The position numbers were made by a program, and so were the translations under genes. A stretch of DNA of 53,280 nt from Escherichia coli (lineage in GTDB: Bacteria; Pseudomonadota; Gammaproteobacteria; Enterobacterales; Enterobacteriaceae), in assembly GCF_003334815.1 (NCBI RefSeq), contig NZ_QOWO01000028.1, one strand, 5' to 3'. The notes beneath the pieces were generated by a model. That model did not search any database, was not told where the DNA came from, and was given only the letters and a program-made list of their open reading frames with translations. This document shows, piece after piece, positions 1 to 53,280 of this stretch (positions are counted from its first letter, which is position 1; the number at the start of each line of letters is the position of its first letter).

Positions 1-77
1 CTTTTCAAAAGGGTATTTTGGCTTTGACATATTAGGGGCTATTCCATTTCATCGTCCAACAAAATGGGTGCAGTACA
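1..77 (-). mobile_element. Terminal segment of an IS3-family insertion sequence (IS150-like), truncated by the window edge
   Basis: Reverse complement of 37-77 reads TGTACTGCACCCATTTTGTTGGACGATGAAATGGAATAGCC, which matches my recollection of the IS150 left inverted repeat and has the IS3-family TG terminus. Position about 33 bp upstream of the hokA ATG agrees with the known K-12 hokA/IS150 arrangement. From memory, not verified. Confidence 0.5.
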
Positions 78-109
78 TACTCGTTGGAAATCAACACAGG
101 AGGCTGGGA

Positions 110-262
110 ATGCCGCAGAAATATAGATTACTTTCTTTAATAGTGATTTGTTTCACGCTTTTATTTTTCACCTGGATGATAAGAGATTCACTGTGTGAAT
201 TGCATATTAAACAGGAGAGTTATGAGCTGGCGGCGTTTTTAGCCTGCAAATTGAAAGAGTAA
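110..262 (+). CDS. hokA: Hok-family type I toxin HokA (50 aa)
   Basis: Translation MPQKYRLLSLIVICFTLLFFTWMIRDSLCELHIKQESYELAAFLACKLKE is a typical Hok/Gef peptide. AGGAGG Shine-Dalgarno lies just upstream of the ATG. The track ORF 68-262 is an in-frame GTG extension. Confidence 0.85.
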   Translation: MPQKYRLLSLIVICFTLLFFTWMIRDSLCELHIKQESYELAAFLACKLKE

Positions 263-392
263 GAGTCTTCGGCGGGAAATTATTCCCGCCTTACTTACGG
301 CGTTGCGCATTCTCATTGCACCCAAATTTATTCTTCACAAAAATAATAATAGATTTTATTACGCGATCGATTATTTATTTCCTGAAAACAAA

Positions 393-424
393 TAAAAAAA
401 TCCCCGCCAAATGGCAGGGATCTT
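393..424 (-). terminator. Intrinsic terminator downstream of cspA
   Basis: Minus-strand GC-rich hairpin (ATCCCTGCC...GGCGGGGAT) followed by a run of T, directly 3' of the cspA stop. Confidence 0.6.
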
Positions 425-448
425 AGATTCTGTGCTTTTAAGCAGAGA

Positions 449-661
449 TTACAGGCTGGTTACGTTACCAGCTGCCGGGCCTTTAGCGCCGCTTTCGATG
501 GTGAAGGACACTTTCTGACCTTCGTCCAGAGATTTGTAACCATCGTTCTGGATAGCAGAGAAGTGTACGAACACATCTTTAGAGCCATCGTCAGGAGTGA
601 TGAAGCCGAAGCCTTTGTCAGCGTTGAACCATTTTACGATACCAGTCATTTTACCGGACAT
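449..661 (-). CDS. cspA: Major cold shock protein CspA (70 aa)
   Basis: Translation [70 protein letters not shown] contains the RNP1/RNP2 cold-shock-domain motifs (KGFGFI, VFVHF). Confidence 0.97.
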
Positions 662-820
662 AGTGTATTACCTTTAATAATTAAGTGTGCCTTTCGGCGA
701 TATGGCGTGCTTTACAGATTTTGAAGCGTTAAAGGAATGTGCACTACGAGGGGTATCAACGATAACTCTTGAAGGGACTTGCCTTACTACACTGCTTTAA
801 TGGTCTGTACGTCAAACCGT
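662..820 (-). promoter_or_regulatory. cspA long 5' UTR (cold-responsive leader, about 159 nt)
   Basis: Established knowledge that cspA mRNA has a roughly 159-nt leader acting as an RNA thermosensor; coordinates are inferred from the ATG position, with an AT-rich promoter/UP region beyond it. TSS not determined from sequence. Confidence 0.5.
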
Positions 821-941
821 TGATGTGCATTAAGCCACGCATTGGCGGGTGATGCAACAATTATTTTTCATATTTATGATTAATCGGTTGGAAAACGGTC
901 CTGTCATCAGGACCGTAAACAGCAATAAAGTGGATAAAAGT

Positions 942-1232
942 CTATTCCATCAACTGCTTACTTAATGCCGGGTTGGCTTGAATCAAACGCATCAATTTTA
1001 GTTCGGCACTTGAAGGCTTCACGCGTCTGGATTCCCATTCCTTTACCATGGCGACTGATACGCCCAAAACCCGGGCGAAATCATCGATTTTTAATCCTGT
1101 CCCTTTTCGTAACTGCTCAATTTCGGTACAGGACGTTGTTCTGTGCGTCAGGGTAATTTTCTGCGTTTCATCTTTAAAAACAATCTGTTCCAGGCTGCTC
1201 AACAGCTCATGCATTGGATCTTTATATTCCAT
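942..1232 (-). CDS. yiaG: HTH (XRE-family) transcriptional regulator YiaG (96 aa)
   Basis: 96-aa ORF matching recalled E. coli YiaG; HTH-like segment near the C-terminal half. Confidence 0.88.
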   Translation of the reverse strand: MEYKDPMHELLSSLEQIVFKDETQKITLTHRTTSCTEIEQLRKGTGLKIDDFARVLGVSVAMVKEWESRRVKPSSAELKLMRLIQANPALSKQLME

Positions 1233-1665
1233 TGAAAACTCCTCAAATCACACTGCGGGATCGTGAATTGCATCGAAGCTCATTAAGAATAGTCGGGAAA
1301 AGCAGACACAGCGGGGTGAAGTCAGGGCATGCTCTGGCTATGATTCGATTCAGCCTGTCATTTAGCGTGACTTATAGCCACCTAACGATCTGATAAATGC
1401 CGATATATCTCTTACCACTCCTGTTTTGTAAAGATTTCGAAAATCTAACCTTCTGCGAAGGCGTAAATCTCTGGCTACAAAAAAGGCAACGGCACTATCA
1501 TTTTTTAACAATGAAACAACAAATTAACCTTGTTTCATTTTCTCCATGATTTTACCAGGAAGATTACGTAGAAAGGGTATCCTGCAAGCCTGTCCTGGAC
1601 TATCCTTGTCACGTCAGACACGCGTGTGTCGTTGTGCGCTTTTTTTGGGTGAAAGGAGTAAGAAA

Positions 1666-2376
1666 ATGGCGACAGGAAAGTCCTGCTCTCGCTGGTTTGC
1701 GCCTCTTGCGGCGTTATTAATGGTAGTTAGCCTGAGTGGGTGTTTTGATAAAGAAGGCGATCAGCGTAAAGCGTTTATCGACTTCCTGCAGAATACAGTG
1801 ATGCGTAGCGGTGAACGTCTACCAACCCTGACTGCCGATCAGAAAAAACAGTTTGGTCCTTTTGTCTCTGATTACGCGATTCTGTATGGTTATTCTCAGC
1901 AGGTGAATCAGGCGATGGATTCCGGTCTGCGCCCGGTTGTAGACAGCGTTAACGCAATTCGCGTACCGCAGGATTACGTTACGCAAAGCGGTCCGCTGCG
2001 TGAAATGAACGGTTCGCTGGGTGTGCTGGCGCAACAACTGCAAAATGCGAAGTTGCAGGCCGATGCTGCGCACTCTGCGCTAAAACAGAGCGATGATTTG
2101 AAACCGGTCTTTGATCAGGCATTCACCAAAGTGGTAACGACGCCAGCTGATGCATTGCAACCGTTGATTCCGGCGGCTCAAACTTTCACGCAACAACTGG
2201 TGATGGTTGGAGACTACATTGCTCAGCAAGGTACTCAGGTGAGCTTTGTCGCAAATGGCATCCAGTTCCCGACTTCACAGCAGGCAAGTGAATATAACAA
2301 ACTGATTGCGCCATTACCGGCACAGCATCAGGCGTTTAATCAGGCCTGGACTACAGCAGTTACTGCAACCCAATAA
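1666..2376 (+). CDS. yiaF: Lipoprotein YiaF (236 aa)
   Basis: Start trimmed to MATGKSCSRWFAPLAALLMVVSLSGCF, which has a signal peptide with lipobox LSGC, preceded by AAAGGAG. The track ORF begins 120 nt upstream with no comparable signal. Confidence 0.85.
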   Translation: MATGKSCSRWFAPLAALLMVVSLSGCFDKEGDQRKAFIDFLQNTVMRSGERLPTLTADQKKQFGPFVSDYAILYGYSQQVNQAMDSGLRPVVDSVNAIRVPQDYVTQSGPLREMNGSLGVLAQQLQNAKLQADAAHSALKQSDDLKPVFDQAFTKVVTTPADALQPLIPAAQTFTQQLVMVGDYIAQQGTQVSFVANGIQFPTSQQASEYNKLIAPLPAQHQAFNQAWTTAVTATQ

Positions 2377-2382
2377 AGAGTA

Positions 2383-2407
2383 AAAGCCCGAGCGATTATC
2401 GGGCTTT
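2383..2407. terminator. Hairpin between convergent yiaF and ghrB (likely bidirectional terminator)
   Basis: AAAGCCCG-AGCGATTAT-CGGGCTTT inverted repeat with T-rich flank on the minus strand. Confidence 0.5.
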
Positions 2408-2425
2408 ACTCTACGCAGTCGCGGC

Positions 2426-3400
2426 TTAGTCCGCGACGTGCGGATTCACACAGTTCTTCTCAACCTTTCCTTGTAACGCATCAATCAAATTATCCACGGC
2501 ACAGGCGGCCATGCCATAACGCGTCTCATGGGTGGCAGATCCAATATGCGGTACTGCGACGACGTTGGCCATTGAGAGCAACGGCGAATCTACGGACAGT
2601 GGCTCTTGTTCGAAGACATCCAGCCCGGCAGCGTGAATTTCGCCTTTCTGCAATGCTGCGATCAGTGCATTTTCGTCAACCACCGGGCCACGTCCGGCAT
2701 TAATGAAAATGGCGGAGGATTTCATTTTGGCGAATTGTTCTGCGCCAAACAGATGATGCGTCTCATCAGTTAACGGCAGGATCAGGCAAACGAAATCTGA
2801 CTCTTGTAACAGAGTATCCAAATCGCAGTAGCGGGCGTTGAAGCGTTCTTCTGCTTCTTTATGGTGGCGGCGCGCGTTATAGAGGATGGGCATGTTGAAG
2901 CCAAAGTGCGCACGTTGTGCCAGCGCCATGCCGATCCGTCCCATCCCGACAATGCCCAGTGTTTTATGGTGAACGTCAGTGCCGTACCAGTCCGGGCCTA
3001 TGCTCGCGGTCCATTCGCCTGCTTTTACCCGTTCTGCTACCTCCACAACCCGACGAGCGGTAGACAACACCAGCGCCATCAGCGTATCGGCGACGGTTTC
3101 TGTTAATACGGTTGGCGTGTGCATCAGCAGAATTTTTCGGGCGGTAAGCGCATCGACATCAAAATTGTCATAGCCGACGGAGATCGTTGATGTGGCACGC
3201 AGTTTCGGCATTTTTTCCAGCAATGCGGCATTTACATTCTCGTTTGAACCCAGTAAACCTTCAGCTTCGGCAAAAATTGCTGCATTTTGTTCGACGGTTT
3301 GTGGGCTGAGGTTTGCCACCTGGTGAACGGTGAAATGCTCTTGCAGGCGTTGCAGTAAATCATCAGGTAAGGCTTTGTAGAGGATAACGGACGGCTTCAT
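2426..3400 (-). CDS. ghrB: Glyoxylate/hydroxypyruvate reductase B (2-ketoaldonate reductase), 324 aa
   Basis: D-2-hydroxyacid dehydrogenase family with NAD-binding GxGxxG (GIVGMGRIG); start trimmed to [12 protein letters not shown]. Confidence 0.9.
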
Positions 3401-3503
3401 GCTTCTCTCCATTCACTGATAAGGCGATCACCTTAGCCTGAAATATGATGAAGGAAAACTGAAGAATGCCAGGTGATTTCTGCATCACCTGGCATGAAAG
3501 GGA

Positions 3504-4163
3504 TTACAGCGGGCTTAAGGTAATTTCTACACGGCGGTTTTGCGCCTTACCTTCTGCGGTGCTGTTGCTGGCGATTGGGTTAGCCGGGCCAAGGCCCTGA
3601 GTACGGATGCGGCTGGCGTCCACGCCCTGGGTGATCAACGCGCTGGCAACGGAATCCGCACGTTGCTGGGAGAGACGCATGTTCAGGTCGTGACCACCCG
3701 TGCTGTCGGTATAACCAATCACGTTAACCGCCGTTTTCGGATACTCTTTCAGTACCATTGCCACGCCGGTCAGGGTGTTAGCGCCCGCCGGTTTCAGGGT
3801 CGCGCTGCTGCTGTCGAAGGTCACATTGTTCGGCATATTGAGGATAATGTTATCCCCGCTGCGGGTTACGCTAACACCAGTGCCGCGCATTTTGTCGCGC
3901 AGCTTCGCTTCCTGCACATCCATGTAATAACCAACGCCGCCGCCCAGAGCTGCGCCTGCTGCTGCGCCAATCAGCGCGCCTTTACCGCGATCTTTCTTCG
4001 AAGAAGAGAGCGCACCAATACCCGCGCCCACGAGAGAGCCCAGACCTGCGCCGATAGCAGATTTACCTGCTTCGCGTTCGCCGGTGTAAGGGTTAGTTGT
4101 GCAGCCAGATACCGCCAGAGCGCCACTCACTACGGCGGCAATAAGATAAACACGTTTCTTCAT
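3504..4163 (-). CDS. yiaD: OmpA-domain lipoprotein YiaD (219 aa)
   Basis: Signal peptide with lipobox (AVSGC), Gly/Ala-rich linker and C-terminal OmpA-like peptidoglycan-binding domain. Confidence 0.9.
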   Translation of the reverse strand: MKKRVYLIAAVVSGALAVSGCTTNPYTGEREAGKSAIGAGLGSLVGAGIGALSSSKKDRGKGALIGAAAGAALGGGVGYYMDVQEAKLRDKMRGTGVSVTRSGDNIILNMPNNVTFDSSSATLKPAGANTLTGVAMVLKEYPKTAVNVIGYTDSTGGHDLNMRLSQQRADSVASALITQGVDASRIRTQGLGPANPIASNSTAEGKAQNRRVEITLSPL

Positions 4164-4315
4164 TGTTAATCCTTAATAACCTTTTTATTCTTTGCCACGG
4201 GTTCCGTGGCGGGAGATTATGCCGCGTGAACATGAAGATTATTCCTGGGAATACTCGGAAATTTGTAAGTAATATTTAACTGCTCAATACATCTAACCTT
4301 TCAGGAGTCTTCGGT

Positions 4316-6649
4316 TTGGCCAACTCATCCTCACGATATTCCGTTCTGACTGCCGCCCATTGGGGGCCCATGCTGGTTGAAACCGACGGCGAAACCGTGT
4401 TTAGCTCGCGTGGCGCGTTAGCCACAGGAATGGAAAACTCCTTGCAGAGCGCGGTTCGCGACCAGGTTCACAGCAATACGCGGGTACGATTTCCAATGGT
4501 GCGAAAAGGCTTTCTTGCGTCACCGGAAAACCCGCAAGGCATTCGTGGGCAGGATGAATTTGTTCGCGTGAGTTGGGATGAGGCGCTGGATCTTATTCAC
4601 CAACAACATAAACGCATTCGTGAGGCTTATGGTCCGGCATCGATTTTTGCTGGTTCCTACGGCTGGCGTTCAAACGGCGTGCTGCATAAGGCCTCGACAT
4701 TATTACAACGCTATATGGCGCTGGCAGGCGGTTATACCGGGCATCTGGGGGATTATTCGACCGGCGCGGCACAGGCGATCATGCCGTATGTCGTGGGTGG
4801 TAGTGAAGTTTATCAACAGCAGACCAGTTGGCCGCTGGTGCTGGAACATAGCGATGTCGTGGTGCTGTGGAGTGCTAACCCACTCAATACGCTGAAAATT
4901 GCGTGGAATGCATCCGATGAGCAGGGGCTTTCTTACTTTTCTGCACTGCGTGACAGCGGGAAAAAGCTGATCTGCATTGATCCAATGCGATCGGAAACCG
5001 TCGATTTCTTTGGCGATAAAATGGAGTGGGTGGCACCGCACATGGGCACCGATGTTGCGCTGATGCTGGGGATCGCCCATACGCTGGTGGAAAATGGTTG
5101 GCACGACGAAGCGTTTCTGGCGCGTTGCACCACAGGTTATGCCGTCTTCGCCTCTTATTTGCTGGGCGAGAGTGACGGAATAGCGAAAACCGCCGAATGG
5201 GCAGCAGAGATTTGTGGTGTTGGCGCAGCGAAAATCCGCGAGCTGGCGGCTATTTTCCACCAAAATACCACCATGCTGATGGCAGGCTGGGGAATGCAGC
5301 GCCAACAGTTTGGTGAGCAAAAACACTGGATGATCGTCACGCTGGCAGCAATGTTGGGGCAAATCGGCACACCCGGCGGCGGTTTTGGTCTTTCTTACCA
5401 TTTTGCCAATGGTGGTAACCCCACGCGGCGTTCTGCGGTGCTCTCTTCCATGCAGGGCAGCTTGCCGGGTGGCTGCGATGCGGTGGATAAAATCCCTGTT
5501 GCCCGCATTGTTGAAGCACTGGAAAACCCTGGTGGCGCATATCAACACAACGGTATGAACCGACATTTCCCGGATATTCGTTTTATCTGGTGGGCGGGCG
5601 GTGCCAACTTTACTCATCATCAGGATACCAATCGCCTGATCCGTGCCTGGCAAAAACCGGAGCTGGTGGTGATCTCTGAATGCTTCTGGACGGCGGCGGC
5701 AAAACACGCGGATATCGTTCTGCCTGCGACTACCTCTTTTGAGCGTAATGATCTCACCATGACCGGTGATTACAGTAATCAGCATCTGGTGCCGATGAAG
5801 CAAGTGGTGCCGCCACGCTATGAAGCGCGTAATGATTTTGATGTTTTTGCCGAGTTAAGTGAACGCTGGGAGAAGGGCGGTTATGCACGTTTTACGGAAG
5901 GAAAAAGTGAGCTGCAATGGCTGGAAACGTTTTATAACGTTGCCCGACAGCGCGGGGCAAGCCAGCAGGTTGAATTGCCGCCATTTGCTGAGTTCTGGCA
6001 AGCCAACCAGTTAATTGAGATGCCGGAAAACCCGGACAGCGAGCGGTTTATTCGCTTCGCTGATTTTTGCCGCGATCCGCTGGCGCATCCGTTAAAAACC
6101 GCCAGCGGCAAGATTGAAATCTTCTCACAGCGTATTGCCGATTACGGTTACCCGGATTGCCCTGGGCATCCAATGTGGCTGGAGCCGGACGAATGGCAGG
6201 GCAATGCCGAACCAGAACAGTTGCAGGTACTTTCTGCCCATCCGGCGCACCGCCTGCACAGCCAGCTGAATTACAGTTCTCTGCGCGAATTGTACGCGGT
6301 GGCAAATCGTGAGCCTGTCACCATTCATCCTGACGATGCCCAGGAGCGCGGCATACAAGATGGCGATACTGTTCGGTTGTGGAACGCACGCGGGCAAATT
6401 CTTGCCGGAGCGGTCATTAGCGAGGGAATTAAACCTGGCGTGATTTGCATTCACGAAGGGGCATGGCCGGATCTGGATTTAACCGCTGACGGTATTTGTA
6501 AAAACGGCGCAGTGAACGTGCTGACCAAAGATCTCCCCAGCTCGCGGCTGGGGAATGGCTGTGCGGGTAATACGGCGCTGGCATGGCTGGAAAAATACAA
6601 CGGTCCGGAACTGACACTTACAGCGTTTGAACCACCGGCCAGCTCATAA
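4316..6649 (+). CDS. bisC: Biotin sulfoxide reductase (molybdopterin oxidoreductase), 777 aa
   Basis: 777-aa DMSO-reductase-family molybdoenzyme; size and neighbourhood match bisC. Confidence 0.9.
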
Positions 6650-7058
6650 TCCATGTGGGTAGTTGGGTTTCATCCTGCCATGCGCAATCGACAATGTGAA
6701 AACCCTGTGCCTGGTAAAAATTTATCGCCGGTTGATTTTTTTGATAAACCTCCAGCATCAGGTGGGGATGGCGCTGCTGCACATACTGCATCAGCGCCTT
6801 ACCAATACCGCGCCTGACGGCCTTCGGTGCGACAAACATCGCTGCCAGAAATCGGCCTTCCATAATGCTGACAAAACCGAGAAGCTTACCGTCTTCTTCC
6901 CAGACCCAGTTTTGCGCGTTGGCAAGATAGGCATCCCGCACCAGCGGAATGCAGTCACGCCAGTAATTCGCTTTTATAAAGGGATGCCCCCAGGTTGTAC
7001 TTTCCAGCCACAGTTCGAGGATCGCGGGGAGTTCTGAACGTTGCGCTTCCCGAATCAT
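6618..7058 (-). CDS. yiaC: GNAT-family N-acetyltransferase YiaC (146 aa)
   Basis: GNAT acetyl-CoA-binding motif (RRGIGKALM); 3' end overlaps the bisC 3' end convergently; start overlaps the tag stop (ATGA). Confidence 0.85.
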
Positions 7059-7618
7059 GGTTTATTTCCCGGATAGCAACAGCAGCCAACCACATGATCA
7101 TTCACCAGCCCACATGCCTGCATAAAGGAGTAACAGATTGTGGTGCCGACAAACTTAAAACCACGTTTTTTCAGTGCCTTAGATAGGGCGTCGGAGGCGG
7201 ACGTAGATGTGGGAATTTCGCTCAACGTTGTGGCTTGTGTCACCTGTGGCTGATGATTTACAAACGACCAGACAAAGTCGACAAACGGTTCGCCGTTCTG
7301 TTCCATTTGCAGGTACGCCCGCGCATTACCAATAATTGCCTGAATTTTCCCTCGATGGCGGATAATCCCGGCGTCCTGTACCAGTCTTTCGACATCCTCT
7401 TCCTGCATTGCTGCGACCTTCACCGGATCGAACTGATGAAAGCAGGCGCGATAGTTTTCGCGTTTTTTGAGGACGGTGATCCACGATAATCCAGCCTGCT
7501 GCCCTTCAAGGCAGATCATTTCGAACAGTTTTTTACTGTCAGTTTCAGGCACGCCCCACTCATTATCATGGTAGGCAATATAAAGCGGGTCCTGACTCAC
7601 CCAGCCGCAACGTTCCAT
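7055..7618 (-). CDS. tag: DNA-3-methyladenine glycosylase I (187 aa)
   Basis: Start trimmed to MERCGWVSQDPLYIAYHDNEWGVPE, the characteristic Tag N-terminus. The track ORF extends 79 codons upstream. Confidence 0.9.
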   Translation of the reverse strand: MERCGWVSQDPLYIAYHDNEWGVPETDSKKLFEMICLEGQQAGLSWITVLKKRENYRACFHQFDPVKVAAMQEEDVERLVQDAGIIRHRGKIQAIIGNARAYLQMEQNGEPFVDFVWSFVNHQPQVTQATTLSEIPTSTSASDALSKALKKRGFKFVGTTICYSFMQACGLVNDHVVGCCCYPGNKP

Positions 7619-7769
7619 ACTTTCCCTCGCTATGTACCCGATCGTAAAAATTTCAGCCGCTTTTCTTGACGCATCGGTGAAAAAGTCAATATTTAATACA
7701 GGGCTACTATGCCCGATATCCTTCATACAATGACAATAATATTGCCGAATTCGGCTCTTCCCTGGAGTC

Positions 7770-8474
7770 GTGTTAATGATCATAAAAAAAAGCGGTGGTC
7801 GCTGGCAGCTAAGCCTGCTGGCGAGCGTGGTAATCAGTGCCTTTTTTCTCAACACAGCTTACGCCTGGCAACAAGAATATATCGTTGATACGCAACCCGG
7901 ACTTTCCACAGAGCGTTACACCTGGGATAGTGATCATCAACCTGATTACAACGATATTTTGTCGCAACGTATTCAAAGTAGCCAAAGGGCGCTGGGACTG
8001 GAAGTCAATCTGGCGGAAGAAACCCCTGTGGATGTGACCAGCAGTATGAGTATGGGCTGGAATTTTCCTTTATATGAACAGGTTACAACCGGCCCGGTCG
8101 CGGCATTACATTACGATGGCACAACCACCTCGATGTATAACGAGTTTGGCGACAGTACTACCACGCTGACCGATCCGTTATGGCATGCCAGCGTGAGTAC
8201 CTTAGGCTGGCGTGTTGACTCCCGGCTTGGCGATCTCCGACCCTGGGCGCAAATCAGCTATAACCAGCAATTTGGCGAGAATATCTGGAAGGCGCAATCA
8301 GGCCTGAGCCGGATGACGGCGACAAACCAGAACGGCAACTGGCTGGATGTCACCGTAGGCGCTGATATGTTGCTCAATCAAAATATTGCCGCCTATGCCG
8401 CGCTAACTCAGGCAGAAAATACCACTAATAATAGCGACTATCTGTATACGATGGGGGTTAGCGCCAGATTTTAA
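7770..8474 (+). CDS. yhjY: YhjY, predicted outer-membrane beta-domain (autotransporter-like) protein
   Basis: N-terminal signal peptide and a C-terminal aromatic residue (terminal F) typical of OM beta-barrels; position between tag and yhjX. Confidence 0.8.
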   Translation: MLMIIKKSGGRWQLSLLASVVISAFFLNTAYAWQQEYIVDTQPGLSTERYTWDSDHQPDYNDILSQRIQSSQRALGLEVNLAEETPVDVTSSMSMGWNFPLYEQVTTGPVAALHYDGTTTSMYNEFGDSTTTLTDPLWHASVSTLGWRVDSRLGDLRPWAQISYNQQFGENIWKAQSGLSRMTATNQNGNWLDVTVGADMLLNQNIAAYAALTQAENTTNNSDYLYTMGVSARF

Positions 8475-8588
8475 CGTAACAGTCACAATTGAAACCATTA
8501 AATAACAATAGTTGTGGCGATAGTGGGTGCTAACTTACCAAATAATAAATTTGGTGAATAATTGTCGCGTCATTCATTCCTGAACTAA

Positions 8589-8619
8589 GGCATTTCATTC
8601 CGTTCTGATGGCATTTCAT
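8589..8619 (+). promoter_or_regulatory. Direct repeat GGCATTTCAT-N11-GGCATTTCAT (YpdB response-regulator binding site of the yhjX promoter)
   Basis: Two perfect 10-bp direct repeats at 8589-8598 and 8610-8619 with an 11-bp spacer, about 85 bp upstream of the yhjX ATG. Matches my recollection of the published YpdB motif. Confidence 0.5.
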
Positions 8620-8702
8620 GCCGTTTTTCCCCAGGCATAAAGTGCACTTCGTTATGGTTGTCGGCAGAGATTTTTCCTTTTTATTACTGCAGGAATACTG
8701 CC

Positions 8703-9911
8703 ATGACACCTTCAAATTATCAGCGTACCCGCTGGCTGACACTCATCGGTACTATCATTACCCAGTTTGCGCTGGGGTCGGTTTATACCTGGAGCCTGTT
8801 TAATGGCGCGCTTTCCGCCAAGCTGGATGCGCCGGTAAGCCAGGTCGCTTTCTCTTTCGGCTTGTTAAGTCTGGGGCTGGCAATTTCGTCTTCTGTTGCG
8901 GGCAAATTACAGGAACGTTTTGGCGTTAAACGCGTCACCATGGCTTCCGGCATTTTGCTGGGATTAGGCTTCTTCCTGACAGCGCATTCTGACAACCTGA
9001 TGATGCTGTGGTTAAGCGCCGGTGTGCTGGTGGGACTGGCAGATGGCGCGGGTTATCTGCTGACGCTCTCTAACTGTGTGAAGTGGTTCCCGGAGCGTAA
9101 AGGTCTGATCTCCGCGTTCGCTATCGGTTCTTATGGTCTGGGTAGCCTGGGTTTCAAATTTATCGACACGCAGCTGCTGGAAACGGTCGGTCTGGAAAAA
9201 ACCTTTGTGATTTGGGGAGCGATTGCGCTGTTGATGATTGTTTTCGGCGCAACGTTAATGAAAGACGCACCAAAACAGGAAGTGAAAACCAGCAATGGTG
9301 TGGTGGAGAAAGATTACACGCTGGCAGAGTCGATGCGTAAACCGCAGTACTGGATGTTAGCGGTAATGTTCCTGACCGCCTGCATGAGCGGCCTGTACGT
9401 GATTGGGGTAGCGAAAGATATCGCCCAAAGTCTGGCACACCTTGATGTGGTTTCCGCAGCCAATGCAGTCACTGTTATTTCCATCGCCAACCTTTCAGGT
9501 CGTCTGGTGCTGGGTATTCTGTCTGACAAAATCGCCCGTATCCGTGTTATTACCATTGGTCAGGTGATATCGCTGGTGGGTATGGCGGCCCTGCTGTTTG
9601 CACCATTGAATGCAGTGACGTTCTTTGCAGCGATTGCCTGCGTGGCATTTAACTTTGGCGGCACTATTACCGTCTTTCCGTCACTGGTCAGTGAGTTCTT
9701 TGGCCTCAATAACCTGGCGAAAAACTACGGTGTGATTTATCTCGGTTTCGGTATCGGTAGCATTTGTGGTTCGATTATCGCCTCACTGTTTGGCGGCTTC
9801 TATGTGACCTTCTACGTGATTTTCGCCCTGCTGATTCTGTCATTGGCGCTTTCTACGACGATTCGTCAGCCAGAGCAGAAAATGTTGCGTGAGGCGCATG
9901 GCTCCCTTTAA
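8703..9911 (+). CDS. yhjX: MFS transporter YhjX (402 aa)
   Basis: Multi-pass membrane protein of the oxalate/formate antiporter-like MFS type; start trimmed to MTPSNYQRTRW. Confidence 0.9.
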   Translation: MTPSNYQRTRWLTLIGTIITQFALGSVYTWSLFNGALSAKLDAPVSQVAFSFGLLSLGLAISSSVAGKLQERFGVKRVTMASGILLGLGFFLTAHSDNLMMLWLSAGVLVGLADGAGYLLTLSNCVKWFPERKGLISAFAIGSYGLGSLGFKFIDTQLLETVGLEKTFVIWGAIALLMIVFGATLMKDAPKQEVKTSNGVVEKDYTLAESMRKPQYWMLAVMFLTACMSGLYVIGVAKDIAQSLAHLDVVSAANAVTVISIANLSGRLVLGILSDKIARIRVITIGQVISLVGMAALLFAPLNAVTFFAAIACVAFNFGGTITVFPSLVSEFFGLNNLAKNYGVIYLGFGIGSICGSIIASLFGGFYVTFYVIFALLILSLALSTTIRQPEQKMLREAHGSL

Positions 9912-9995
9912 TGCTCAGCCGCGAGCTACTGGGCTTCAGCTTCCGTGTGCATCAAACGCATCAACGAAATGTATAAACAATGACTCGTAAAATTT

Positions 9996-10018
9996 GGGCC
10001 AATTAACTGGCCCTTTTT
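9996..10018 (+). terminator. Intrinsic terminator after yhjX
   Basis: GGGCC-AATTAACT-GGCCC hairpin followed by TTTTT. Confidence 0.55.
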
Positions 10019-10234
10019 ACTGCTTTTTGTAACGCTAAAGTCTCTTTTCAAACTTGCATTTTTGTAAATTTGTGCTTCATGCACACTCTTTCCCCACACT
10101 TTTTCCCTTTGCTGTGGTCTACTTATTCGCGCGTGTAGATTTTACTTATCTGACTACCTCCGCACTTTTTCCCTGCCGGGCCTGAAAAGCCACTAAGCAG
10201 GGTGTTATCACCTGTTTGTCCAGGGTTTGTTTGC

Positions 10235-11926
10235 ATGAGATACATCAAATCGATTACACAGCAGAAGCTGAGCTTTTTGCTTGCAATCTATATTGGCCTT
10301 TTTATGAATGGCGCGGTTTTTTACCGCCGCTTCGGCAGCTATGCGCACGATTTTACCGTCTGGAAAGGCATTTCTGCTGTTGTTGAACTGGCCGCCACCG
10401 TACTGGTGACCTTCTTTTTACTACGTCTTCTTTCGCTGTTTGGCCGCCGCAGCTGGCGTATTCTGGCATCGCTGGTGGTGCTCTTTTCCGCAGGTGCCAG
10501 CTATTACATGACCTTCCTTAATGTGGTCATTGGTTATGGCATCATCGCTTCCGTCATGACCACCGATATCGACCTGTCAAAAGAAGTTGTTGGTCTGAAC
10601 TTTATTCTCTGGTTAATCGCCGTTAGTGCATTGCCTCTTATCCTTATCTGGAATAACCGCTGTCGCTACACCTTGCTCCGACAACTGCGAACCCCAGGGC
10701 AGCGTATTCGCAGCCTGGCGGTCGTCGTACTGGCGGGTATTATGGTTTGGGCACCGATTCGTTTGCTGGATATCCAGCAGAAGAAAGTGGAGAGGGCGAC
10801 CGGCGTTGATTTGCCGAGTTATGGCGGTGTCGTAGCGAACTCTTATCTGCCATCAAACTGGCTTTCTGCGTTGGGGCTGTATGCCTGGGCGCGGGTCGAT
10901 GAATCTTCCGATAATAATTCATTGCTTAATCCGGCGAAGAAATTCACTTATCAGGCACCGCAAAACGTTGATGACACTTATGTCGTGTTTATCATCGGTG
11001 AAACCACGCGTTGGGACCATATGGGTATTTTCGGCTATGAGCGTAATACCACGCCGAAACTGGCCCAGGAGAAAAATCTGGCGGCGTTCCGTGGTTACTC
11101 CTGTGATACCGCAACCAAACTCTCACTGCGTTGCATGTTTGTACGTCAGGGGGGCGCGGAAGATAATCCGCAGCGCACATTAAAAGAACAGAACATTTTC
11201 GCGGTTCTGAAGCAGTTAGGATTCAGTTCTGACCTCTACGCTATGCAGAGCGAAATGTGGTTCTACAGCAACACGATGGCGGACAACATTGCTTATCGTG
11301 AGCAGATTGGTGCGGAGCCACGTAATCGTGGCAAGCCGGTAGATGATATGTTGCTGGTAGACGAAATGCAGCAATCGCTAGGGCGCAACCCGGATGGTAA
11401 GCATCTGATCATTCTGCATACCAAAGGTTCGCATTTTAACTACACCCAGCGTTATCCGCGTAGCTTCGCGCAGTGGAAGCCGGAATGTATTGGTGTTGAT
11501 AGCGGCTGTACCAAAGCGCAGATGATCAACTCCTATGACAACTCGGTGACCTATGTGGATCACTTTATCTCCAGCGTGATTGATCAGGTTCGCGATAAGA
11601 AAGCGATTGTGTTCTACGCAGCTGACCACGGTGAGTCAATTAATGAACGCGAGCACCTGCACGGCACGCCGCGTGAACTGGCACCGCCGGAGCAGTTCCG
11701 CGTACCGATGATGGTCTGGATGTCAGATAAATATCTGGAAAATCCGGCCAATGCGCAGGCGTTTGCGCAGCTGAAAAAAGAAGCCGACATGAAAGTGCCA
11801 CGCCGTCACGTAGAGCTGTACGATACCATCATGGGTTGTCTTGGCTATACTTCACCGGATGGTGGAATTAACGAAAACAACAACTGGTGTCACATCCCGC
11901 AGGCAAAAGAGGCAGCGGCTAACTAA
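10235..11926 (+). CDS. eptB: Kdo2-lipid A phosphoethanolamine transferase EptB (563 aa)
   Basis: N-terminal multi-TM region plus C-terminal sulfatase-like domain; start trimmed to [10 protein letters not shown]. Confidence 0.9.
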
Positions 11927-12017
11927 GCGGCCTGCTGACTTTCTCGCCGATCAAAAGGCATTTTGCTATTAAGGGATTGACGAGGGCGTATCTGCGCAGT
12001 AAGATGCGCCCCGCATT

Positions 12018-12094
<77 letters not shown>

Positions 12095-12102
12095 AATTCG
12101 AA

Positions 12103-12131
12103 AAGCCTGCTCAACGAGCAGGCTTTTTTGC
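12103..12131 (+). terminator. Intrinsic terminator after proK
   Basis: AAGCCTGCTC-AACG-AGCAGGCTT hairpin followed by TTTTTT. Confidence 0.7.
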
Positions 12132-12184
12132 ATCTGCAGCTCATGAGGATGAGAACCTCCGGGGGCAGGGAGGTTCGACTCGAC

Positions 12185-12270
12185 GTAGGCCTGATAAGAC
12201 GCGTCAGCGTCGCATCAGGCAAATGTGCCGGCCATTGTCGGATGCGGCGCGACCGCCTTATTCGACCTAC
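12185..12270. repeat. REP/BIME palindromic units
   Basis: GTAGGCCTGATAAGACGCGTCAGCGTCGCATCAGGC and a second degenerate GCCGGATGCGGCG...CCTAC unit, typical of E. coli REP elements. Confidence 0.55.
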
Positions 12271-12804
12271 ACGACACACATTTCCCTGCCAAATTTGCGC
12301 CCCATATCTCACTATCCATTAACGGATTTGTGACAGAAACCATTGTCTTTTTTTATATTTGCTTAAATCTTTTTTTGCGTTACTTATGGCTGGCCCTGGC
12401 ATTTTCCGCTGTGCGTTTTAGCGTTCATGGTATTAATCGCTCAGATATCCACCTTTTCCTCAGATTTTTTTCATTAAATGCATAAAACTTAATCACCAAA
12501 TGTTGCTAAATATTAAGCTGATTGTTCTGGTCATGTTGGAGTAGCACAAATTTCTCTGCTGCAAATAGCTGTTTGAAGTTTTTTTAATCTTTGTTTGTGG
12601 ATTCTCACCGTTGGTGTAAATCCCGGTTGGCTGTATTGACGTTTTCACATTCTGTTGACAGATTGTAGGTCACGAGGGGCATTTTATGGAGGATCCGCAC
12701 TGTTACACTGATGTTAATTAGTACGGCATCCCCACCTCATAACGTTGACCCGACCGGGCAAAAAACAAAAAAGGTCAGGCAGCGACAACCCACTGCAAAG
12801 GGTT

Positions 12805-12826
12805 AAAACAACAAACATCACAATTG
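12805..12826 (+). promoter_or_regulatory. CA-rich element in the dppA leader (candidate GcvB sRNA target site)
   Basis: AAACAACAAACATCACAATT sits immediately upstream of the dppA SD/ATG. GcvB is known to repress dppA through a C/A-rich leader site; exact footprint not verified. Confidence 0.4.
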
Positions 12827-12836
12827 GAGCAGAATA

Positions 12837-14444
12837 ATGCGTATTTCCTTGAAAAAGTCAGGGATGCTGAAGCTTGGTCTCAGCCTGGTGGCTATGACCG
12901 TCGCAGCAAGTGTTCAGGCTAAAACTCTGGTTTATTGCTCAGAAGGATCTCCGGAAGGGTTTAACCCGCAGCTGTTTACCTCCGGCACCACCTATGACGC
13001 CTCTTCCGTCCCGCTTTATAACCGTCTGGTTGAATTTAAAATCGGCACCACCGAAGTGATCCCGGGCCTCGCTGAAAAGTGGGAAGTCAGCGAAGACGGT
13101 AAAACCTATACCTTCCATCTGCGTAAAGGTGTGAAGTGGCACGACAATAAAGAATTCAAACCGACGCGTGAACTGAACGCCGATGATGTGGTGTTCTCGT
13201 TCGATCGTCAGAAAAACGCGCAAAACCCGTACCATAAAGTTTCTGGCGGCAGCTACGAATACTTCGAAGGCATGGGCTTGCCAGAGCTGATCAGTGAAGT
13301 GAAAAAGGTGGACGACAACACCGTTCAGTTTGTGCTGACTCGCCCGGAAGCGCCGTTCCTCGCTGACCTGGCAATGGACTTCGCCTCTATTCTGTCAAAA
13401 GAATATGCTGATGCGATGATGAAAGCCGGTACACCGGAAAAACTGGACCTCAACCCAATCGGAACCGGTCCGTTCCAGTTACAGCAGTATCAAAAAGATT
13501 CCCGTATCCGCTACAAAGCGTTTGATGGCTACTGGGGCACCAAACCGCAGATCGATACGCTGGTTTTCTCTATTACCCCTGACGCTTCCGTGCGTTACGC
13601 GAAATTGCAGAAGAATGAATGCCAGGTGATGCCGTACCCGAACCCGGCAGATATCGCTCGCATGAAGCAGGATAAATCCATCAATCTGATGGAAATGCCG
13701 GGGCTGAACGTCGGTTATCTCTCGTATAACGTGCAGAAAAAACCACTCGATGACGTGAAAGTTCGCCAGGCTCTGACCTACGCGGTGAACAAAGACGCGA
13801 TCATCAAAGCGGTTTATCAGGGCGCGGGCGTATCAGCGAAAAACCTGATCCCGCCAACCATGTGGGGCTATAACGACGACGTTCAGGACTACACCTACGA
13901 TCCTGAAAAAGCGAAAGCCTTGCTGAAAGAAGCGGGTCTGGAAAAAGGTTTCTCCATCGACCTGTGGGCGATGCCGGTACAACGTCCGTATAACCCGAAC
14001 GCTCGCCGCATGGCGGAGATGATTCAGGCAGACTGGGCGAAAGTCGGCGTGCAGGCCAAAATTGTCACCTACGAATGGGGTGAGTACCTCAAGCGTGCGA
14101 AAGATGGCGAGCACCAGACGGTAATGATGGGCTGGACTGGCGATAACGGGGATCCGGATAACTTCTTCGCCACCCTGTTCAGCTGCGCCGCCTCTGAACA
14201 AGGCTCCAACTACTCAAAATGGTGCTACAAACCGTTTGAAGATCTGATTCAACCGGCGCGTGCTACCGACGACCACAATAAACGCGTTGAACTGTACAAA
14301 CAAGCGCAGGTGGTGATGCACGATCAGGCTCCGGCACTGATCATCGCTCACTCCACCGTGTTTGAACCGGTACGTAAAGAAGTTAAAGGCTATGTGGTTG
14401 ATCCATTAGGCAAACATCACTTCGAAAACGTCTCTATCGAATAA
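12837..14444 (+). CDS. dppA: Dipeptide ABC transporter periplasmic binding protein DppA (535 aa)
   Basis: Signal peptide followed by a family-5 solute-binding protein; first gene of the dppABCDF cluster. Confidence 0.97.
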   Translation: MRISLKKSGMLKLGLSLVAMTVAASVQAKTLVYCSEGSPEGFNPQLFTSGTTYDASSVPLYNRLVEFKIGTTEVIPGLAEKWEVSEDGKTYTFHLRKGVKWHDNKEFKPTRELNADDVVFSFDRQKNAQNPYHKVSGGSYEYFEGMGLPELISEVKKVDDNTVQFVLTRPEAPFLADLAMDFASILSKEYADAMMKAGTPEKLDLNPIGTGPFQLQQYQKDSRIRYKAFDGYWGTKPQIDTLVFSITPDASVRYAKLQKNECQVMPYPNPADIARMKQDKSINLMEMPGLNVGYLSYNVQKKPLDDVKVRQALTYAVNKDAIIKAVYQGAGVSAKNLIPPTMWGYNDDVQDYTYDPEKAKALLKEAGLEKGFSIDLWAMPVQRPYNPNARRMAEMIQADWAKVGVQAKIVTYEWGEYLKRAKDGEHQTVMMGWTGDNGDPDNFFATLFSCAASEQGSNYSKWCYKPFEDLIQPARATDDHNKRVELYKQAQVVMHDQAPALIIAHSTVFEPVRKEVKGYVVDPLGKHHFENVSIE

Positions 14445-14480
14445 TTAAAAGCCATACAAGACTGATGGCAAAGGCAAAAA

Positions 14481-14580
14481 TGCCTGATGCGCTCCGCTTA
14501 TCAGGCCTACGAAAATTCTGCAATGTATTGAATTTGCACGATTTTGTAGGCCGGATAAGGCGTTAACGCCGCATCCGGCA
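14481..14580. repeat. REP/BIME cluster in the dppA-dppB intergenic region
   Basis: TGCCTGATGCGCTCCGCTTATCAGGCCTAC and GTAGGCCGGATAAGGCGTTAACGCCGCATCCGGCA in inverted orientation. Confidence 0.7.
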
Positions 14581-14751
14581 TAAACAAAGCGCACTTTGTC
14601 AACAATCTGTATACCCGGTGGCGCTGTGCCTCTGCGTGCAGCGCCATCCGGCAGCAATACTTCATTCCCTGTCCGATAAGGGCGGGAATTGATTTGTGAG
14701 CAATACAGACACGCAGTTCCAGGCTGCGGGTCACTATAGAGAATCCGGGTT

Positions 14752-15771
14752 ATGTTGCAGTTTATTCTCCGACGTTTGGGACTCGTCATCCCCACGTTTA
14801 TCGGTATTACCCTTCTCACATTTGCCTTTGTCCACATGATCCCGGGCGATCCGGTGATGATCATGGCGGGCGAACGTGGGATCTCCCCAGAGCGTCACGC
14901 GCAGCTGCTGGCTGAACTCGGCTTAGATAAACCGATGTGGCAGCAGTATCTCCATTACATTTGGGGCGTTATGCATGGCGATCTAGGCATTTCAATGAAA
15001 AGCCGCATCCCGGTTTGGGAAGAGTTCGTGCCGCGCTTCCAGGCCACGCTGGAACTTGGCGTCTGCGCGATGATTTTTGCTACGGCAGTCGGTATTCCGG
15101 TCGGCGTGCTGGCTGCGGTTAAACGCGGTTCCATTTTCGATCACACAGCGGTTGGCCTGGCGCTGACAGGTTATTCAATGCCTATCTTCTGGTGGGGCAT
15201 GATGCTGATCATGCTGGTTTCGGTGCACTGGAACCTGACGCCCGTCTCCGGTCGCGTGAGCGATATGGTGTTCCTCGATGACTCCAATCCGTTAACCGGT
15301 TTTATGCTAATCGACACCGCCATCTGGGGTGAAGACGGCAACTTTATCGATGCCGTCGCCCATATGATCTTGCCTGCCATTGTGCTGGGTACTATTCCGC
15401 TGGCGGTCATTGTGCGTATGACACGCTCCTCGATGCTGGAAGTGCTGGGCGAGGATTACATCCGCACCGCGCGCGCCAAAGGGCTAACCCGCATGCGGGT
15501 GATTATCGTCCATGCGCTGCGTAACGCGATGCTGCCGGTGGTGACCGTTATCGGCCTGCAGGTGGGAACATTGCTGGCGGGGGCGATTCTGACCGAAACC
15601 ATCTTCTCGTGGCCCGGTCTGGGACGCTGGTTGATTGACGCACTGCAACGCCGCGACTATCCGGTAGTGCAGGGCGGCGTATTGCTGGTGGCGACGATGA
15701 TTATCCTCGTCAACTTGCTGGTCGATCTGCTGTACGGCGTGGTGAACCCGCGTATTCGTCATAAGAAGTAA
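14752..15771 (+). CDS. dppB: Dipeptide ABC transporter permease DppB (339 aa)
   Basis: ABC permease with multiple TM segments; operon position. Confidence 0.95.
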   Translation: MLQFILRRLGLVIPTFIGITLLTFAFVHMIPGDPVMIMAGERGISPERHAQLLAELGLDKPMWQQYLHYIWGVMHGDLGISMKSRIPVWEEFVPRFQATLELGVCAMIFATAVGIPVGVLAAVKRGSIFDHTAVGLALTGYSMPIFWWGMMLIMLVSVHWNLTPVSGRVSDMVFLDDSNPLTGFMLIDTAIWGEDGNFIDAVAHMILPAIVLGTIPLAVIVRMTRSSMLEVLGEDYIRTARAKGLTRMRVIIVHALRNAMLPVVTVIGLQVGTLLAGAILTETIFSWPGLGRWLIDALQRRDYPVVQGGVLLVATMIILVNLLVDLLYGVVNPRIRHKK

Positions 15772-15780
15772 GGGGACATC

Positions 15781-16683
15781 ATGTCACAGGTTACTGAAAA
15801 TAAAGTGATTAGCGCACCGGTGCCGATGACCCCGTTACAGGAGTTCTGGCACTATTTTAAACGCAACAAAGGCGCGGTCGTCGGGCTGGTTTACGTCGTC
15901 ATCGTGCTGTTCATCGCGATCTTTGCCAACTGGATTGCACCCTATAACCCGGCGGAACAGTTCCGCGATGCACTGCTCGCCCCGCCAGCCTGGCAGGAAG
16001 GCGGCAGCATGGCGCACTTGCTGGGCACCGATGACGTAGGCCGTGATGTGCTGTCGCGCCTGATGTACGGTGCGCGCCTGTCGCTGCTGGTTGGCTGTCT
16101 GGTAGTTGTGTTATCGCTGATTATGGGCGTTATTCTCGGCCTGATCGCCGGTTACTTTGGCGGCCTGGTCGATAACATCATTATGCGCGTGGTCGATATC
16201 ATGCTGGCGCTGCCAAGTCTGCTGCTGGCGCTGGTGCTGGTGGCAATTTTCGGCCCGTCGATTGGTAACGCCGCGCTGGCACTGACCTTCGTTGCCTTGC
16301 CGCACTATGTGCGCTTAACCCGCGCCGCCGTGCTGGTGGAAGTTAACCGCGATTACGTCACCGCGTCTCGCGTGGCGGGTGCCGGGGCGATGCGTCAGAT
16401 GTTTATTAACATCTTCCCGAACTGCCTTGCGCCGCTGATTGTTCAGGCGTCGCTCGGTTTCTCTAACGCCATTCTCGATATGGCTGCTCTTGGTTTCCTC
16501 GGCATGGGGGCACAGCCGCCAACGCCTGAGTGGGGCACCATGCTCTCCGACGTGTTGCAGTTCGCGCAAAGCGCCTGGTGGGTCGTGACCTTCCCGGGTC
16601 TGGCGATCCTGCTGACGGTGCTGGCATTTAACCTGATGGGTGACGGTCTGCGTGACGCGCTCGATCCCAAACTGAAGCAGTAA
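15781..16683 (+). CDS. dppC: Dipeptide ABC transporter permease DppC (300 aa)
   Basis: ABC permease; 9-bp gap after dppB. Confidence 0.95.
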
Positions 16684-16693
16684 GAGGTTCGAG

Positions 16694-17677
16694 ATGGCGT
16701 TATTAAATGTAGATAAATTATCGGTGCATTTCGGCGACGAAAGCGCGCCGTTCCGCGCCGTAGACCGCATCAGCTACAGCGTAAAACAGGGCGAAGTGGT
16801 CGGGATTGTGGGTGAGTCCGGCTCCGGTAAGTCGGTCAGTTCACTGGCGATTATGGGGCTGATTGATTATCCGGGCCGCGTAATGGCAGAAAAACTGGAG
16901 TTTAACGGCCAGGATTTGCAGCGTATCTCAGAAAAAGAGCGCCGCAACCTGGTGGGTGCCGAAGTGGCGATGATCTTCCAGGACCCGATGACCAGCCTTA
17001 ACCCGTGCTACACCGTGGGTTTCCAGATTATGGAAGCGATTAAGGTGCATCAGGGCGGCAACAAAAGTACCCGCCGTCAGCGAGCGATTGACCTGCTGAA
17101 TCAGGTCGGTATTCCCGATCCGGCATCGCGTCTGGATGTTTACCCGCATCAGCTTTCCGGCGGCATGAGCCAGCGCGTGATGATCGCCATGGCGATTGCC
17201 TGTCGGCCAAAACTGCTGATTGCCGATGAACCGACCACCGCGCTGGACGTGACCATTCAGGCGCAAATCATCGAACTACTGCTGGAGCTACAGCAGAAAG
17301 AGAACATGGCGCTGGTGTTAATTACCCATGACCTGGCGCTGGTGGCGGAAGCGGCACATAAAATCATCGTGATGTATGCAGGCCAGGTGGTGGAAACCGG
17401 TGATGCGCACGCCATCTTCCATGCGCCGCGTCACCCGTATACTCAGGCATTGCTGCGTGCGCTGCCAGAATTTGCTCAGGACAAAGAACGTCTGGCGTCG
17501 TTGCCAGGTGTCGTTCCCGGCAAGTACGACCGCCCGAACGGCTGCCTGCTTAACCCGCGCTGCCCCTATGCCACTGACAGATGTCGCGCTGAAGAACCGG
17601 CGCTGAATATGCTCGCTGACGGGCGTCAGTCCAAATGCCATTACCCACTTGATGATGCCGGGAGGCCGACACTATGA
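16694..17677 (+). CDS. dppD: Dipeptide ABC transporter ATP-binding protein DppD (327 aa)
   Basis: Walker [12 protein letters not shown] signature LSGGMSQR, Walker B LLIADEP. Confidence 0.95.
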
Positions 17678-18678
17678 GTACGCAAGAGGCCACCCTGCAA
17701 CAACCGCTGTTGCAGGCTATCGACCTGAAAAAACATTATCCGGTGAAGAAAGGCATGTTCGCGCCGGAACGTCTGGTTAAAGCGCTGGATGGCGTTTCGT
17801 TTAACCTTGAACGTGGCAAAACGCTGGCAGTAGTGGGCGAATCTGGCTGCGGTAAATCGACCCTCGGTCGGTTGCTGACGATGATTGAAATGCCCACCGG
17901 TGGCGAGCTGTATTACCAGGGGCAGGATCTGCTTAAGCACGATCCGCAGGCGCAGAAGCTGCGTCGGCAGAAAATCCAGATCGTCTTCCAGAACCCTTAC
18001 GGTTCGCTGAATCCGCGTAAAAAAGTCGGGCAAATTCTTGAAGAGCCGCTGCTGATCAACACCAGCTTAAGCAAAGAACAGCGTCGGGAAAAAGCCCTGT
18101 CGATGATGGCGAAAGTCGGCCTGAAAACCGAGCACTATGACCGCTATCCGCATATGTTCTCCGGCGGTCAGCGTCAGCGTATCGCCATCGCCCGTGGTCT
18201 GATGCTCGACCCGGATGTGGTGATTGCCGATGAACCGGTTTCCGCGCTGGATGTTTCAGTGCGCGCGCAGGTGCTGAATCTGATGATGGATTTGCAGCAG
18301 GAGTTGGGGCTGTCTTATGTCTTTATCTCCCACGACCTGTCGGTGGTGGAGCACATTGCTGATGAAGTGATGGTGATGTACCTGGGCCGCTGCGTGGAGA
18401 AGGGAACGAAAGACCAAATCTTCAATAACCCGCGCCATCCGTACACTCAGGCGCTACTTTCCGCGACGCCGCGCCTGAACCCGGACGATCGCCGCGAGCG
18501 CATCAAGCTCAGCGGTGAACTACCAAGCCCACTGAATCCACCGCCGGGTTGCGCCTTCAACGCCCGCTGTCGTCGGCGCTTCGGCCCCTGCACCCAGTTG
18601 CAGCCGCAGCTAAAAGACTACGGCGGTCAACTGGTAGCTTGTTTTGCTGTTGATCAGGATGAAAATCCGCAGCGTTAA
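17674..18678 (+). CDS. dppF: Dipeptide ABC transporter ATP-binding protein DppF (334 aa)
   Basis: Walker A GESGCGKS, signature FSGGQRQR; 4-bp ATGA overlap with dppD. Confidence 0.95.
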
Positions 18679-18682
18679 CTCA

Positions 18683-18711
18683 CAAAACCGGGGCCATGCG
18701 CTCCGGTTTAC
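18683..18711 (-). terminator. Hairpin at the convergent dppF/yhjV junction (probable yhjV terminator)
   Basis: AACCGG...CCGGTT inverted repeat with T-rich tract on the minus strand; overlaps the yhjV stop codon. Confidence 0.45.
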
Positions 18712-19979
18712 TCAATCAGCTTCAACAGTGGCGACAAGCATAGCAAAATGCCGTACAGCAGAATCAGCCAGGCTTTAAATCCGCGAAGTTTTTCCAGTTG
18801 TGCGACTTTATAGATCAGGAAAAACGGAATGAGGCACGACACAATACCATATAACGGGCTTCCCAACTGAAAGAACACCAGCACCGATACACGAAACGAA
18901 ACCCAAATCGTCAACGTAATGACGATAAAAGCGCAGATCGCCAGAGTCAGCACGCGTGAGTTAATTTTCTTGGTATCAATAATTCGGCTTAACAGATTGA
19001 GAATAATGCCTTTAATGGCCTCGTGGAAACCGAGATAAATGCCAAAGAATGCGGTCAGTACGGCAAAGATATTAAGCACCGTAGAGGTGATATGAATGAT
19101 ATGCCCAGGGATCACCTGCGCGGCCAGCGCCAGTGCTGAGATATTTTGTTCAAAGGCAGAAACGGCTTCTTCGTGGCTAATTGAGAAGGTAAACGAAAAG
19201 GCAAAAAACAGGATCACCGCGATGAGCGTGATATAACTAATTCGGTGGGTACGCAGCGCGAGCCGGGTTGCCAGTACTTTATCCGCTTCCCGTTTACGAT
19301 AGGCAATATTCATTGGGTTAAGTACCTGAATAAATACTGCAGAAAAGAAGCAAAATGGAATGGTAAGCAAGACATCGCGGAAAAAGACGGAGGCTTGCGG
19401 GAAGGCGGTTATATTGGCGAAATTCCAGTGCGGGATCATCGCAAAACCGAACACGACAATAATCCCTACTTTGACCACCACCATTGGCCCGGAAATCTTA
19501 AACAGTAATCGTTCACCACCAGACGCAATCGCCACCAGTACGGCGAAAATAGCGACTTTATAAAGTAGAGATTGTGAAAGATCGGCATCGGTTAAACCGA
19601 AGGTTTTCAGGTACGAGGCGCTGTCGAAAACCACGGAGAGAGAGTAGATAAAAATCCCGTGGATAATCATCAAAAAGTAGATAACCCCGAGGAAAATTCC
19701 CCAGTTCTTCCCCAGGTAATGACTGATAATATCGGTGTAGTCATTACAGGAATCGCTTTCAGAAAGGGTTTTTAAATAAATGTCCTGCACTACCCAGGTG
19801 GCAGGATAAGCAATGATCGCTGCGGTAATAAATACCCAAATTCCCTTCAAGCCAATTTGTACTGGCATCAGCACGGTTCCGGCACCAATCGCCATGCCTA
19901 TGCATAATAAAACCCAGCCGAAGTCGTAGCGTGTAAACGGCAATTTCTGATTGTGTTTCGATAGTGTGTTGTGCTGCAT
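18708..19979 (-). CDS. yhjV: HAAAP-family (serine/threonine-type) transporter YhjV (423 aa)
   Basis: Polytopic membrane protein; start trimmed to [22 protein letters not shown]. Confidence 0.85.
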
Positions 19980-20337
19980 AAAGTCCTGTCCAGAAAGAAG
20001 TCGGCCTCGCAAAAATGAATAAACCCAGTTTCTCTTGCGCAACAGGTGGAGAAGTCGAATACGCAGTATGTAAAAAATGAGGCAACAGATTCACTGGGGA
20101 GGTCGCGAGGAGGCGCAATTCTACAAAATTGCGCATTTCACTACCAGTCTGGAGTCAGCCCGGATATGAACTGCAACTATTGCAAATAAAGAAATTAAGC
20201 TGGAAGGCATCGCGCAATGAGGAAGATTGCCGGGTGCTGACAGTAAAAAGCAATCGTAGAATCAGCGGCAAGCCGGAAAGGTTCCGGTGAGGCGCAATGT
20301 TGCGGGGGCTTTATCCCTGGTGGCATTGGTTGCTGGA

Positions 20338-20405
20338 GAGAGAAAACCCCCGCACGTTGCAGGTATGCACCTGACAACACCACGGGGGCTAATCTTGACT
20401 CTAGA
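20338..20405 (-). ncRNA. rdlD: Antisense sRNA RdlD (antitoxin of the ldrD type I toxin-antitoxin pair); coordinates approximate
   Basis: Established ldr/rdl arrangement places an roughly 60-nt antisense RNA upstream of and opposite to ldr. The minus strand here carries a CCCCCG...CGGGGG hairpin followed by a T-tract ending near 20338. Confidence 0.4.
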
Positions 20406-20454
20406 CCACTCAAGAATAGCCGCGAAACGTTGTCATTACAACACAGGCGGCTAT

Positions 20455-20562
20455 ATGACGTTCGCAGAGCTGGGCATGGCCTTCTGGCATGATTTAGCGG
20501 CTCCGGTCATTGCTGGCATTCTTGCCAGTATGATCGTGAACTGGCTGAACAAGCGGAAGTAA
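20455..20562 (+). CDS. ldrD: Type I toxin LdrD (35 aa)
   Basis: Translation MTFAELGMAFWHDLAAPVIAGILASMIVNWLNKRK matches the Ldr toxin family. Confidence 0.85.
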   Translation: MTFAELGMAFWHDLAAPVIAGILASMIVNWLNKRK

Positions 20563-20611
20563 CGTGTCATGCGGGCGTCAGGCTGCCGTAATGGCAATTT
20601 GCGCCCGGACC

Positions 20612-20645
20612 AGGCCGCAGGGGGGAAACTCTGCGGCCTTTTTCG
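20612..20645 (+). terminator. Intrinsic terminator after ldrD
   Basis: AGGCCGCAG-GGGGGAAACT-CTGCGGCCT hairpin followed by TTTT. Confidence 0.55.
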
Positions 20646-20648
20646 TTC

Positions 20649-22328
20649 TTACTGCGGGTAAGGCACCCAGTCGCCGCCGTTCAGGCGAACGTACGGTTTA
20701 TCCTGGTATTGAATAACTACTGCATTTGAGTTCTCGGAGACCGGTGCTGTTTGTGGCAACCCACTGGTGAGTTTTTTCCAGTCAACATTGTCTTCGGTGA
20801 AAATCTTGCCATCGAGAACGCGAACCACCAGATCGGAGATAGCCAGGAAGCTGCTCGGTTGTTCGATGACAATCGGTGCCCCCTGATGCGGTGCCTTCAT
20901 GCCGAAGAATTTCACCCCAACGGGGACGTCGGTGATAGACGGGCTAGGGATATCACGTAGGCCAGATACCTGCATTCTGTCGCCCTTCAGCGCGCCGCCG
21001 TGTTCCGGCACCACGACCACCATCACTTTACGACCCGATTTCTCAAGTTCAGTAAAGAAGGCGTCCAGTTCATCAAAGAATTTCTGCGCCCGCGCTTTGT
21101 AATCCGCTGTTTTGCTGACCCCCGGATAATGGTTGCCGTCATGCAGTGGAAGCGTGTTGTAGAACGTGGCACTACGGCTGTTTTTATCTTTTTCGGTAAC
21201 GTCCAGCCAGCGGTTAAGCACAGCGGTATCGTCATAAACCGGCGAACCATCAAAGCCCAGCAAAATAACCGGCAGATTTGTTTGATCCATCAATTCGCTC
21301 TGCATGCCGCCATTTTCGCGAACTTCTTTCAAAAAACCGCCGAACTGGCCGTTATGTCCCATCATCAGGTGCTGGGTAAAGCCCAGTTTCGAAAGGTTAT
21401 CAAACAGATAGCAGTCGTTATTTGCCGGTTGATACAGATTAGTGTGCGAAGTCTGCCCGCAGCTGGCGCGCAGTAAACGGATCGCCGCCGGGCCACTGTA
21501 GGAGGTGGCGGAGTTAAAGTTCTTGAACTCAATATCGAAATGCGACCACAGTGGATGCGACATCAACCCGGCGGCTTCTATATCCGACCAGGAAAGCGAA
21601 CAGATGTTAATCACCAGTAGTTCAAATGGCTGAGCATCAGCGGGCAGCGAAGACGGGAAGGTCGATTTACGTTTCGCCTCCGCGTTATAGAAATTATTCA
21701 GCCAGGCGTTAAGGTTCGCCGTTGTTGGCGGTGCAGTTTGTGCGGGCATATCACCCACTACCGGTGCGCCACCCGTCGCCGCAACGGTTGCCGCTGCGTT
21801 ACCACCCGTCGTTGTTACAGTGGTCGTCGGTTGTCCGGCTGGCCACAAGGAGAAACTTGGTCCCGCCAGGGTAAGTACGTTCAGCCATAGCAGTATGGCA
21901 ACCACAAAAACGGTAATGCGAATCCATTGTGACAGGAATAACCAGGCCACTAATAAAACAAAAATGGCCCCAATCATCTGCCAGTTAATAAAGCGTGTGA
22001 CAAGGTCGATTAAATAATCGGTACTGAACCCCGCCACCTGCGAACCCTGGCTCATTATGCTTTCCGGGCCAGGCAACCAGGTGTCATGCCAGAACAAAGC
22101 AAAGCCGATCGGCAGGGCAATCCAGTGGCGCAAGCGATGCAGGCTGTAGCGCGGAAGGGGCATCAGCAGAAACGCGGCAAACACCAAATTGAGGAGCGGA
22201 TGGAAGTTAAGATATCCCGCCCACAACAGGCCGAACTTAACCAGAAAATAGAAGTTCCAGCCGGAAAGGCCGCGCCAGTATTGCCAGAGGGAAGAAGGCA
22301 TGGCGGTATTTTGCGTAAATTGAGTCAT
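20649..22328 (-). CDS. bcsG: Cellulose phosphoethanolamine transferase BcsG (559 aa)
   Basis: N-terminal TM region, Thr/Ala/Gly-rich linker, C-terminal alkaline-phosphatase-like domain; last gene of bcsEFG. Confidence 0.92.
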
Positions 22329-22516
22329 TTTTTGGTTGCCCTGGCTTTTTCCGTGCGGCGTAACGTCCCGGCCGGTTTAACATAACGAGGTTTAGCAAAG
22401 AACAAACGTAAGGTGTCGCGAATGCGTCGCAAAGAGTGCCGCGCCAGATAGCCCAGCGGGAAAAATATCAGTGCGCAAACGACAATAATTTCAATGATAT
22501 CGCTGATGGTCATCAT
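22325..22516 (-). CDS. bcsF: Small membrane protein BcsF (63 aa)
   Basis: Single-TM 63-aa peptide with 4-bp overlaps to both bcsE and bcsG. Confidence 0.85.
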
Positions 22517-24084
22517 GATGAGCGCTCCACAGCATCATCTAACAGTCGCATGGGTTCTGGTATTCGTCGCCAGTGGCGACCATCGTGCTCGGCATTGATG
22601 ACCGGTTTAGAACTTTGCGTTAAAGGCAGCGGCATGCCCCATTGTTCTGGGGCAAGCAAGCGCATCTGCACCAGCTCGGCACTGATTTGATCATCTTCAA
22701 ACCAGACCATACGGTTTGAGAAAATGTCGCCAGTAGGCAATGGGAAAATATGATTCAACGCGGTATCCAGATCGTTAATCCGACAGAATGAGAGAAACAG
22801 CACCAGCCGATTACCGCCAATGGTCATGATATCGCCGGTACGGTTAGGGCGACACAGCGTCAGGGCTTGTTCAACGCGGATACCCGGTACCGGACGTAGG
22901 GCAACCAGAACGCCTTTACCGTGGGCAGGTAATAGAGGGTTATTCATCATGTTGTTGACGGCATTACAGAACACATCCCACTTCTGGAAACCACGCAGTT
23001 TGAGCGGCTGGGTCATTGACAGCAAGGTAGTGATATCTTCCGGCACATAGCGACTAAACTTCTGCCCTTGCACGCTTTCGATCATCGTCAGACAACGGGA
23101 GAGTGGCGCATTCCACGGAATAACCATATTTGCACCGCAGGCCAATAACAAACGTTCATCGGTGGCGCGCAGGCTAGCGGTATTTTCCCGCACGAGGATT
23201 TTCATCGCACTACCGCGCTGGCGACGCAGGGTATGAATGCTGCGGGCCAGTGGCTCGATTTGCGCATTTTGCTGTAAAGAAAAGACCACCGTCGCCGCCT
23301 GAGCGGTACGGGCTTCATTGAACAGGACTTCGTTATTGTTGAACAGTTGCCAGTGTTCCGATAGCGGCGGCGCACCTTCCAGTACAGCAACATTACTCAG
23401 AATGCGTTTTTCGTCGCTGCGTGGTTGGATCTCCGCCTCTTCGCTTTGAACTAATGTCCAGATACCATTTTGTTGCTGAACGCTAAGCTGCTGACGGGCG
23501 CTGACCCCTTTTTCGTTGCACCAGAAGGCAATATCCAGCAAATGTTGGTCACCCTGAAAACGCAAACTGGCAAGACCAAAAAGTGAACGGTATTCCTCAA
23601 GCAACAATGAAAATTGTTTATCGTTATTATTTCCGGGATTAATTACCAAAAGCGAACAATGGTTTAACCTGCTCCATTTATTCATTTTATCCAACCATGA
23701 GCGAAGCCGCTCGGCAGGAATGTTTTGCCATGCGTTATTTGCGCAAACAAGAATAAAAAGGTAATTATGGGGATCAATAGAACACTGCAAATCACGGGTC
23801 AAATAGTATAGACCTTTTTCATGATTTAGCATTGAAAATAATTTTATTTTTTCCGGCCCTTGAGAATCATCTAATTGAAAGATTTTCGCCGGATCGCTGT
23901 CCATGCTAATGACCGCGACGTGTGCGGTTTCAGCCTGGGATGCAATTGTTTGATTCGCCAGACTGATAGCATCTTCATGGCGATCGACGTTAAACCACCA
24001 GACGCCGCCTGCTGGCATATGTCGCAGCTCATCCCATAATGATGAGATACCGATAGAGAATACAGGGTCCACAATGTCCCTCAT
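22513..24084 (-). CDS. bcsE: Cellulose biosynthesis protein BcsE (c-di-GMP-binding GIL-domain protein, 523 aa)
   Basis: 523-aa ORF divergent from bcsR; matches recalled BcsE. Confidence 0.92.
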
Positions 24085-24356
24085 GTCACCATTTTGTCTG
24101 ATTATCAGTTTACTAGCGAAAGCTAAGAAATAAACCTACCATTGAAATTAAAACTTATCAGATTTAGCATGTGAATCAATTTAGAAGGTCACAAGACGTG
24201 TGATTTTAGTCTTTTCGTTTTTAACTTTTTCTGTTGCGTAACGGAAAGTCAAAAAGTGAGCAAATTCCCGTCTCGCCGTAAACAATAAACCGGCGAAATG
24301 CTCACGGTTAGAATTGTCTCATGAACGGTACGGTTATTTCATAGGGATCAAGCAAA

Positions 24357-24545
24357 ATGAATAACAATGAACCAGATACTCTGCCTGATCCCGCGATAGG
24401 CTATATCTTCCAGAATGATATTGTGGCGTTAAAGCAGGCATTTTCACTGCCTGATATTGATTATGCCGATATTTCCCAACGCGAACAGTTGGCCGCGGCA
24501 TTAAAACGCTGGCCGTTGCTGGCAGAGTTTGCGCAACAAAAGTAG
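24357..24545 (+). CDS. bcsR: Small cellulose synthesis regulator BcsR (YhjR, 62 aa)
   Basis: 62-aa ORF immediately upstream of bcsQ; TAG stop. Confidence 0.85.
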   Translation: MNNNEPDTLPDPAIGYIFQNDIVALKQAFSLPDIDYADISQREQLAAALKRWPLLAEFAQQK

Positions 24546-24556
24546 GGGATTGGTGA

Positions 24557-25309
24557 ATGGCCGTACTGGGATTGCAGGGGGTGCGGGGAGGCGTGGGGAC
24601 AACAACCATCACCGCCGCATTAGCCTGGTCATTACAAATGTTGGGAGAAAATGTCCTGGTGGTCGATGCCTGCCCGGACAACTTGTTGCGCCTGTCATTT
24701 AATGTTGATTTTACCCACCGTCAGGGCTGGGCCAGAGCGATGCTGGATGGCCAGGACTGGCGTGACGCTGGGTTGCGCTACACCTCGCAGCTCGATTTGC
24801 TGCCTTTTGGTCAGTTATCCATTGAAGAACAAGAAAATCCACAGCACTGGCAAACCCGGCTGAGCGATATTTGCTCCGGCTTACAGCAACTAAAAGCCAG
24901 CGGGCGTTACCAGTGGATTTTAATCGACTTACCGCGTGATGCCTCGCAGATAACCCACCAGCTGCTGAGTTTGTGCGATCACTCGCTGGCAATCGTCAAT
25001 GTGGATGCCAACTGCCATATCCGACTGCATCAGCAAGCGCTGCCGGATGGCGCACATATTTTGATTAATGACTTCCGTATTGGCAGTCAGGTTCAGGACG
25101 ATATTTACCAGCTTTGGTTGCAAAGCCAGCGCCGATTACTGCCGATGCTCATTCATCGTGATGAAGCGATGGCTGAATGCCTGGCGGCTAAGCAACCAGT
25201 AGGTGAATATCGCAGTGATGCGCTGGCGGCTGAAGAGATACTGACGCTGGCGAACTGGTGCCTGTTGAACTACTCCGGGCTGAAAACGCCAGTCGGGAGT
25301 GCATCATGA
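24557..25309 (+). CDS. bcsQ: ParA/MinD-like ATPase BcsQ (250 aa), uninterrupted
   Basis: Deviant Walker A GVRGGVGTTTI; codon 6 is TTG (Leu), so the reading frame is intact; 4-bp overlap with bcsA. Confidence 0.93.
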   Translation: MAVLGLQGVRGGVGTTTITAALAWSLQMLGENVLVVDACPDNLLRLSFNVDFTHRQGWARAMLDGQDWRDAGLRYTSQLDLLPFGQLSIEEQENPQHWQTRLSDICSGLQQLKASGRYQWILIDLPRDASQITHQLLSLCDHSLAIVNVDANCHIRLHQQALPDGAHILINDFRIGSQVQDDIYQLWLQSQRRLLPMLIHRDEAMAECLAAKQPVGEYRSDALAAEEILTLANWCLLNYSGLKTPVGSAS

Positions 25310-27924
25310 GTATCCTGACCCGGTGGTTGCTTATCCCGCCGGTCAACGCGCGGCTTATCGGGCGTTATCGCGATTATCGTCGTCACGGTGCGTCGGCTTT
25401 CAGCGCGACGCTCGGCTGTTTCTGGATGATCCTGGCCTGGATTTTTATTCCGCTGGAGCACCCGCGCTGGCAGCGTATTCGCGCAGAACATAAAAACCTG
25501 TATCCGCATATCAACGCCTCGCGTCCGCGTCCGCTGGACCCGGTCCGTTATCTCATTCAAACATGCTGGTTATTGATCGGTGCATCGCGCAAAGAAACGC
25601 CGAAACCGCGCAGGCGGGCATTTTCAGGTCTGCAAAATATTCGTGGACGTTACCATCAATGGATGAACGAGCTGCCTGAGCGCGTTAGCCATAAAACACA
25701 GCATCTGGATGAGAAAAAAGAGCTCGGTCATTTGAGTGCCGGGGCGCGGCGGTTGATCCTCGGTATCATCGTCACCTTCTCGCTGATTCTGGCGTTAATC
25801 TGCGTTACTCAGCCGTTTAACCCGCTGGCGCAGTTTATCTTCCTGATGCTGCTGTGGGGGGTAGCGCTGATCGTACGGCGGATGCCGGGGCGCTTCTCGG
25901 CGCTAATGTTGATTGTGCTGTCGCTGACCGTTTCTTGCCGTTATATCTGGTGGCGTTACACCTCTACGCTGAACTGGGACGATCCGGTCAGCCTGGTGTG
26001 CGGGCTTATTCTGCTCTTCGCTGAAACGTACGCGTGGATTGTGCTGGTGCTCGGCTACTTCCAGGTAGTATGGCCGCTGAATCGTCAGCCGGTGCCATTG
26101 CCGAAAGATATGTCGCTGTGGCCGTCGGTGGATATCTTTGTCCCGACTTACAACGAAGATCTCAACGTGGTGAAAAATACCATTTACGCCTCGCTGGGTA
26201 TCGACTGGCCGAAAGATAAGCTGAATATCTGGATCCTTGATGACGGCGGCAGGGAAGAGTTTCGCCAGTTTGCGCAAAACGTGGGGGTGAAATATATCGC
26301 CCGCACCACTCATGAACATGCGAAAGCAGGCAACATCAACAATGCGCTGAAATATGCCAAAGGCGAGTTCGTGTCGATTTTCGACTGCGACCACGTACCA
26401 ACGCGATCGTTCTTGCAAATGACCATGGGCTGGTTCCTGAAAGAAAAACAGCTGGCGATGATGCAGACGCCGCACCACTTCTTCTCACCGGACCCGTTTG
26501 AACGCAACCTGGGGCGTTTCCGTAAAACGCCGAACGAAGGCACGCTGTTCTATGGTCTGGTGCAGGATGGCAACGATATGTGGGACGCCACTTTCTTCTG
26601 CGGTTCCTGTGCGGTGATTCGTCGTAAGCCGCTGGATGAAATTGGCGGCATTGCTGTCGAAACCGTGACTGAAGATGCGCATACTTCTCTGCGGTTGCAC
26701 CGTCGTGGCTATACCTCCGCGTATATGCGTATTCCGCAGGCGGCGGGGCTGGCGACCGAAAGTCTGTCGGCGCATATCGGTCAGCGTATTCGCTGGGCGC
26801 GCGGGATGGTACAAATCTTCCGTCTCGATAACCCGCTCACCGGTAAAGGGCTGAAGTTTGCTCAGCGGCTATGTTACGTCAACGCCATGTTCCACTTCTT
26901 GTCGGGCATTCCACGGCTGATCTTCCTGACTGCGCCGCTGGCGTTCCTGCTGCTTCATGCCTACATCATCTATGCGCCAGCGTTGATGATCGCCCTATTC
27001 GTGCTGCCGCATATGATCCATGCCAGCCTGACCAACTCCAAGATCCAGGGCAAATATCGCCACTCTTTCTGGAGTGAAATCTACGAAACGGTGCTGGCGT
27101 GGTATATCGCACCACCGACGCTGGTGGCGCTGATTAACCCGCACAAAGGCAAATTTAACGTCACCGCCAAAGGTGGACTGGTGGAAGAAGAGTACGTCGA
27201 CTGGGTGATCTCGCGGCCCTACATCTTCCTTGTCCTGCTCAACCTGGTGGGCGTTGCGGTAGGCATCTGGCGCTACTTCTATGGCCCGCCAACCGAGATG
27301 CTCACCGTGGTCGTCAGTATGGTGTGGGTGTTCTACAACCTGATTGTTCTTGGCGGCGCAGTTGCGGTATCGGTAGAAAGCAAACAGGTACGCCGATCGC
27401 ACCGCGTGGAGATGACGATGCCCGCGGCAATTGCCCGCGAAGATGGTCACCTCTTCTCGTGTACCGTTCAGGATTTCTCCGACGGTGGTTTGGGGATCAA
27501 GATCAACGGTCAGGCGCAGATTCTGGAAGGGCAGAAAGTGAATCTGTTGCTTAAACGCGGTCAGCAGGAATACGTCTTCCCGACCCAGGTGGCGCGCGTG
27601 ATGGGTAATGAAGTTGGGCTGAAATTAATGCCGCTCACCACCCAGCAACATATCGATTTTGTGCAGTGTACGTTTGCCCGTGCGGATACATGGGCGCTCT
27701 GGCAGGACAGCTACCCGGAAGATAAGCCGCTGGAAAGTCTGCTGGATATTCTGAAGCTCGGCTTCCGTGGCTACCGCCATCTGGCGGAGTTTGCGCCTTC
27801 TTCGGTGAAGGGCATATTCCGTGTGCTGACTTCTCTGGTTTCCTGGGTTGTATCGTTTATTCCGCGCCGCCCGGAGCGGAGCGAAACGGCACAACCATCG
27901 GATCAGGCTTTGGCTCAACAATGA
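25306..27924 (+). CDS. bcsA: Cellulose synthase catalytic subunit BcsA (872 aa)
   Basis: GT-2 motifs including QRIRWARG (QxxRW) and a C-terminal PilZ domain; start trimmed to MSILTRWLL. Confidence 0.97.
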   Translation: MSILTRWLLIPPVNARLIGRYRDYRRHGASAFSATLGCFWMILAWIFIPLEHPRWQRIRAEHKNLYPHINASRPRPLDPVRYLIQTCWLLIGASRKETPKPRRRAFSGLQNIRGRYHQWMNELPERVSHKTQHLDEKKELGHLSAGARRLILGIIVTFSLILALICVTQPFNPLAQFIFLMLLWGVALIVRRMPGRFSALMLIVLSLTVSCRYIWWRYTSTLNWDDPVSLVCGLILLFAETYAWIVLVLGYFQVVWPLNRQPVPLPKDMSLWPSVDIFVPTYNEDLNVVKNTIYASLGIDWPKDKLNIWILDDGGREEFRQFAQNVGVKYIARTTHEHAKAGNINNALKYAKGEFVSIFDCDHVPTRSFLQMTMGWFLKEKQLAMMQTPHHFFSPDPFERNLGRFRKTPNEGTLFYGLVQDGNDMWDATFFCGSCAVIRRKPLDEIGGIAVETVTEDAHTSLRLHRRGYTSAYMRIPQAAGLATESLSAHIGQRIRWARGMVQIFRLDNPLTGKGLKFAQRLCYVNAMFHFLSGIPRLIFLTAPLAFLLLHAYIIYAPALMIALFVLPHMIHASLTNSKIQGKYRHSFWSEIYETVLAWYIAPPTLVALINPHKGKFNVTAKGGLVEEEYVDWVISRPYIFLVLLNLVGVAVGIWRYFYGPPTEMLTVVVSMVWVFYNLIVLGGAVAVSVESKQVRRSHRVEMTMPAAIAREDGHLFSCTVQDFSDGGLGIKINGQAQILEGQKVNLLLKRGQQEYVFPTQVARVMGNEVGLKLMPLTTQQHIDFVQCTFARADTWALWQDSYPEDKPLESLLDILKLGFRGYRHLAEFAPSSVKGIFRVLTSLVSWVVSFIPRRPERSETAQPSDQALAQQ

Positions 27925-27934
27925 TGATAACGCG

Positions 27935-30274
27935 ATGAAAAGAAAACTATTCTGGATTTGTGCAGTGGCTATGGGGATGAGTGCGTTCCCCTCTTTCATG
28001 ACGCAGGCGACGCCAGCAACGCAACCACTGATCAATGCTGAGCCAGCTGTAGCCGCCCAGACGGAACAAAATCCGCAGGTGGGGCAAGTGATGCCGGGCG
28101 TGCAGGGCGCTGATGCGCCAGTCGTGGCGCAGAACGGTCCTTCGCGTGATGTGAAGCTGACCTTTGCGCAAATTGCACCGCCGCCGGGCAGCATGGTGCT
28201 ACGTGGCATTAACCCGAACGGCAGCATTGAGTTTGGTATGCGCAGCGATGAAGTGGTGACGAAGGCGATGCTCAACCTCGAATACACCCCATCGCCATCG
28301 TTACTGCCTGTCCAGTCGCAGTTAAAGGTTTATCTCAATGATGAACTGATGGGCGTGCTGCCAGTGACCAAAGAACAGTTGGGTAAAAAAACGCTGGCGC
28401 AAATGCCCATTAACCCACTGTTTATTACCGACTTCAACCGTGTACGGCTGGAGTTTGTCGGCCATTATCAGGACGTGTGCGAAAACCCGGCCAGCACCAC
28501 GCTTTGGCTGGATGTTGGGCGGAGCAGTGGACTGGATCTGACCTATCAGACCCTGAATGTGAAGAATGACCTGTCACACTTCCCGGTGCCATTCTTTGAC
28601 CCGCGCGATAACCGCACCAACACCTTGCCGATGGTCTTTGCGGGTGCGCCGGATGTTGGGCTGCAACAAGCCTCTGCCATTGTCGCCTCGTGGTTTGGTT
28701 CGCGTTCTGGCTGGCGTGGGCAGAACTTCCCGGTACTCTATAACCAACTGCCGGATCGCAATGCCATTGTCTTTGCAACCAACGACAAACGGCCGGACTT
28801 CCTGCGCGATCATCCGGCGGTAAAAGCCCCGGTGATTGAGATGATTAACCATCCGCAGAATCCTTACGTCAAACTGCTGGTGGTGTTTGGTCGTGACGAC
28901 AAAGACCTGTTGCAGGCAGCGAAAGGTATCGCTCAGGGTAACATTCTGTTCCGTGGTGAAAGCGTGGTAGTGAATGAAGTGAAACCGCTGCTACCGCGTA
29001 AGCCGTACGATGCGCCGAACTGGGTACGTACCGATCGTCCGGTTACATTTGGCGAACTGAAAACCTATGAAGAACAGTTACAATCCAGCGGTCTTGAGCC
29101 AGCAGCGATTAACGTTTCGCTAAACCTGCCGCCGGATCTCTACCTGATGCGCAGTACCGGCATTGATATGGATATTAATTACCGCTACACCATGCCGCCG
29201 GTGAAAGACAGTTCGCGGATGGATATCAGCCTGAATAACCAGTTCCTGCAATCCTTCAACCTGAGCAGCAAACAGGAGGCGAACCGCCTGCTGCTGCGGA
29301 TTCCGGTATTACAAGGTTTGCTGGATGGCAAAACAGATGTCTCTATTCCGGCGCTGAAACTGGGCGCGACCAACCAGCTGCGCTTCGACTTTGAGTATAT
29401 GAACCCGATGCCGGGCGGTTCGGTGGATAACTGTATTACCTTCCAGCCGGTGCAGAATCATGTGGTGATTGGTGACGACTCCACCATCGACTTCTCGAAG
29501 TATTACCACTTCATCCCGATGCCGGATCTACGCGCCTTTGCTAACGCGGGCTTCCCATTCAGCCGGATGGCGGATCTGTCGCAAACCATCACCGTGATGC
29601 CGAAAGCGCCTAACGAAGCACAGATGGAAACGTTGCTGAATACTGTTGGTTTTATCGGCGCACAGACGGGCTTCCCGGCGATTAATCTGACGGTGACCGA
29701 TGATGGCAGCACCATTCAGGGCAAAGATGCCGACATCATGATCATCGGTGGTATCCCGGACAAACTGAAAGACGATAAGCAGATCGACCTATTGGTGCAG
29801 GCGACCGAAAGCTGGGTGAAAACACCGATGCGCCAGACCCCGTTCCCCGGCATTGTGCCGGACGAGAGCGATCGCGCGGCAGAAACCCGGTCAACGCTGA
29901 CCTCTTCCGGTGCGATGGCGGCGGTGATTGGCTTCCAGTCGCCGTATAACGACCAGCGCAGCGTGATTGCGCTGTTGGCAGATAGCCCACGCGGTTATGA
30001 AATGCTTAACGATGCGGTGAACGATAGCGGCAAACGCGCCACCATGTTCGGTTCGGTCGCGGTGATCCGCGAGTCCGGTATCAACAGCCTACGTGTTGGC
30101 GACGTTTATTACGTAGGTCATCTGCCGTGGTTCGAGCGCGTGTGGTATGCGCTGGCAAACCATCCGATTCTGCTGGCGGTGCTGGCGGCTATCAGTGTGA
30201 TATTGCTGGCATGGGTACTGTGGCGTCTGCTGCGAATTATTAGTCGTCGTCGTCTTAACCCGGATAACGAGTAA
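27935..30274 (+). CDS. bcsB: Cellulose synthase periplasmic subunit BcsB (779 aa)
   Basis: Signal peptide MKRKLFWICAVAMGMSAF and a C-terminal TM anchor; start trimmed from the track ORF. Confidence 0.95.
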   Translation: MKRKLFWICAVAMGMSAFPSFMTQATPATQPLINAEPAVAAQTEQNPQVGQVMPGVQGADAPVVAQNGPSRDVKLTFAQIAPPPGSMVLRGINPNGSIEFGMRSDEVVTKAMLNLEYTPSPSLLPVQSQLKVYLNDELMGVLPVTKEQLGKKTLAQMPINPLFITDFNRVRLEFVGHYQDVCENPASTTLWLDVGRSSGLDLTYQTLNVKNDLSHFPVPFFDPRDNRTNTLPMVFAGAPDVGLQQASAIVASWFGSRSGWRGQNFPVLYNQLPDRNAIVFATNDKRPDFLRDHPAVKAPVIEMINHPQNPYVKLLVVFGRDDKDLLQAAKGIAQGNILFRGESVVVNEVKPLLPRKPYDAPNWVRTDRPVTFGELKTYEEQLQSSGLEPAAINVSLNLPPDLYLMRSTGIDMDINYRYTMPPVKDSSRMDISLNNQFLQSFNLSSKQEANRLLLRIPVLQGLLDGKTDVSIPALKLGATNQLRFDFEYMNPMPGGSVDNCITFQPVQNHVVIGDDSTIDFSKYYHFIPMPDLRAFANAGFPFSRMADLSQTITVMPKAPNEAQMETLLNTVGFIGAQTGFPAINLTVTDDGSTIQGKDADIMIIGGIPDKLKDDKQIDLLVQATESWVKTPMRQTPFPGIVPDESDRAAETRSTLTSSGAMAAVIGFQSPYNDQRSVIALLADSPRGYEMLNDAVNDSGKRATMFGSVAVIRESGINSLRVGDVYYVGHLPWFERVWYALANHPILLAVLAAISVILLAWVLWRLLRIISRRRLNPDNE

Positions 30275-30280
30275 TTGAAG

Positions 30281-31387
30281 ATGAATGTGTTGCGTAGTGG
30301 AATCGTGACGATGCTGCTGCTGGCTGCCTTTAGTGTTCAGGCAGCCTGTACCTGGCCTGCCTGGGAGCAGTTTAAAAAGGATTACATCAGTCAGGAAGGG
30401 CGCGTCATCGACCCCAGCGACGCGCGCAAAATCACCACCTCCGAAGGGCAAAGTTACGGCATGTTCTCTGCCCTGGCGGCTAACGACCGTGCAGCTTTCG
30501 ATAATATTCTCGACTGGACGCAGAACAATCTCGCTCAGGGTTCTTTAAAAGAACGTTTGCCCGCCTGGCTGTGGGGCAAGAAAGAGAACAGTAAGTGGGA
30601 AGTGCTGGACAGCAATTCGGCCTCCGATGGTGATGTCTGGATGGCCTGGTCGTTGCTGGAGGCGGGGCGTTTGTGGAAAGAGCAGCGTTATACCGACATC
30701 GGCAGCGCGTTGCTAAAACGTATCGCGCGGGAGGAAGTGGTGACGGTGCCTGGGCTGGGTTCCATGTTGTTACCGGGCAAAGTGGGTTTTGCTGAGGATA
30801 ACAGCTGGCGTTTTAACCCCAGCTACCTGCCGCCGACGCTGGCGCAGTATTTCACCCGCTTTGGCGCGCCGTGGACCACGCTGCGCGAAACCAATCAACG
30901 TTTATTGCTGGAAACCGCCCCGAAAGGTTTTTCGCCAGACTGGGTGCGCTATGAGAAAGACAAAGGCTGGCAGCTAAAAGCCGAAAAAACATTGATCAGC
31001 AGCTACGACGCTATCCGCGTTTACATGTGGGTAGGCATGATGCCTGACAGCGATCCGCAAAAAGCGCGGATGCTCAACCGGTTTAAACCGATGGCGACAT
31101 TCACTGAGAAAAACGGTTATCCGCCGGAAAAAGTGGATGTGGCTACGGGGAAAGCGCAGGGTAAAGGACCAGTCGGTTTTTCTGCCGCCATGCTGCCCTT
31201 TTTACAAAACCGCGATGCGCAGGCCGTTCAGCGCCAGCGCGTGGCCGATAACTTTCCCGGCAGCGATGCCTATTACAACTATGTGCTGACCCTGTTTGGA
31301 CAAGGCTGGGATCAACACCGTTTCCGCTTCTCGACAAAAGGTGAGTTATTACCTGACTGGGGCCAGGAATGCGCAAATTCACACTAA
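30281..31387 (+). CDS. bcsZ: Endo-1,4-beta-glucanase BcsZ (GH8, 368 aa)
   Basis: Signal peptide followed by a GH8-like domain; start at MNVLRSG. Confidence 0.93.
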
Positions 31388-34300
31388 ACATATTCACGCT
31401 TTCCCTCGGTCTGGCCGTCATGCCGATGGTCGAGGCAGCACCAACCGCTCAGCAACAGTTGCTGGAGCAAGTTCGGTTAGGCGAAGCGACCCATCGTGAA
31501 GATCTGGTGCAACAGTCGTTATATCGGCTGGAACTTATTGATCCGAATAACCCGGACGTCGTTGCCGCCCGTTTCCGTTCTTTGTTACGTCAGGGCGATA
31601 TTGATGGCGCGCAAAAACAGCTCGATCGGCTGTCGCAGTTAGCGCCGAGTTCAAATGCGTATAAATCGTCGCGGACTACGATGCTACTTTCCACGCCGGA
31701 TGGTCGTCAGGCACTGCAACAGGCACGATTGCAGGCGACGACCGGTCATGCAGAAGAAGCTGTGGCGAGTTACAACAAACTGTTCAACGGTGCGCCGCCG
31801 GAAGGTGACATTGCTGTCGAGTACTGGAGTACGGTGGCGAAAATTCCGGCTCGCCGTGGCGAAGCGATTAATCAGTTAAAACGCATCAATGCGGATGCAC
31901 CGGGCAATACGGGCCTGCAAAACAATCTGGCGCTATTGCTGTTTAGTAGCGATCGCCGTGACGAAGGTTTTGCCGTCCTGGAACAGATGGCAAAATCGAA
32001 CGCCGGGCGCGAAGGGGCCTCTAAAATCTGGTACGGGCAGATTAAAGACATGCCCGTCAGTGATGCCAGTGTGTCGGCGCTGAAAAAATATCTCTCGATC
32101 TTTAGTGATGGCGATAGCGTGGCGGCTGCGCAATCGCAACTGGCAGAACAGCAAAAACAGCTGGCCGATCCTGCTTTCCGCGCTCGTGCGCAAGGTTTAG
32201 CGGCGGTGGACTCTGGTATGGCGGGTAAAGCCATTCCCGAACTACAACAGGCGGTGCGGGCGAACCCGAAAGACAGTGAAGCTCTGGGGGCGCTGGGCCA
32301 GGCGTATTCTCAGAAAGGCGATCGCGCCAATGCAGTGGCGAATCTGGAAAAAGCCCTCGCACTGGACCCGCACAGCAGCAACAACGACAAATGGAACAGT
32401 CTGCTGAAAGTAAACCGCTACTGGCTGGCGATCCAGCAGGGCGATGCTGCGCTGAAAGCCAATAATCCTGACCGGGCAGAACGCCTGTTCCAGCAGGCGC
32501 GTAATGTCGATAACACCGACAGTTATGCAGTGCTGGGGCTGGGCGATGTGGCGATGGCGCGAAAAGATTATCCCGCCGCCGAACGTTATTATCAGCAGAC
32601 CTTGCGTATGGACAGCGGCAACACTAACGCCGTGCGCGGGCTGGCAAATATTTACCGCCAGCAATCGCCAGAAAAAGCTGAAGCGTTTATCGCCTCGCTC
32701 TCTGCCAGTCAGCGGCGTAGCATTGATGATATCGAACGCAGCCTGCAAAACGACCGTCTGGCACAGCAGGCAGAGGCACTGGAAAACCAGGGCAAATGGG
32801 CGCAGGCGGCAGCACTTCAGCGGCAACGACTGGCGCTGGACCCCGGCAGCGTATGGATTACTTACCGACTTTCGCAGGATCTCTGGCAGGCCGGACAACG
32901 CAGCCAGGCCGATACGTTAATGCGCAATCTGGCGCAGCAGAAGTCGAACGACCCGGAGCAGGTTTACGCTTACGGGCTGTACCTCTCTGGTCATGACCAG
33001 GACAGAGCGGCGCTGGCGCATATCAACAGCCTGCCGCGTGCGCAGTGGAACAGCAATATTCAGGAGCTGGTTAATCGACTGCAAAGCGATCAGGTGCTGG
33101 AAACCGCTAACCGCCTGCGAGAAAGCGGCAAAGAGGCAGAAGCGGAAGCGATGCTGCGCCAGCAACCACCTTCCACGCGTATTGACCTCACGCTGGCTGA
33201 CTGGGCGCAACAACGACGTGATTACACCGCCGCCCGCGCTGCATATCAGAATGTCCTGACGCGGGAGCCAGCTAACGCCGACGCCATTCTTGGTCTGACG
33301 GAAGTGGATATTGCTGCCGGTGACAAAGCGGCGGCACGTAGCCAGCTGGCGAAACTGCCCGCTACCGATAACGCCTCGCTGAACACACAGCGGCGCGTGG
33401 CGCTGGCACAGGCGCAGCTTGGCGATACCGCAGCAGCGCAGCGGACGTTTAATAAGTTGATCCCGCAGGCAAAATCTCAGCCACCGTCGATGGAAAGCGC
33501 GATGGTGCTGCGTGATGGTGCGAAGTTTGAAGCGCAGGCGGGCGATCCAACGCAGGCGCTGGAAACCTACAAAGACGCCATGGTCGCATCCGGTGTGACT
33601 ACGACGCGTCCGCAGGATAACGACACCTTTACCCGACTGACCCGTAACGACGAGAAAGATGACTGGCTGAAACGTGGCGTGCGCAGCGATGCGGCGGACC
33701 TCTATCGCCAGCAGGATCTTAACGTCACCCTTGAGCACGATTACTGGGGTTCGAGCGGCACCGGTGGTTACTCCGATCTGAAAGCGCACACTACCATGTT
33801 GCAGGTGGATGCGCCGTATTCTGACGGGCGGATGTTCTTTCGCAGTGATTTCGTCAATATGAACGTCGGCAGTTTCTCCACTAATGCCGATGGCAAATGG
33901 GATGACAACTGGGGCACCTGTACATTACAGGACTGTAGCGGCAACCGCAGCCAGTCGGATTCCGGTGCCAGCGTGGCGGTCGGCTGGCGAAATGACGTCT
34001 GGAGCTGGGATATCGGTACCACGCCGATGGGCTTCAACGTGGTGGATGTGGTCGGCGGCATCAGTTACAGCGATGATATCGGGCCGCTGGGTTACACCGT
34101 TAACGCCCACCGTCGGCCCATCTCCAGTTCTTTGCTGGCCTTTGGTGGGCAAAAAGACTCCCCGAGCAATACCGGGAAAAAATGGGGTGGCGTACGTGCC
34201 GACGGTGTGGGGCTAAGTCTGAGCTACGATAAAGGTGAAGCAAACGGCGTCTGGGCATCGCTTAGTGGCGACCAGTTAACCGGTAAAAATGTCGAAGATA

Positions 34301-34842
34301 ACTGGCGCGTGCGCTGGATGACGGGCTATTACTATAAGGTCATTAACCAGAACAATCGCCGCGTCACAATCGGCCTGAACAACATGATCTGGCATTACGA
34401 CAAAGATCTGAGTGGCTACTCACTCGGTCAGGGCGGTTACTACAGTCCGCAGGAATACCTGTCGTTTGCCATACCGGTGATGTGGCGGGAGCGCACGGAA
34501 AACTGGTCGTGGGAGCTGGGTGCGTCTGGCTCGTGGTCGCATTCACGCACCAAAACCATGCCGCGTTATCCGCTGATGAATCTGATCCCGACCGACTGGC
34601 AGGAAGAAGCTGCGCGGCAATCCAACGATGGCGGCAGCAGTCAGGGCTTCGGCTACACGGCGCGGGCATTACTTGAACGACGTGTTACTTCCAACTGGTT
34701 TGTTGGCACGGCAATTGATATCCAGCAGGCGAAAGATTACGCACCCAGCCATTTCCTGCTCTACGTACGTTATTCCGCCGCCGGATGGCAGGGTGACATG
34801 GATTTACCGCCGCAGCCGCTGATACCTTACGCCGACTGGTAA
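31369..34842 (+). CDS. bcsC: Cellulose synthase outer-membrane/TPR subunit BcsC (1157 aa)
   Basis: Signal peptide, long TPR-rich region, C-terminal beta-barrel ending in W; 19-bp overlap with bcsZ. Confidence 0.95.
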
Positions 34843-34923
34843 GTTTTCAGATAGCGCCTCTCTTAATGCCGCTGCGATCGGGTATACTCGGGCGGCAATC
34901 TGGGATTTCCGGGGGGAGACAAT

Positions 34924-36912
34924 TTGCGCGTAAGTCGCTCGTTAACAATCAAGCAGATGGCAATGGTGGCAGCCGTTGTCCTGGTGTTCGTTTTTATTTT
35001 TTGCACCGTTTTGCTGTTCCATCTGGTCCAGCAGAATCGCTATAACACGGCTACGCAACTGGAAAGCATTGCTCGCTCTGTCCGCGAACCCTTATCTTCA
35101 GCTATTTTGAAAGGCGATATTCCCGAAGCGGAAGCTATTCTTGCCAGCATTAAACCGGCAGGCGTGGTCAGCCGTGCCGATGTAGTGCTGCCTAACCAGT
35201 TCCAGGCGCTGCGTAAAAGTTTTATTCCAGAGCGCCCGGTGCCGGTAATGGTTACTCGCCTGTTTGAGCTACCGGTTCAAATCTCGCTGGGCGTTTACTC
35301 GCTCGAACGTCCGGCAAACCCGCAGCCAATTGCCTATCTGGTACTACAGGCGGATTCCTTCCGTATGTATAAGTTCGTGATGAGCACCCTCTCAACGTTA
35401 GTGACCATTTACTTACTTTTGTCGCTTATCCTGACCGTCGCCATCAGCTGGTGCATTAACCGCCTGATTTTGCATCCGTTACGCAATATTGCTCGCGAAC
35501 TTAACGCCATCCCAGCCAAGGAGCTTGTTGGTCACCAACTGGCATTACCGCGTCTGCATCAGGACGATGAAATCGGTATGTTGGTGCGCAGTTACAACCT
35601 CAACCAGCAATTGCTGCAGCGCCATTATGAAGAACAGAACGAAAATGCGATGCGCTTCCCGGTGTCGGATTTGCCGAACAAAGCCTTGCTGATGGAGATG
35701 CTGGAGCAGGTTGTCGCGCGTAAACAAACCACCGCGCTGATGATCATCACCTGTGAAACCCTGCGTGATACTGCGGGCGTGCTGAAAGAGGCGCAACGAG
35801 AAATTCTGCTGCTGACGCTGGTGGAAAAACTCAAATCGGTACTGTCGCCACGTATGATCCTCGCGCAGATTAGCGGTTATGACTTTGCTGTCATTGCCAA
35901 CGGTGTACAGGAACCGTGGCACGCAATCACCTTAGGTCAGCAAGTGCTCACTATCATGAGCGAGCGCCTGCCGATTGAACGTATTCAACTCCGTCCGCAC
36001 TGTAGCATTGGCGTGGCGATGTTCTACGGCGATCTCACCGCCGAACAGCTTTACAGTCGCGCTATTTCTGCGGCATTTACCGCTCGCCATAAAGGCAAGA
36101 ATCAGATTCAGTTCTTTGATCCGCAGCAGATGGAAGCCGCCCAGAAGCGGTTGACGGAAGAGAGCGATATCCTTAATGCACTGGAAAATCATCAGTTTGC
36201 TATTTGGTTACAGCCACAGGTCGAGATGACCAGCGGTAAACTGGTCAGTGCGGAAGTGTTACTGCGTATCCAGCAACCGGATGGCAGTTGGGACCTGCCG
36301 GATGGCTTAATCGATCGCATTGAGTGCTGTGGGCTGATGGTTACCGTCGGTCACTGGGTGCTGGAAGAGTCCTGTCGATTGCTTGCAGCCTGGCAAGAGC
36401 GCGGCATTATGCTGCCCTTGTCGGTAAACCTCTCTGCGCTGCAACTGATGCACCCGAATATGGTGGCGGATATGCTGGAACTGTTAACCCGCTATCGCAT
36501 TCAGCCGGGAACACTGATTCTGGAAGTGACAGAAAGCCGACGTATTGACGACCCTCATGCTGCGGTGGCAATCCTCCGTCCGCTGCGCAATGCCGGAGTT
36601 CGGATGGCGCTGGATGATTTCGGCATGGGCTACGCAGGGCTGCGTCAGCTGCAGCATATGAAATCGTTGCCAATCGACGTACTGAAAATCGACAAAATGT
36701 TTGTTGAAGGCTTGCCGGGAGATAGCAGCATGATTGCTGCAATTATCATGCTGGCGCAGAGCCTGAACTTACAAATGATTGCCGAAGGCGTGGAGACTGA
36801 AGCACAACGCGACTGGCTGGCAAAAGCGGGCGTTGGTATTGCCCAGGGCTTCCTTTTTGCTCGCCCACTCCCTATTGAAATCTTCGAAGAGAGTTACCTG
36901 GAAGAAAAGTAG
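34924..36912 (+). CDS. pdeK: c-di-GMP phosphodiesterase PdeK (YhjK; HAMP-GGDEF-EAL, 662 aa)
   Basis: Two N-terminal TM segments, a degenerate GGDEF region and an EAL domain; apparent TTG start. Confidence 0.85.
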
Positions 36913-37058
36913 CTACCCCAAACTGATTACAAAACTTTAAAAAGTGCTGGTTTGTGCGAGCCAGCTCAAACTTTTTAACCTTTTTGTTTCAATTATGATC
37001 CAGGTACATTTCTGTGATGTTGTCTGGGTGTTATTTTAAGGCCGCAGGTACCCCATAA

Positions 37059-38381
<1,323 letters not shown>

Positions 38382-38394
38382 TCTCATCACTTAT

Positions 38395-38426
38395 GCCCGC
38401 ACTCCCTTCCCCGAGTGCGGGTGTTT
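38395..38426 (+). terminator. Intrinsic terminator after dctA
   Basis: GCCCGCACTC-CCTTCCCC-GAGTGCGGGT hairpin followed by GTTT. Confidence 0.6.
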
Positions 38427-38601
38427 GCGCATAATTGACCCCTGTGCCTGAACTTACCACCTGGGTGAGTTCAGGTTTATTTCACTTCTTCCGTGACATT
38501 TTCATGTTCTTGCGGTCTAACACGAAGTGTTTTTAACGTCATTTAGACTGACCGACAACGGGCAGTTTTTTTATTACCAGGATAGTTGATCAGGGGTTCA
38601 C

Positions 38602-40098
38602 ATGCAGGGCACAAAAATTCGACTTTTAGCGGGCGGTTTGCTGATGATGGCCACTGCTGGCTATGTGCAGGCAGATGCGCTCCAGCCTGATCCAGCATGG
38701 CAACAGGGGACGCTTTCCAACGGTTTACAGTGGCAAGTGCTGACCACCCCCCAGCGTCCCAGCGATCGTGTTGAAATTCGCCTGCTGGTTAATACCGGTT
38801 CGCTCGCCGAAAGTACACAACAGAGCGGTTACAGTCACGCCATCCCTCGTATTGCGCTAACGCAAAGCGGTGGCCTTGACGCAGCACAGGCGCGTTCATT
38901 GTGGCAGCAGGGGATCGACCCTAAACGCCCGATGCCGCCGGTAATTGTCTCTTATGACACCACGCTGTTTAATCTGAGTTTGCCCAATAACCGTAACGAT
39001 TTGCTGAAAGAAGCGCTCTCTTATCTGGCAAATGCCACTGGCAAATTGACCATCACACCAGAAACCATCAACCACGCGCTGCAAAGTCAGGACATGGTGG
39101 CAACCTGGCCTGCCGATACTAAAGAGGGCTGGTGGCGCTATCGTCTGAAAGGGTCAACCTTGTTAGGTCACGATCCTGCCGATCCGCTGAAACAACCCGT
39201 TGAAGCGGAAAAAATTAAAGATTTCTATCAGAAATGGTACACCCCGGATGCAATGACGCTACTGGTGGTGGGAAACGTGGATGCGCGCTCGGTTGTCGAC
39301 CAAATAAACAAAACGTTTGGCGAACTGAAAGGCAAACGTGAAACGCCAGCTCCGGTGCCGACGCTTTCTCCGCTGCGTGCGGAAGCGGTGAGTATTATGA
39401 CTGACGCGGTGCGTCAGGACCGGTTATCTATCATGTGGGATACGCCGTGGCAGCCGATTCGTGAATCAGCCGCACTGCTGCGCTACTGGCGTGCGGACCT
39501 GGCCCGCGAGGCGCTGTTCTGGCATGTTCAGCAAGCGTTAAGTGCCAGTAACAGCAAAGACATCGGTCTTGGATTTGACTGCCGTGTGCTGTATCTGCGT
39601 GCGCAGTGTGCCATCAACATCGAATCACCAAACGACAAGCTGAACAGCAACCTTAATCTGGTGGCGCGTGAACTGGCGAAGGTTCGCGATAAAGGTCTGC
39701 CGGAAGAAGAGTTCAATGCGTTAGTGGCGCAAAAGAAACTGGAGCTGCAGAAACTGTTTGCCGCCTATGCACGAGCTGATACCGATATTCTGATGGGTCA
39801 GCGGATGCGTTCGTTGCAAAATCAGGTTGTCGATATCGCGCCGGAGCAATATCAGAAACTGCGGCAGGATTTCCTTAATAGCCTGACGGTAGAGATGTTA
39901 AATCAGGATCTGCGTCAACAGTTGTCGAATGATATGGCGTTAATACTGCTGCAGCCGAAAGGCGAGCCGGAATTTAACATGAAAGCGTTGCAGGCGGTCT
40001 GGGATCAAATCATGGCCCCATCTACCGCCGCTGCGACCACCTCTGTCGCCACGGATGACGTACATCCTGAAGTGACGGATATTCCACCTGCACAGTAA
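38602..40098 (+). CDS. yhjJ: M16-family peptidase-like periplasmic protein YhjJ (498 aa)
   Basis: Signal peptide plus 498-aa pitrilysin-like fold; position after dctA. Confidence 0.85.
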   Translation: MQGTKIRLLAGGLLMMATAGYVQADALQPDPAWQQGTLSNGLQWQVLTTPQRPSDRVEIRLLVNTGSLAESTQQSGYSHAIPRIALTQSGGLDAAQARSLWQQGIDPKRPMPPVIVSYDTTLFNLSLPNNRNDLLKEALSYLANATGKLTITPETINHALQSQDMVATWPADTKEGWWRYRLKGSTLLGHDPADPLKQPVEAEKIKDFYQKWYTPDAMTLLVVGNVDARSVVDQINKTFGELKGKRETPAPVPTLSPLRAEAVSIMTDAVRQDRLSIMWDTPWQPIRESAALLRYWRADLAREALFWHVQQALSASNSKDIGLGFDCRVLYLRAQCAINIESPNDKLNSNLNLVARELAKVRDKGLPEEEFNALVAQKKLELQKLFAAYARADTDILMGQRMRSLQNQVVDIAPEQYQKLRQDFLNSLTVEMLNQDLRQQLSNDMALILLQPKGEPEFNMKALQAVWDQIMAPSTAAATTSVATDDVHPEVTDIPPAQ

Positions 40099-40193
40099 TG
40101 CCTGATGGTGATGAGTTAGCACAACCATCAGGTATTTATGGATGAGCTGGATAGAGGGGTAACACTTTATCCAGCCTTTTGCATATGCTGCGT

Positions 40194-41123
40194 TTACGCT
40201 GGCATCGCCTCACGCGGGATAATCGCGCCGCGATACTGAATAACGGTACTTGCGGTCAGGTGCCCACGTTTCGCCGCGTCTTCCGCGCTGCCGCCTGTCA
40301 GACGTACCGCCAGATAACCGGCACTGAAAGAGTCGCCAGCTGCGGTGGTATCGATCACTTTTTCTTTCGGCAGTTTCACCGCCGGAACATCCACTAACCC
40401 TTCGCCAGCAATGGACACCAGGCAAGAATCCGCCCCGCGTTTCACCACCACTTCTTTCACGCCCGCGTTATGGGTGCGCGCAATGACGTCTTCCACCGGC
40501 TGTTGACCCCACAGCGCGTCTTCGTCGTCCAGCGTCAGGAAGGCGATATCCGTGCATTCCAGCATTTGTTGGTACACCTGCTGTGTCTCTTCTTTGCTGG
40601 CCCACAGGCGCGGACGATAGTTATTGTCGAAAATCACTTTTCCGCCGTTGGCGCGGCATTCGCGCAGCAGGGAAAGCAGCTTTTCGCGGCTGGTCGGGCT
40701 TAAGATCGCCAGGCTAATCCCGCTCAGGTAGAGATAATCGAAATTCGCCAGCTCTTCGCAAATCGCCGCAGACTGCTCACTCTCCAGCCAGAATTTGGCG
40801 GCGGCTTCGTTCCGCCAGTAGTAGAACGTACGCTCGCCGGTGCTGTCGGTTTCAATGTAGTAAAGGCCCGGCAGACGGTTTTCCATCCGTTGGGTCAGGG
40901 AAGTATCAACGTTCTCGCCGTGCCAGGCGTCCAGCATCTGCTGGCTAAAACTGTCCGTTCCCAGCGCCGTTACGTAATGAACGGTTAATGCCGCAGGATC
41001 GACCTGACGGGCGATATAGACGGAAGTGTTCAGGGTATCGCCGCCGAAACCGCGCTTAACGTCCGCGCCTTTCTCGGAAAGCTCAATCATGCATTCGCCA
41101 ATCACGGCAATCTTTTTGGACAT
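40194..41123 (-). CDS. kdgK: 2-dehydro-3-deoxygluconokinase KdgK (309 aa)
   Basis: PfkB/ribokinase-family sugar kinase; start trimmed to MSKKIAVIGECMIEL (track ORF extended 116 codons upstream). Confidence 0.92.
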   Translation of the reverse strand: MSKKIAVIGECMIELSEKGADVKRGFGGDTLNTSVYIARQVDPAALTVHYVTALGTDSFSQQMLDAWHGENVDTSLTQRMENRLPGLYYIETDSTGERTFYYWRNEAAAKFWLESEQSAAICEELANFDYLYLSGISLAILSPTSREKLLSLLRECRANGGKVIFDNNYRPRLWASKEETQQVYQQMLECTDIAFLTLDDEDALWGQQPVEDVIARTHNAGVKEVVVKRGADSCLVSIAGEGLVDVPAVKLPKEKVIDTTAAGDSFSAGYLAVRLTGGSAEDAAKRGHLTASTVIQYRGAIIPREAMPA

Positions 41124-41189
41124 AGTCGTGAACCTGATCTGTAAAAAATTAGCGTTAGTTTGCGCTGTGGTGGTTTGCTGGTCAACCAT

Positions 41190-41208
41190 ATTAAAACAGT
41201 GTTCCATT
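41190..41208 (-). promoter_or_regulatory. Candidate KdgR operator in the kdgK promoter region
   Basis: ATTAAAACAGTGTTCCATT matches the KdgR consensus AATRAAAYRNYRTTTYATT, as I recall it, at 17 of 19 positions; about 70 bp upstream of the kdgK ATG. Confidence 0.4.
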
Positions 41209-41279
41209 ATTTTTTTGAGCCAGAACGTATTCCTGAAAGATTCCGTTGTGGAGTGAGGAAATTTACCCCGGCCAGGCGG

Positions 41280-41306
41280 TAAAGTTCTGCCCTTACGCGC
41301 CGATAA
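41280..41306 (+). promoter_or_regulatory. Sigma-28 (FliA) class 3 flagellar promoter for pdeH
   Basis: TAAAGTTC-N11-GCCGATAA against consensus TAAAGTTT-N11-GCCGATAA, about 50 bp upstream of the pdeH ATG. Confidence 0.65.
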
Positions 41307-41354
41307 TCTTTGTCGAGTCCGGGCAGCATCACTTTTAAACACAGGACATCTTTG

Positions 41355-42122
41355 ATGATAAGGCAGGTTATCCAGCGAATAAGCAACCCTGAAGCAAGCA
41401 TCGAGAGCTTGCAGGAACGGCGTTTTTGGTTGCAGTGTGAGCGTGCTTACACCTGGCAGCCGATCTATCAAACATGCGGGCGGTTAATGGCCGTGGAGCT
41501 ATTAACGGTGGTCACGCATCCCTTGAACCCTTCGCAACGCCTGCCGCCGGATCGCTATTTTACTGAAATCACCGTCAGCCATCGGATGGAGGTTGTGAAA
41601 GAGCAGATTGATTTGCTGGCGCAAAAAGCCGACTTCTTTATAGAGCACGGCCTGCTGGCATCGGTCAATATTGATGGCCCTACGCTCATCGCCCTGCGTC
41701 AGCAACCAAAAATCCTGCGCCAGATTGAGCGTCTTCCCTGGCTGCGTTTCGAACTGGTGGAGCATATCCGTCTGCCGAAAGATTCAACCTTTGCCTCGAT
41801 GTGTGAATTTGGCCCGCTGTGGCTGGATGATTTTGGTACCGGGATGGCAAATTTCTCTGCGCTAAGTGAAGTGCGTTATGACTACATCAAAATCGCGCGA
41901 GAACTGTTTGTGATGCTGCGTCAGTCGCCGGAAGGACGCACACTCTTTTCTCAGCTTTTACATCTAATGAATCGCTATTGTCGCGGGGTGATTGTCGAGG
42001 GCGTAGAAACGCCGGAAGAGTGGCGTGATGTTCAGAACTCGCCCGCATTCGCCGCACAAGGCTGGTTTCTTTCACGCCCGGCACCGATAGAAACGCTGAA
42101 TACGGCGGTTCTGGCGCTATAA
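41355..42122 (+). CDS. pdeH: c-di-GMP phosphodiesterase PdeH (YhjH, EAL domain, 255 aa)
   Basis: Stand-alone EAL-domain protein (ELLTVVTHP...); start trimmed to MIRQVIQRIS. Confidence 0.92.
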   Translation: MIRQVIQRISNPEASIESLQERRFWLQCERAYTWQPIYQTCGRLMAVELLTVVTHPLNPSQRLPPDRYFTEITVSHRMEVVKEQIDLLAQKADFFIEHGLLASVNIDGPTLIALRQQPKILRQIERLPWLRFELVEHIRLPKDSTFASMCEFGPLWLDDFGTGMANFSALSEVRYDYIKIARELFVMLRQSPEGRTLFSQLLHLMNRYCRGVIVEGVETPEEWRDVQNSPAFAAQGWFLSRPAPIETLNTAVLAL

Positions 42123-42191
42123 GCTGCCTCATTTTCCGCCTGGCTGGACTATCTTTAGGACTGGCACAGGAAGAATATGAGGAAGCGAACG

Positions 42192-44252
42192 ATGAGCAAG
42201 GCAGGCAAAATAACCGCTGCGATTTCAGGGGCTTTCTTGTTGTTGATTGTCGTGGCGATCATTTTGATTGCAACTTTTGACTGGAATCGACTCAAACCGA
42301 CTATCAACCAGAAAGTCTCTGCGGAGTTGAATCGTCCGTTCGCTATCCGTGGCGATCTGGGCGTGGTGTGGGAGCGGCAAAAACAAGAAACTGGCTGGCG
42401 CAGCTGGGTGCCGTGGCCCCATGTACACGCGGAAGACATCATTCTTGGCAATCCACCGGATATTCCCGAAGTCACGATGGTGCATTTGCCACGCGTAGAG
42501 GCAACGCTGGCCCCGCTGGCGCTGCTGACCAAAACGGTCTGGCTGCCGTGGATCAAGCTCGAAAAGCCCGACGCGCGCCTGATTCGCCTCTCTGAAAAGA
42601 ACAATAACTGGACGTTTAATCTTGCCAACGATGATAACAAAGACGCGAATGCAAAGCCGTCGGCATGGTCGTTTCGGCTGGATAATATTCTTTTCGATCA
42701 AGGGCGGATCGCCATTGATGACAAAGTAAGCAAAGCGGATCTGGAGATTTTTGTTGATCCCTTAGGCAAGCCGCTGCCGTTCAGCGAAGTTACTGGATCG
42801 AAAGGTAAAGCGGATAAAGAAAAGGTGGGCGATTACGTTTTTGGCCTGAAGGCGCAGGGACGATATAACGGTGAACCGCTCACGGGTACGGGAAAAATAG
42901 GCGGTATGCTGGCGCTGCGTGGCGAAGGGACGCCGTTTCCGGTACAGGCTGATTTCCGCTCTGGTAACACCCGTGTTGCTTTTGATGGCGTCGTGAATGA
43001 CCCAATGAAGATGGGCGGTGTCGATTTACGGCTTAAATTTTCTGGCGATTCACTGGGTGATCTCTATGAACTGACGGGCGTTCTGCTGCCCGATACCCCG
43101 CCGTTTGAAACGGATGGTCGGCTGGTAGCGAAAATCGACACTGAAAAATCGTCGGTCTTTGATTATCGCGGTTTTAATGGGCGAATTGGTGATAGCGATA
43201 TCCACGGTTCTCTGGTCTACACCACCGGAAAGCCACGACCAAAACTGGAAGGTGATGTCGAGTCGCGGCAATTGCGGCTGGCGGACCTGGGACCGTTGAT
43301 TGGCGTTGATTCCGGGAAAGGGGCAGAAAAGTCGAAACGGTCTGAACAGAAGAAGGGCGAAAAAAGCGTTCAGCCTGCGGGCAAAGTGCTGCCTTATGAC
43401 CGCTTCGAAACCGATAAATGGGACGTTATGGATGCCGATGTTCGCTTCAAAGGGCGGCGCATTGAGCATGGCAGTAGCCTGCCGATTAGCGATCTTTCTA
43501 CTCATATCATCCTCAAAAATGCTGACCTGCGCCTGCAACCGCTGAAATTTGGCATGGCGGGCGGCAGCATTGCGGCGAATATTCATCTGGAAGGCGATAA
43601 AAAGCCGATGCAGGGGCGGGCAGATATTCAGGCTCGTCGACTGAAACTGAAAGAACTGATGCCCGATGTGGAACTGATGCAGAAGACGCTGGGGGAAATG
43701 AACGGTGACGCGGAACTACGCGGTAGCGGTAACTCGGTGGCGGCACTTTTAGGCAACAGTAACGGCAACCTGAAACTGTTGATGAATGACGGGCTGGTGA
43801 GCCGCAACCTGATGGAGATTGTTGGGCTGAATGTCGGCAACTACATTGTCGGTGCGATATTTGGTGATGATGAGGTGCGGGTGAACTGCGCGGCGGCGAA
43901 TCTGAATATTGCCAACGGCGTGGCGCGCCCGCAGATTTTTGCTTTCGATACTGAGAACGCGTTGATTAATGTTACCGGCACGGCAAGTTTTGCTTCGGAA
44001 CAGCTGGATTTGACTATTGATCCGGAGAGTAAAGGAATTCGGATTATCACACTGCGTTCGCCGCTGTATGTGCGGGGGACGTTTAAAAATCCGCAGGCTG
44101 GGGTGAAAGCCGGACCGCTGATTGCCCGTGGTGCTGTTGCTGCGGCACTGGCAACGCTGGTAACACCGGCGGCGGCGTTACTGGCACTGATCTCACCTTC
44201 CGAAGGGGAGGCTAATCAGTGTCGGACGATTTTGTCGCAGATGAAGAAGTGA
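42192..44252 (+). CDS. yhjG: AsmA-family protein YhjG (686 aa)
   Basis: N-terminal TM anchor plus a large periplasmic AsmA-like domain; start at MSKAGKITAAISGAF. Confidence 0.88.
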   Translation: MSKAGKITAAISGAFLLLIVVAIILIATFDWNRLKPTINQKVSAELNRPFAIRGDLGVVWERQKQETGWRSWVPWPHVHAEDIILGNPPDIPEVTMVHLPRVEATLAPLALLTKTVWLPWIKLEKPDARLIRLSEKNNNWTFNLANDDNKDANAKPSAWSFRLDNILFDQGRIAIDDKVSKADLEIFVDPLGKPLPFSEVTGSKGKADKEKVGDYVFGLKAQGRYNGEPLTGTGKIGGMLALRGEGTPFPVQADFRSGNTRVAFDGVVNDPMKMGGVDLRLKFSGDSLGDLYELTGVLLPDTPPFETDGRLVAKIDTEKSSVFDYRGFNGRIGDSDIHGSLVYTTGKPRPKLEGDVESRQLRLADLGPLIGVDSGKGAEKSKRSEQKKGEKSVQPAGKVLPYDRFETDKWDVMDADVRFKGRRIEHGSSLPISDLSTHIILKNADLRLQPLKFGMAGGSIAANIHLEGDKKPMQGRADIQARRLKLKELMPDVELMQKTLGEMNGDAELRGSGNSVAALLGNSNGNLKLLMNDGLVSRNLMEIVGLNVGNYIVGAIFGDDEVRVNCAAANLNIANGVARPQIFAFDTENALINVTGTASFASEQLDLTIDPESKGIRIITLRSPLYVRGTFKNPQAGVKAGPLIARGAVAAALATLVTPAAALLALISPSEGEANQCRTILSQMKK

Positions 44253-44258
44253 TGATAA

Positions 44259-44421
44259 TTGCCGGATGTCTGACATCCGGCAATTAAACAGATTTAGATT
44301 GTTGGCAAAGTGTGCTTTGTTCATGCCGGATGCGGCGTGAACGCCTTATCCGGCCTACAAATCCTTGCGAATTCAATATATTGTATGGAAATTCAGGCCT
44401 GATAAGCGTAGCGCATCAGGC
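44259..44421. repeat. REP/BIME cluster between yhjG and yhjE
   Basis: TTGCCGGATGTCTGACATCCGGCAA, TGCCGGATGCGGCGTGAACGCCTTATCCGGCCTACA and AGGCCTGATAAGCGTAGCGCATCAGGC. Confidence 0.7.
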
Positions 44422-44433
44422 TTTTCACTCTTA

Positions 44434-45756
44434 TTACAACGACTGATGTCGCGTCTCATGGGTCAGCAGCAGGGCGATTAACGTCAAGCCAGCCATCGCC
44501 GCCAGATATAACCCCACCGCACCTAGCCCGTAGTTAGTCTGCAACCAGGCTGCGATATATGGCGCAACGGAAGCCCCGAGAATCGACGCTACGTTGTAAG
44601 AGAACGATGCTCCGGTGTAACGCACTTCTGTCGGAAACAGCTCTGGTAACAGCGCACCCATTGGCCCGAAGGTCAGACCCATCAGACTTAACCCCAGCAG
44701 CAGGAAGGCAAAAACCAGAATCGGGTTGCCAGAACCGAGCAGTGGGTTAAAGGCGAACAGCGCGAACAGGATGATCAGCGTGGTGATGATTACCATGCTT
44801 TTACGGCGACCAAAGGCATCAGCCAGTAATCCAGCGACTGGCACCATCACGCCAAAACCAATAACTGCCATCATCAACATCCACAACACTTCGTTACGCG
44901 GCAGGCCAAGCCCAACTGGCGCGGCGGCGGTACTAAAGGTCATAGAGTAGACCGTCATGATGTAAAACAGCGTATAGGTTGCCAGCATAATGAACGTACC
45001 CAGTACGGTTACGCGAACATGTTTGGTCAGCAGCGTACCCAGCGGGATCTTCACCTGTTTTTTCGCTTTAGCGACTTTCTCAAACACCGGCGACTCATGC
45101 AGCGACACGCGAACATACAGGCCGATAATGACCAGCACCGCCGAGAAGATAAATGGCACACGCCAGCCCCAGCTCATAAACTGCTCGTCGGTCAGTAGCC
45201 AGGAAAGCAGCAAGAAAGTGCCATTGGCAAAGAAGAAGCCAATCGGTGCGCCCAGCTGCGGAAAGGAGCCATACAGTGCACGTTTGCGCGGTGGGGCGTT
45301 TTCAGTCGCCAGCAGCGCCGCGCCGCCCCATTCACCGCCTAAGCCCAGACCCTGACCAAATCGAGCCAGCGCCAGCAGCAGCGGGGCGAAAATACCAATC
45401 GTGGCATAGCCCGGCAGCAGACCAATCACCACGGTCGAAATCCCCATCGTTAGCAACGAGGCGACCAGCGTCGCTTTACGCCCAACGCGATCGCCAAAAT
45501 GACCAAAAACGGCAGAGCCAATGGGGCGCGCGACGAAGGCGATGGCGAAGGTGGCGAGCGACTGTAGCGTTGCTGCCGTAGGATCGCCCTGCGGGAAGAA
45601 GATATGCGGAAACACAATAACGGCCGCAGTGGCGTAAATGTAAAAGTCGAAGAACTCAATGGCTGTGCCAATGAGAGAGGCGACAAGGACTTTATTACGC
45701 GAGTTGATCGGCGTGTATTCTTGCTCGTGGTCGAGTGTTGTGGCTGTTGCTTGCAT
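44434..45756 (-). CDS. yhjE: MFS transporter YhjE (metabolite:H+ symporter family, 440 aa)
   Basis: 12-TM MFS protein with the GRKxxL-type loop motif (GDRVGRK). Confidence 0.9.
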   Translation of the reverse strand: MQATATTLDHEQEYTPINSRNKVLVASLIGTAIEFFDFYIYATAAVIVFPHIFFPQGDPTAATLQSLATFAIAFVARPIGSAVFGHFGDRVGRKATLVASLLTMGISTVVIGLLPGYATIGIFAPLLLALARFGQGLGLGGEWGGAALLATENAPPRKRALYGSFPQLGAPIGFFFANGTFLLLSWLLTDEQFMSWGWRVPFIFSAVLVIIGLYVRVSLHESPVFEKVAKAKKQVKIPLGTLLTKHVRVTVLGTFIMLATYTLFYIMTVYSMTFSTAAAPVGLGLPRNEVLWMLMMAVIGFGVMVPVAGLLADAFGRRKSMVIITTLIILFALFAFNPLLGSGNPILVFAFLLLGLSLMGLTFGPMGALLPELFPTEVRYTGASFSYNVASILGASVAPYIAAWLQTNYGLGAVGLYLAAMAGLTLIALLLTHETRHQSL

Positions 45757-46066
45757 AATCTTTTCTTATTTTTTGGCTAACGAATAGCCATATTACGCAC
45801 AGCAAAAGTGATATTTCAATGTGTAACAAATCGCGGAAATGGTCAAAAATCAGGCAAAAAGGGGATAATGTTTAGGCCAGTGATTTTTCTTCTATGAAAT
45901 GCTTCACATAATTTTATAAATAGTGGATAAAACTGGTTTCAGGTTAAATAAAAGTTACCAACTGGATTTATATGCTGGGGTTATGAGTTGGAATGAAATT
46001 GTTTGCTCCCAAATAGATGGCTGAAGAGGCTCTGGGGACGAGTTTCAAGAGGTTATGTGCGCATTA

Positions 46067-46163
46067 TAGCCGGATGCGATGCTGGCGCATCTTATCCGGC
46101 CTACGGGGAGCCAGGCCGAATAAAATCGTATGCCGGATAAGGCGTTTACGCCGCATCCGGCCT
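46067..46163. repeat. REP/BIME pair between yhjE and yhjD
   Basis: GCCGGATGCGATGCTGGCGCATCTTATCCGGCCTAC and TGCCGGATAAGGCGTTTACGCCGCATCCGGCCTAT in inverted orientation. Confidence 0.7.
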
Positions 46164-46166
46164 ATT

Positions 46167-47180
46167 TTAAGGCTGCGTTTTCCCCGGCATTCGCGGGTCG
46201 TCTTTATATTCGGCGGTGGCAATCCACGCCGCGCAAAACAGCGTCAAACGGGCGAAGAAGTAGAAAAATGCCATCAGCCCCAGCACGGAACCAAATGCTG
46301 CGCCAGAGGGGGATTTCATCAACGATGGCAGGGTGTAGGTCATCACGATTTTAATCACTTCAAAACCAATAGCAGCCAGAAATGTTCCGCGAATCAGGGC
46401 TTTTTTGCGCGGACGGTGGCGCGGCAACCGCCAGAAGATCCAGAAGAAAAGCAGATAGTTGGCGAAGATGGAAATCGCCAGGCCAATCAATCGCCACGTC
46501 GGTTTCAGCCACTCAATGCTGTTCAGGTGCAGGGCGCTAATAATCATTTGCTGCGCCGAACCGGCAACCGAGGTGATCGAAAGCGTCACAATCAGCGCAA
46601 TCAACAAACCAATCAGCGAAATAAAATCTCGCAGATATTTTACCCAGAACTTCTCCTGATCTTGCGGCGAGCGTTCCCAGACATCGCGCGACTGGGCACG
46701 AATCGCTTCACGCAGGTTACCCATCCAGTTGATGCCGGAATAAAGTGCCACCGCCAGGCCGACAAGCCCTACAGTCGTACGCTGCTGAACGGCGGTGTTG
46801 ATGGTGTTTTTCAACGTGGCGGCTAGCGTCGGATCGCTGATGTTTTGCAGAATTTTGTCGAAGATATCCTGTAGCAACATCGGATGGGAGGCCAGCACAA
46901 AGCCCCCTGCGGCAAACGACACCATCAAAATTGGTATCATCGACAAAAATGAGAAATAGGTGATAGCCGCACCAAACTGGTTACCCAGCCGATCGTTAAA
47001 GCGTTCTGTCGCGCGAATCAGGTGCGCAATAACCGGTTGGCGTTGGACTTTTTCGGCAGTGGTGGTGACGGTTTCCAGCGCCTGGCTAACTTTGCTGCCT
47101 TTCTCGCTATTATCCAACGGCTTAATCGGCTCGTGCTCCAGATCCTGGATGGGACGTTTGATCTCGTTTTCCTGCGTCAT
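46167..47180 (-). CDS. yhjD: Inner membrane protein YhjD (YihY/BrkB family, 337 aa)
   Basis: 337-aa polytopic membrane protein; matches recalled YhjD. Confidence 0.9.
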   Translation of the reverse strand: MTQENEIKRPIQDLEHEPIKPLDNSEKGSKVSQALETVTTTAEKVQRQPVIAHLIRATERFNDRLGNQFGAAITYFSFLSMIPILMVSFAAGGFVLASHPMLLQDIFDKILQNISDPTLAATLKNTINTAVQQRTTVGLVGLAVALYSGINWMGNLREAIRAQSRDVWERSPQDQEKFWVKYLRDFISLIGLLIALIVTLSITSVAGSAQQMIISALHLNSIEWLKPTWRLIGLAISIFANYLLFFWIFWRLPRHRPRKKALIRGTFLAAIGFEVIKIVMTYTLPSLMKSPSGAAFGSVLGLMAFFYFFARLTLFCAAWIATAEYKDDPRMPGKTQP

Positions 47181-47228
47181 CCGCTCTTTTGTCCTTCTGT
47201 CGTGGTCATTCTTAAAAAGTATAGTCGG

Positions 47229-48128
47229 TCAGTCCAGGTACTCTTTCATTACGCCAGCCAGCCACTGCATAAACAGGTTTACACGCCGGGAAAGCTCCCG
47301 ACGCTGCGGATAAACCAGCGAAAGGGAGAGCGGCTCGGCACGGTAGCCAGGTAATACTTCAATAAGCCGCCCGGCACGCAGGGCTTCGCGCACGGCAATG
47401 CGCGGGATCTGAATAATCCCCAGACCGGCAAGACCGGCGGTGAGATAGTTTTCGCTACTGTTTACCGTCAACATGCCGCCAGACTTAAACCACTGGACGC
47501 CATTAACGCTGGCAACCTCAAAACCTAACGGATGTACACCCAGGTGCGGTGTATAACGCACTATTGCGTGTGAAGTCAGATCATCGGGGCTTTGCGGATA
47601 ACCAAAGCGCGTCAGATAGTGCGGACTGGCACAGTTGACCATGGTCAGTTTGCCGAGGGGACGGGCGATAACGCCATCTTCCGGTAACGCGCCAGTGCGT
47701 ATCACGCAATCAAAACCATCATGAAGAATATCTACCGGACGGTCATGGCTACTCAGTTCCAGCTCAATTCCCGGATGCAGATAGAGAAATTCCGACAGGC
47801 GCGGCAGTAACAGGCTTTTCGCGATTCCTGGCGGGATGTCGATGCGTAATTTACCGCTGATACTGGTGGCATCCTGTTGAAACAGACCGTCCAGTTCGCT
47901 GAGATTACTCAACACATCTTTTGCTCGTTGATAATAGGTCATGCCTTCTGGCGTGAGTTTGACCCGTCGCGTGGTGCGCTGGAGAAGCTGGGTGCCAAGT
48001 TGATGTTCCAGTGCCTGTATCTGGCGCGAAACACTTCCCTTTGGCAAAGCAAAGAAATCCGCTGCGCGGGAAAAACTTTCCAGCTCCGCGACTTTGATGA
48101 ACAACTGCATTGCGTGAATTTTATCCAT
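47229..48128 (-). CDS. yhjC: LysR-family transcriptional regulator YhjC (299 aa)
   Basis: N-terminal LysR HTH (MDKIHAMQLFIKVAELESFSRAA) and substrate-binding domain; start trimmed. Confidence 0.88.
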   Translation of the reverse strand: MDKIHAMQLFIKVAELESFSRAADFFALPKGSVSRQIQALEHQLGTQLLQRTTRRVKLTPEGMTYYQRAKDVLSNLSELDGLFQQDATSISGKLRIDIPPGIAKSLLLPRLSEFLYLHPGIELELSSHDRPVDILHDGFDCVIRTGALPEDGVIARPLGKLTMVNCASPHYLTRFGYPQSPDDLTSHAIVRYTPHLGVHPLGFEVASVNGVQWFKSGGMLTVNSSENYLTAGLAGLGIIQIPRIAVREALRAGRLIEVLPGYRAEPLSLSLVYPQRRELSRRVNLFMQWLAGVMKEYLD

Positions 48129-48647
48129 TTCTTTGACCGATTGTTGTTCACAGCGAAACAGTAACGCGCATATCGCATTGTTTATTGTTTTTTCTAACAT
48201 CTAATGCCGGGTTTCACAATGTTGTCATGCCGAATGTGGCGATTTCTCAGCAGGAAAAGGGCGGAATAGCTTTCTGAGAAAGGTGAATCCCCTTAAACAG
48301 AGCGTATTTTTCAGCGATTCCCTTTAAAGTGAACAGAGGACGTGTTGGCTATTTGTGCTTATTTTTGTCTCCTTGCCGTTTGTTATTTTGGCTTGTGGTC
48401 GCGGAATTTCATTTTTAATTGCATGCGTACTAACCACCAATATAAGGAAATCCTCAAAATTGTTTTAAATAGTGCCCTCGACATGTAATTTCAGGCGTTT
48501 AGCTGTAACTATTTATATCGGTAACTATTTTCTACACGTCATCTCTGTAGAATGGCCACCGCCAAATGGCGAATTCTTATTTTTTCTCGCGGGTAATACC
48601 CTTCCACTACTTAAGTCTTTTTAACGTATTCAGGTGGAGATTCAGTT

Positions 48648-49250
48648 ATGCAAATAGTCATGTTTGACAGGCAGTCAATATTTATTCATGGAATGAAAAT
48701 CAGTTTACAGCAGCGTATTCCAGGAGTGAGTATTCAGGGGGCCAGTCAGGCAGACGAGTTATGGCAAAAGCTGGAAAGTTACCCTGAAGCCTTAGTTATG
48801 CTCGATGGCGATCAGGATGGTGAGTTTTGCTACTGGTTGCTGCAAAAAACCGTGGTGCAATTTCCTGAGGTTAAGGTGTTAATTACGGCGACGGATTGCA
48901 ATAAACGGTGGTTACAGGAAGTTATCCATTTTAATGTGCTGGCCATTGTGCCTCGTGATTCAACCGTCGAGACATTTGCGTTGGCGGTAAATAGTGCGGC
49001 GATGGGGATGATGTTTCTGCCTGGAGACTGGCGGACGACGCCGGAAAAGGACATTAAAGATCTCAAATCGTTAAGCGCCCGCCAGCGGGAGATTTTAACC
49101 ATGTTAGCGGCGGGCGAATCAAATAAGGAGATCGGCAGAGCGCTGAATATCAGTACCGGAACGGTAAAAGCGCATCTGGAATCCCTGTATCGCCGTCTGG
49201 AAGTGAAAAATCGCACCCAGGCGGCAATGATGTTAAATATCTCCTCCTGA
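48648..49250 (+). CDS. yhjB: LuxR/FixJ-family regulator YhjB (200 aa)
   Basis: C-terminal LuxR-type HTH (LSARQREILTMLAAGESNKEIGRALNISTGTVKAH) with a receiver-like N-domain. Confidence 0.9.
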   Translation: MQIVMFDRQSIFIHGMKISLQQRIPGVSIQGASQADELWQKLESYPEALVMLDGDQDGEFCYWLLQKTVVQFPEVKVLITATDCNKRWLQEVIHFNVLAIVPRDSTVETFALAVNSAAMGMMFLPGDWRTTPEKDIKDLKSLSARQREILTMLAAGESNKEIGRALNISTGTVKAHLESLYRRLEVKNRTQAAMMLNISS

Positions 49251-49261
49251 AGAGGATAATT

Positions 49262-49296
49262 TTACAGCCAGCAGGAAGTTAGCGGCTGGCTGTAAA
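49262..49296. terminator. Hairpin between convergent yhjB and treF
   Basis: TTACAGCCAGC...GCTGGCTGTAA 11-bp inverted repeat; no strong T-tract, so function uncertain. Confidence 0.35.
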
Positions 49297-49300
49297 AATA

Positions 49301-50980
<1,680 letters not shown>

Positions 50981-51232
50981 TTATCGGCTTTTCTTTAAGG
51001 GTAGTCATTCGCTCCGCCTGGTGGGCGACAAAGCGTGCGGTGGATCACGTTTATTAACCTGTCAAAAAATATAACGCACTAATATCAATGGAATTTATAA
51101 AAATACCGATTTGGTGTTGTTTTTCATTTTCAGAACATTCAATCCTGCTCTCGCCGCAATCATGATATGCCATTCCTGATCTGGGTAATAGGCACAGGCT
51201 ATCTTATTGATAGTTTATATTCATGTAATTGA

Positions 51233-51246
51233 TTGATTCCTATCAA
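51233..51246 (+). promoter_or_regulatory. FNR-type binding site TTGAT-N4-ATCAA upstream of yhjA
   Basis: Perfect consensus half-sites TTGATTCCTATCAA about 108 bp upstream of the yhjA ATG; yhjA is known to be FNR/OxyR regulated. Confidence 0.5.
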
Positions 51247-51353
51247 AAAGCGTATCTCCCTGTTTTTTATGATGGCTTTGTCTCGCAGAGACGTTTGCAG
51301 CATTCTGGAAAATTTTCTGGGTCACAATAACTCACCACCGTGAGGGAAGAATA

Positions 51354-52751
51354 ATGAAAATGGTCTCACGTATTACCGCGATCGGCCTGGCTGGCGTCGC
51401 GATTTGCTATTTAGGGTTATCTGGTTATGTGTGGTACCACGATAATAAACGCAGTAAACAGGCCGATGTTCAGGCATCTGCTGTCAGTGAAAATAATAAG
51501 GTTTTAGGCTTTCTCCGCGAAAAAGGATGCGACTATTGCCACACGCCTTCGGCAGAATTACCCGCCTATTATTATATTCCTGGCGCGAAACAGTTGATGG
51601 ATTACGACATTAAGCTTGGATATAAATCTTTTAACCTTGAGGCCGTGCGTGCGGCACTGCTGGCTGATAAACCCGTTTCGCAAAGCGATTTGAATAAGAT
51701 TGAATGGGTGATGCAGTATGAAACTATGCCACCAACGCGTTATACCGCGCTACACTGGGCGGGTAAGGTGAGTGATGAAGAGCGGGCGGAAATACTGGCC
51801 TGGATTGCAAAACAGCGCGCGGAATATTACGCCAGCAATGATACTGCTCCGGAACATCGCAATGAACCGGTGCAGCCCATCCCGCAAAAACTGCCTACCG
51901 ATGCGCAAAAAGTGGCGTTGGGTTTTGCGCTGTATCACGATCCCCGTTTATCGGCTGATAGCACCATTTCATGCGCTCATTGCCATGCGTTGAATGCGGG
52001 GGGCGTCGATGGCAGAAAAACATCGATTGGTGTTGGTGGCGCAGTTGGGCCGATTAACGCGCCGACGGTATTTAACTCAGTATTTAACGTTGAGCAGTTC
52101 TGGGATGGTCGTGCGGCAACATTGCAGGATCAGGCTGGTGGACCGCCGTTGAACCCGATTGAAATGGCGTCGAAATCCTGGGACGAAATTATTGCTAAGC
52201 TGGAAAAAGATCCGCAGCTTAAAACGCAGTTCCTCGAAGTCTATCCGCAAGGTTTCAGTGGCGAAAATATTACTGATGCCATTGCTGAATTTGAGAAAAC
52301 ATTAATTACGCCGGATTCCCCATTTGATAAATGGTTGCGCGGAGATGAAAATGCGCTGACGGCGCAACAGAAAAAAGGCTATCAATTATTTAAAGATAAT
52401 AAATGTGCAACTTGTCATGGTGGTATTATTCTCGGCGGACGTTCCTTTGAACCGTTGGGGCTGAAAAAAGACTTTAACTTTGGGGAAATTACGGCGGCGG
52501 ATATTGGTCGTATGAATGTGACTAAAGAAGAGCGTGATAAATTGCGTCAGAAAGTACCCGGTTTACGTAACGTTGCTTTAACGGCACCGTACTTCCATCG
52601 CGGTGACGTGCCGACGCTGGACGGGGCGGTGAAACTGATGCTGCGCTATCAGGTAGGCAAAGAGCTGCCGCAGGAGGATGTGGATGATATCGTAGCTTTC
52701 CTGCACAGTCTGAACGGGGTGTACACGCCGTATATGCAGGATAAACAATAA
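51354..52751 (+). CDS. yhjA: Cytochrome c peroxidase YhjA (Ccp, 465 aa)
   Basis: Three CxxCH haem-binding motifs (CDYCH, CAHCH, CATCH) and an N-terminal TM anchor. Confidence 0.95.
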   Translation: MKMVSRITAIGLAGVAICYLGLSGYVWYHDNKRSKQADVQASAVSENNKVLGFLREKGCDYCHTPSAELPAYYYIPGAKQLMDYDIKLGYKSFNLEAVRAALLADKPVSQSDLNKIEWVMQYETMPPTRYTALHWAGKVSDEERAEILAWIAKQRAEYYASNDTAPEHRNEPVQPIPQKLPTDAQKVALGFALYHDPRLSADSTISCAHCHALNAGGVDGRKTSIGVGGAVGPINAPTVFNSVFNVEQFWDGRAATLQDQAGGPPLNPIEMASKSWDEIIAKLEKDPQLKTQFLEVYPQGFSGENITDAIAEFEKTLITPDSPFDKWLRGDENALTAQQKKGYQLFKDNKCATCHGGIILGGRSFEPLGLKKDFNFGEITAADIGRMNVTKEERDKLRQKVPGLRNVALTAPYFHRGDVPTLDGAVKLMLRYQVGKELPQEDVDDIVAFLHSLNGVYTPYMQDKQ

Positions 52752-52760
52752 TTAATTTGA

Positions 52761-52792
52761 TCGCCCGAACAGCAATGTTTGGGCGATTTTTA
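52761..52792 (+). terminator. Intrinsic terminator after yhjA
   Basis: TCGCCCGAACA...TGTTTGGGCGA hairpin followed by TTTTTA. Confidence 0.6.
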
Positions 52793-52862
52793 TTACGATA
52801 ATAAAGTCTGTTTTTAATATTATCATGTTAAATGTTTATATTATAAAAAGTCGTTTTTCTGC

Positions 52863-52882
52863 TTAGGATTTTGTTATTTAAA
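52863..52882 (+). promoter_or_regulatory. GAD box (GadE/RcsB binding site) of the gadA promoter
   Basis: Exact 20-bp TTAGGATTTTGTTATTTAAA about 80 bp upstream of the gadA ATG; matches the recalled gad box consensus. Confidence 0.6.
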
Positions 52883-52962
52883 TTAAGCCTGTAATGCCTT
52901 GCTTCCATTGCGGATAAATCCTACTTTTTTATTGCCTTCAAATAAATTTAAGGAGTTCGAAA

Positions 52963-53280
52963 TGGACCAGAAGCTGTTAACGGATTTCCGCTCAGAACTA
53001 CTCGATTCACGTTTTGGCGCAAAGGCCATTTCTACTATCGCGGAGTCAAAACGATTTCCGCTGCACGAAATGCGCGATGATGTCGCATTTCAGATTATCA
53101 ATGATGAATTATATCTTGATGGCAACGCTCGTCAGAACCTGGCCACTTTCTGCCAGACCTGGGACGACGAAAACGTCCATAAATTGATGGATTTGTCGAT
53201 CAATAAAAACTGGATCGACAAAGAAGAATATCCGCAATCCGCAGCCATCGACCTGCGTTGCGTAAATATGGTTGCCGATC
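52963..53280 (+). CDS. gadA: Glutamate decarboxylase GadA, 5' portion (continues past window end)
   Basis: N-terminus [69 protein letters not shown]; assigned to gadA rather than gadB because of the yhjA neighbour. Confidence 0.9.

What the first reader, a model, noticed from the sequence alone, without database searches (positions are those of the whole stretch)
68..262. hokA toxin ORF with strong SD and an in-frame upstream GTG extension
The 50-codon hok ORF is intact and preceded by AGGAGG. An in-frame GTG at 68 would add 14 residues (VQYILVGNQHRRLG) and lies inside or immediately at the putative IS end. Whether hokA is expressible, and whether any Sok-like antisense RNA survives, cannot be decided from this window.
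Basis: partly seen in the sequence, partly recalled or inferred. Interest (0 to 1): 0.3.

Follow-up and report, generated by a model that had tools for sequence, protein, structure and literature searches.

The report
IS150-orphaned hokA toxin gene relic
This is the well-known hokA toxin gene of E. coli K-12: an IS150 insertion cut it off from its promoter, leader reading frame and antisense antitoxin RNA, so it is an ordinary, already annotated relic.

Summary
An intact 50-codon Hok/Gef ORF lies at 110-262. An in-frame GTG at 68 sits inside the last 77 bases of an IS150 copy. The window is 100% identical to E. coli K-12 MG1655.

Uninterrupted hokA loci in other E. coli show that K-12 has IS150 (1443 bp) in place of 39 nt. 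Those 39 nt carry the mokA Shine-Dalgarno sequence, the mokA ATG and its first nine codons, and the -10 box and 5' end of the antisense SokA RNA. mokA is in frame with hokA. The "14-residue GTG extension" is therefore four IS150-derived codons fused to the last ten mokA codons.

The hokA promoter, 80 nt of leader and the 3' half of sokA lie beyond IS150, outside the window. No SokA gene survives in the window, only its inferred -35 box.

NC_000913.3 already annotates mokA and sokA as pseudogenes at exactly these boundaries, and the literature cites Pedersen and Gerdes 1999 for the IS inactivation. The same junction occurs in 1662 of 5426 complete E. coli genomes.

Verdict: already known, low interest. 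The most useful side observation is a second, independent IS150 insertion in the opposite orientation in other lineages.

The parts
1..77 (-). Left (IRL, transposase-upstream) end of IS150. The insJ start codon is at 30..28 on the minus strand. The element tip is ...GGGTGCAGTACA, ending at 77.
   Evidence: The 1443-bp element is delimited by TGTACTG... inverted ends in the K-12 locus. The IS150 mobile element and insJ are annotated in NC_000913.3. The junction sequence is shown.
68..109 (+). Chimeric in-frame extension. GTG CAG TAC A (IS150 tip) is fused to the last 32 nt of mokA, giving VQYI + LVGNQHRRLG. It has no Shine-Dalgarno sequence.
   Evidence: ORF list. The native MokA N-terminus is MHRHHKVSLLLVGNQHRRLG in the uninterrupted loci. 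Anti-SD pairing upstream of GTG68 is -0.9 kcal/mol, against -7.8 for the native mokA start.
78..262 (+). mokA pseudogene remnant (b4647). It lacks its SD, its ATG and its first nine and a bit codons, and runs in frame through hokA to the shared stop.
   Evidence: NC_000913.3 annotation 3720448..3720632, converted to window coordinates. Alignment with uninterrupted loci.
98..103 (+). hokA Shine-Dalgarno AGGAGG, six bases before the ATG. It lies inside the mokA frame and in the last small hairpin of the hok leader model.
   Evidence: Sequence. Rfam RF01794 alignment positions 127-152 on the uninterrupted locus. Duplex energy -10.3 kcal/mol. Other lineages have AGGGGG.
110..262 (+). hokA coding sequence: an intact 50-aa Hok/Gef membrane toxin.
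   Evidence: NCBIfam NF007290 at 129.7 bits, Pfam PF01848 at 1.6e-21. The protein is identical to that of strain HH97, whose locus is uninterrupted.
89..94 (-). Inferred -35 box (TTGATT) of the sokA promoter. This is the only part of sokA left in the window. The -10 box (TAACCT), the inferred start and the first ~20 nt of SokA were in the deleted 39 nt.
   Evidence: Antisense-strand alignment with the upstream regions of annotated sokB and sokC. All three share TTGxxx, then ~17 nt ending in GTAAGAGGC, then the -10 box. This is inferred by analogy, not mapped experimentally.
271..290 (+). 3' stem-loop of the hokA mRNA (GGCGGGAAATTATTCCCGCC).
   Evidence: MFE folds of the uninterrupted mRNA and of the K-12 remnant.
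311..323 (+). Fold-back inhibitory (fbi) element TCTCATTGCACCC. It is complementary to the mRNA 5' end (tac, GGGUGCUUGAGA), which in K-12 lies beyond IS150.
   Evidence: The MFE fold of the uninterrupted 363-nt mRNA closes 5' nt 1-12 with this segment. The energy drops from -128.3 to -135.9 kcal/mol once it is included.
239..310 (-). ysaE, an annotated 23-aa small ORF antisense to the hokA 3' end. It is a neighbour, not part of the toxin system.
   Evidence: Annotation. Listed among experimentally verified novel sORFs in PMC8921622.

Best explanation
The window holds the toxin-proximal half of the chromosomal hokA/mokA/sokA type I toxin-antitoxin locus of E. coli K-12, orphaned by IS150.

In uninterrupted loci the system is read as follows. 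A ~363-nt mRNA starts at GGGUGCUUGAG. Its 5' tac element pairs with the 3' fbi element (window 311-323), which keeps the mRNA closed. The leader ORF mokA has a GAGG SD and an ATG 20 codons upstream of hokA, in the same frame. By analogy with R1 hok/sok, mokA must be translated for ribosomes to reach the hokA start. A ~55-60-nt antisense RNA, SokA, is made from an inferred promoter (TTGATT, 17 nt, TAACCT) and covers the mokA start region.

In K-12, IS150 plus one extra T replaces 39 nt, GAGGCCCCTCTATGCATAGACACCATAAGGTTAGCCTCT. This has three effects:
- It moves the hokA promoter and the first 80 nt of leader 1.44 kb away.
- It deletes the mokA SD, its ATG and nine codons.
- It deletes the inferred SokA -10 box, start site and 5' recognition end, and strands the SokA terminator half on the far side of IS150.

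What remains is an intact, potentially toxic HokA ORF with its own SD. It has no known promoter, no coupling ORF and no antitoxin, so it is a silent relic. GTG68 is a fortuitous start codon in the IS150 terminal repeat that happens to be in the mokA/hokA frame.

Shown here: the anatomy, the homologies, the deletion and the population counts. Inferred: silence of the gene, the SokA promoter assignment, and the regulatory mechanism (by analogy with R1 hok/sok).
For: - The window is 100% identical to K-12 MG1655.
- IS150 is 1443 bp and ends at window 77.
- Uninterrupted loci from HH97, RM9387 and 57_142493 carry 39 extra nt between the K-12 flanks.
- Rfam RF01794 (the hok leader/sok model) scores 119-125 bits on uninterrupted loci. 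The deleted 39 nt are model positions 84-123, the mok-start/Sok-target hairpin.
- The window gives no RF01794 match even at E <= 10. The far side of IS150 keeps model positions 1-83 and scores 70.1 bits.
- NC_000913.3 annotates the mokA pseudogene at window 78-262 and a 35-nt sokA pseudogene beyond IS150.
- The SokA candidate folds like annotated SokB and SokC: a single-stranded 5' tail, a long hairpin, then a U-rich tail.
- tac/fbi closure appears in the fold of the uninterrupted mRNA.
- No sigma-70-like promoter is found in window 1-450.
- The 150-bp ends of IS150 showed no detectable promoter activity on either strand in a dual reporter (PMC12095673). The reported outward promoter of IS150 is at its 3' end, which here points away from hokA (PMC11101190).
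- Two papers cite Pedersen and Gerdes 1999 for K-12 hokA, hokC and hokE being inactivated by insertion elements (PMC7232551; PMC12214031).
- HokA is listed among the toxic positive controls in an overexpression assay whose HokA CDS came from E. coli genomic DNA (MG1655 or LR27) (bioRxiv 10.1101/2025.08.07.668861).
Against: - No expression data were examined directly.
- hokA keeps a strong SD and an undamaged ORF, so any read-through transcript could in principle be translated without mokA.
- A review reports that Kim et al. linked hokA to MqsR toxicity and persister formation; the strain is not named in the passage read (PMC3021852).
- ysaE-hokA is listed as a convergent overlapping transcript pair in at least half of 58 MG1655 transcriptomes (PMC12288877). 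The two CDSs overlap physically and the criterion is relative to each gene's own coverage, so this says little about how much sense RNA there is.
- The SokA promoter and 5' end are assigned by analogy only. The consensus promoter scan did not flag them in the uninterrupted locus.
Confidence: 0.88

Rival explanations
1. hokA is not fully silent. Low-level transcripts enter from the IS150 left end or from further upstream, and HokA is translated directly from its own AGGAGG without mokA. This would give K-12 a weakly expressed toxin with no antitoxin.
For: - The ORF is intact and the SD is strong (-10.3 kcal/mol).
- The + strand of the IS150 tip carries a perfect -35 hexamer TTGACA (24-29), followed 17 nt later by TTTCAT (47-52), facing hokA.
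- hokA has been linked to MqsR toxicity and persister formation in work summarised in PMC3021852.
- ysaE-hokA is listed as an overlapping transcript pair.
Against: - TTTCAT lacks the critical A at position 2, and the consensus scan finds no promoter in 1-450.
- The IS150 left 150 bp had no detectable promoter activity on either strand (PMC12095673).
- In R1, hok is not translated when mok translation is abolished (PMC9841398).
- In the fold of the remnant, the hokA SD/ATG region stays paired with downstream coding sequence.
- Appreciable Hok without Sok would be lethal. A chromosomal R1 hok copy without Sok yielded only mutated clones.
- The Keio-type hokA deletion also removes part of ysaE, so those phenotypes are ambiguous (inference).
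Confidence: 0.08
2. The GTG68 ORF is functional. Either it is the true 64-aa product, or it acts as a surrogate mok whose translation restores coupling to hokA.
For: GTG68 is in frame and is the only canonical start codon in the open frame upstream of hokA. It re-creates the last ten mokA codons, including the stretch across the hokA SD. R1 data indicate this is the part of mok whose translation matters.
Against: - There is no Shine-Dalgarno sequence upstream of GTG68 (-0.9 kcal/mol).
- No promoter is known upstream.
- The GTG belongs to the IS150 terminal inverted repeat, so it was not selected at this locus.
- The HokA family model covers only residues 15-64 of the extended protein.
- The reference annotation treats this frame as a pseudogene.
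Confidence: 0.02

Closest known systems
hokA/mokA/sokA locus of E. coli K-12 (b4455, b4647, b4614), described as IS150-inactivated by Pedersen and Gerdes 1999 (cited in PMC7232551 and PMC12214031)
   Same: Identical sequence. The IS150 boundary is the same, as are the mokA and sokA pseudogene limits in NC_000913.3.
   Different: Nothing. This is that locus, and the window shows only its toxin-proximal half.
hok/mok/sok of plasmid R1 (type I toxin-antitoxin, post-segregational killing)
   Same: - The toxin belongs to the Hok/Gef family.
- The leader RNA of the uninterrupted hokA locus matches Rfam RF01794 end to end.
- It has a GAGG mok SD, 5'-3' tac/fbi closure, and an antisense RNA over the mok start (mechanism from PMC9841398).
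   Different: - In hokA the mok frame is in frame with hok and starts 60 nt upstream. In R1 the offset is 58 nt, so mok is out of frame (R1 coordinates).
- The hokA leader is ~24 nt shorter.
- In K-12 the mok start, sok and the leader are removed or displaced.
[quoted passage not shown]
hokC/mokC/sokC and hokB/mokB/sokB of K-12
   Same: Same architecture. The annotated Sok 5' ends lie 9-11 nt inside mok. The GTAAGAGGC block precedes the sok -10 box in all three loci. SokA, SokB and SokC fold alike. mokC shares its stop with hokC, as mokA does with hokA.
   Different: sokB and sokC are annotated as complete ncRNAs. sokA is split and lacks its promoter. At hokC, IS186 lies 3' of hok rather than in the leader.

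Membership tests
Hok/Gef toxin family (Pfam PF01848; NCBIfam HokA equivalog NF007290) | A ~50-aa protein that matches the family profile over its full length and above the curated cut-off. | tested here: met
   NF007290 at 129.7 bits against a cut-off of 89, covering residues 1-50 of 50. PF01848 at E = 1.6e-21.
Complete hok/mok/sok type I toxin-antitoxin locus | An overlapping mok leader ORF with its own SD and start codon upstream of hok. | tested here: not met
   The SD (GAGG), the ATG and nine codons lie in the 39 nt that K-12 lacks. Only 32 nt of mokA remain upstream of hokA.
Complete hok/mok/sok type I toxin-antitoxin locus | A sok antisense RNA gene with a promoter, complementary to the mok translation start region. 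| tested here: not met
   Only the inferred -35 box (89-94, minus strand) is in the window. The -10 box, the start and the 5' ~20 nt are deleted. A 35-nt 3' remnant is annotated beyond IS150. No Rfam match in the window.
Complete hok/mok/sok type I toxin-antitoxin locus | A hok mRNA 5' leader (tac, ucb, Sok-target hairpin) contiguous with hok. | tested here: not met
   RF01794 positions 1-83 lie on the far side of IS150 (70.1 bits). Positions 84-123 are deleted. Only positions 124-157 remain in the window.
Complete hok/mok/sok type I toxin-antitoxin locus | A 3' fold-back (fbi) element complementary to the mRNA 5' end. | tested here: met
   Window 311-323 pairs with nt 1-12 of the uninterrupted mRNA in the MFE fold. 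In K-12 its partner is 1.5 kb away.
Complete hok/mok/sok type I toxin-antitoxin locus | Toxicity of the Hok product and its repression by Sok. | not testable with these tools
   HokA is listed among the toxic positive controls in an overexpression assay whose HokA CDS came from E. coli genomic DNA (bioRxiv 10.1101/2025.08.07.668861). Repression by SokA was not examined here.
IS150 (IS3 family) | A 1443-bp element with TGTACTG... terminal inverted repeats and a two-ORF frameshifted transposase. | tested here: met
   Length and ends. The insJ/insK and IS3-like IS150 transposase annotations, with programmed frameshift.
IS150 (IS3 family) | A short (3-bp) target-site duplication flanking a simple insertion. 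| tested here: not met
   The K-12 flanks are ...AAAGTT and TACTCG..., with no duplication and 39 nt missing. The opposite-orientation copy in strains 405 and 190 does have an AAG duplication.

The most novel reading that the evidence does not exclude
The hokA leader is a recurrent IS150 target, and the second insertion type may not be a simple knockout.

Besides the K-12-type insertion with deletion (1662 of 5426 genomes), a second, independent IS150 sits in the opposite orientation with a clean AAG duplication, immediately 5' of the mokA SD, in roughly 900-1130 genomes. That arrangement places the IS150 3' end, reported to carry an outward promoter, directly upstream of an intact mokA-hokA that has lost its inhibitory 5' leader. 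It also splits the SokA terminator hairpin. If that promoter drives mokA-hokA, those lineages would carry a rewired toxin under IS150 control.

For the window itself, the most novel reading is that the IS150 tip GGGTGCA (66-72) stands in for the lost tac element by pairing with fbi (317-323).
Probability: 0.1. Interest if true: 0.4.

Novelty: already known. Interest (0 to 1): 0.08.

Why it matters
It matters little beyond correct annotation. The analysis explains why an intact toxin ORF with a good ribosome-binding site can sit in K-12 without an antitoxin: its promoter, leader ORF start and antisense RNA were all removed or displaced by one IS150-associated event. It also shows that the apparent N-terminal extension is an artefact of the fusion of mokA to IS150. 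The population counts are 52% uninterrupted, 31% K-12-type and the rest other interruptions. The existence of a second independent IS150 insertion could interest people studying the fate of chromosomal type I toxin-antitoxin loci.

Tried and rejected
- Rfam scans of the window (1-1500 at E <= 1, and 40-340 at E <= 10) found no hok or sok family match. This is informative rather than a failure, because uninterrupted loci match strongly.
- The consensus promoter scan found nothing relevant in the window or in the uninterrupted locus. I therefore assigned the sokA promoter by aligning with annotated sokB and sokC. It remains an inference.
- The repeat search gave no target duplication or other useful repeat around IS150.
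- I tried to derive the K-12 junctions from a simple insertion followed by a one-sided deletion. No 3-bp duplication scheme reproduces both flanks and the extra T, so I left the origin of the deletion open.
- Pedersen and Gerdes 1999 (PMID 10361310) is not held in the library. Its conclusions are cited through PMC7232551 and PMC12214031.
- The first count of the opposite-orientation junction was inflated by plasmid records. The left-junction count probably includes some K-12-type genomes aligned at 80-90% identity through the similar inverted repeats, so I give a range only.
- The ExcludonFinder listing of ysaE-hokA was considered as expression evidence. I judged it uninformative because the two CDSs overlap physically.

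Full report
**Observation**

The first 700 bases of the window are 100% identical to E. coli K-12 MG1655. The ORF at 110-262 on the + strand encodes 50 residues. It matches the NCBIfam HokA equivalog NF007290 over its full length at 129.7 bits (cut-off 89), and Pfam HOK_GEF at E = 1.6e-21. In the full K-12 locus that frame is open back to a stop 19 nt before the window start, and GTG68 is the only ATG/GTG/TTG in it upstream of the hokA ATG.

**The IS end**

In the K-12 record the window begins inside IS150. The element is 1443 bp with TGTACTG... inverted ends, and its last base is window 77. NC_000913.3 places the IS150 boundary at the same base and the insJ start codon at window 30..28 on the minus strand. 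GTG68 therefore belongs to the left (transposase-upstream) terminal repeat of IS150.

**What is missing**

I joined the two K-12 flanks of IS150 and searched 5426 complete E. coli genomes.
- 2826 genomes carry the locus uninterrupted, and it is 38 bases longer than the joined flanks.
- Alignment of three such loci (HH97, RM9387, 57_142493) shows what K-12 lacks. IS150 plus one extra T replaces 39 nt, GAGGCCCCTCTATGCATAGACACCATAAGGTTAGCCTCT.
- HH97 is otherwise identical to K-12 across both flanks and has the same HokA protein, so it represents the pre-insertion allele.
- The K-12 junctions show no target-site duplication.

**What the 39 nt are**

Rfam RF01794 is named sok but models the hok mRNA leader from +1 to the hok AUG. 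It matches the uninterrupted loci end to end at 119-125 bits. The mRNA therefore starts at GGGUGCUUGAG, 149 nt upstream of the hokA ATG. The deleted 39 nt are model positions 84-123, the hairpin that carries the mok SD (GAGG) and the mok start.

The ATG in this hairpin lies exactly 60 nt upstream of the hokA ATG with no intervening stop. MokA is therefore an in-frame 20-codon extension, MHRHHKVSLLLVGNQHRRLG. This agrees with NC_000913.3, where the mokA pseudogene (b4647) spans window 78-262 and shares its stop with hokA.

Upstream of GTG68 there is no Shine-Dalgarno pairing: -0.9 kcal/mol, against -7.8 for the native mokA start and -10.3 for hokA.

**Sok**

NC_000913.3 annotates a 35-nt sokA pseudogene (b4614) on the far side of IS150, outside the window. 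The annotated sokB and sokC RNAs start 9-11 nt inside mokB and mokC. On the antisense strand all three loci share a -35-like TTGxxx hexamer, about 17 nt ending in GTAAGAGGC, and then the -10 position. For hokA this reads TTGATT, 17 nt, TAACCT.

A SokA starting about 7 nt after that -10 box folds like SokB and SokC, with a short single-stranded 5' tail, a long hairpin and a U-rich tail. In K-12 only the -35 box (window 89-94, minus strand) remains next to hokA. The -10 box, the start and about 20 nt of the 5' end were in the deleted segment, and the 3' hairpin arm is beyond IS150.

The window gives no RF01794 match even at E <= 10. The far side of IS150 still matches model positions 1-83 at 70.1 bits. 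So no SokA gene survives here. The promoter assignment is by analogy, and the consensus scan did not flag it.

**The 3' end**

Folding the uninterrupted mRNA shows nt 1-12 (GGGUGCUUGAGA) pairing with TCTCATTGCACCC at window 311-323. The energy drops from -128.3 to -135.9 kcal/mol once that segment is included. This is the tac/fbi closure described for R1 hok (PMC9841398). The window keeps the fbi element and the 3' stem-loop (271-290) but not their 5' partner.

**Mechanism**

In R1, hok is translated only if mok is translated at least up to the hok SD. Sok blocks the mok start, and the full-length mRNA is held inert by tac/fbi (PMC9841398). By homology the uninterrupted hokA locus should work the same way.

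In K-12 the toxin ORF has lost its promoter and leader (displaced 1.44 kb), its coupling ORF start (deleted) and its antitoxin (deleted and split). Three results argue that nothing drives it:
- No sigma-70-like promoter is found in window 1-450.
- The reported outward promoter of IS150 is at its 3' end (PMC11101190), which here faces away from hokA.
- The 150-bp ends of IS150 gave no detectable promoter activity on either strand in a dual reporter (PMC12095673).

The best reading is a silent relic that is still potentially toxic. HokA is listed among the toxic positive controls in an overexpression assay whose HokA CDS was amplified from E. coli genomic DNA, MG1655 or LR27 (bioRxiv 10.1101/2025.08.07.668861). 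Two papers cite Pedersen and Gerdes 1999 for K-12 hokA, hokC and hokE being inactivated by insertion elements (PMC7232551; PMC12214031).

**Rival explanations**

Leaky expression from the IS150 tip cannot be excluded without expression data.
- A perfect TTGACA at 24-29 followed 17 nt later by TTTCAT faces hokA.
- A review links hokA to MqsR toxicity and persister formation (PMC3021852).
- ysaE-hokA is listed as an overlapping transcript pair (PMC12288877). The two CDSs overlap physically, so this says little.

A functional GTG68 product or a surrogate mok is unlikely. There is no SD, the codon is IS-derived, and the family profile covers only residues 15-64 of the extended protein.

**Population**

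| Query | Genomes with at least 80% of the query in one place (of 5426) |
|---|---|
| Joined K-12 flanks (uninterrupted locus) | 2826 |
| K-12 right junction (IS150 tip to mokA remnant) | 1662 |
| K-12 left junction | 1643 |
| Opposite-orientation IS150, left junction | 1133 |

The last count is probably inflated by cross-alignment of the two similar inverted repeats. Subtracting the first two rows from 5426 leaves at most 938 genomes for all other interruption types.

In strains 405 and 190, IS150 sits in the opposite orientation with a clean AAG duplication, immediately 5' of the mokA GAGG. This is an independent insertion. One strain has IS1 cutting off the hokA N-terminus.

**Verdict**

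The only additions here are three: the exact description of the 39-nt loss as the mok-start/Sok-target hairpin, the explanation of the GTG extension as a fusion of IS150 to mokA, and the population counts with a second independent IS150 insertion. Interest is low.

Noticed in passing
window 239-310 (minus strand); L011 377-445: ysaE is a 23-aa small ORF listed among experimentally verified novel sORFs. It overlaps the hokA 3' end in antisense and lies just downstream of the cspA terminator (397-424, minus strand), so it may be translated from cspA read-through. yncP occupies the same antisense position at the hokB 3' end. The two peptides are not obviously similar.
   Followed up: partly
L007 2750-4192 and L008 2753-4195 (strains 405 and 190): A second, independent IS150 insertion lies in the hokA leader. 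It is in the opposite orientation, has a clean AAG duplication, and sits directly 5' of the mokA SD, in roughly 900-1130 of 5426 genomes. The IS150 3' end, reported to carry an outward promoter, abuts an intact mokA-hokA. The SokA terminator hairpin is split.
   Followed up: partly
window 66-72 and 317-323: The IS150 tip GGGTGCA is complementary to the hokA fbi element TGCACCC, so it mimics the lost tac element GGGUGC. The MFE fold of window 60-330 closes with this helix. My rough chance expectation is about 0.03, so it is probably coincidence.
   Followed up: partly
window 77/78 and L001 1634/1635: The K-12 IS150 has no target-site duplication. The 39 nt lost are exactly one hairpin of the leader (Rfam RF01794 positions 84-123), and one extra T sits at the left junction. 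The event that produced this was not resolved.
   Followed up: partly
window 24-52 (+ strand): TTGACA (24-29), 17 nt, TTTCAT (47-52) form an outward-facing proto-promoter in the IS150 left end, overlapping the insJ start codon on the other strand. One point mutation would give a good -10 box. Reporter work found no activity for the unmutated IS150 ends.
   Followed up: partly
L009 788-1574: Strain A30 has an IS1A insertion that removes the N-terminal half of hokA, a third way this locus is disrupted. yiaG in the same strain has an internal stop.
   Followed up: no
window 394-821 (minus strand): The full-length cspA thermoregulator (Rfam RF01766, 500.8 bits) covers the cspA mRNA. RefSeq PGAP labels the gene cspE in many records although it is cspA in NC_000913.3.
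   Followed up: no
L007 4576-4947: Strain 405 carries an extra gene, annotated as yidD (membrane protein insertion efficiency factor), between hokA and cspA. It is absent from K-12 and from the other loci examined.
   Followed up: no
window 98-103; alignment A1 column 316: The hokA SD is AGGAGG only in the K-12/HH97 allele. The other lineages examined have AGGGGG and HokA variants (E36G, K47N; F15C in strain 405). MokA codons 2-3 vary between lineages while the Sok -10 region is invariant among the three uninterrupted loci.
   Followed up: partly

Follow-up and report, generated by a model that had tools for sequence, protein, structure and literature searches.

Nucleotide placement of the promoter elements and the RNA thermosensor leader of cspA in an Escherichia coli contig

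The window, that is, the whole stretch of 53,280 nucleotides of Escherichia coli DNA analyzed here, carries close to its beginning the cold-shock gene cspA and, on the same strand, its upstream neighbor yiaG (Table 1). In a sequence comparison, the first 1000 bases of the window were 100% identical to the genome of strain MG1655 (NC_000913.3). The window is the reverse strand of E. coli K-12, with window position w corresponding to NC_000913.3 position 3720710 - w; coordinates with the prefix w refer to the window throughout. The A of the cspA start codon is w661, so that the range w662-900, which the initial annotation had described as the cspA leader together with AT-rich upstream DNA, begins one base upstream of the coding sequence. 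The exact CspA ORF, the match to the Rfam model and the AT-rich block discussed below all agree with that description. Its extent holds from w662 to about w884, which is the cspA control region proper, but not for the upper ~16 bases: w885-900 comprise the U-tail and the 3' arm of the yiaG hairpin and lie outside the cspA control region. Small ORFs of 31-53 amino acids that overlap w662-900 on either strand were dismissed, given that none of them is annotated in MG1655 and that they sit within the conserved non-coding leader.

Of 5426 complete E. coli genomes, 5423 carry a single, chromosomal copy of a 581-base query covering the region, with an identity to the query of at least 99% in 4557 genomes and of only 95-99% in 866 of the 5423. 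The cspA leader nevertheless varies within E. coli: in SCPM-O-B-8794 (L021:5026-5212), it differs from that of K-12 by small indels and by a C-to-T change adjoining the upstream box. In 12 listed RefSeq E. coli records, the cspA locus (w449-661, minus strand) bears the name [quoted passage not shown], apparently an artefact of how the annotation pipeline names genes, the locus being b3556. On the other side of cspA, the left end of IS150 (w1-77) adjoins the hokA/mokA toxin locus (hokA, w110-262, plus strand), and the small gene ysaE (w239-310, minus strand) overlaps hokA on the opposite strand. Elsewhere in the window, there are gathering-level Rfam matches to the tRNA proK (w12018-12091, plus strand), to naRNA4 (w12188-12267, minus strand), to ES036 (w14503-14545, minus strand) and to rdlD, the antitoxin RNA in the ldrD/rdlD pair (w20341-20406, minus strand).

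Table 1. Features of the cspA control region and its neighborhood in window coordinates, with the mean identities of 42 aligned sequences to that of the window
Feature	Position	Strand	Description	Mean identity
yiaG	w1232..942	-	neighbor on the cspA strand, 280 nt upstream of cspA	
yiaG terminator hairpin (putative)	w916-895	-	perfect 9-bp stem, 4-nt loop, then UUUU (w894-891)	
AT-rich UP-element region (putative)	w884-858	-	directly upstream of -35; 88.9% A+T	0.48 (whole block)
A-tract AAAAATAA	w868-861	-	conserved core of the AT-rich block (its 3' part)	
-35 hexamer TTGCAT	w857-852	-	3/6 against TTGACA, read from the sequence	0.88
Promoter spacer, 17 nt	w851-835	-	between -35 and -10; last three bases TGg	0.42
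Extended -10 TGn (TGg)	w837-835	-	TG one base upstream of the -10 hexamer	
-10 hexamer CTTAAT	w834-829	-	4/6 against TATAAT; ends 8-9 nt upstream of w820/821	0.85
cspA transcription start	w820/821	-	159-nt UTR gives w820 (NC_000913.3 3719890); 160-nt UTR gives w821 (3719889)	
cspA 5' untranslated leader	w662..820	-	5' part of the cspA mRNA thermosensor; RF01766	0.82
5' hairpin GGUUUG-ACGUA-CAGACC, 6 bp	w818-802	-	carries the cold box; Rfam consensus and 37 °C MFE	
Cold box TGACGTACAGA, 11 bases	w814-804	-	exact match; +7..+17 if +1 = w820	
Anti-SD segment CCUUUAA	w735-729	-	predicted to pair with UUAAAGG (w677-671) at 37 °C, occluding the SD	
Distal partner of the cold-box region	w718-704	-	predicted low-temperature fold, ViennaRNA	
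Upstream box GCCGAAAGGCACA	w698-686	-	unique exact match in the window; +123..+135; contains the GCC-GAAA-GGC tetraloop hairpin	0.91
Shine-Dalgarno AAGG	w674-671	-	9 nt upstream of the ATG (w661-659)	
cspA coding sequence	w661..449	-	exact 70-aa CspA ORF; annotated as b3556 in NC_000913.3	0.84 (third codon positions)
Downstream box AUGACUGGUAUCGU, codons 5-9	w649-636	-	outside the range 662-900; same control system	
cspA intrinsic terminator	w397..424	-	12-bp stem and T run; also the 3' end of the Rfam model	

The Rfam family RF01766 (cspA thermoregulator) matches w821..394 over 428 of the 428 model positions, with a score of 500.8 bits (E = 1.4e-142; curated gathering score, 78 bits) and no gaps in the printed alignment, and the match recurs at 500.8 bits when the whole window is scanned. 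Position 1 of the model aligns to w821. The published length of the cspA 5'UTR is 160 nt, within a full mRNA of 428 nt, in the work of the Giuliodori/Gualerzi group (PMC6386945, PMC9947658), and 159 nt in the passages of two other papers that cite Tanabe et al. 1992 (10.1101/2021.03.08.434349; PMC13370968). An ambiguity of one nucleotide is expected because the start is spread over adjacent nucleotides, a high-throughput genome-wide study of 5' ends having reported one preferred cspA start and three adjacent ones (PMC2760140). For the paralogs, the start of the Rfam model lies 156, 161 and 146 nt upstream of the start codons of cspG, cspB and cspI, respectively, compared with published UTR lengths of 156, 161 and 145 nt (10.1101/2021.03.08.434349); the two are equal for cspB and cspG and 1 nt apart for cspI.

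From the secondary citations, the Rfam match and our own reading of the sequence, we place the cspA transcription start at w820/821. The initial annotation had guessed a start near position 820 and had expected a mapped start within about 20 bp of it; the distance is at most 1 nt. The long cold-sensing 5'UTR that it had predicted upstream of cspA is borne out by a leader of 159/160 nt and by the 500.8-bit match. No coordinate for the cspA start was found in the Cappable-seq supplement, and the supplement of Mendoza-Vargas et al. 2009 contains only minor “new” cspA 5' ends, at -91 (w752; 1 read) and +41 (w620; 8 reads) relative to the ATG. Each of these has a predicted -10 in that study, and they are more likely to be processing or decay intermediates of the very unstable cspA mRNA than products of separate promoters.

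The -35 and -10 elements, which the initial annotation had not identified with confidence, can now be placed from the sequence as TTGCAT and CTTAAT, separated by a spacer that ends in the TG of a putative extended -10 (Table 1). If +1 is w820, the -10 hexamer occupies -14..-9, a distance from the start that exceeds the usual one by 1-2 nt. On the two strands of the 53-kb window taken together, there is a single occurrence of the composite motif TTGC-N16-TG-NN-TTAAT (w857-829, minus strand), against 0.11 expected from shuffles. A consensus promoter scan returned no match on the cspA strand in the intergenic spacer, the hexamers falling below the scan thresholds because only three of the six -35 positions fit the consensus and the -10 has no A at position 2. 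This is a limit of the consensus scan rather than evidence against the promoter.

Directly upstream of the -35, the block w884-858 stands out by composition, in a window with 51.9% G+C: equally AT-rich 27-mers make up 0.05% of the window. Adjoining the -35 as it does, the block is a putative UP element, as the initial annotation had anticipated when it mentioned such an element upstream of cspA. It matches the full UP consensus at 9 of the 14 specified positions in the proper register and, at the position of the proximal subsite (w869-861, GAAAAATAA), at six of the eight specified positions. That the UP element and the extended -10 are required for cspA transcription is stated in the titles of Mitta et al. 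1997 and Phadtare & Severinov 2005, and the UP-element requirement is likewise given in 10.1101/289264. The TGn motif has been described in the promoters driving cspA, cspB, cspG and cspI (10.1101/2021.03.08.434349, citing Phadtare & Severinov 2005), and a 133-bp cspA promoter fragment binds the RNA polymerase holoenzyme and drives GFP expression, the cspA promoter yielding GFP at 37 °C as well as at 15 °C (10.1101/2021.03.08.434349). Compensation of a weak core by the TGn and the UP element is both what can be read at this locus and what the literature reports. The Y-box core CCAAT also occurs in the promoter spacer (w846-842, minus strand). We rejected it as a Y-box/CspA site: among the listed genera, it is found in Escherichia only and is not conserved, the sequence being CCAAT in E. 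coli and E. whittamii and CCGAT in E. albertii.

Upstream of the AT-rich block, the putative terminator hairpin lies 26 nt after the yiaG stop codon, with a folding energy of -15.5 kcal/mol (z = -3.76) and 1 of 200 shuffles equally stable. The GGACCGTTTT of this hairpin is conserved in the orthologs from Citrobacter, Salmonella, Raoultella and Intestinirhabdus. A consensus terminator scan missed the hairpin because its tail has only four T residues. Probably, the hairpin is the intrinsic terminator of yiaG and would insulate the cspA promoter from transcription of that gene.

To assess conservation, we scanned one genome per species with a pattern of the cold-box hairpin, which yielded 120 loci, many of which are chance matches in unrelated phyla. 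The 41 loci (of the 120) with an ORF of the CspA family 149-176 nt downstream of the match were kept. These come from 11 genera (Escherichia, Salmonella, Citrobacter, Kluyvera, Enterobacter, Raoultella, Intestinirhabdus, Cedecea, Buttiauxella, Serratia and Rouxiella) and were aligned together with the window, resulting in 42 sequences in which identities were measured against the window sequence. The conservation of +4..+20 is an ascertainment artefact, the orthologs having been picked by the cold-box pattern. In the promoter, the TTGC of the -35 is (nearly) invariant in the 42 orthologous sequences, the TG of the extended -10 is invariant in 42 of 42 and also in cspB, cspG and cspI, and the columns of the A-tract are 70-100% identical, compared with ~50% in the flanks. 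The mean identity is 0.51 in the DNA further upstream. Judged from this alignment, the -35, the TG, the -10 and the A-tract form conserved islands amid divergent spacer and upstream DNA across the 11 genera. In the orthologs, the AT-rich segment has a mean A+T content of 0.67, against 0.53 further upstream, and in the other genera the block retains its composition rather than its sequence.

Within the leader and the start of the coding region, the AAAGG of the Shine-Dalgarno (SD) sequence is (nearly) invariant in the orthologs, and the downstream-box sequence AAAATGACTGGT is invariant in orthologs and paralogs alike. The segment w698-686 is the upstream box, a name that, like the +123..+135 numbering, reportedly comes from Yamanaka et al. 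1999. The GCC-GAAA-GGC hairpin that it contains is 100% pairable in the orthologs. The cold-box sequence, against which the initial annotation had proposed to check the leader, is present as an exact match. It is reportedly the target of negative feedback by the CspA-family proteins CspA and CspE (Jiang et al. 1996; Bae et al. 1997/1999). A 6-bp stem-loop at the cspA mRNA's 5' end has been described as containing the cold box (PMC9411577), which corresponds to the 5' hairpin of Table 1. There are two further copies with one mismatch, one of them (TGACGCACAGA; w1140-1150, minus strand) on the coding strand within yiaG, upstream of the cold box by ~330 nt, and the other at w11138-11148 (minus strand). 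Including the true site, the window thus holds three matches with at most one mismatch, against 0.48 expected, and the extra copies are probably due to chance.

In terms of thermodynamic stability, the leader is unremarkable: for the 187-nt segment comprising the UTR and the following 27 nt, the MFE is -35.9 kcal/mol, the same as the mean of the shuffles (z = 0.02), so that there is no excess stability. RNAalifold applied to the ortholog alignment returned only 16 pairs, 0 of them with a compensatory change. When the Rfam 37 °C structure is projected onto the 42-sequence alignment, 85.8% of the cells are paired, compared with 33-47% in slid controls; such a high percentage is to be expected of an E. 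coli structure applied to closely related sequences. The number of double-change pairs on the Rfam structure is 17, against a shuffle mean of 16.8, that is, without an excess of covariation, and the predicted cold structure likewise has essentially no covariation beyond that of the shuffles, a result that speaks neither for nor against the two structures.

Folding with ViennaRNA at 37 °C predicts that the cold-box hairpin forms and that the SD is paired with CCUUUAA, as it also is in the Rfam consensus structure, with a probability of 0.02 that the SD is unpaired. For the 187-nt fragment at 10-20 °C, UACAGA of the cold box (w809-804) is predicted to pair with UCUGUA (w718-713), and w709-704 with w813-818, and the SD opens. 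The midpoint of this in silico switch of the 187-nt fragment is at ~25 °C, and the probability that the SD is unpaired rises from 0.02 to 0.32. These predictions for the E. coli leader agree qualitatively with the published picture of the cold and 37 °C forms, in which the cold box is part of the 6-bp stem-loop at 37 °C and, at 10 °C, has as its pairing partner a sequence far downstream (PMC9411577). However, the predicted switch of the 187-nt fragment conflicts with the published probing of that very fragment: the 137- and 187-nt fragments are unchanged with temperature and resemble the cold form. In the full 428-nt mRNA, folding predicts no equilibrium switch with temperature. When temperature scans of folding were run by genus (11 tested), the predicted switch showed up for E. 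coli and E. albertii, with a weak one for Serratia, and was absent in 8 of the 11 genera. Our own structure evidence is weak, and the thermosensor mechanism rests on the published probing and on the Rfam match. Because the equilibrium switch is neither general nor predicted in the full mRNA and conflicts with the published probing, the thermosensor is best taken as a fold that is trapped co-transcriptionally, as published, and our equilibrium calculation is no more than suggestive.

Across 37 distinct sequences from the orthologous loci, the three helices of the cold fold are 97-99.5% pairable, the search pattern having fixed the 5' side only, and both partners of the cold box, the local and the distal one, are 97-100% pairable in the 37 distinct sequences, without compensatory changes. 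These figures could be taken to mean that the cold box is a conserved two-state toggle in Enterobacterales, such that both the local hairpin and the distal partner (UCUGUA and CACGCC, w718-704) would be under selection and, in E. coli, the initial ~187 nt by themselves would act as an equilibrium switch at ~25 °C. We consider this proposal improbable. Should it be true, thermosensing would be partly thermodynamic instead of being a purely kinetic co-transcriptional trap. The alternative pairing of the cold box as such has already been described for E. coli (PMC9411577).

Almost certainly, the best explanation of the region is that it contains the known sigma-70 promoter of cspA, with its TGn and putative UP elements, followed by the 159/160-nt leader, which functions as an RNA thermosensor jointly with the first codons. 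Both the cspA promoter and the leader are already known in detail. What was established here is the gene identity, the coordinates, the sequences of the elements and their conservation, and what is taken from publications is the thermosensing, the stabilization of the mRNA and the effects on translation. Under this explanation, the weak core hexamers (TTGCAT, 17-nt spacer, CTTAAT; 7/12 consensus positions) would be strengthened by two accessory elements, namely, the TG of the extended -10 and the AT-rich UP element, which would contact the C-terminal domains of the RNA polymerase alpha subunits. Transcription would start at w820/821 and produce a leader that, with the first codons, serves as the thermosensor. 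At 37 °C, the fold of the mRNA would partly occlude the SD and the AUG, and the message would be degraded within seconds. On a shift to the cold, the cspA mRNA would be stabilized ~100-fold, and the transcripts newly made in the cold would adopt the “cold” fold, in which the 5'UTR folds on its own, apart from the coding region, with an accessible initiation region. Such accessibility would allow translation of CspA while bulk translation is blocked. The cold box would toggle between the local 6-bp hairpin and the pairing with a distal segment of the leader. As published, the cold structure is confined to temperatures below ~20 °C, is efficient in recruiting 30S subunits and can be translated at 15 °C by ordinary extracts, whereas the 37 °C structure, with the SD and AUG partly occluded, requires cold-shock factors, notably CspA itself.

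The leader might, alternatively, be chiefly a determinant of stability, attacked by RNases at 37 °C and shielded from them in the cold, with a secondary role as a thermosensor of translation initiation. The ~100-fold stabilization upon cold shift is the largest single reported effect, a review (PMC9411577) credits the cold form's long tandem stems with protection from degradation, and our folding analysis, in which the stability of the leader is ordinary, yields no equilibrium switch of SD accessibility that would be robust and conserved. [quoted passage not shown] The stability and translation mechanisms are not exclusive, the question being one of weighting, and the explanation that we prefer, a promoter followed by a thermosensor leader, takes in both.

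It is much harder to defend the possibility that cold induction is mainly transcriptional, with the AT-rich DNA and the promoter activated by cold and the leader being a passive spacer. The accessory elements, that is, the UP region and the TGn, are indeed unusual and conserved in all cold-inducible paralogs, and transcription of cspA is higher in the cold, but only up to about three-fold (10.1101/289264). Against this stands the published change in the half-life of the cspA mRNA, which becomes ~100-fold longer, from ~12 s at 37 °C to ~20 min on cold shift (also in 10.1101/289264), as well as the GFP expression driven by the cspA promoter not only at 15 °C but also at 37 °C (10.1101/2021.03.08.434349) and the identity of 0.82 in the leader, compared with 0.42-0.51 in the promoter DNA outside the elements. 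We therefore see very little room for a purely passive leader. Finally, that the AT-rich block and the hexamers are chance features of the spacer, with cspA in reality transcribed by read-through from yiaG, which is located on the cspA strand 280 nt upstream (the consensus scan finds no promoter in the spacer, and the hexamers reach only 7/12), is barely credible in view of the strong hairpin with its U-run after yiaG, the composite motif that is unique in the window against 0.11 expected, the promoter elements kept as islands across 11 genera, the 133-bp fragment that binds the holoenzyme and drives GFP (10.1101/2021.03.08.434349), and the published 428-nt cspA mRNA with a defined 5' end (PMC6386945, PMC9947658).

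The present results matter as annotation only, giving the promoter elements and the motifs of the leader their exact positions in the window, and nothing found here alters the established picture of the cspA leader. An important model in its own right, the cspA leader is the paradigm among cold-inducible RNA thermosensors, and the pCold expression vectors build on it. The initial annotation placed this textbook regulatory region by its sequence alone, at most 1 nt from the mapped start. Two cautions follow from the analysis: generic scans for promoter consensus miss the very strong cspA promoter, and generic statistics of stability and covariation are blind to an RNA switch, that of cspA, which has been established experimentally.

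Among known systems, RF01766 (E. coli cspA mRNA; Giuliodori et al. 2010) is the same element, with nothing different, except that the model spans the transcript only (w821-394), leaving the promoter and the UP region (w829-884) outside. The closest relatives are the paralogs cspB, cspG and cspI, which pass the gathering score of RF01766 with 113-159 bits and share with cspA the long 5'UTR, the A-tract with the TTGC of the -35 (AAAATAA-TTGC), the TGnNTTAAT, the GGTTTGA at the start of the cold box and the AAAATGACTGGT of the downstream box. In the upstream box, GCCGAAAGGC is conserved in cspB and cspG, and GCCCAAGGGC in cspI. The paralogs differ from cspA in that the mean column identity over promoter and leader is only ~69%, and in the -10, which is GTTAAT in cspB, cspG and cspI, as it is in other genera, but CTTAAT in cspA; furthermore, cspI, unlike cspA, is without most of the cold box in the alignment, and cspB and cspI sit in the Qin prophage.

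Similarly to UP-element promoters of the rrnB P1 type (Estrem/Gourse consensus, NNAAAWWTWTTTTNNNAAANNN), cspA is AT-rich directly upstream of the -35, with an A-tract at the proximal subsite; in contrast to such promoters, the cspA block fits the full consensus at only 9/14 positions, and its contact with the alpha C-terminal domain is putative. The heat-type thermometers ROSE and fourU are, like the cspA leader, cis-acting mRNA leaders in which a temperature-dependent structure gates access to the SD and AUG. However, ROSE and fourU are short hairpins that melt on warming and thereby turn translation on, whereas the cspA leader is long and works in the opposite direction, with more translation in the cold, and, unlike these thermometers, involves the coding region, alternative, kinetically trapped folds and stabilization of the mRNA.

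Follow-up and report, generated by a model that had tools for sequence, protein, structure and literature searches.

What kind of protein is YhjY, and how did it come to have its present form? The DNA analysed here is a stretch of 53,280 nucleotides from Escherichia coli (called the window below), and yhjY lies in a chromosomal segment of it with bisC-yiaC-tag on one side and yhjY-yhjX-eptB on the other. The gene is already annotated, and what is new here is its anatomy and its history. In the searchable literature, YhjY is listed only as uncharacterised, under the name of putative lipase, or among the outer-membrane proteins (OMPs) with a poor model, and no experiment on its outer-membrane localisation, folding or phenotype was found there; searching under b3548 and for truncated GDSL autotransporters of K-12 likewise brought up nothing relevant. 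An earlier note on this DNA had seen in the product a stand-alone outer-membrane beta-domain, that is, either a small outer-membrane barrel or the remnant of a larger autotransporter. How much of this can be kept, and what has to be put in place of the rest?

First, where does the protein begin? An open reading frame runs without interruption through 7770..8474 (+), and the earlier note had taken all of it as a 234-aa product starting from GTG 7770, which is likely to be 6 nt too far upstream. A Shine-Dalgarno-like GGAG is read from the sequence at 7764..7767 (+), 8 nt 5′ of ATG 7776, with the GTG just 2 nt away, and the orthologues start with MIIKK or MIVKK. Because of this spacing and of these N-termini, we place the start at ATG 7776, so that the coding sequence is 7776..8474 (+), 232 codons plus stop, on the basis of the RefSeq annotation, the list of open reading frames and orthologues of 229-235 aa. 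The divergent neighbour tag is annotated at 7055-7618 with 187 aa, leaving an intergenic region of 157 bp, and the mechanical list of reading frames stretches it to 266 aa (7055-7855, -) via an upstream GTG with which it would overlap yhjY. Another short upstream frame (7709-7888, +), which starts with MPDILHTMTIILPNSALPW..., overlaps the start of yhjY in a different frame; in the sequences P0001, P0004 and P0019 it is fused to yhjY by frameshifts, which are assembly or annotation artefacts. A promoter and terminator scan gave only matches at chance level. On the downstream side, a Salmonella locus (L008, 5211-8705) has a chaperone-usher fimbrial operon (Fimbrial, PapD, Usher) in place of yhjX. 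A 1-kb query around the gene found the locus in 5423 of the 5426 complete E. coli genomes, with at least 80% of the query covered in 5417 of these matches.

The signal peptide and the C-terminal aromatic residue that had been claimed for the product are both present. A Sec signal peptide is predicted for residues 1-30 (7776..7865, +) from the hydropathy profile, from the near-invariant Ala30 and from alignment to the signal peptide of full-length lipase autotransporters. It consists of a basic n-region, KK..R, then a hydrophobic core, LSLLASVVISAFFL, and then a predicted SPase I site, AYA↓WQQ, and no lipobox Cys was found in it. At the other end, the C-terminus TMGVSARF has the pattern of an OMP beta-signal (polar-x-G-x-x-hydrophobic-x-hydrophobic), in which G227 and the terminal Phe232 are invariant in the family alignment and S229 and A230 nearly so.

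What lies between these two ends? HMM searches, by which the earlier note had proposed to check its beta-domain, give two matches, both of them partial. PF03797 (Autotransporter) is the only Pfam domain found in YhjY (residues 90-211, E=1e-11, 45.5 bits), and it is matched at model positions 119-253 of 255; the NCBIfam model TIGR01414, whose curated cut-off is 16 bits, scores 21.4 bits at model positions 285-432 of 432. At the level of domains, RefSeq labels such proteins 'autotransporter beta-domain-containing protein'. The autotransporter beta-domain signal in YhjY is real, yet confined to the C-terminal half of the barrel models. Neither the Lipase_GDSL domain nor a passenger domain was detected by Pfam, in agreement with the absence of a passenger-like domain in the earlier description, and just about 36 residues of a passenger remnant, to which we come below, remain.

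Comparison with longer homologues in other enterobacteria had also been proposed, and here the answer is a divided one. The close orthologues, from Escherichia, Salmonella, Citrobacter, Kosakonia, Enterobacter, Superficieibacter and Pseudenterobacter, are all of 229-235 aa, and seemingly long ones among them turned out to be artefacts: P0001, P0004, P0019 and P0061 come from frameshifts or miscalled upstream starts, and P0006 and P0067 from chimeric assemblies. Remoter short members of 209-237 aa are found in Klebsiella, Cronobacter and Entomohabitans, and a separate short family of 227-242 aa is spread across Pantoea. Genuine long relatives do exist in other families of the Enterobacterales. 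They are proteins of about 660 aa, brought out by an exhaustive search, in which the final ~150 residues correspond to 89-232 of YhjY; P0135 (Winslowiella, 44% identity) and P0157 (Pantoea ananatis) are among them. These relatives carry both the Lipase_GDSL and the Autotransporter domains of Pfam, and they match the full-length autotransporter esterase EstA (PDB 3KVN) with E=1e-34. Two further members of the lipase-autotransporter family, P0196 (330 aa) and P0203 (370 aa), have a signal peptide, a linker helix and a full 12-strand barrel and lack the passenger. In a neighbour-joining tree built from the barrel part, P0196 and the full-length P0175 come out as sisters.

It is to be noted that YhjY matches the full-length proteins at both of their termini. 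BLASTP against P0135 aligns residues 57-232 with 486-665 (E=1e-40) and, collinear with this C-terminal match, residues 1-66 with 1-69 at 35% identity. Profile comparison by hhalign gives the same picture, aligning YhjY 89-232 to 514-665 of the full-length proteins with a probability of 99.9%, and YhjY 1-66 to 1-69 with 96% (E=1.3e-9), or 92% if most of the signal peptide is left out. The N-terminal alignment reads AWQQEYIVDTQPGLSTE--RYTWDSDHQPDYNDILSQRI in YhjY and AWDQLYVFGDSLSDSGNNGRYTWDGSTHPLYDDILAEKI in the full-length protein of Winslowiella. Blocks III (GGND, ~125) and V (DxxH, ~330) of the full-length proteins are inside the region missing from YhjY, and nothing in YhjY aligns with their linker helix region (~346-390). 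The only helix predicted in YhjY (58-69) is instead homologous to passenger residues ~60-69. From the sequences we infer that the ancestral barrel would have had 12 amphipathic strands at about residues 391-665, and that the part retained in YhjY would begin in, or just before, strand 6.

Which of the two forms, long or short, came first? In Winslowiella, Duffyella and Serratia liquefaciens, a full-length lipase gene encoding 662-665 aa lies divergent from tag, beside yiaD. Serratia is a genus of the Yersiniaceae. Winslowiella and Duffyella belong to the Erwiniaceae in the NCBI taxonomy. In the same tag-adjacent slot, E. coli, Salmonella, Citrobacter, Kosakonia, Klebsiella, E. albertii, E. fergusonii and Pantoea have a short gene. 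Because the same slot is occupied by both, the full-length form is taken to be ancestral there and YhjY to be its derivative by internal deletion. On comparison of the sequences, YhjY can be regarded as demonstrated to be the remnant of a type Va GDSL-lipase autotransporter of about 660 aa that once stood divergent from tag. The second of the two possibilities raised earlier, the remnant of a larger autotransporter, is borne out by the full-length proteins in this slot and by the match at both of their ends. The deletion would have removed about 400-440 codons, and with them almost all of the SGNH catalytic domain, the helix that plugs the barrel as a linker, and approximately the first five strands; it would have fused the signal peptide and about 36 passenger residues, via a junction of about 22 residues, to the last ~7 strands. 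The end-points could not be seen at the DNA level when Pantoea and Winslowiella were compared; the sequences are too diverged, and an alignment is obtained just for the flanks and the final ~130 nt of the gene. No description of such an origin of yhjY was found in the searchable literature.

The mature protein can be divided into three parts along these lines. The passenger remnant, residues 31-66 (7866..7973, +), is recognised by BLASTP and hhalign matches to the N-terminus of the GDSL-lipase passenger; in it, block I has changed from FGDSLSD to VDTQPGL, and the residues RYTWD...P.Y.DIL..RI are retained. Its predicted location is the periplasm, and both AF2 models show an amphipathic helix at ~58-69. 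The junction segment, residues 67-88 (7974..8039, +), holds the predicted first transmembrane strand (~73-80, LGLEVNLA), and no significant hhalign match to it was obtained anywhere in the full-length lipase autotransporter family. A weak resemblance of its xLNx motif to passenger residues ~90-96 is not significant, and we make no claim of it. The part inherited from the barrel, residues 89-232 (8040..8471, +), is delimited by PF03797, TIGR01414, hhalign and AF2 and would correspond to the last ~7 strands, beta6 to beta12.

Can seven inherited strands make a barrel? AF2 was initially run on the precursor, signal peptide included, using 31 sequences (pLDDT 52), and this model was replaced by one of mature YhjY with 105 homologues (mean pLDDT 65, pTM 0.57). 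In precursor numbering, the latter model has a disordered stretch at 31-57, the helix at 58-69, and eight strands by DSSP, at 74-79, 88-100, 103-114, 139-149, 154-166, 188-199, 205-215 and 224-231, with a small hairpin extension at 119-130. The first of them (74-79) has a pLDDT of 50-74, and the segment around it is less conserved than any other in the mature protein. By direct reading of the sequence, every strand shows a hydrophobic face of alternating residues. Turns of 2-5 residues are on one side of the model and loops of 8-24 on the other, and the C-terminus is on the side of the turns. Since the short turns and the C-terminus share one side, residues 31-73 would be in the periplasm, and the modelled topology is that of a canonical OMP. 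When the model was compared with solved structures by Foldseek, no TM score exceeded 0.46 (NspA and OprF, 0.39-0.45), and with AlphaFold-DB models of orthologues TM was ~0.5-0.58. A profile search of the PDB found only the barrel of the autotransporter AaaA (E=9.5e-5); isoamylase, from a single-sequence search, is a chance match (E=0.84). In a published survey and review, homology models of YhjY came out as deformed or broken barrels. Eight transmembrane strands are reasonably supported by the AF2 model, and the small outer-membrane barrel of the earlier note is likely on this ground, although the confidence of the model is only moderate and TM to solved structures stays at or below 0.46.

Taken as a whole, it is rather probable that YhjY is an internal-deletion product of a lipase autotransporter, maintained by selection, which forms a small 8-stranded barrel in the outer membrane. 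The precursor would be exported by Sec and cleaved after AYA30, and the beta-signal TMGVSARF would direct BAM-dependent insertion. The seven inherited strands and one junction strand would then make up an 8-stranded barrel, its turns on the periplasmic side being short and its outer loops long, and the conserved N-terminal peptide WQQEY...ERYTWDSDHQPxYxDILxERI would be left in the periplasm, where it is probably an interaction motif. Neither ester hydrolysis nor secretion of a passenger can be expected of YhjY, judging from what its sequence has lost.

Is it necessary, however, that a single chain closes the barrel by itself? YhjY might be an incomplete barrel that is competent in the membrane only as a homo-oligomer or together with a partner, as trimeric autotransporters combine three times four strands. 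We regard this as unlikely, because the pattern of strands and turns in the model fits a self-contained even-stranded OMP and no conserved partner gene is found. The downstream neighbours of yhjY vary by genus (yhjX, lpf fimbrial genes, or an unknown ORF and dnaT), which speaks against an operon partner.

Another possibility, which we hold to be improbable, is that yhjY is a non-functional relic, a pseudogene that has not yet decayed. Such a fate would suit a gene that lost its original function through a large deletion, and no phenotype has been reported. In one pig isolate (H1, NZ_CP053720.1 163082-164858) the gene is split by IS1, and some clusters commonly have alleles truncated to 146-176 aa (P0064, P0082 and P0083, the last named Shigella flexneri; P0082 and P0083 are the truncated Shigella alleles), so that yhjY appears to be dispensable in some lineages. 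The pattern of substitution speaks against decay. Between E. coli and E. albertii, dN is 0.065 and dS 0.62 over the whole gene, a dN/dS of 0.10, with 0.09 in the N-terminal remnant, 0.055 in the barrel part and 0.63 in the signal peptide; the neighbour gene tag has 0.04. Across comparisons, the N-terminal remnant stays at 0.06-0.09; within the mature protein, constraint is weakest on the junction segment (0.1-0.5, and 0.47 between genera). Comparisons between genera agree with that of E. coli and E. albertii, with dS being saturated there. Thus the remnant and the barrel part are both below 0.1. The length of the protein is conserved at 210-240 aa over many genera, and the frame is intact as well in Escherichia, Salmonella, Citrobacter, Klebsiella, Kosakonia, Cronobacter and other genera. 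That almost every complete E. coli genome has the locus, and that expression of the gene is regulated, as described below, also counts against a relic. From these codon comparisons, yhjY is judged to be kept at its present size by purifying selection throughout the Enterobacteriaceae.

That YhjY is a complete 12-stranded autotransporter beta-domain standing alone, simply minus its passenger, is very improbable. Only positions 119-253 of the 255 in PF03797 and 285-432 of the 432 in TIGR01414 are matched, homology to the full-length relatives starts at their residue ~514, the linker helix and strands 1-5 have no counterpart, and AF2 gives eight strands and not twelve. The "stand-alone beta-domain" of the earlier note therefore stands in so far as a beta-domain is detected, and fails in so far as it is not a complete one: about 7 of the 12 strands are inherited, the linker helix is gone, and a passenger piece of 36 residues has been kept. 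As for a lipase or esterase, which the legacy database names ('putative lipase', 'Lipase 1') and the nearest characterised relatives, GDSL lipase autotransporters, might suggest, it is hardly credible at all, with the Ser-containing GDS motif replaced, blocks III and V (GGND, DxxH) in the deleted region and no Lipase_GDSL match in Pfam.

If YhjY is such a selected product of internal deletion, did the deletion occur once or twice during the evolution of these bacteria? The short gene of Pantoea lies in a slot arranged as yiaD-tag, the short gene itself, and ORF-dnaT-dnaC, with the same downstream genes as in Winslowiella and Duffyella (L006 6001-6711 versus L002 6001-7998). Because Pantoea is in the Erwiniaceae with genera that keep the full-length form at this locus, two deletions, or one deletion and a transfer, are needed on the species tree. 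The Pantoea form lacks the RYTWDSDHQ stretch and of the passenger keeps only PDYNxILAEKI, and its C-terminal homology begins at ancestral residue 499, compared with ~514 in YhjY. In proteins such as P0158, P0173 and P0179, it has a conserved CxxC (C-P/L-Q/D-C-D/E) in the long loop that is predicted to join strands 3 and 4 on the outside; this Cys pair, which is missing from the YhjY of Enterobacteriaceae and from the full-length proteins (alignment columns ~150-165), could form a disulphide. In the neighbour-joining tree of the barrel part, all short forms are placed together as sister to the Winslowiella protein, with bootstrap values below 50, long branches and rate differences. Possibly, the Pantoea form came from an independent deletion. 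It is tempting to go one step further, although we think it somewhat doubtful: the stem of the Enterobacteriaceae and Pantoea may each have cut the same tag-adjacent lipase autotransporter to nearly the same architecture, both products being kept under selection and the piece of the former enzyme being exapted as a periplasmic interaction peptide. What they would share is the signal peptide, the first helix of the passenger (PDYNxILAExI), one recruited strand and the last seven strands. If true, such parallel deletion would be a natural and repeated conversion of a 12-stranded barrel to an 8-stranded one.

When would the protein be made? RybB is a sigmaE-dependent sRNA. A putative pairing site for it lies at codons 5-8 of yhjY (7788..7799, +; AAAAGCGGUGGU / AAAAGCGGTGGT), where a 12-bp duplex with the 5′ seed of RybB is predicted. 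This duplex has -17.5 kcal/mol, a value reached by 0.4% of shuffles, and weaker duplexes are predicted in four orthologues. TRIC-seq has given yhjY as a new partner of RybB, and the predicted duplex fits this. As for transcription, yhjY is RpoS-dependent in EDL933, and in O157 Sakai it is induced as the cells pass into stationary phase. YhjY would be made mainly in stationary phase through RpoS, and it is probably turned down by RybB, as are other OMPs. A synonymous change at codon 21 (S21S, window ~7836-7838) was found in 5 of 12 rifampicin-resistant evolution lines, with no measurable gain in fitness (bioRxiv 10.1101/2023.01.13.524028). Its recurrence could come from a mutational hotspot, from standing variation or from an effect on the mRNA.

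What does this origin mean for the protein? YhjY has been an uncharacterised entry in the outer-membrane protein inventory of E. coli K-12, and its legacy names, putative lipase and autotransporter, imply functions that it should not be able to have. It would be better described as a selected internal-deletion product, in which some seven strands are inherited, one comes from the junction and a peptide of the passenger is conserved, and the annotation would be corrected in this sense. The 'broken barrels' obtained in modelling of YhjY may be explained by the same deletion. More generally, YhjY may be a datable natural case in which strands of a barrel were lost by deletion, and this bears on models of hairpin gain and loss in OMPs and on the rules for BAM substrates. 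The practical consequences are modest.

How, then, is YhjY to be placed among systems already known? From the anchors of trimeric autotransporters (type Vc) it is clear that a chain can be functional with fewer than 12 strands, but they have four strands per chain and are obligate oligomers, and YhjY has neither homology to them nor evidence of oligomerisation. OmpX/Ail, the N-domain of OmpA, OmpW, PagP and NspA are like YhjY in having ~200 mature residues and a terminal Phe, and they have the eight antiparallel strands, short periplasmic turns and long outer loops that are predicted for YhjY. Similarity of the YhjY model to such small 8-stranded barrels is weak, however, no Pfam or NCBIfam match to their families is found, and YhjY has in addition a conserved periplasmic extension of ~43 residues at its N-terminus. 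By descent, it would belong to the GDSL/SGNH type Va autotransporters, such as EstA of Pseudomonas aeruginosa (3KVN), ApeE of Salmonella, Lip-1 of Photorhabdus, and also PLB and McaP. Compared with these, it has lost the linker helix, some five strands and ~90% of the passenger, together with the catalytic Ser/Asp/His and the Gly/Asn blocks. With the tag-adjacent orthologues of 662-665 aa in Serratia, Winslowiella and Duffyella, it has in common the slot, the signal peptide, the first ~40 passenger residues, the last ~150 barrel residues and the beta-signal. P0196 and P0203 are likewise reductive derivatives of GDSL-lipase autotransporters with a signal peptide and a membrane part. In them, none of the twelve strands has been lost and the linker helix is retained; in YhjY, about seven strands and a piece of the passenger are left.

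Follow-up and report, generated by a model that had tools for sequence, protein, structure and literature searches.

The window, by which we mean the whole 53,280-bp stretch of Escherichia coli DNA analysed here, carries the yhjX gene and, upstream of it, the 228-bp yhjY-yhjX intergenic region (8475-8702). This region houses a pair of direct repeats, sites A and B (Table 1), which start 114 bp and 93 bp, respectively, upstream of the yhjX ATG at 8703. YhjX scored above the cut-offs of the NCBIfam models TIGR00890 (478.5 bits) and NF049980 (342 bits), and the latter, 'L-lactate MFS transporter', is the source of its RefSeq name. The intergenic region had no match in Rfam and a consensus scan found no terminator after yhjY, while the Rfam matches elsewhere in the window are to ordinary K-12 features.

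Over a compared span of 2,701 bp, E. coli K-12 MG1655 is identical to the window but runs the other way, the repeats falling at 3,712,121-3,712,112 and 3,712,100-3,712,091 of NC_000913.3. The yhjX promoter region was found in 5423/5426 complete E. coli genomes, and the ypdB/pyrR sequence, whose gene lies outside the window (K-12 pyrS-pyrR, 2,498,671-2,501,117), was likewise found in 5423/5426. Some E. coli strains (e.g. CP131_Sichuan) have an IS1 insertion in yhjY, within its 3′ part and shortly before the intergenic region; in these strains the repeat-containing stretch matched by our query (window 8300-9000) is 100% identical.

Table 1. Positions of the elements upstream of yhjX and of other annotated features in the window.
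Feature	Position	Strand	Remarks
cspA thermoregulator	394-821	-	Rfam
GATAG-N6-CT(A/C)AC element, GATAGTGGGTGCTAAC	8519-8534	+	Conserved; present in 65/81 loci
Published YpdB-binding fragment	8566-8623	+	58-bp exact string match to PMC4847170, Table 1
Distal copy, CGTCATTCATTCC	8568-8580	+	Degenerate; in phase with site A, which lies 21 bp downstream; consensus nG(T/C)CATTCATTCC
YpdB/PyrR site A, promoter-distal GGCATTTCAT	8589-8598	+	Conserved unit extends to 8601: GGCATTTCATTCC; block replaced in the 'A bs' mutant oligonucleotide
11-bp spacer, TCCGTTCTGAT	8599-8609	+	First 3 nt (TCC) part of the conserved 13-bp unit; other 8 nt variable
YpdB/PyrR site B, promoter-proximal GGCATTTCAT	8610-8619	+	Conserved unit runs to 8622 (GGCATTTCATGCC); mutated as a block in the 'B bs' oligonucleotide
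Inverted motif-like element, TGCACTTTATGCC	8634-8646	-	11 bp downstream of the 13-mer of site B; between predicted -35 and -10
Predicted -10 of the YpdB-dependent yhjX promoter, TATGGT	8653-8658	+	Predicted from conservation
Shine-Dalgarno AGGA	8691-8694	+	Within conserved block GCAGGA; 8 nt before ATG
yhjX CDS	8703-9911	+	MFS transporter, oxalate/formate antiporter family; regulated target; ORF frame and RefSeq annotation
tRNA (annotated tRNA-Pro in a related strain)	12018-12091	+	Rfam
naRNA4	12188-12267	-	Rfam
ES036 sRNA	14503-14545	-	Rfam
rdlD antitoxin RNA	20341-20406	-	Rfam

The repeat pair and the YpdB operator of yhjX

Around the repeats the window reads ...CTAAGGCATTTCATTCCGTTCTGATGGCATTTCATGCCG..., and both direct reading and a pattern search place exact copies of GGCATTTCAT on the + strand at sites A and B. 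No other exact copy was found on either strand of the window. The starts of the two copies are 21 bp apart, which leaves the 11-bp spacer that a preliminary description of this DNA had given for two identical 10-mers, and the identity between the repeats reaches 15/16 positions (GGCATTTCAT(T/G)CCGTT). We relied on the direct pattern search for the 10-mer pair because a repeat search with seed 6 missed it, reporting a pair out of register (8570-8583 and 8595-8608) in its place.

We put the probability that these repeats are the published YpdB (PyrR) operator of E. coli yhjX at about 97%. The motif named for YpdB is GGCATTTCAT (Behr et al. 2016, PMC4847170), and the 58-nt core of the published yhjX-promoter binding oligonucleotide (PMC4847170, Table 1) matches 8566-8623 exactly, the fragment being said to match all DNase I-protected nucleotides (PMC4847170). 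Thus, the window holds a direct GGCATTTCAT repeat with an 11-bp spacer, within a sequence identical to a fragment bound by YpdB in vitro, placed directly upstream of yhjX in an organism in which ypdB is present. Moreover, the 10-nt repeats and 11-nt spacer agree with the definition of LytTR architecture as two repeats of 9-11 nt, direct or inverted, set 11-13 nt apart (PMC4847170). The preliminary description had taken the pair for the YpdB recognition site upstream of yhjX and had proposed a comparison with the published footprint; given the agreement of the motif, the identity of the oligonucleotide and the published binding data, that identification was correct and the feature is known. Because the site is already known from footprinting, mutagenesis and measurements of binding kinetics, recovery of the repeats in itself brings nothing new.

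YpdB is a LytTR-type response regulator that is activated by the histidine kinase YpdA on extracellular pyruvate, and yhjX is its sole direct target reported (PMC4847170); the YpdA/YpdB system has since been renamed PyrS/PyrR. Expression of yhjX rises 678-fold on 3 mM pyruvate (PMC7660256). From the published mutant oligonucleotides we assigned site A to the upstream copy and site B to the downstream copy. Site A is bound with high affinity (~1.2 nM) and slow on and off rates, site B with lower affinity (~21 nM) and fast on and off rates and only after A is occupied, an order of binding for which the authors coined the name 'AB-BA' model (PMC4847170). An activated YpdB monomer takes site A first and enables a second monomer to bind at site B, whereupon yhjX transcription is induced (PMC4847170). 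A comparative paper from 2017 states that YpdB motifs are conserved in the yhjX promoters of other genera; no motif sequences were found in its supplements. Our literature search for footprint descriptions of the yhjX promoter found none. The primary paper on the YpdB site in this promoter is that of Fried, Behr and Jung from 2013, and the footprint limits and mutational data are second-hand here.

Conservation of the array and predicted geometry of the promoter

A scan of species-representative genomes with YhjX yielded 80 distinct yhjX upstream regions from ~22 enterobacterial genera, including Escherichia, Citrobacter, Enterobacter, Klebsiella, Kluyvera, Buttiauxella, Kosakonia, Lelliottia and Cedecea. 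Both repeat units were present at the exact 21-bp register in 80/80. Mean column conservation was 0.96 for A and 0.92 for B, compared with 0.52-0.63 for the spacers and 0.40 further upstream; the A-B spacer has a conservation of 0.63 and its length is fixed in 80/80. The conserved unit is 13 bp long, (G/T)GCATTTCAT(T/G)CC, and in the site A 13-mer positions 2-4, 6-10, 12 and 13 are invariant or near-invariant across the 80 species. The first G of the published 10-mer is not conserved, being G or T across genera. Indeed, site A starts with T (TGCATTTCAT) in E. coli AVS0533 and SBF22, a natural variant, so that even among E. coli strains the two 10-mers are not always a 'perfect' match. Of 5396 matching E. 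coli genomes, 3600 were 100% identical over the 58-bp span, with 1723 in the 95-99% band and 73 in the 90-95% band. In an alignment of three divergent E. coli strains, the differences inside the 58-bp span were confined to flanks or spacers, the initial base of A and the third position of the distal copy.

Just after site B, GCC-N-TTTT (8620-8627, + strand) is almost invariant across genera. Its T-tract (8624-8627) falls outside the 10-mer motif as published and may aid bending or polymerase contact. One locus in the comparison, on CACSKA010000004.1, is labelled 'Chryseobacterium sp. 18061' and carries an enterobacterial yhjX locus near-identical to the one in Citrobacter sp. 18056; mislabelling or contamination of the assembly is the probable reason.

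The preliminary description held that a third related copy seemed absent. On the contrary, a degenerate copy lies at 8568-8580, matching the site A 13-mer at 9/13 positions, and it keeps a 21-bp register with A in 80/80. Its mean conservation is 0.91 and its invariant positions in the 80 species are G at 2, TTCAT at 6-10 and C at 12. The distal copy is probably a weak member, with an auxiliary role, of the array that A and B form.

Two further elements flank the array. The inverted element downstream of site B ranks fourth among the matrix hits of the entire window, with a score of 12.4, and in E. coli it is degenerate, having T in place of the invariant C of TTCAT. Across species this position scores >=8 in 25/80 and is near-perfect in 9/80 (e.g. 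CGCATTTCATGCC), at a fixed distance of 10-11 bp from B; in Enterobacter, Lelliottia and Klebsiella, within the 80 species, the inverted copy is absent at the aligned position. It may represent an additional YpdB site specific to some lineages, or what is left of one. Upstream of the array, the GATAG-N6-CTAAC element is unique within the window. In most genera it is preceded at fixed distances by tTAACAT and tACAAT blocks, while its distance to the repeat array varies. No consensus RNA structure was found for this far-upstream module on either strand, nor any Rfam match. The element gave no convincing fit to sigma-54, CRP, PdhR, Fur, ArcA or BtsR-like motifs.

Between the array and yhjX, conservation points to TATGGT as the -10 hexamer. 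All hexamer variants listed at this position keep the initial TA and the final T (78/80 species; 2 show a 5-nt aligned block), and in 80/80 the predicted -10 is 42-43 bp away from where B starts. The end of site B lies 33 bp from the predicted -10, and the -35 region, CCCAGG at about 8630-8635, is poor. From this geometry we infer a yhjX start site near 8664-8666; a start near 8666 would centre B at about -51, A at about -72 and the distal unit at about -93, on one helix face. The consensus promoter scan did not report the TATGGT promoter. No mapped yhjX start site was found in the literature searched, the start-site supplements of Kim 2012 being without yhjX. The scan did offer TTACCA-N16-AATAAT (8535-8562), which is not conserved and which we rejected as the YpdB-dependent promoter since it is placed in the least conserved stretch (0.40). 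An alternative -10, CATAAA/TAAAGT (8636-8643), was also set aside, being lost in many genera whereas TATGGT-type hexamers are universal.

Alternative readings of the repeats

Could the repeats be a functionless chance duplication in an AT-rich intergenic region? When the 228-bp yhjY-yhjX intergenic region was resampled 20,000 times with a first-order Markov model, 1.2% of the resamples (a fraction of ~0.012) contained an exact 10-mer pair whose starts were 10-40 apart, and throughout the window pairs of this kind number 8 overlapping hits versus ~2.3 expected. Comparable pairs are thus not rare across the window and the repeat alone is of modest significance. The decisive evidence that the repeats are real is their cross-species conservation, both copies being held in fixed register across ~22 genera; this, together with the direct published binding data (PMC4847170), refutes chance duplication, to which we give practically no credence. 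Scarcely more credible is the proposal that the repeats mainly serve another regulator, such as BtsR (YehT), the LytTR paralogue, through direct action on the yhjX promoter. The proposal draws on signalling from BtsS to YpdB in a uropathogenic strain, yet the cross-talk so described still runs through YpdB. Moreover, the sequence of the BtsR site within the yjiY fragment (ACCGCTTA ... ACCACTCA) bears no relation to the YpdB motif, and it was this fragment that was used as the control not bound by YpdB (PMC4847170).

A more serious question is whether the perfect 10-mers are only the core of a larger operator, namely a phased array of three direct 13-bp units (starting at 8568, 8589 and 8610), joined in some lineages by an inverted fourth unit before the -10, in which the distal unit is a real YpdB contact needed for full activation. 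We put the odds slightly against this larger operator. In its favour, the distal copy is conserved like A and B with its register exact in 80/80, it falls inside the footprint-derived oligonucleotide (8566-8623) said to cover the DNase I-protected nucleotides, and flanking nucleotides are reported to influence expression in vivo (PMC4847170); the near-perfect inverted copies, fixed relative to B, would fit as well. However, the distal copy scores a mere 0.8 on a matrix built from A and B (rank 42), and the inverted copy has decayed in E. coli, while many genera lack it. The wild-type fragment gave two binding events only (PMC4847170). Mutation of A abolished all binding although the mutant oligonucleotide kept both the distal copy and B, and mutation of B left a single binding event, at A (PMC4847170). 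YpdB occupancy of the distal copy in vitro therefore stays putative. The binding assay was nevertheless not an ideal test of this copy, because the distal copy adjoined the biotin-anchored end.

Returning to the published YpdB operator, the 21-bp period amounts to two helical turns and would set A and B on one face of the DNA. The sites would act on an activator-dependent sigma-70 promoter that combines the conserved -10 TATGGT with a poor -35, B ending 33 bp before the -10. The functional unit would be 13 bp, nGCATTTCAT(T/G)CC, and the third, weaker in-phase unit (8568-8580), which alone cannot bind YpdB, probably helps occupancy or DNA bending. A bolder version would have the three-unit phased array (8568-8580, 8589-8601, 8610-8622) extend across the sampled Enterobacteriaceae with the distal unit a real cooperative YpdB contact, the inverted element (8634-8646) a built-in brake that adds to pulsed yhjX expression and, separately, GATAG-N6-CTAAC (8519-8534) the site of a second regulator. 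We offer this combination tentatively and think it rather more likely to be wrong than right.

Comparison with known systems

The site ties extracellular pyruvate sensing by YpdA/YpdB to expression of the YhjX transporter, and it is a model for the sequential loading of LytTR regulators on tandem repeats. To this our comparison contributes modestly, with a 13-bp unit, an invariant register over ~22 genera and a third conserved in-phase unit. Possibly novel are the third in-phase unit with its conservation, the inverted unit that varies among lineages and the element far upstream, and a third unit conserved like both known sites could refine the published two-site binding model.

The K-12 yhjX YpdB site (PMC4847170) is the same object as that described here: the 58 bp, the gene context, the GGCATTTCAT pair and the 11-bp spacer are identical. 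What goes beyond the published K-12 site, from the comparison made here, is the 13-bp unit, the variable first G, the third in-phase unit and the inverted unit in some genera. A close counterpart is the BtsR (YehT) site in the btsT (yjiY) promoter of E. coli, which belongs to a paralogous LytS/LytTR pyruvate-sensing system and likewise consists of direct repeats with a 21-bp start-to-start period. As counted here in the published fragment (PMC4847170, Table 1), the BtsR site is ACCGCTTA-N13-ACCACTCA, such that it differs from the YpdB site in its 8-bp unit, its 13-bp spacer and its unrelated motif. Its target also differs, BtsT being a CstA-family protein and another transporter than YhjX. By our count the published yjiY (btsT) oligonucleotide holds a further degenerate copy, GCCGCTCA, ~20 bp upstream of ACCGCTTA. 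The likeness to the distal copy of the yhjX promoter is a hint that the two paralogous pyruvate-sensing systems may have three-unit arrays in common.

More broadly, the YpdB site shares with generic LytTR operators two repeats of 9-11 nt, 11-13 nt apart, and the importance of flanking DNA (as summarised in PMC4847170); those operators lie upstream of an activator-dependent promoter, such as is predicted here for yhjX. The operators of AgrA at P2/P3 in Staphylococcus aureus, VirR in Clostridium perfringens and the Pln system in Lactobacillus plantarum, which are likened to it on the strength of the summary in that paper and of general knowledge, differ from the YpdB site in that there is no common consensus and in that their regulators, signals and targets are other ones.

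Follow-up and report, generated by a model that had tools for sequence, protein, structure and literature searches.

The tRNA-linked repeats (TLRs) of Escherichia coli were first described in 1978, and K-12 carries 22 of them, spread over ten loci; all finish with 18-19 bp that repeat the 3' end of the preceding tRNA or rRNA (PMC8144298). An early claim of a stringent-response role for rtT has been withdrawn and no function is known for TLRs (PMC8144298). The TLRs rrA, rrB and rrF lie between the dual terminators of rrnA, rrnB and rrnD, where they follow 5S rRNA and finish with a copy of the 3'-terminal sequence of the stable RNA before them; Hfq and CsrA bind them in vitro, whereas a CsrA predictor gave scores below 0.01 for the 19 TLRs linked to tRNAs (PMC8144298).

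In K-12, the tyrT-tyrV locus holds four copies of the Rfam RtT RNA family (RF00391), scoring 133-138 bits, in repeats of 178 bp. These 178-bp tyrT-tyrV operon repeats (rttR / rtT RNA) were reportedly described by Egan and Landy in 1978 and by Bosl and Kersten in 1991. They share with the proK locus considered here a homologous core, GGATGAGAA ... GGTTCGAnTCGAGCG ... UAAUCC, and tandem units whose last 19 nt copy the tRNA 3' end, but their period is 178 bp compared to 168 bp at proK, their internal segments read GAAGG/CTTC (tRNA-Tyr) rather than GGAGG/CCTCC, and their array ends after 3.1 units without a long orphan 5' half such as the one we describe. The hairpin of the tyrT-tyrV repeats equivalent to the one discussed below, GAA(C/G)CTT ... 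AAGGTTC, matches the T stem GAAGG of tRNA-Tyr.

The proK-dppA spacer

The DNA analyzed here, referred to as the window, is a stretch of 53,280 nucleotides whose context is the eptB-proK-dppA region of E. coli. The one tRNA that ARAGORN finds in it is tRNA-Pro(CGG), and dppA starts at 12837, leaving a proK-dppA gap (12095-12836) of 742 bp. The features of this region are as follows.

11977-12005, plus strand: promoter-like site TTGACG-17-TAAGAT, found by consensus scan only and ending 13 nt before the tRNA; from its position, the putative proK promoter
12018-12094, plus strand: proK, tRNA-Pro(CGG) (ARAGORN; Rfam RF00005, 60.7 bits)
12067-12083, within proK: T-arm, GGAGG TTCGAAT CCTCT
12076-12183, plus strand: the single copy left in the window of a 108-bp segment made of the last 19 nt of the tRNA, the terminator and the TLR 5' half (alignment, TRF)
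12100-12129, plus strand: intrinsic terminator of proK, with a 12-13 bp stem, a 3-nt loop and a U6 run
12129-12183, plus strand: probable 3'-truncated TLR of the rpK type, RF00391 model positions 1-51 of 130
12145-12161, plus strand: antisense T-arm copy, GAGG-ATGAGAA-CCTCCG (inverted repeat I1)
12153-12176, plus strand: hairpin GAACCTCC / GGAGGTTC with loop GGGGGCAG, helix 2 of the TLR fold
12169-12181, plus strand: sense copy of the T-arm 5' half and five T-loop bases, GGAGGTTCGAcTC (direct repeat D1)
12188-12267, no strand assigned: BIME of two inverted REPs (RF02564 naRNA4, 69 bits, minus strand; inverted repeat I3)

We read 12129-12183 as the 5' half of a tRNA-linked repeat (Rfam RtT RNA, RF00391; the proK copy is called rpK), cut at 12183/12184 by the abutting REP/BIME, and give this reading a probability of about 0.9. 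The fragment and the first 55 nt of the K-12 proK TLR are 100% identical. TLRs lie immediately 3' of a tRNA or 5S rRNA gene on its strand, and the fragment, which begins 35 nt past the proK 3' end on the same strand, agrees with this; it also contains both boxes of the TLR 5' region, GGATGAGAA and GGTTCGA. When the stretch is cut at 12183, RF00391 is the top match of 4,227 families as a 3'-truncated hit, although at 14.8 bits and an E value of 0.59 it falls well short of the gathering score of 45 bits, compared to 101.3 bits for the single unit of the K-12 reference. In its genomic context the fragment gave no RF00391 match in the Rfam scans, even at E <= 10, and the homology therefore rests mainly on the identity to the K-12 unit. 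The other Rfam matches obtained in context (AbsR25, leader families, RNAI and similar) were rejected, as all of them correspond to the terminator hairpin alone.

The fragment thus shares with rpK of K-12 its locus, the sequence of its first 55 nt, its position 3' of the tRNA and terminator, and the helix 2 hairpin. It differs in stopping at model position 51 of 130, without the four distal hairpins and without the 18-19-nt copy of the tRNA 3' end; the 79 model positions that are missing from its 3' side correspond to a 60-nt unit-specific segment and the 19-nt tRNA 3' end copy. Counted from proK downstream, the 19-mer AATCCTCTATCACCGACCA occurs once in the window, compared to two to three times in the K-12, GmM062 and Escherichia whittamii loci. 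A complete TLR forms a closing helix and five hairpins, of which only helix 2 (12153-12176) can form here, the partner of helix 1 and helices 3-7 being missing from the window. The breakpoint, CTCGA|CGTAGG at 12183/12184, where the partial unit stops and the BIME begins, is found in all K-12-type alleles. Compared with rrA, rrB and rrF, both the element and the second terminator are gone from the window. The feature belongs to a known repeat family, as a truncated unit, and the allele that carries it, with no complete unit (0-copy), is common. Only complete units are annotated by Rfam and PGAP; truncated terminal units such as this one go unannotated and can be misread by att-site scanners.

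The terminator and the REP units that the initial annotation placed in this spacer are both real. The terminator hairpin at 12100-12128 with its U run folds as RNA at -18.2 kcal/mol (z = -4.93); its stem is inverted repeat I2, complementary at 12/12 positions, and it recurs in every TLR repeat unit. A simple terminator scan made no call for proK because the A and U runs pair and consume the T tail, which is a limit of the tool. The BIME at 12188-12267 matches RF02564, a REP-derived family, at 69 bits against a gathering score of 59.5, and the hairpin at 12153-12176 sits outside it. Farther on, at 12790-12836 and immediately ahead of the dppA start codon, lies a CA-rich dppA leader (AACAACAAACATCACAATTGGAGC), which resembles the known GcvB target site. 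Elsewhere in the window, Rfam hits above the gathering score are the cspA thermoregulator (394-821, minus strand), the rdlD antitoxin RNA (20341-20406, minus strand) and, just downstream of dppA, ES036 (CssrF; 14503-14545, minus strand); these three agree with the K-12 map position.

The hairpin, the linked T stems and the fold

The stem-loop at 12153-12176 had been pointed out from the sequence, together with the repetition of the tRNA-Pro T-arm in its 3' arm, and both observations hold. The arms GAACCTCC (12153-12160) and GGAGGTTC (12169-12176) form an exact inverted repeat, complementary at 8/8 positions around an 8-nt loop, and this hairpin is the centroid RNA structure of 12132-12186. The 53-kb window holds two copies of the 10-mer GGAGGTTCGA, one in the T-arm (12067) and the other at 12169, against a chance expectation of 0.07, and the match extends to 12/13 positions when the T-arm at 12067-12079, GGAGGTTCGAaTC, is compared with GGAGGTTCGAcTC (direct repeat D1). 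There is also an antisense relation: 12145-12161 is complementary at 15/17 positions to the proK T-arm at 12066-12082, 62 nt upstream. The hairpin is therefore an antisense T-arm copy paired with a sense T-arm copy, which makes its T-arm likeness part of the design of the family. In a complete TLR, the 5' part of the antisense copy pairs with the copied tRNA 3' end and closes the structure, as seen in the MFE fold of the K-12 unit. Two other ideas on this sequence were rejected: a hammerhead-like core (GAUGAG ... stem ... CGA), since on inspection the essential CUGA and GAAA boxes are missing, and a reading of GAGG-ATGAGAA-CCTC as the relic anticodon arm of a decayed tRNA copy, since the box is conserved beside four different tRNAs and is 15/17 antisense to the T-arm.

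How the repeats relate to their tRNAs was followed across the family in a scan of one genome per species with the pattern GGATGAGAA-N8-26-GGTTCG-N4-GAGCG, in which the hairpin arms were left free. The scan yielded 154 matches in 120 loci, and the nearest upstream same-strand tRNA, at any distance, was Tyr for 60, Pro(CGG) for 32, Lys for 15, Pro(UGG) for 10 and Gln for 2; the 116 matches with a Tyr, Pro, Lys or Gln tRNA on the same strand no more than 1.2 kb upstream were kept for analysis. In 97 of these, three internal T-stem-like segments track the T stem of whichever tRNA (Tyr, Pro, Lys or Gln) is adjacent. At two discriminating T-stem positions, scored for segment a (before ATGAGAA), segment b (after it, as the complement) and segment c (before TTCGA), the cognate stem was matched in 35/36, 34/36 and 36/36 Pro-linked TLRs, in 48/48, 45/48 and 45/48 Tyr-linked TLRs, and in 5/9, 6/9 and 5/9 Lys-linked TLRs (GCAGG stem), respectively, while matches to non-cognate stems were near zero. 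Over ten stem positions, the antisense segment agrees at 9.0 with the cognate tRNA compared to 6.2 with non-cognate ones, and the sense segment, equivalent to 12169-12181, agrees in the main classes of the 97 TLRs at 8.9-9.9 of 10 cognate T-arm positions. The equivalent segments become GAAGG, GCAGG or GGTGG beside tRNAs with those T stems, and they switch even within a class, from GAAGG to GGTGG for tRNA-Tyr in Marinobacterium and, for the tRNA-Lys of Arsenophonus, from GCAGG to ACAGG. In all, four T-stem-like segments keep to the T stem of the neighboring tRNA, and variants of the tRNA that are specific to a species, CCCCCGCC and CTTCTCCC, recur in the unpaired acceptor-strand tail.

These comparisons bear directly on the initial annotation's option of a chance match. 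Widened to the hairpin, this option would make both the T-arm likeness and the hairpin accidents of a G+C-rich spacer. It is true that the 55-nt stretch 12132-12186 folds no better than its own shuffles (z = -0.52) and that inverted repeats of 8 bp are no rarity over 53 kb. However, the 10-mer is found far more often than expected, both motifs recur in each repeat unit, and the segments track their cognate T stems in nearly every Pro- and Tyr-linked TLR; chance is thus refuted by the cross-tRNA comparison, and we regard its probability as negligible.

The pairing itself is conserved. Among 32 diverse TLRs, 93.1% of the cells of seven helices are paired, compared to 84.0% in shuffles and 30-44% when the partners are slid; 15 pairs are changed on both sides, and 0/500 shuffles reach any of five measures. 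Helix 1 is paired at 98.4%, and helix 2, the hairpin of the window, at 88.9% of cells, with a compensatory pair at columns 44/55 (UA 12, CG 10, GC 4). The MFE fold of the complete K-12 unit consists of the closing helix GAGGAU/AUCCUC, this hairpin and four more. As the pairing is conserved with two-sided changes, in agreement with its Rfam status, the TLR is a structured RNA under selection, and covariation in RtT has been reported by CaCoFold. The alignment fits an alternative fold of the four T-stem-like segments, a to d, about equally well, with a:b + c:d paired at 83.6/95.7% compared to 98.4/88.9% for a:d + b:c of the MFE fold.

The layout of a TLR, in which an antisense T-arm copy is followed by a sense T-arm 5' half (positions 49-58), a structured insert and tRNA positions 58-76, raises the idea that the antisense copy acts as a splint for a sense T-arm copy whose loop is interrupted by a structured insert, about 65 nt long. 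We hold this only tentatively and consider it rather doubtful; if true, the orphan half in the window would remain able to pair with the T-arm of proK. In the published fold, segments b and c need not resemble the T stem, and their tracking of it would therefore reflect either an alternative pairing that has a function (as a switch or with the pre-tRNA) or templating or conversion at the DNA level from the local tRNA. The tracking of cognate T stems and acceptor tails is a modest lead on the role of TLRs, and it is the only part of this work that might add to what is known.

RtT-like elements with GGATGAGAA and GGTTCG boxes beside tRNAs were also seen well outside Enterobacterales, in Marinobacterium (two loci) and Amphritea, with further loci in Gilliamella (five loci), a Gastranaerophilales MAG and RUG12268; the two MAG matches are single matches and may be due to chance.

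Sequences that resemble the fragment in carrying a partial tRNA copy just downstream of the gene are the attL/attR duplications that tyrosine integrases produce at tRNA genes, and a vestige of such an event at proK had been offered as one explanation, by which the T-arm-like motif would be an attL/attR-type scar of a phage or island once integrated in proK and later lost. The motif is indeed a real partial copy of proK, and a complete TLR unit has at its end a 19-nt direct repeat that reaches from the T-loop to CCA. This is also the length that integrases crossing over in the T-loop duplicate (Williams is reported to have described this in 2002). The window, however, holds only one copy of the 19-mer and no direct repeat bounding foreign DNA, and what is repeated in it is the T-arm 5' half, in sense and antisense, and not the 3' part that an att duplication would involve. 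Among the sampled rows, none of the inspected loci has an integrase or island beside proK; the neighbors are eptB and dppA throughout, and the only inserts are IS621 and IS1397. The 49-nt 3' half of proK is found in 5,424 copies in 5,423 E. coli genomes, with a second copy in one genome only. In addition, the element, of 168 bp, is found in Enterobacteriaceae at the same place after proK, its core is conserved in the copies beside Tyr and Lys tRNAs, and it shows compensatory base-pair changes, unlike a decaying scar. We therefore reject the integration scar, which is highly improbable on this evidence; the fragment is better read as part of an RtT/TLR, and partial-tRNA signals beside tRNA genes may be readable as TLR parts.

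Copy number at the locus

The initial annotation suspected that the proK-dppA gap is shorter than in K-12 and suggested REP copy-number variation as the cause. The suspicion was correct, since the gap in NC_000913.3 (3707706-3708615) is 910 bp, that is, 742 + 168, and the region is thus not identical to the K-12 reference. The cause lies elsewhere, as the missing 168 bp are exactly one TLR unit and the BIME does not differ between the window and 1-copy and 2-copy strains. A complete 168-bp unit consists, in order, of the last 19 nt of tRNA-Pro (AATCCTCTATCACCGACCA), the terminator, the 55-nt segment with the hairpin and the 60-nt unit-specific segment; it starts within the T-loop and contains a structured RNA of about 134 nt. 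Other E. coli carry one to four such units between proK and the terminal fragment, where the extra units are annotated by PGAP as 'RtT sRNA'. By alignment, exact 168-bp units are the sole difference between the window and 1- and 2-copy strains, and TRF on one such locus (L002) gave a period of 168, 2.6 copies and 100% matches.

A megablast search of 11950-12900 against 5,426 complete E. coli genomes, inspected per locus through summary counts and sampled rows, revealed three states of the locus: contiguous with the window, split by 168 bp and split by two units. A unit-specific segment of 69 nt is present in 2,668/5,426 of these genomes, at 2,956 places and at most four times per genome. It is missing in the remaining 2,758, which belong to several lineages including O157:H7 and B2 strains, so about 51% are 0-copy like the window. 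The junction of truncated TLR and BIME is more widespread, being found in 4,519/5,426 genomes (83%) and lacking in about 17%. Apart from the 168-bp unit, positions 1-25000 of the window are 100.0% identical to K-12 laboratory strains (J53, DH1, ET12567), and they show uninterrupted identity to several non-laboratory strains. Both alleles are present on haplotypes of roughly 100% and roughly 98% identity. We infer that the copy number has changed repeatedly and changes faster than point substitutions accumulate.

In alleles with one to four copies, the 108-bp segment that remains single at 12076-12183 in the window is directly repeated with a 168-bp period and 100% identity. Most likely, one 168-bp period would have been lost by unequal homologous recombination or by replication slippage within this direct repeat; such a loss would regenerate an intact proK, one terminator and an orphan TLR 5' half. 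The 0-copy allele, having no unit-specific segment, could regain a unit only from an outside donor, which is the sole argument for loss as the direction of the change.

A 0-copy window could also be produced by an assembly that collapsed the tandem repeat, the real strain having at least one complete unit. In favor of this, the repeat comprises 108 bp of 100% identity, and two assemblies labelled K-12 MG1655 (NZ_CP010445.1 and NZ_CP107553.1) have no copy where the reference NC_000913.3 has one. Those two could reflect either loss in laboratory lineages or assembly collapse. Against a collapse in the window stand the 2,758 complete-level genomes of several lineages without the unit-specific segment and the fact that ordinary reads span a 168-bp period. 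We consider a collapse very unlikely and retain the loss of one unit as our explanation of the window, which accounts for the variation in length, by 168 bp, of an E. coli spacer that has been well studied.

Some alleles differ in other ways. In E. coli 21AH126 (locus L007, 1352-1900) two complete TLRs, the second with a diverged 3' copy (AATCCTCTGGCACCGACCA), are followed by a single REP, without the truncated third unit and without the BIME. Two insertion sequences, both of which target REP sequences, were seen within the REP/BIME of the proK-dppA spacer: IS621 (IS110 family) in CUVET18-1475 (locus L003, 1829-2809) and IS1397 (IS3 family) in WP7-S17-ESBL-01 (locus L006, 2618-3966). In E. whittamii (offsets 400-800 from the proK start) there are two complete TLRs, and the array is cut just past the third terminator, after which three tandem BIME-like units follow. 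As this cut differs from that of E. coli, REP clusters abut the TLR array at different points among Escherichia lineages.

Role of complete and truncated units

The orphan half lies behind a strong intrinsic terminator, without the pairing partner of its 5' part and without four of its helices, and for these reasons we infer that it is most likely a functionless relic. Its retention in 83% of E. coli genomes is compatible with hitch-hiking, although it does not prove functionlessness. The half might instead be functional alone, with the antisense T-arm copy pairing with the T-arm of pre-tRNA-Pro in read-through transcripts, or with the hairpin serving as a processing or back-up termination signal. 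Its 15/17 complementarity to the T-arm 62 nt upstream and its presence in 4,519/5,426 genomes are in line with such a role, and the 96-nt trailer folds well (z = -4.33). However, the terminator precedes the half, the hairpin has no U run, the junction is missing from about 17% of genomes (e.g. 21AH126 and the IS-disrupted alleles), and the array of E. whittamii is truncated elsewhere, all of which makes a function of its own improbable to a high degree.

A literature search on proK with dppA returned nothing relevant, and RtT is not mentioned in the latest version of the CoCoNuT preprint. The strain table of a K-12 strain with all 22 TLRs deleted (delta-22-TLR) includes delta(rpK) = delta(3706471-3706638), which is 168 bp long (PMC8144298). 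In NC_000913.3, proK begins at 3708616, next to the spacer. With what we take to be an offset of +1,977 from U00096.2 to U00096.3, delta(rpK) maps to 3708448-3708615, directly against proK, so the engineered deletion would reproduce the natural allele of the window. Given that the complete proK TLR is missing in about half of natural E. coli and that the delta-22-TLR strain is listed, the complete unit appears to be dispensable.

Follow-up and report, generated by a model that had tools for sequence, protein, structure and literature searches.

Which part of the dppA–dppB spacer of Escherichia coli makes the message for the dipeptide-binding protein more abundant than that for the remaining dpp genes, and are the REP sequences in the spacer responsible? 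In ABC operons, REP or BIME elements that follow the binding-protein gene are a textbook source of differential expression (malEFG, hisJQMP), and the 1994 description of the dpp operon is said to have noted a RIP element between dppA and dppB already. The element is of a known kind at a known locus, and already known, and the dpp copy sits in the best-annotated bacterial genome; the modest extras are a strain polymorphism of BIME-1 and a conserved, covarying dppB leader hairpin that is unannotated. The DNA analysed (53,280 nucleotides, hereafter the window) is E. coli K-12-like, and dppA is the first gene of the operon:

12837–14444, + strand: dppA, open reading frame of the periplasmic dipeptide-binding protein (NCBIfam DppA_dipep equivalog, 1178 bits over 1–535)
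14442–14444, + strand: dppA stop codon, TAA
14445–14751, + strand: dppA–dppB spacer, 307 bp
14752–15771, + strand: dppB, open reading frame of the permease (full-length NCBIfam DppB equivalog, 757 bits)
15781–16683: dppC, open reading frame (full-length NCBIfam equivalog)
16694–17677: dppD, open reading frame (full-length NCBIfam equivalog)
17674–18678: dppF, open reading frame (full-length NCBIfam equivalog)

The spacer is identical to MG1655 3705791–3706097, where it lies on the opposite strand. It measures 307 bp, whereas the remaining junctions of the operon are short (9 bp, 10 bp, and a 4-bp overlap), and the 307-nt spacer RNA has a fold z of −7.2. An earlier note on this DNA had placed a REP/BIME block with inverted REP units inside the dpp operon, in a 307-bp spacer at 14445–14751. 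The coordinates are exact, as the flanking reading frames end at 14444 and start at 14752; the block does lie within the operon, with dppA upstream and dppBCDF downstream, all assigned by NCBIfam equivalogs; and the inverted REP units are two in number (14482–14510 and 14546–14580), arranged tail to tail. Beyond that account, (i) the REPs belong to a discrete BIME-1, whose linker is of the IHF type, (ii) three more hairpins lie 3′ of BIME-1, and (iii) the BIME portion is absent in many strains.

The BIME-1 block is composed of the following elements:

from 14458: BIME-1 flank motif 1
14482–14510, + strand: REP unit 1, Y-type (GCCTGATGCGCTCCGCTTATCAGGCCTAC), head GCCTGATG and tail GGCCTAC, hairpin of −13.2 kcal/mol
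14511–14545: BIME-1 linker (L motif), 35 bp, between the REP units
14533→14521, − strand (MG1655 3706009–3706021): IHF-like site ATTCAATACATTG, agreeing with WATCAANNNNTTR at 12 of 13 positions
14546–14580, − strand: REP unit 2, Z1-type, inverted (GTAGGCCGGATAAGGCGTTAACGCCGCATCCGGC at 14546–14579), hairpin of −21.9 kcal/mol
up to 14609: BIME-1 flank motif 2

REP unit 1 begins with GCCTGATGCG and ends with CTTATCAGGCCTAC. In REP unit 2 the GTAG tail comes first and the head GCCGGATGCG is on the minus strand; the naRNA4 (REP) model of Rfam gives a partial match to this unit (38 bits). Both units are imperfect palindromes of the REP kind (~30–40 nt, head GCC(G/T)GATG, tail GGCCTAC), with exact matches of the head motif at the spacer units. 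Shuffled sequence would be expected to give the tail motif TTATCMGGCCTAC 0.12 times; the window has 6 copies, among them the 2 inverted ones described here. The block is also dispersed, multi-copy, and extragenic, as REPs are, matching a median of 7 places per E. coli genome. With a Y REP and a Z1 REP set tail to tail about an L motif of ~35 bp, it is a canonical, complete BIME-1 (RIP/RIB) made of bona fide REPs. It does not differ in structure from other BIME-1 elements of E. coli, with which it shares the Y REP, the L linker with IHF consensus, the Z1 REP, the tail-to-tail order, and the extragenic position; the dpp copy differs in being strain-polymorphic and in having no RNA 3′ end (described below). 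The 2 REP units can also pair together into a single hairpin of −46.7 kcal/mol.

BIME-1 elements, as described in the RIP/RIB literature, bind IHF. The linker site is the sole match to the IHF pattern WATCAANNNNTTR in the spacer, where 0.31 would be expected, and is a probable IHF site. The minus strand of the linker (14545→14503) also resembles the sRNA ES036 (CssrF, Rfam RF02751), at 56.7 bits, where the gathering score is 37.6. The ES036 model matches linkers of unrelated BIME-1 copies equally and does not match the short allele of the spacer; the match therefore marks the repeat, and a locus-specific antisense sRNA was rejected.

REP sequences occur elsewhere in the window. Clusters of exact head and tail motifs are found at 44325–44421 and 46069–46161, and a second REP pair lies at 12188–12267 on the minus strand (cluster from 12185; Rfam naRNA4, 69 bits, above the gathering threshold). 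This pair is upstream of the dppA promoter region and adjoins the tRNA-Pro gene proK (12018–12091), so that dppA is bracketed by REP elements.

Downstream of BIME-1, the spacer continues with 3 hairpins, the last of which belongs to a conserved dppB leader:

14615–14651, + strand: hairpin 3, 15 bp with one bulge, −27.3 kcal/mol, no U-tract after it
14664–14689, + strand: hairpin 4, terminator-like, −13.1 kcal/mol; the site runs to 14698 with AAUUGAUUUGUG
14695–14751, + strand: conserved dppB leader, consisting of TGTGAGCAAT, hairpin 5, and ACAGAGAATCCGGGTT
14695–14704, + strand: near-invariant leader motif TGTGAGCAAT
14708–14732, + strand: hairpin 5, −12.7 kcal/mol, 19 nt upstream of the dppB ATG

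Hairpin 3 is the strongest compact hairpin of the spacer, and published transcript ends point to it. The spacer contains a single curated Term-seq 3′ end (Adams et al. 2021, PMC7815308, supplementary file 1), at MG1655 3705889 on the minus strand, which corresponds to window position 14653, two bases past hairpin 3 (context ...GTGCAGCGCCATCCGGCAGCAATACTTC). This end is reproducible in all three conditions of that study (LB OD 0.4, LB OD 2.0, and M63), gives dppA a 3′ UTR of 209 nt in K-12, and is not followed by a U-tract. No curated Term-seq 3′ end falls within MG1655 3705900–3706099, the interval that covers the BIME (PMC7815308). That analysis dropped multi-mapping reads, so 3′ ends in repeated REPs could be under-called; aligned BIME-1 copies are only ~90% identical, so most reads there should stay unique. 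The mapping of 3′ ends, proposed in the earlier note as a check, thus yields a reproducible end inside the spacer, but one that sits by hairpin 3 and not at the REPs. A 3′ end at the base of the hairpin, as expected of a REP stabiliser, is accordingly found for hairpin 3 (14653) and for neither of the 2 canonical REPs.

Neither hairpin 3 nor hairpin 4 has the form of an intrinsic terminator, that is, a GC-rich hairpin directly followed by a U-tract. Hairpin 3 was rejected in this role because it is followed by CAGCAAUACUUC and by no U-tract. Hairpin 4 together with AAUUGAUUUG gives a weak, interrupted match, and no curated Term-seq 3′ end is located there; other genera have a stronger hairpin at this position.

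Hairpin 3 is single-copy, matching a median of 1 place per genome, and the distal 152 bp of the spacer (14600–14751, hairpins 3 to 5) are likewise single-copy and present in 5423 of the 5426 complete E. coli genomes. Hairpin 3 has no GTAG/CTAC tail and no naRNA4/REP match in Rfam at E ≤ 10; being single-copy, without a canonical tail, and without a match to the REP model, it was rejected as an ordinary dispersed REP. Alignment nonetheless relates it to REPs: (i) its two arms match, one by one, the outer halves of the tail-to-tail REP doublet that Leclercia, Superficieibacter, and strain RIT691 have at this site; (ii) it aligns with the canonical right-hand REP GTAGGCCGGATAAGCGCAGCGCCATCCGGC of Citrobacter werkmanii; and (iii) compared with the REP doublets of other genera, E. 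coli is without the central ~30 nt (both tails and the inner half-stems), which leaves a compact, near-perfect hairpin. Judged from these alignments, hairpin 3 is REP-derived and is not itself a REP. Since hairpin 3 derives from a REP, the idea of dppA mRNA being protected by a REP-type hairpin still holds in spirit. The canonical REPs in view do not identify the functional hairpin; the mapped 3′ end belongs to a degenerate, single-copy REP relic. A REP named ‘REPv266b’ is listed for dppA in a 2023 study (PMC10100675), and this label may denote a variant of hairpin 3.

Transcript abundance changes across the junction. In DirectRNA-seq data (PMC7815308, supplementary file 2), coverage around window position 14875 is 234 reads upstream and 64 downstream, and in the presence of the Rho inhibitor bicyclomycin it is 250 upstream and 141 downstream. 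The drop is ~3.7-fold, and about half of it is relieved by bicyclomycin. The Rho score is 2.06 (p = 3.6e-5), with its peak at MG1655 3705667 (window 14875), 124 nt into dppB (PMC7815308); the score uses 800-nt windows, so that the drop is not localisable within the spacer or dppB. Read-through in the PMC7815308 data thus rises upon Rho inhibition, which is the behaviour of a Rho-dependent terminator. Tiling arrays also revealed a transcription break in the E. coli dpp operon (Brooks et al. 2014, PMC4299497), where, according to the same authors, the original 1994 study had described a single dpp transcript. The upstream message thus exceeds the downstream one, as a stabiliser would have it, by read counts (234 versus 64) and by the array break. 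The coverage step that the earlier note had suggested looking for is present in both data sets, and the uniform dppA–dppB abundance that it had named as contrary evidence was not observed. As for the stabilisation of dppA mRNA by REP hairpins that it had proposed, the step and a 3′ end in the spacer do exist, but the end is at hairpin 3, about half of the step is Rho-dependent with its peak in early dppB, and BIME-1 is missing in ~40% of genomes (described below).

Taken with the spacer structure, these data make it fairly probable that the spacer acts, in several layers, as both 3′ UTR and attenuator within the operon, and so raises dppA mRNA above dppBCDF mRNA. Transcription that starts at the dppA promoter runs into the 307-nt untranslated spacer, and uncoupled transcription over this length would let Rho load and terminate in early dppB (~14875). 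Some transcripts may instead end at the weak terminator-like hairpin 4, or be cut in the AU-rich stretch beyond it. The ended transcripts would then be trimmed 3′ to 5′ until the exonucleases stall at hairpin 3, and trimming would leave a protected dppA message with the 209-nt 3′ UTR. Read-through molecules would carry the conserved dppB leader and supply the lower level of dppBCDF. BIME-1 would be an accessory layer inside the 3′ UTR and not the core device.

The trimming step has a precedent in Rho-terminated transcripts, which are trimmed to a stable hairpin without a U-run that protects the 3′ end (Dar and Sorek, PMC6061677). The dpp junction resembles these transcripts in its precise end just past a stable stem-loop without a U-run and in its bicyclomycin-sensitive read-through downstream; it differs in being intra-operon, so that termination there is partial by necessity. 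The REP stabilisers of malE–malF and hisJ–hisQ (Newbury et al. 1987, cited in PMC6061677) are similar in that the binding-protein gene comes first and is followed by a structured spacer, the upstream mRNA is the commoner, and the 3′ end coincides with the base of a stable hairpin that no U-tract follows; the putative protecting hairpin of dpp differs in being a single-copy REP derivative and not a canonical REP. A further parallel is REP325 in yjdMN, for which a dual role as terminator and stabiliser was established by experiment and matches the dpp pattern (Harris et al. 2026, bioRxiv 10.64898/2026.03.23.713779). REP325 is a BIME-2-like array of 12 units that was deletion-tested, whereas the dpp spacer has a BIME-1 and a relic hairpin. 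The same study reported that REP locations vary between strains.

The dpp spacer itself varies between strains. Every one of the 5426 complete E. coli genomes has a match to part of the spacer, and 3249 of them match at least 80% of it. These 3249 (~60%) have the long form with BIME-1, which is absent in ~40%. All 4 sampled non-carriers (O157:H7 SS17, strain 144, strain C7, and O111:NM) have a spacer of 150 bp, and alignment of the 150-bp alleles (O157:H7 SS17 and strain 144) showed that they are without exactly one segment:

14458–14614: indel polymorphism, 157 bp, consisting of the BIME-1 unit (14458–14609) and TATAC (14610–14614)

The insertion is flanked by CATAC (14453–14457) and TATAC (14610–14614), where the short allele has a single CATAC. 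This may be either a target-site-duplication-like repeat or a microhomology, and it bears on how BIMEs move. The BIME-1 copies at mog–satP and beside sinI are homologous to the dpp copy over 14458–14609 and no further, and the 152-bp unit with its flanks is ~90% identical to both. This indel, made up of a single family unit and a 5-bp repeat, bears the mark of an insertion. The sampled genera other than Escherichia have no BIME-1, and their spacers resemble the short allele (TTAAAAGCnAT with a hairpin directly after), so that the short form is ancestral. The long allele is old, because long copies diverge by up to ~5% within E. coli and BIME-1 is also present in the E. albertii type strain. 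E. coli P276M has an aberrant 293-bp spacer, which is normal as far as midway through the second REP; from that point up to dppB, a gene annotated there as a pseudogene, it is only ~72% identical to K-12. The locus may be degraded or poorly assembled, and this spacer was left out of the allele comparison.

The insertion point is 13 nt 3′ of the dppA stop codon and upstream of hairpin 3. The distance from the stop codon to hairpin 3 thereby changes from 13 nt in the short allele to 170 nt in the long one, and BIME-1 doubles the untranslated length and adds up to −47 kcal/mol of structure to the 3′ UTR. REPs at ~13 nt from a stop codon reportedly interfere with translation termination, a finding ascribed to Liang, Rudd and Deutscher (2015). 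The 157-bp polymorphism offers a ready-made natural experiment on what the BIME adds to the operon.

For the comparison across Enterobacterales, we scanned for DppB in one genome per species and obtained 32 loci with dppA immediately upstream. The dppA–dppB spacer is 109 to 458 bp and is long in all 32 loci; excluding its last 60 nt, it is significantly structured in 27 of the 32 species (z < −2, median −4.4). A hairpin of −19 to −57 kcal/mol that fits within 70 nt occurs in each of the 32 spacers, mostly starting no more than ~30 nt from the dppA stop codon. The hairpins after dppA belong to different families: (i) REP doublets in Leclercia, Citrobacter, Superficieibacter, and strain RIT691; (ii) CCCTCTCCC/GGGAGAGGG repeats, which look BoxC-like, in Pseudocitrobacter, several ‘Enterobacter’ strains, and Pluralibacter; and (iii) plain terminators with U-runs in Pectobacterium and Brenneria. 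A strong hairpin after dppA is constant and the repeat family is interchangeable, which argues for selection on structure and not on REP identity. The distribution of families suggests repeated, independent capture of hairpin-forming repeats at the post-dppA site, and the structural conservation is as would be expected if a 3′ barrier or attenuator after dppA is the selected feature.

Some of these spacers have an architecture of their own. In several genera, long CCCTCTCCC...GGGAGAGGG...GGGTGAGGG hairpins replace the REPs after dppA. The 458-bp spacer of Brenneria roseae contains 4 tandem units of ~90 nt, each ending in a terminator-like hairpin with a U-run (AAAATCGCTCCTGGCGATTTTTT), and Pectobacterium has one copy of the Brenneria-type unit directly before the conserved TGTGAGCAAT.

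The last ~57 nt of the spacer are conserved across Enterobacterales far beyond the rest. This leader comprises the near-invariant motif, hairpin 5, and ACAGAGAATCCGGGTT, which precedes the dppB ATG and includes the ribosome-binding region. Eight sequences and a 9-bp stem specified by hand went into a covariance model (R1), which recovers the leader in 30 loci. In the stem, 86% of cells are paired and compensatory changes occur in 8 of the 9 pairs; the covariation score reaches 0.383, compared with 0.121 ± 0.020 for shuffled alignments (none of 500 as high) and no more than 0.10 with slid partners, figures that are somewhat inflated because the alignment was fitted to R1. The stems of Erwinia, Pantoea, and Pectobacterium have wholly different sequences and still pair. 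RNAalifold predicted no pairs on a MAFFT alignment of the leader, because the variable stem is misaligned there; the hand-specified structure and the covariance model resolved it. The leader matches no Rfam family and contains no promoter-like site. Two ideas checked by eye were dropped, namely pairing with OmrA/B or GcvB (at most 6 contiguous pairs) and CRP- or LacI-type operator symmetry around TGTGAGC (at most one half-site).

The leader, with its motif UGUGAGCAAU and a hairpin whose pairing is kept through full sequence turnover, could set the expression of dppBCDF independently of dppA. It could be bound by a protein or an sRNA, or RNase E could process it just ahead of a 5′ hairpin that protects the product; our leading guess is a processing site (GA|UUU after hairpin 4) and then a protective 5′ hairpin. 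It is possible, although less likely than not, that an uncharacterised cis-acting dppB leader RNA or a natural regulatory allele in the form of BIME-1, at least one of the two, is functionally real. If BIME-1 is regulatory, the DppA:DppBCDF stoichiometry would differ between E. coli lineages with the short allele (such as O157 and O111) and those with the long one (K-12-type), and the insertion doubles the Rho-accessible untranslated tract in K-12-type strains.

The best-surviving alternative, a real possibility although we put it below even, is that BIME-1 is a selectively neutral (selfish) insertion and that all regulation resides in the ancestral 150-bp spacer. Its presence/absence polymorphism is what such an insertion would display, as are indel edges that coincide with the edges of the family unit, a short ATAC repeat at both junctions, an outgroup (ancestral) state without BIME-1, and a 3′ end that maps outside BIME-1. 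Against neutrality, the long allele is old and retained, with ~5% divergence without loss and a copy in the E. albertii type strain, and it alters both the stop-to-hairpin distance and the untranslated length, which matter elsewhere.

An action of BIME-1 chiefly on DNA appears unlikely. IHF bound to the linker, perhaps joined by gyrase or Pol I at the REPs, would here bend or insulate the DNA between the highly and weakly expressed parts of the operon, and effects on RNA would be incidental. The linker speaks for this reading, as a family-typical L motif and as the one place in the spacer that fits the IHF consensus (at 12 of 13 positions; 0.31 such matches expected). The short-allele strains are without the IHF-like site, however, and the site is therefore dispensable.

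More doubtful still is the reading in which the 2 canonical REPs of the BIME stall 3′ exonucleases and so set dppA above dppBCDF, as at malE–malF. The REP units are genuine and transcribed within the operon, the Z1 hairpin (−21.9 kcal/mol) and the whole BIME (−46.7 kcal/mol) are stable, REP-mediated mRNA stabilisation is established in other operons (Newbury et al. 1987, as cited in PMC6061677), and the filtering of multi-mapping reads from the Term-seq data could work against the detection of ends there. But the three conditions yielded no 3′ end at either REP, the sole end being at hairpin 3; part of the step is Rho-dependent; and ~40% of E. coli and the other genera keep a structured spacer without the BIME. 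BIME-1, being absent in ~40% of E. coli and in the other genera sampled, cannot be required for the excess of dppA over dppBCDF.

An internal promoter in the spacer, which would give dppBCDF its own start and turn the step into two transcription units, is very improbable: Brooks et al. (PMC4299497) propose condition-specific isoforms of the dpp operon and the dppB leader is strongly conserved, but no sigma-70-like promoter occurs on either strand of 14300–14900, the leader behaves as an RNA hairpin with compensatory changes, and the internal promoter found by genomic SELEX sits at dppB/dppC and not in the spacer. The SMRT-Cappable-seq supplements have no dpp entry.

Two further transcript ends were noted around dppA (PMC7815308). 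At window position 12742 (MG1655 3707800, −), 95 nt upstream of the dppA start, is a Term-seq 3′ end of very high abundance (0.8 to 3.5 million reads), with a Rho score of 1.09 and a low intrinsic-terminator score; it is possibly a 5′ UTR-derived RNA or a premature termination site. A low-abundance 3′ end at 14166 (MG1655 3706376, + there) is antisense to dppA and lies in its 3′ part, and the start of the RNA that ends there could lie in or beyond the spacer.

What the first reader, a model, noticed from the sequence alone, without database searches (positions are those of the whole stretch)
20250..20645. ldrD/rdlD type I toxin-antitoxin pair between yhjV and bcsG
A 35-codon Ldr toxin ORF is followed by a strong terminator. 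About 50-120 bp upstream on the opposite strand is a hairpin plus T-tract suitable for the 3' end of the RdlD antisense RNA. This is a known K-12 locus whose presence varies among E. coli lineages; the RNA boundaries given are approximate.
Basis: partly seen in the sequence, partly recalled or inferred. Interest (0 to 1): 0.35.

Follow-up and report, generated by a model that had tools for sequence, protein, structure and literature searches.

The report
Known ldrD/rdlD type I toxin-antitoxin locus

Summary
The finding is correct and already known. Window 19800-21000 is 100% identical to E. coli K-12 MG1655. ldrD (35 aa; Pfam Ldr_toxin; identical to PDB 5LBJ) lies at 20455-20562 (+). rdlD lies at 20341-20406 (-) (Rfam RF01813, 87 bits, full length; RefSeq b4454 = 20343-20406). 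A rho-independent terminator lies at 20612-20644. The flanking genes are yhjV and bcsG.

One sub-claim is wrong. The locus is not variably present: 5394 of 5426 complete E. coli genomes have it, and an LDR next to bcsG is syntenic in six enterobacterial genera. What varies is tandem copy number (483-bp period; at least 2 copies in 61% of genomes; K-12 has one).

Beyond the finding, across 44 units the 5' UTR is better conserved than the toxin CDS. An upstream SD+AUG is conserved, but its reading frame is not. Covariation supports pairing of the ldrD start region with its own 3' UTR, and an mRNA hairpin whose loop faces RdlD's 5' tail. RdlD overlaps neither ribosome-binding site, and how it represses ldrD remains unresolved experimentally.

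The parts
20246..20646 (.). LDR-D repeat unit (401 bp): the stretch shared by all tandem copies at this site in other strains. K-12 LDR-A/B/C match 20254-20646 at about 80%.
   Evidence: blastn of the window against the BL21, O103, SC455 and 02B17CRGN002 arrays and against K-12 ldrABC; alignment.
20257..20262 (+). Inferred ldrD -10 hexamer TAGAAT (TAGTAT in A/B/C, TAAAAT in some copies). No convincing -35.
   Evidence: T1, A2, A5 and T6 are invariant or nearly so in 44 units. It lies 7 nt upstream of the published TSS. It falls below the threshold of the generic scan. Inference.
20270..20646 (+). ldrD mRNA, about 377 nt, with a 185-nt 5' UTR, from the published TSS to the terminator U-tract.
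   Evidence: TSS at NC_000913.3 3700272 in PMC7967276 Suppl. Table, mapped with the offset. The 3' end is inferred from the terminator. MFE -182.3 kcal/mol, z=-7.87.
20272..20288 (+). 5' hairpin of the ldrD mRNA. Its 3' arm overlaps the start of the upstream SD.
   Evidence: MFE. Compensatory changes, e.g. GCCGG/CCGGU against UCCCG/CGGGA in Kluyvera. It is poorly aligned, so only 63% of cells count as paired.
20286..20292 (+). SD-like GGUGAGG, 4 nt upstream of the upstream AUG.
   Evidence: Read from the sequence. The segment 20286-20299 is 97.7% conserved in 44 units.
20297..20374 (+). Upstream ORF of 25 codons in K-12 (MLRGLYPWWHWLLERENPRTLQVCT). The start is conserved but the frame is not. 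It is possibly the 'ldrX' of the literature; identity not confirmed.
   Evidence: the ORF listing. AUG is kept in 41 of 44 units, but length ranges from 11 to 88 codons with frameshifts. Third codon positions are the least variable: 0.029 against 0.255 in ldrD.
20341..20406 (-). rdlD antisense RNA (antitoxin), 64-66 nt: a 16-nt single-stranded 5' tail, a long hairpin and UUUUCU.
   Evidence: Rfam RF01813, 87 bits, model positions 1-66 of 66. RefSeq b4454 = 20343-20406. Fold. TSS 3700136 = window 20406. Northern blots and dsRNA capture (PMC7373196).
20413..20441 (-). Inferred rdlD promoter: -35 TTGTAA (20441-20436), 17-bp spacer, -10 TATTCT (20418-20413), then 6 nt to the TSS at 20406.
   Evidence: Read from the sequence and conserved in all E. 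coli copies. With 8 of 12 matches it falls below the scan threshold. Inference.
20393..20415 (+). Hairpin in the ldrD mRNA (stem 20393-98:20410-15). Its 11-nt loop (20399-20409) contains the complement of RdlD nt 1-8.
   Evidence: 4 of 6 stem pairs show compensatory change and 93% of cells are paired. The loop is the most variable part among paralogs. The loop is 0.92 unpaired in the full-length ensemble.
20445..20450 (+). Weak SD-like AGGCGG of ldrD, predicted to be sequestered in every construct folded.
   Evidence: Sequence. Unpaired probability is 0.18-0.33 with or without the RdlD site masked. It pairs either with 20417-23 (local, 96% of cells paired) or with 20581-87 (long-range, 91%).
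20455..20562 (+). ldrD CDS, the 35-aa toxin.
   Evidence: Pfam PF13940, E=6.9e-27. PDB 5LBJ, 35 of 35 identical.
20563..20598 (+). 3' UTR segment predicted to pair with the ldrD start region (20429-20478).
   Evidence: MFE helices. Cells paired are 77-97% against 35-45% when the partners are slid. Up to four pair types occur at one pair: GC 12, AU 10, GU 8, CG 5.
20599..20605 (+). 3' arm (UUGCGCC) of the predicted 5'-3' closing helix with 20291-20297 (GGCGCAA), which covers the end of the upstream SD and the A of its AUG.
   Evidence: MFE and RNAalifold consensus. Six of the seven pairs are kept in 43-44 of 44 units but are invariant, so there is no covariation test.
20612..20644 (+). Rho-independent terminator of ldrD.
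   Evidence: covariation.
18708..19979 (-). yhjV (flank).
20649..22328 (-). bcsG (flank).
   Evidence: TIGR03368, 817 bits.

Best explanation
The region is LDR-D, the ldrD/rdlD type I toxin-antitoxin module of E. coli K-12.

Shown here or in the literature:
- A roughly 377-nt mRNA (TSS 20270, terminator 20612-20644) carries a 185-nt leader and the 35-aa membrane toxin LdrD (20455-20562).
- From the opposite strand, inside that leader, the 64-66-nt RdlD (20406 to 20341) is made.
- RdlD pairs with the leader in vivo, and the duplex is cut by RNase III.
- Overproduced LdrD is toxic, and co-expressed RdlD prevents the toxicity.

Inferred from comparative and folding analysis:
- The mRNA is intrinsically translation-inert. 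The weak ldrD SD and AUG are always base-paired, first to a local anti-SD (20417-23) and, once the 3' UTR is made, to 20570-87. The whole RNA is closed by a 5'-3' helix (20291-97 with 20599-605).
- RdlD covers neither ribosome-binding site.
- Its single-stranded 5' tail probably nucleates on the loop of a covarying mRNA hairpin (20399-20409). That loop is hypervariable among paralogs and so could give each Rdl specificity for its own ldr.
- Full duplex formation then probably acts indirectly. It may trigger RNase III cleavage, and it may refold the extreme 5' end so that the conserved upstream start (SD 20286-92, AUG 20297) becomes inaccessible, removing ribosome entry that would otherwise open the leader.

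The last step is the least certain.
For: Identity:
- 100% identity to MG1655 across 19800-21000 and across a 5-kb block.
- RefSeq and PGAP annotate ldrD and rdlD here.
- Pfam PF13940, PDB 5LBJ and Rfam RF01813.

Transcripts and duplex:
- Transcription start sites come from PMC7967276 Suppl..
- PMC7373196 reports a p19-captured dsRNA peak of about 21 nt within the overlap, Northern blots for both RNAs, and modest stabilisation in an rnc mutant.
- Toxicity and rescue by RdlD are summarised in PMC4147584 and PMC8309996.

RNA-level constraint:
- The 5' UTR segment 20286-20340 is 95-98% conserved across six genera, against 81% for the CDS.

Structure:
- The full-length fold has z=-7.87.
- The long-range model has 90.1% of cells paired against 35-45% for slid controls, and a covariation score of 0.149 against at most 0.064. 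No shuffle out of 500 reaches it.
- The local alternative helices are also supported.

Tail-loop contact:
- RdlD nt 1-16 are unpaired.
- The target loop is 0.92 unpaired.
- The stem of the target hairpin covaries in 4 of 6 pairs.
- The loop and tail are the most variable segment among paralogs.

Upstream start:
- SD plus AUG is kept in 41 of 44 units.
- Masking the RdlD target lowers the unpaired probability of the AUG from 0.56 to 0.08 in full-length RNA.
Against: - The mechanistic part is in silico only. A 2021 review states that the mechanism of RdlD is unknown (PMC8309996).
- The 5'-3' closing helix is invariant, so covariation cannot test it.
- The tested structure was derived from one member of the alignment, which inflates percent paired relative to the slid controls. 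The sequences are also related, which inflates the shuffle control. Both are caveats stated by the tool.
- Most supporting changes are one-sided (G-C to G-U, or A-U to G-U).
- The local and long-range helices are mutually exclusive, and the data do not say which one exists in cells.
- The upstream AUG is replaced by ACG or GCG in 3 of 44 units, and the ORF behind it has no fixed end.
- In rnc mutants ldrD and rdlD levels rise only slightly, so RNase III cleavage cannot be the whole story.
Confidence: 0.9

Rival explanations
1. Classical hok/sok-type coupling (the 'ldrX' model of Gerdes & Wagner and of Kawano). A leader ORF in the 5' UTR must be translated for ldrD to be translated, and RdlD represses by blocking translation of that leader ORF.
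For: The model is proposed in the literature and repeated in reviews (PMC4147584; PMC8167048; PMC5416894; PMC8594479). A good SD plus AUG at 20286-20299 is conserved in 41 of 44 units. Most versions of the ORF run into the RdlD-complementary region. Masking the RdlD site lowers the predicted accessibility of the AUG from 0.56 to 0.08.
Against: The conserved upstream ORF ends at 20374 in K-12, 81 nt before the ldrD AUG, so it does not overlap the toxin's initiation region as mok overlaps hok. Its stop position varies from 20326 to 20562 and its length from 11 to 88 codons. RdlD starts pairing 42 nt downstream of the AUG and so does not cover that initiation region. The in-frame extension of ldrD (GTG 20287 or ATG 20365) is broken by stops in many copies. 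Reviews say the model is unconfirmed. I could not obtain the original coordinates of ldrX.
Confidence: 0.35
2. RdlD acts mainly by targeting the ldrD mRNA for RNase III cleavage and decay, not by controlling translation.
For: A dsRNA of about 21 nt from the overlap is among the most abundant p19-captured species. Both RNAs are somewhat stabilised in an rnc mutant, and a short ldrD fragment appears only in that mutant (PMC7373196). The overlap is a perfect 64-66-bp duplex.
Against: The levels and half-lives of full-length ldrD and of rdlD were only 'slightly increased' in the rnc mutant. Cleavage in the leader would leave the CDS and its start region intact. Reviews classify Ldr/Rdl as 'inhibit protein synthesis'.
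Confidence: 0.2
3. The ORF and hairpin are chance features of an intergenic repeat with no toxin-antitoxin function.
For: No phenotype is known for deletion of Ldr/Fst-family chromosomal loci (PMC7472228). One array copy in O103 WL1467 is frameshifted.
Against: The 35-aa ORF is kept at a fixed distance (112-117 nt) from the Rdl terminator in six genera. It shows a coding-type substitution pattern, with the third codon position most variable. It matches the Pfam and Rfam models. Toxicity, antisense rescue and an NMR structure are published.
Confidence: 0.01

Closest known systems
LDR-D: ldrD (b4453) / rdlD (b4454) of E. coli K-12 MG1655
   Same: The same sequence, base for base, across at least window 19042-24042 (the L002 block), with the same flanking genes and the same annotation.
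   Different: Nothing in the locus itself. Elsewhere the window differs from NC_000913.3 by 9 substitutions and a 168-bp length difference near 12076-12183.
LDR-A/B/C (ldrABC/rdlABC) between kdsA and chaA in K-12
   Same: The same unit architecture at about 80% DNA identity over 20254-20646. The 5' UTR core 20283-20359 and most of the 3' UTR are nearly identical. All are in Pfam Ldr_toxin.
   Different: The period is 535 bp rather than 483 bp. The toxin sequence diverges (LdrA is 57% identical to LdrD according to PMC8309996). The Rdl 5' tail and apical loop differ. An in-frame ATG 27 nt upstream of the ldr start is present only in A/B/C.
hok/sok of plasmid R1 and chromosomal hok loci (hokA lies at window 110-262)
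   Same: A small membrane toxin; a long structured leader; an antisense RNA complementary to the leader rather than to the toxin's initiation region; a predicted 5'-3' closing helix and sequestered toxin SD; an antisense 5' tail facing a target loop.
   Different: The toxin family is unrelated. The conserved upstream ORF does not overlap the ldrD start, and RdlD does not cover its initiation region. 3'-end processing has not been shown for ldrD.
Fst/RNAII (par of pAD1) and the Fst/Ldr superfamily
   Same: The toxin signature: a transmembrane helix with a PxxxG motif, a conserved Trp and a charged C-terminus (PMC2887945; PMC7472228). LdrD reads ...AAPVIAGIL...NWLNKRK.
   Different: In Fst systems the antisense RNA overlaps the 3' end of the toxin mRNA, whereas in Ldr/Rdl it lies opposite the 5' leader.
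aapA1/IsoA1 of Helicobacter pylori
   Same: Control of the toxin by mRNA folding, with the SD sequestered by long-range pairing (PMC5416894).
   Different: IsoA1 covers the toxin's initiation region directly and no leader ORF is invoked.

Membership tests
Ldr toxin family (Pfam PF13940) | Full-length match to the family profile | tested here: met
   PF13940, E=6.9e-27, residues 1-35 on model positions 1-35 of 35. Identical to PDB 5LBJ 'Small toxic polypeptide LdrD'.
Ldr toxin family (Pfam PF13940) | About 35 aa, one hydrophobic helix with PxxxG, a conserved Trp followed by basic residues | tested here: met
   MTFAELGMAFWHDLAAPVIAGILASMIVNWLNKRK. The signature is as defined in PMC2887945 and PMC7472228.
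Ldr toxin family (Pfam PF13940) | Toxic when overproduced | not testable with these tools
   Reported for this exact protein by Kawano et al. 2002, as summarised in PMC4147584 and PMC8309996.
RdlD antitoxin RNA (Rfam RF01813) | Covariance-model score above the gathering threshold over the full model | tested here: met
   87.0 bits against 50, model positions 1-66 of 66, window 20406 to 20341.
RdlD antitoxin RNA (Rfam RF01813) | Actually transcribed from the minus strand as a 60-66-nt RNA | not testable with these tools
   Literature only: TSS 3700136 = window 20406 (PMC7967276 Suppl.); Northern blot and dsRNA capture (PMC7373196).
Type I toxin-antitoxin system | Cis-encoded antisense RNA overlapping the toxin mRNA | tested here: met
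   The ldrD mRNA spans 20270-20646 and fully contains RdlD at 20341-20406 on the other strand.
Type I toxin-antitoxin system | The antisense RNA prevents toxin synthesis | not testable with these tools
   Reported for RdlD and LdrD.
LDR (long direct repeat) element | A 0.4-0.5-kb unit present in several direct copies, each with an ldr and an rdl gene | tested here: met
   The 401-bp unit is repeated with a 483-bp period in other strains, and three paralogs lie at kdsA-chaA.
hok/sok-type regulation | Leader ORF that overlaps the toxin's initiation region (translational coupling) | tested here: not met
   The only conserved upstream start (AUG 20297) opens an ORF that ends at 20374 in K-12, 81 nt before the ldrD AUG, and its end is not conserved. 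Caveat: the published coordinates of 'ldrX' could not be retrieved.
hok/sok-type regulation | Antisense RNA covers the leader ORF's ribosome-binding site | tested here: not met
   RdlD complementarity begins at 20341, which is 42 nt downstream of AUG 20297.
hok/sok-type regulation | 5'-3' fold-back pairing that closes the full-length mRNA | tested here: inconclusive
   Predicted by the MFE and by RNAalifold (20291-97 with 20599-605). Both arms are invariant in 44 units, so covariation gives no test.
hok/sok-type regulation | Activation by 3'-end processing | not testable with these tools
   There is no sequence-level test. A shorter ldrD species is seen only in rnc mutants.
hok/sok-type regulation | Single-stranded 5' tail of the antisense RNA recognises a loop in the target | tested here: inconclusive
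   In silico only: the tail is unpaired, the target loop is 0.92 unpaired, and the stem covaries in 4 of 6 pairs.

The most novel reading that the evidence does not exclude
Within this textbook locus, the regulatory logic may differ from the hok/sok analogy usually quoted.

- The toxin's start site may be locked by its own 3' UTR. This is supported by covariation across six genera.
- The conserved upstream SD+AUG may be a ribosome-entry or structural element rather than a gene for a leader peptide.
- RdlD may act at a distance, with its hypervariable 5' tail and the matching target loop serving as the discriminator that keeps tandem and dispersed paralogs from cross-talking.

Related side lead: the same LDR RNA scaffold carries an unnamed 30-aa ORF that fails the Pfam Ldr model in Atlantibacter, Kluyvera and an uncultured enterobacterium. 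This suggests a regulatory cassette that outlives its toxin.
Probability: 0.35. Interest if true: 0.4.

Novelty: already known. Interest (0 to 1): 0.12.

Why it matters
As a finding it confirms an annotated, experimentally studied K-12 locus, so it adds nothing new.

The work here has modest further value:
- It corrects a common impression. The bcsG-adjacent LDR is a near-universal, deeply syntenic feature, and only its tandem copy number is polymorphic.
- The mechanism by which RdlD represses ldrD is still formally unknown. The comparative results give concrete, cheap experiments to test it. These results are a leader more conserved than the toxin, a conserved start without a conserved frame, covarying pairing between the ldrD start region and its 3' UTR, and a hypervariable tail/loop pair.

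Tried and rejected
1. NCBIfam returned no family for the 35-aa peptide, so Pfam and PDB were used instead. My first translation was off by one base.

2. The generic sigma-70 scan found no promoter. Both promoters were therefore read by hand against the published transcription start sites and remain inferences.

3. An N-terminally extended LdrD (91-aa ORF from GTG 20287, or from in-frame ATG 20365) was rejected. The frame is interrupted by stops in LDR-A/B/C and in many D-type copies.

4. The 25-codon upstream ORF as a conserved peptide gene was rejected. It shows frameshifts, a length of 11-88 codons, and third codon positions that are the least variable.

5. I proposed my own 'anti-anti-SD switch': UAGCC 20417-21 choosing between GGCUA in the RdlD target and the ldrD SD. 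Constrained folding does not support it. The accessibility of the ldrD SD/AUG is unchanged by masking the RdlD site (0.18 against 0.23 in full-length RNA; 0.33 against 0.33 in truncated forms).

6. In structure model A, I entered the mirror-image RdlD stem two columns out of register (helix 3, 50% paired). RNAalifold gives the correct register. The helix is invariant and uninformative either way.

7. Kawano 2012, Fozo 2008 and the primary 2002 paper are not in the library, so the published ldrX coordinates and the primary 5'/3' mapping could not be checked directly.

8. The assumption that the whole window equals NC_000913.3 was false.

9. The non-enterobacterial hits of the 19-nt pattern scan (Lachnospiraceae, Leptospira, Pleomorphomonas and others) have no Ldr-like ORF and were treated as chance matches.
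Full report
OBSERVATION

- A 35-codon ORF lies at 20455-20562 (+) and encodes MTFAELGMAFWHDLAAPVIAGILASMIVNWLNKRK.
- A G+C-rich hairpin follows, with its stem at 20612-20639 (11 pairs, 8 G-C), and then TTTTT.
- On the minus strand, 49-114 nt upstream of the ATG, a hairpin plus U-tract at 20341-20406 matches the Rfam rdlD model RF01813 end to end (87.0 bits against a gathering score of 50; E=4.3e-17). It folds far better than shuffles (-29.5 kcal/mol, z=-3.98).

IDENTITY

- Window 19800-21000 is 100% identical to E. coli K-12 MG1655, and a 5,001-bp block of NC_000913.3 around it is an exact substring of the window.
- PGAP and the curated RefSeq record place ldrD (WP_000141634.1; b4453) and rdlD (b4454) exactly here, between yhjV (18708-19979, -) and bcsG (20649-22328, -; TIGR03368, 817 bits).
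- The peptide matches Pfam Ldr_toxin PF13940 over its full length (E=6.9e-27). It is identical to the NMR structure 5LBJ, 'Small toxic polypeptide LdrD'.

The window as a whole is a very close relative of MG1655 rather than a copy of NC_000913.3. It has 9 substitutions and is 168 bp shorter near 12076-12183.

ANATOMY

- The repeat unit shared by tandem copies in other strains is 20246-20646 (401 bp). K-12's LDR-A/B/C align to 20254-20646 at about 80%.
- A published RNA-seq re-annotation gives the ldrD TSS at NC_000913.3 3,700,272, which is window 20270, and the rdlD TSS at 3,700,136, which is window 20406 (PMC7967276 Suppl.).
- The ldrD TSS sits 7 nt downstream of a conserved TAGAAT at 20257-20262. 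The mRNA is therefore about 377 nt with a 185-nt leader.
- The rdlD promoter reads TTGTAA, a 17-bp spacer, TATTCT, then 6 nt to the G at 20406. It is conserved in every E. coli copy. Both promoters fall below the generic scanner's threshold and remain inferences.

DISTRIBUTION

- All 5,426 complete E. coli genomes have an LDR match. 5,394 of them hold at least 80% of a 551-bp query, which can only be covered by a D-type unit plus flank.
- With a query anchored in both yhjV and bcsG, most genomes match from yhjV to exactly the end of the terminator (window 20646) and then break.
- The reason is a tandem array with a 483-bp period: two units in SC455, three in BL21 and 02B17CRGN002, and four (one frameshifted) in an O103 strain.
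- A query across the unit-spacer-unit junction is found in 3,302 of 5,426 genomes (61%). K-12's single copy is therefore the minority state.
- Total LDR places per genome range from 1 to 12, with a median of 4.

Beyond E. coli, I scanned one genome per species for the conserved RdlD 3' half. It returned LDR units with a 35-aa Ldr ORF 112-117 nt downstream in Escherichia, Citrobacter, Salmonella enterica subsp. arizonae and diarizonae, the Klebsiella oxytoca group, Kluyvera and Pseudocitrobacter. In most of these loci the unit lies next to the 3' end of bcsG, with yhjV on the other side where the contig reaches it. The kdsA-chaA site is shared by Escherichia and Pseudocitrobacter. This fits the vertical-inheritance picture of Fozo et al. 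2010 (PMC2887945).

WHAT IS CONSERVED

In 44 units less than 97% identical to each other (alignment A1):
- The best-conserved part outside the search pattern is the leader segment 20286-20340, at 95-98% column identity. The toxin CDS is at 81%.
- The CDS shows the expected coding signature, with variability by codon position of 0.21, 0.10 and 0.26.
- The 25-codon upstream ORF (20297-20374; SD-like GGUGAGG 4 nt upstream) shows the opposite pattern: 0.09, 0.06 and 0.03.
- Its AUG is kept in 41 of 44 units. The frame behind it is not: it runs 11-88 codons, has internal frameshifts, and its stops fall anywhere from 20326 to the ldr stop.

Selection therefore acts on the RNA and perhaps on the act of initiation, not on a peptide.

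The in-frame extension of ldrD is broken by stops in many copies.

Within the RdlD-complementary region the variable positions cluster in two places. These are RdlD's apical loop and its first ~10 nucleotides.

STRUCTURE

The full-length mRNA is predicted to be exceptionally stable: -182.3 kcal/mol against -137.9 +/- 5.6 for shuffles, z=-7.87. In that fold:
- GGCGCAA (20291-97, overlapping the upstream SD and AUG) pairs with UUGCGCC (20599-605);
- the ldrD SD and start region (20446-66) pairs with the 3' UTR (20570-87).

Counted on the 44 units, this long-range model has 90.1% of cells paired, against 35-45% when the partners are slid. Its covariation score is 0.149 against at most 0.064, and no shuffle out of 500 reaches it. 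Individual pairs in the helices joining the start of ldrD to the 3' UTR show up to four pair types.

Two caveats apply. The closing 5'-3' helix is invariant and therefore untested. The tool also warns that relatedness among the sequences, and deriving the structure from one member of the alignment, both inflate these controls.

Mutually exclusive local helices are supported as well:
- a local anti-SD (20417-23 with 20447-53, 96% paired);
- an inner hairpin (C-G to U-A in 12 units);
- a hairpin at 20393-98 with 20410-15, with 4 of 6 pairs compensatory, whose 11-nt loop contains the complement of RdlD's single-stranded 5' end.

MECHANISM

Shown in the literature:
- LdrD overproduction is toxic and RdlD co-expression prevents it.
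- Both RNAs are detected on Northern blots. A dsRNA of about 21 nt from the overlap is abundant in p19 pull-downs. RNase III loss only slightly stabilises both RNAs (PMC7373196).

Inferred here:
- ldrD mRNA is intrinsically inert because its weak SD and AUG are paired in every construct I folded. The SD unpaired probability is 0.18-0.33, with or without the RdlD site masked.
- RdlD overlaps neither ribosome-binding site.
- The tail/loop pair is the probable nucleation site and, being hypervariable, a plausible paralog discriminator.
- The only predicted consequence of masking the RdlD target is a drop in accessibility of the upstream AUG, from 0.56 to 0.08, in the full-length RNA.
- The loop facing RdlD's tail is exposed only in the full-length fold (0.92 against about 0.15 in nascent forms).

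This is compatible with a modified leader-start model. It does not fit a literal hok/mok/sok scheme, because the conserved upstream ORF does not overlap the ldrD start and RdlD does not cover the ORF's initiation region.

An alternative idea of mine, an anti-anti-SD switch, was not supported by constrained folding.

COMPARISON AND VERDICT

This is a member of the Ldr/Rdl family. More precisely, it is the founding, experimentally characterised member, LDR-D of K-12. Every sequence-testable membership criterion is met.
- It resembles hok/sok in layout but fails two of that system's defining regulatory features.
- Its toxin belongs to the Fst/Ldr superfamily, whose Gram-positive members place the antisense RNA at the other end of the mRNA.

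Novelty: already known. Interest: low. The residual value lies in the corrected population picture and in testable predictions for a mechanism that remains formally open.

SIDE OBSERVATIONS

- In Atlantibacter, in additional Kluyvera copies and in an uncultured enterobacterium, the LDR leader (73-77% identical to K-12 LDR-D), the Rdl hairpin, the start context and the 3' UTR (62-71%) are retained. The CDS region is only 40-44% identical and encodes an unnamed 30-aa hydrophobic peptide. That peptide has no Pfam match and no BLASTP alignment to LdrD.
- Pluralibacter and 'Enterobacteriaceae bacterium 89' share only the Rdl-like hairpin, next to a 46-48-aa ORF.

Noticed in passing
window 20246-20646; L004:2947-4313, L005:3947-5312, L006:4447-6297, L007:3947-4829: The yhjV-bcsG site holds a tandem array of LDR units (483-bp period, 82-bp spacer) in most E. 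coli. There are 2-4 copies in the strains examined, and the unit-spacer-unit junction is present in 3302 of 5426 complete genomes. K-12's single copy is the minority state. One copy in O103 WL1467 is frameshifted.
   Followed up: yes
L042:6172-6590 (+), L046 (site 3535, +), L047 (site 8660, -), L031, L032, L067, L057 (site 719, +): The LDR leader, Rdl hairpin, start context (GGCGGTTATATGACG) and 3' UTR/terminator are conserved, but the ORF encodes an unnamed 30-aa peptide (e.g. MTFKQAFWLAVLTSIIGPIVVALIRYFFSF). It has no Pfam hit, no BLASTP alignment to LdrD, and only 'hypothetical protein' names. It is either an extremely diverged Ldr (it shares MTF..AFW) or a replaced toxin in a conserved regulatory scaffold.
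   Followed up: partly
L014 (sites 521 and 66, -), L062 (site 252, -): Pluralibacter gergoviae and 'Enterobacteriaceae bacterium 89' share only the Rdl-like hairpin segment (leader about 52% identical). It lies next to a 46-48-aa ORF beginning MDFLKAV..., which has no Pfam match. This may be a further relative of the Ldr/Rdl layout.
   Followed up: partly
window 12076-12183 and scattered single bases (e.g. 36604): The window is not base-identical to NC_000913.3. It has 9 substitutions, and it has one copy of a roughly 108-bp segment just downstream of tRNA-Pro (proK) where MG1655 has two copies 168 bp apart. The source is therefore a very close K-12 relative or variant rather than the reference itself.
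   Followed up: partly
window 110-262 (+): A second type I toxin gene, hokA (50 aa, MPQKYRLLSLIVICFTLLFFTWMIRDSLCELHIKQESYELAAFLACKLKE), lies at the start of the window. It sits just beside the cspA thermoregulator/mRNA (Rfam RF01766 at 394-821, minus strand).
   Followed up: partly
L007:766-2392: E. coli SC455 (soil isolate) carries an HTH plus split HipA-family type II toxin-antitoxin module inserted between dppF and yhjV, immediately beside the LDR array.
   Followed up: no
NZ_CP195449.1:122139-122501 (hit H70) and 26 other plasmid places: Ldr-family units also occur on E. coli plasmids (about 81% identical to LDR-D over the unit core), although the family is usually described as chromosomal and vertically inherited.
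   Followed up: no
window 12018-12091 (+), 12188-12267 (-), 14503-14545 (-): Other Rfam gathering-score hits in the window are tRNA-Pro (proK), naRNA4/CssrE (a REP-type element) and ES036/CssrF.
   Followed up: no
window 20329-20336 with 20494-20501: RNAalifold's consensus pairs the leader segment GUUGCUGG with the ldrD codons for L-A-A (UUAGCGGC). All variation at the synonymous sites keeps the pairs as G-U or A-U, except for 4 cells. This is a possible additional leader-CDS contact that competes with the local hairpin 20317-24:20329-36.
   Followed up: no
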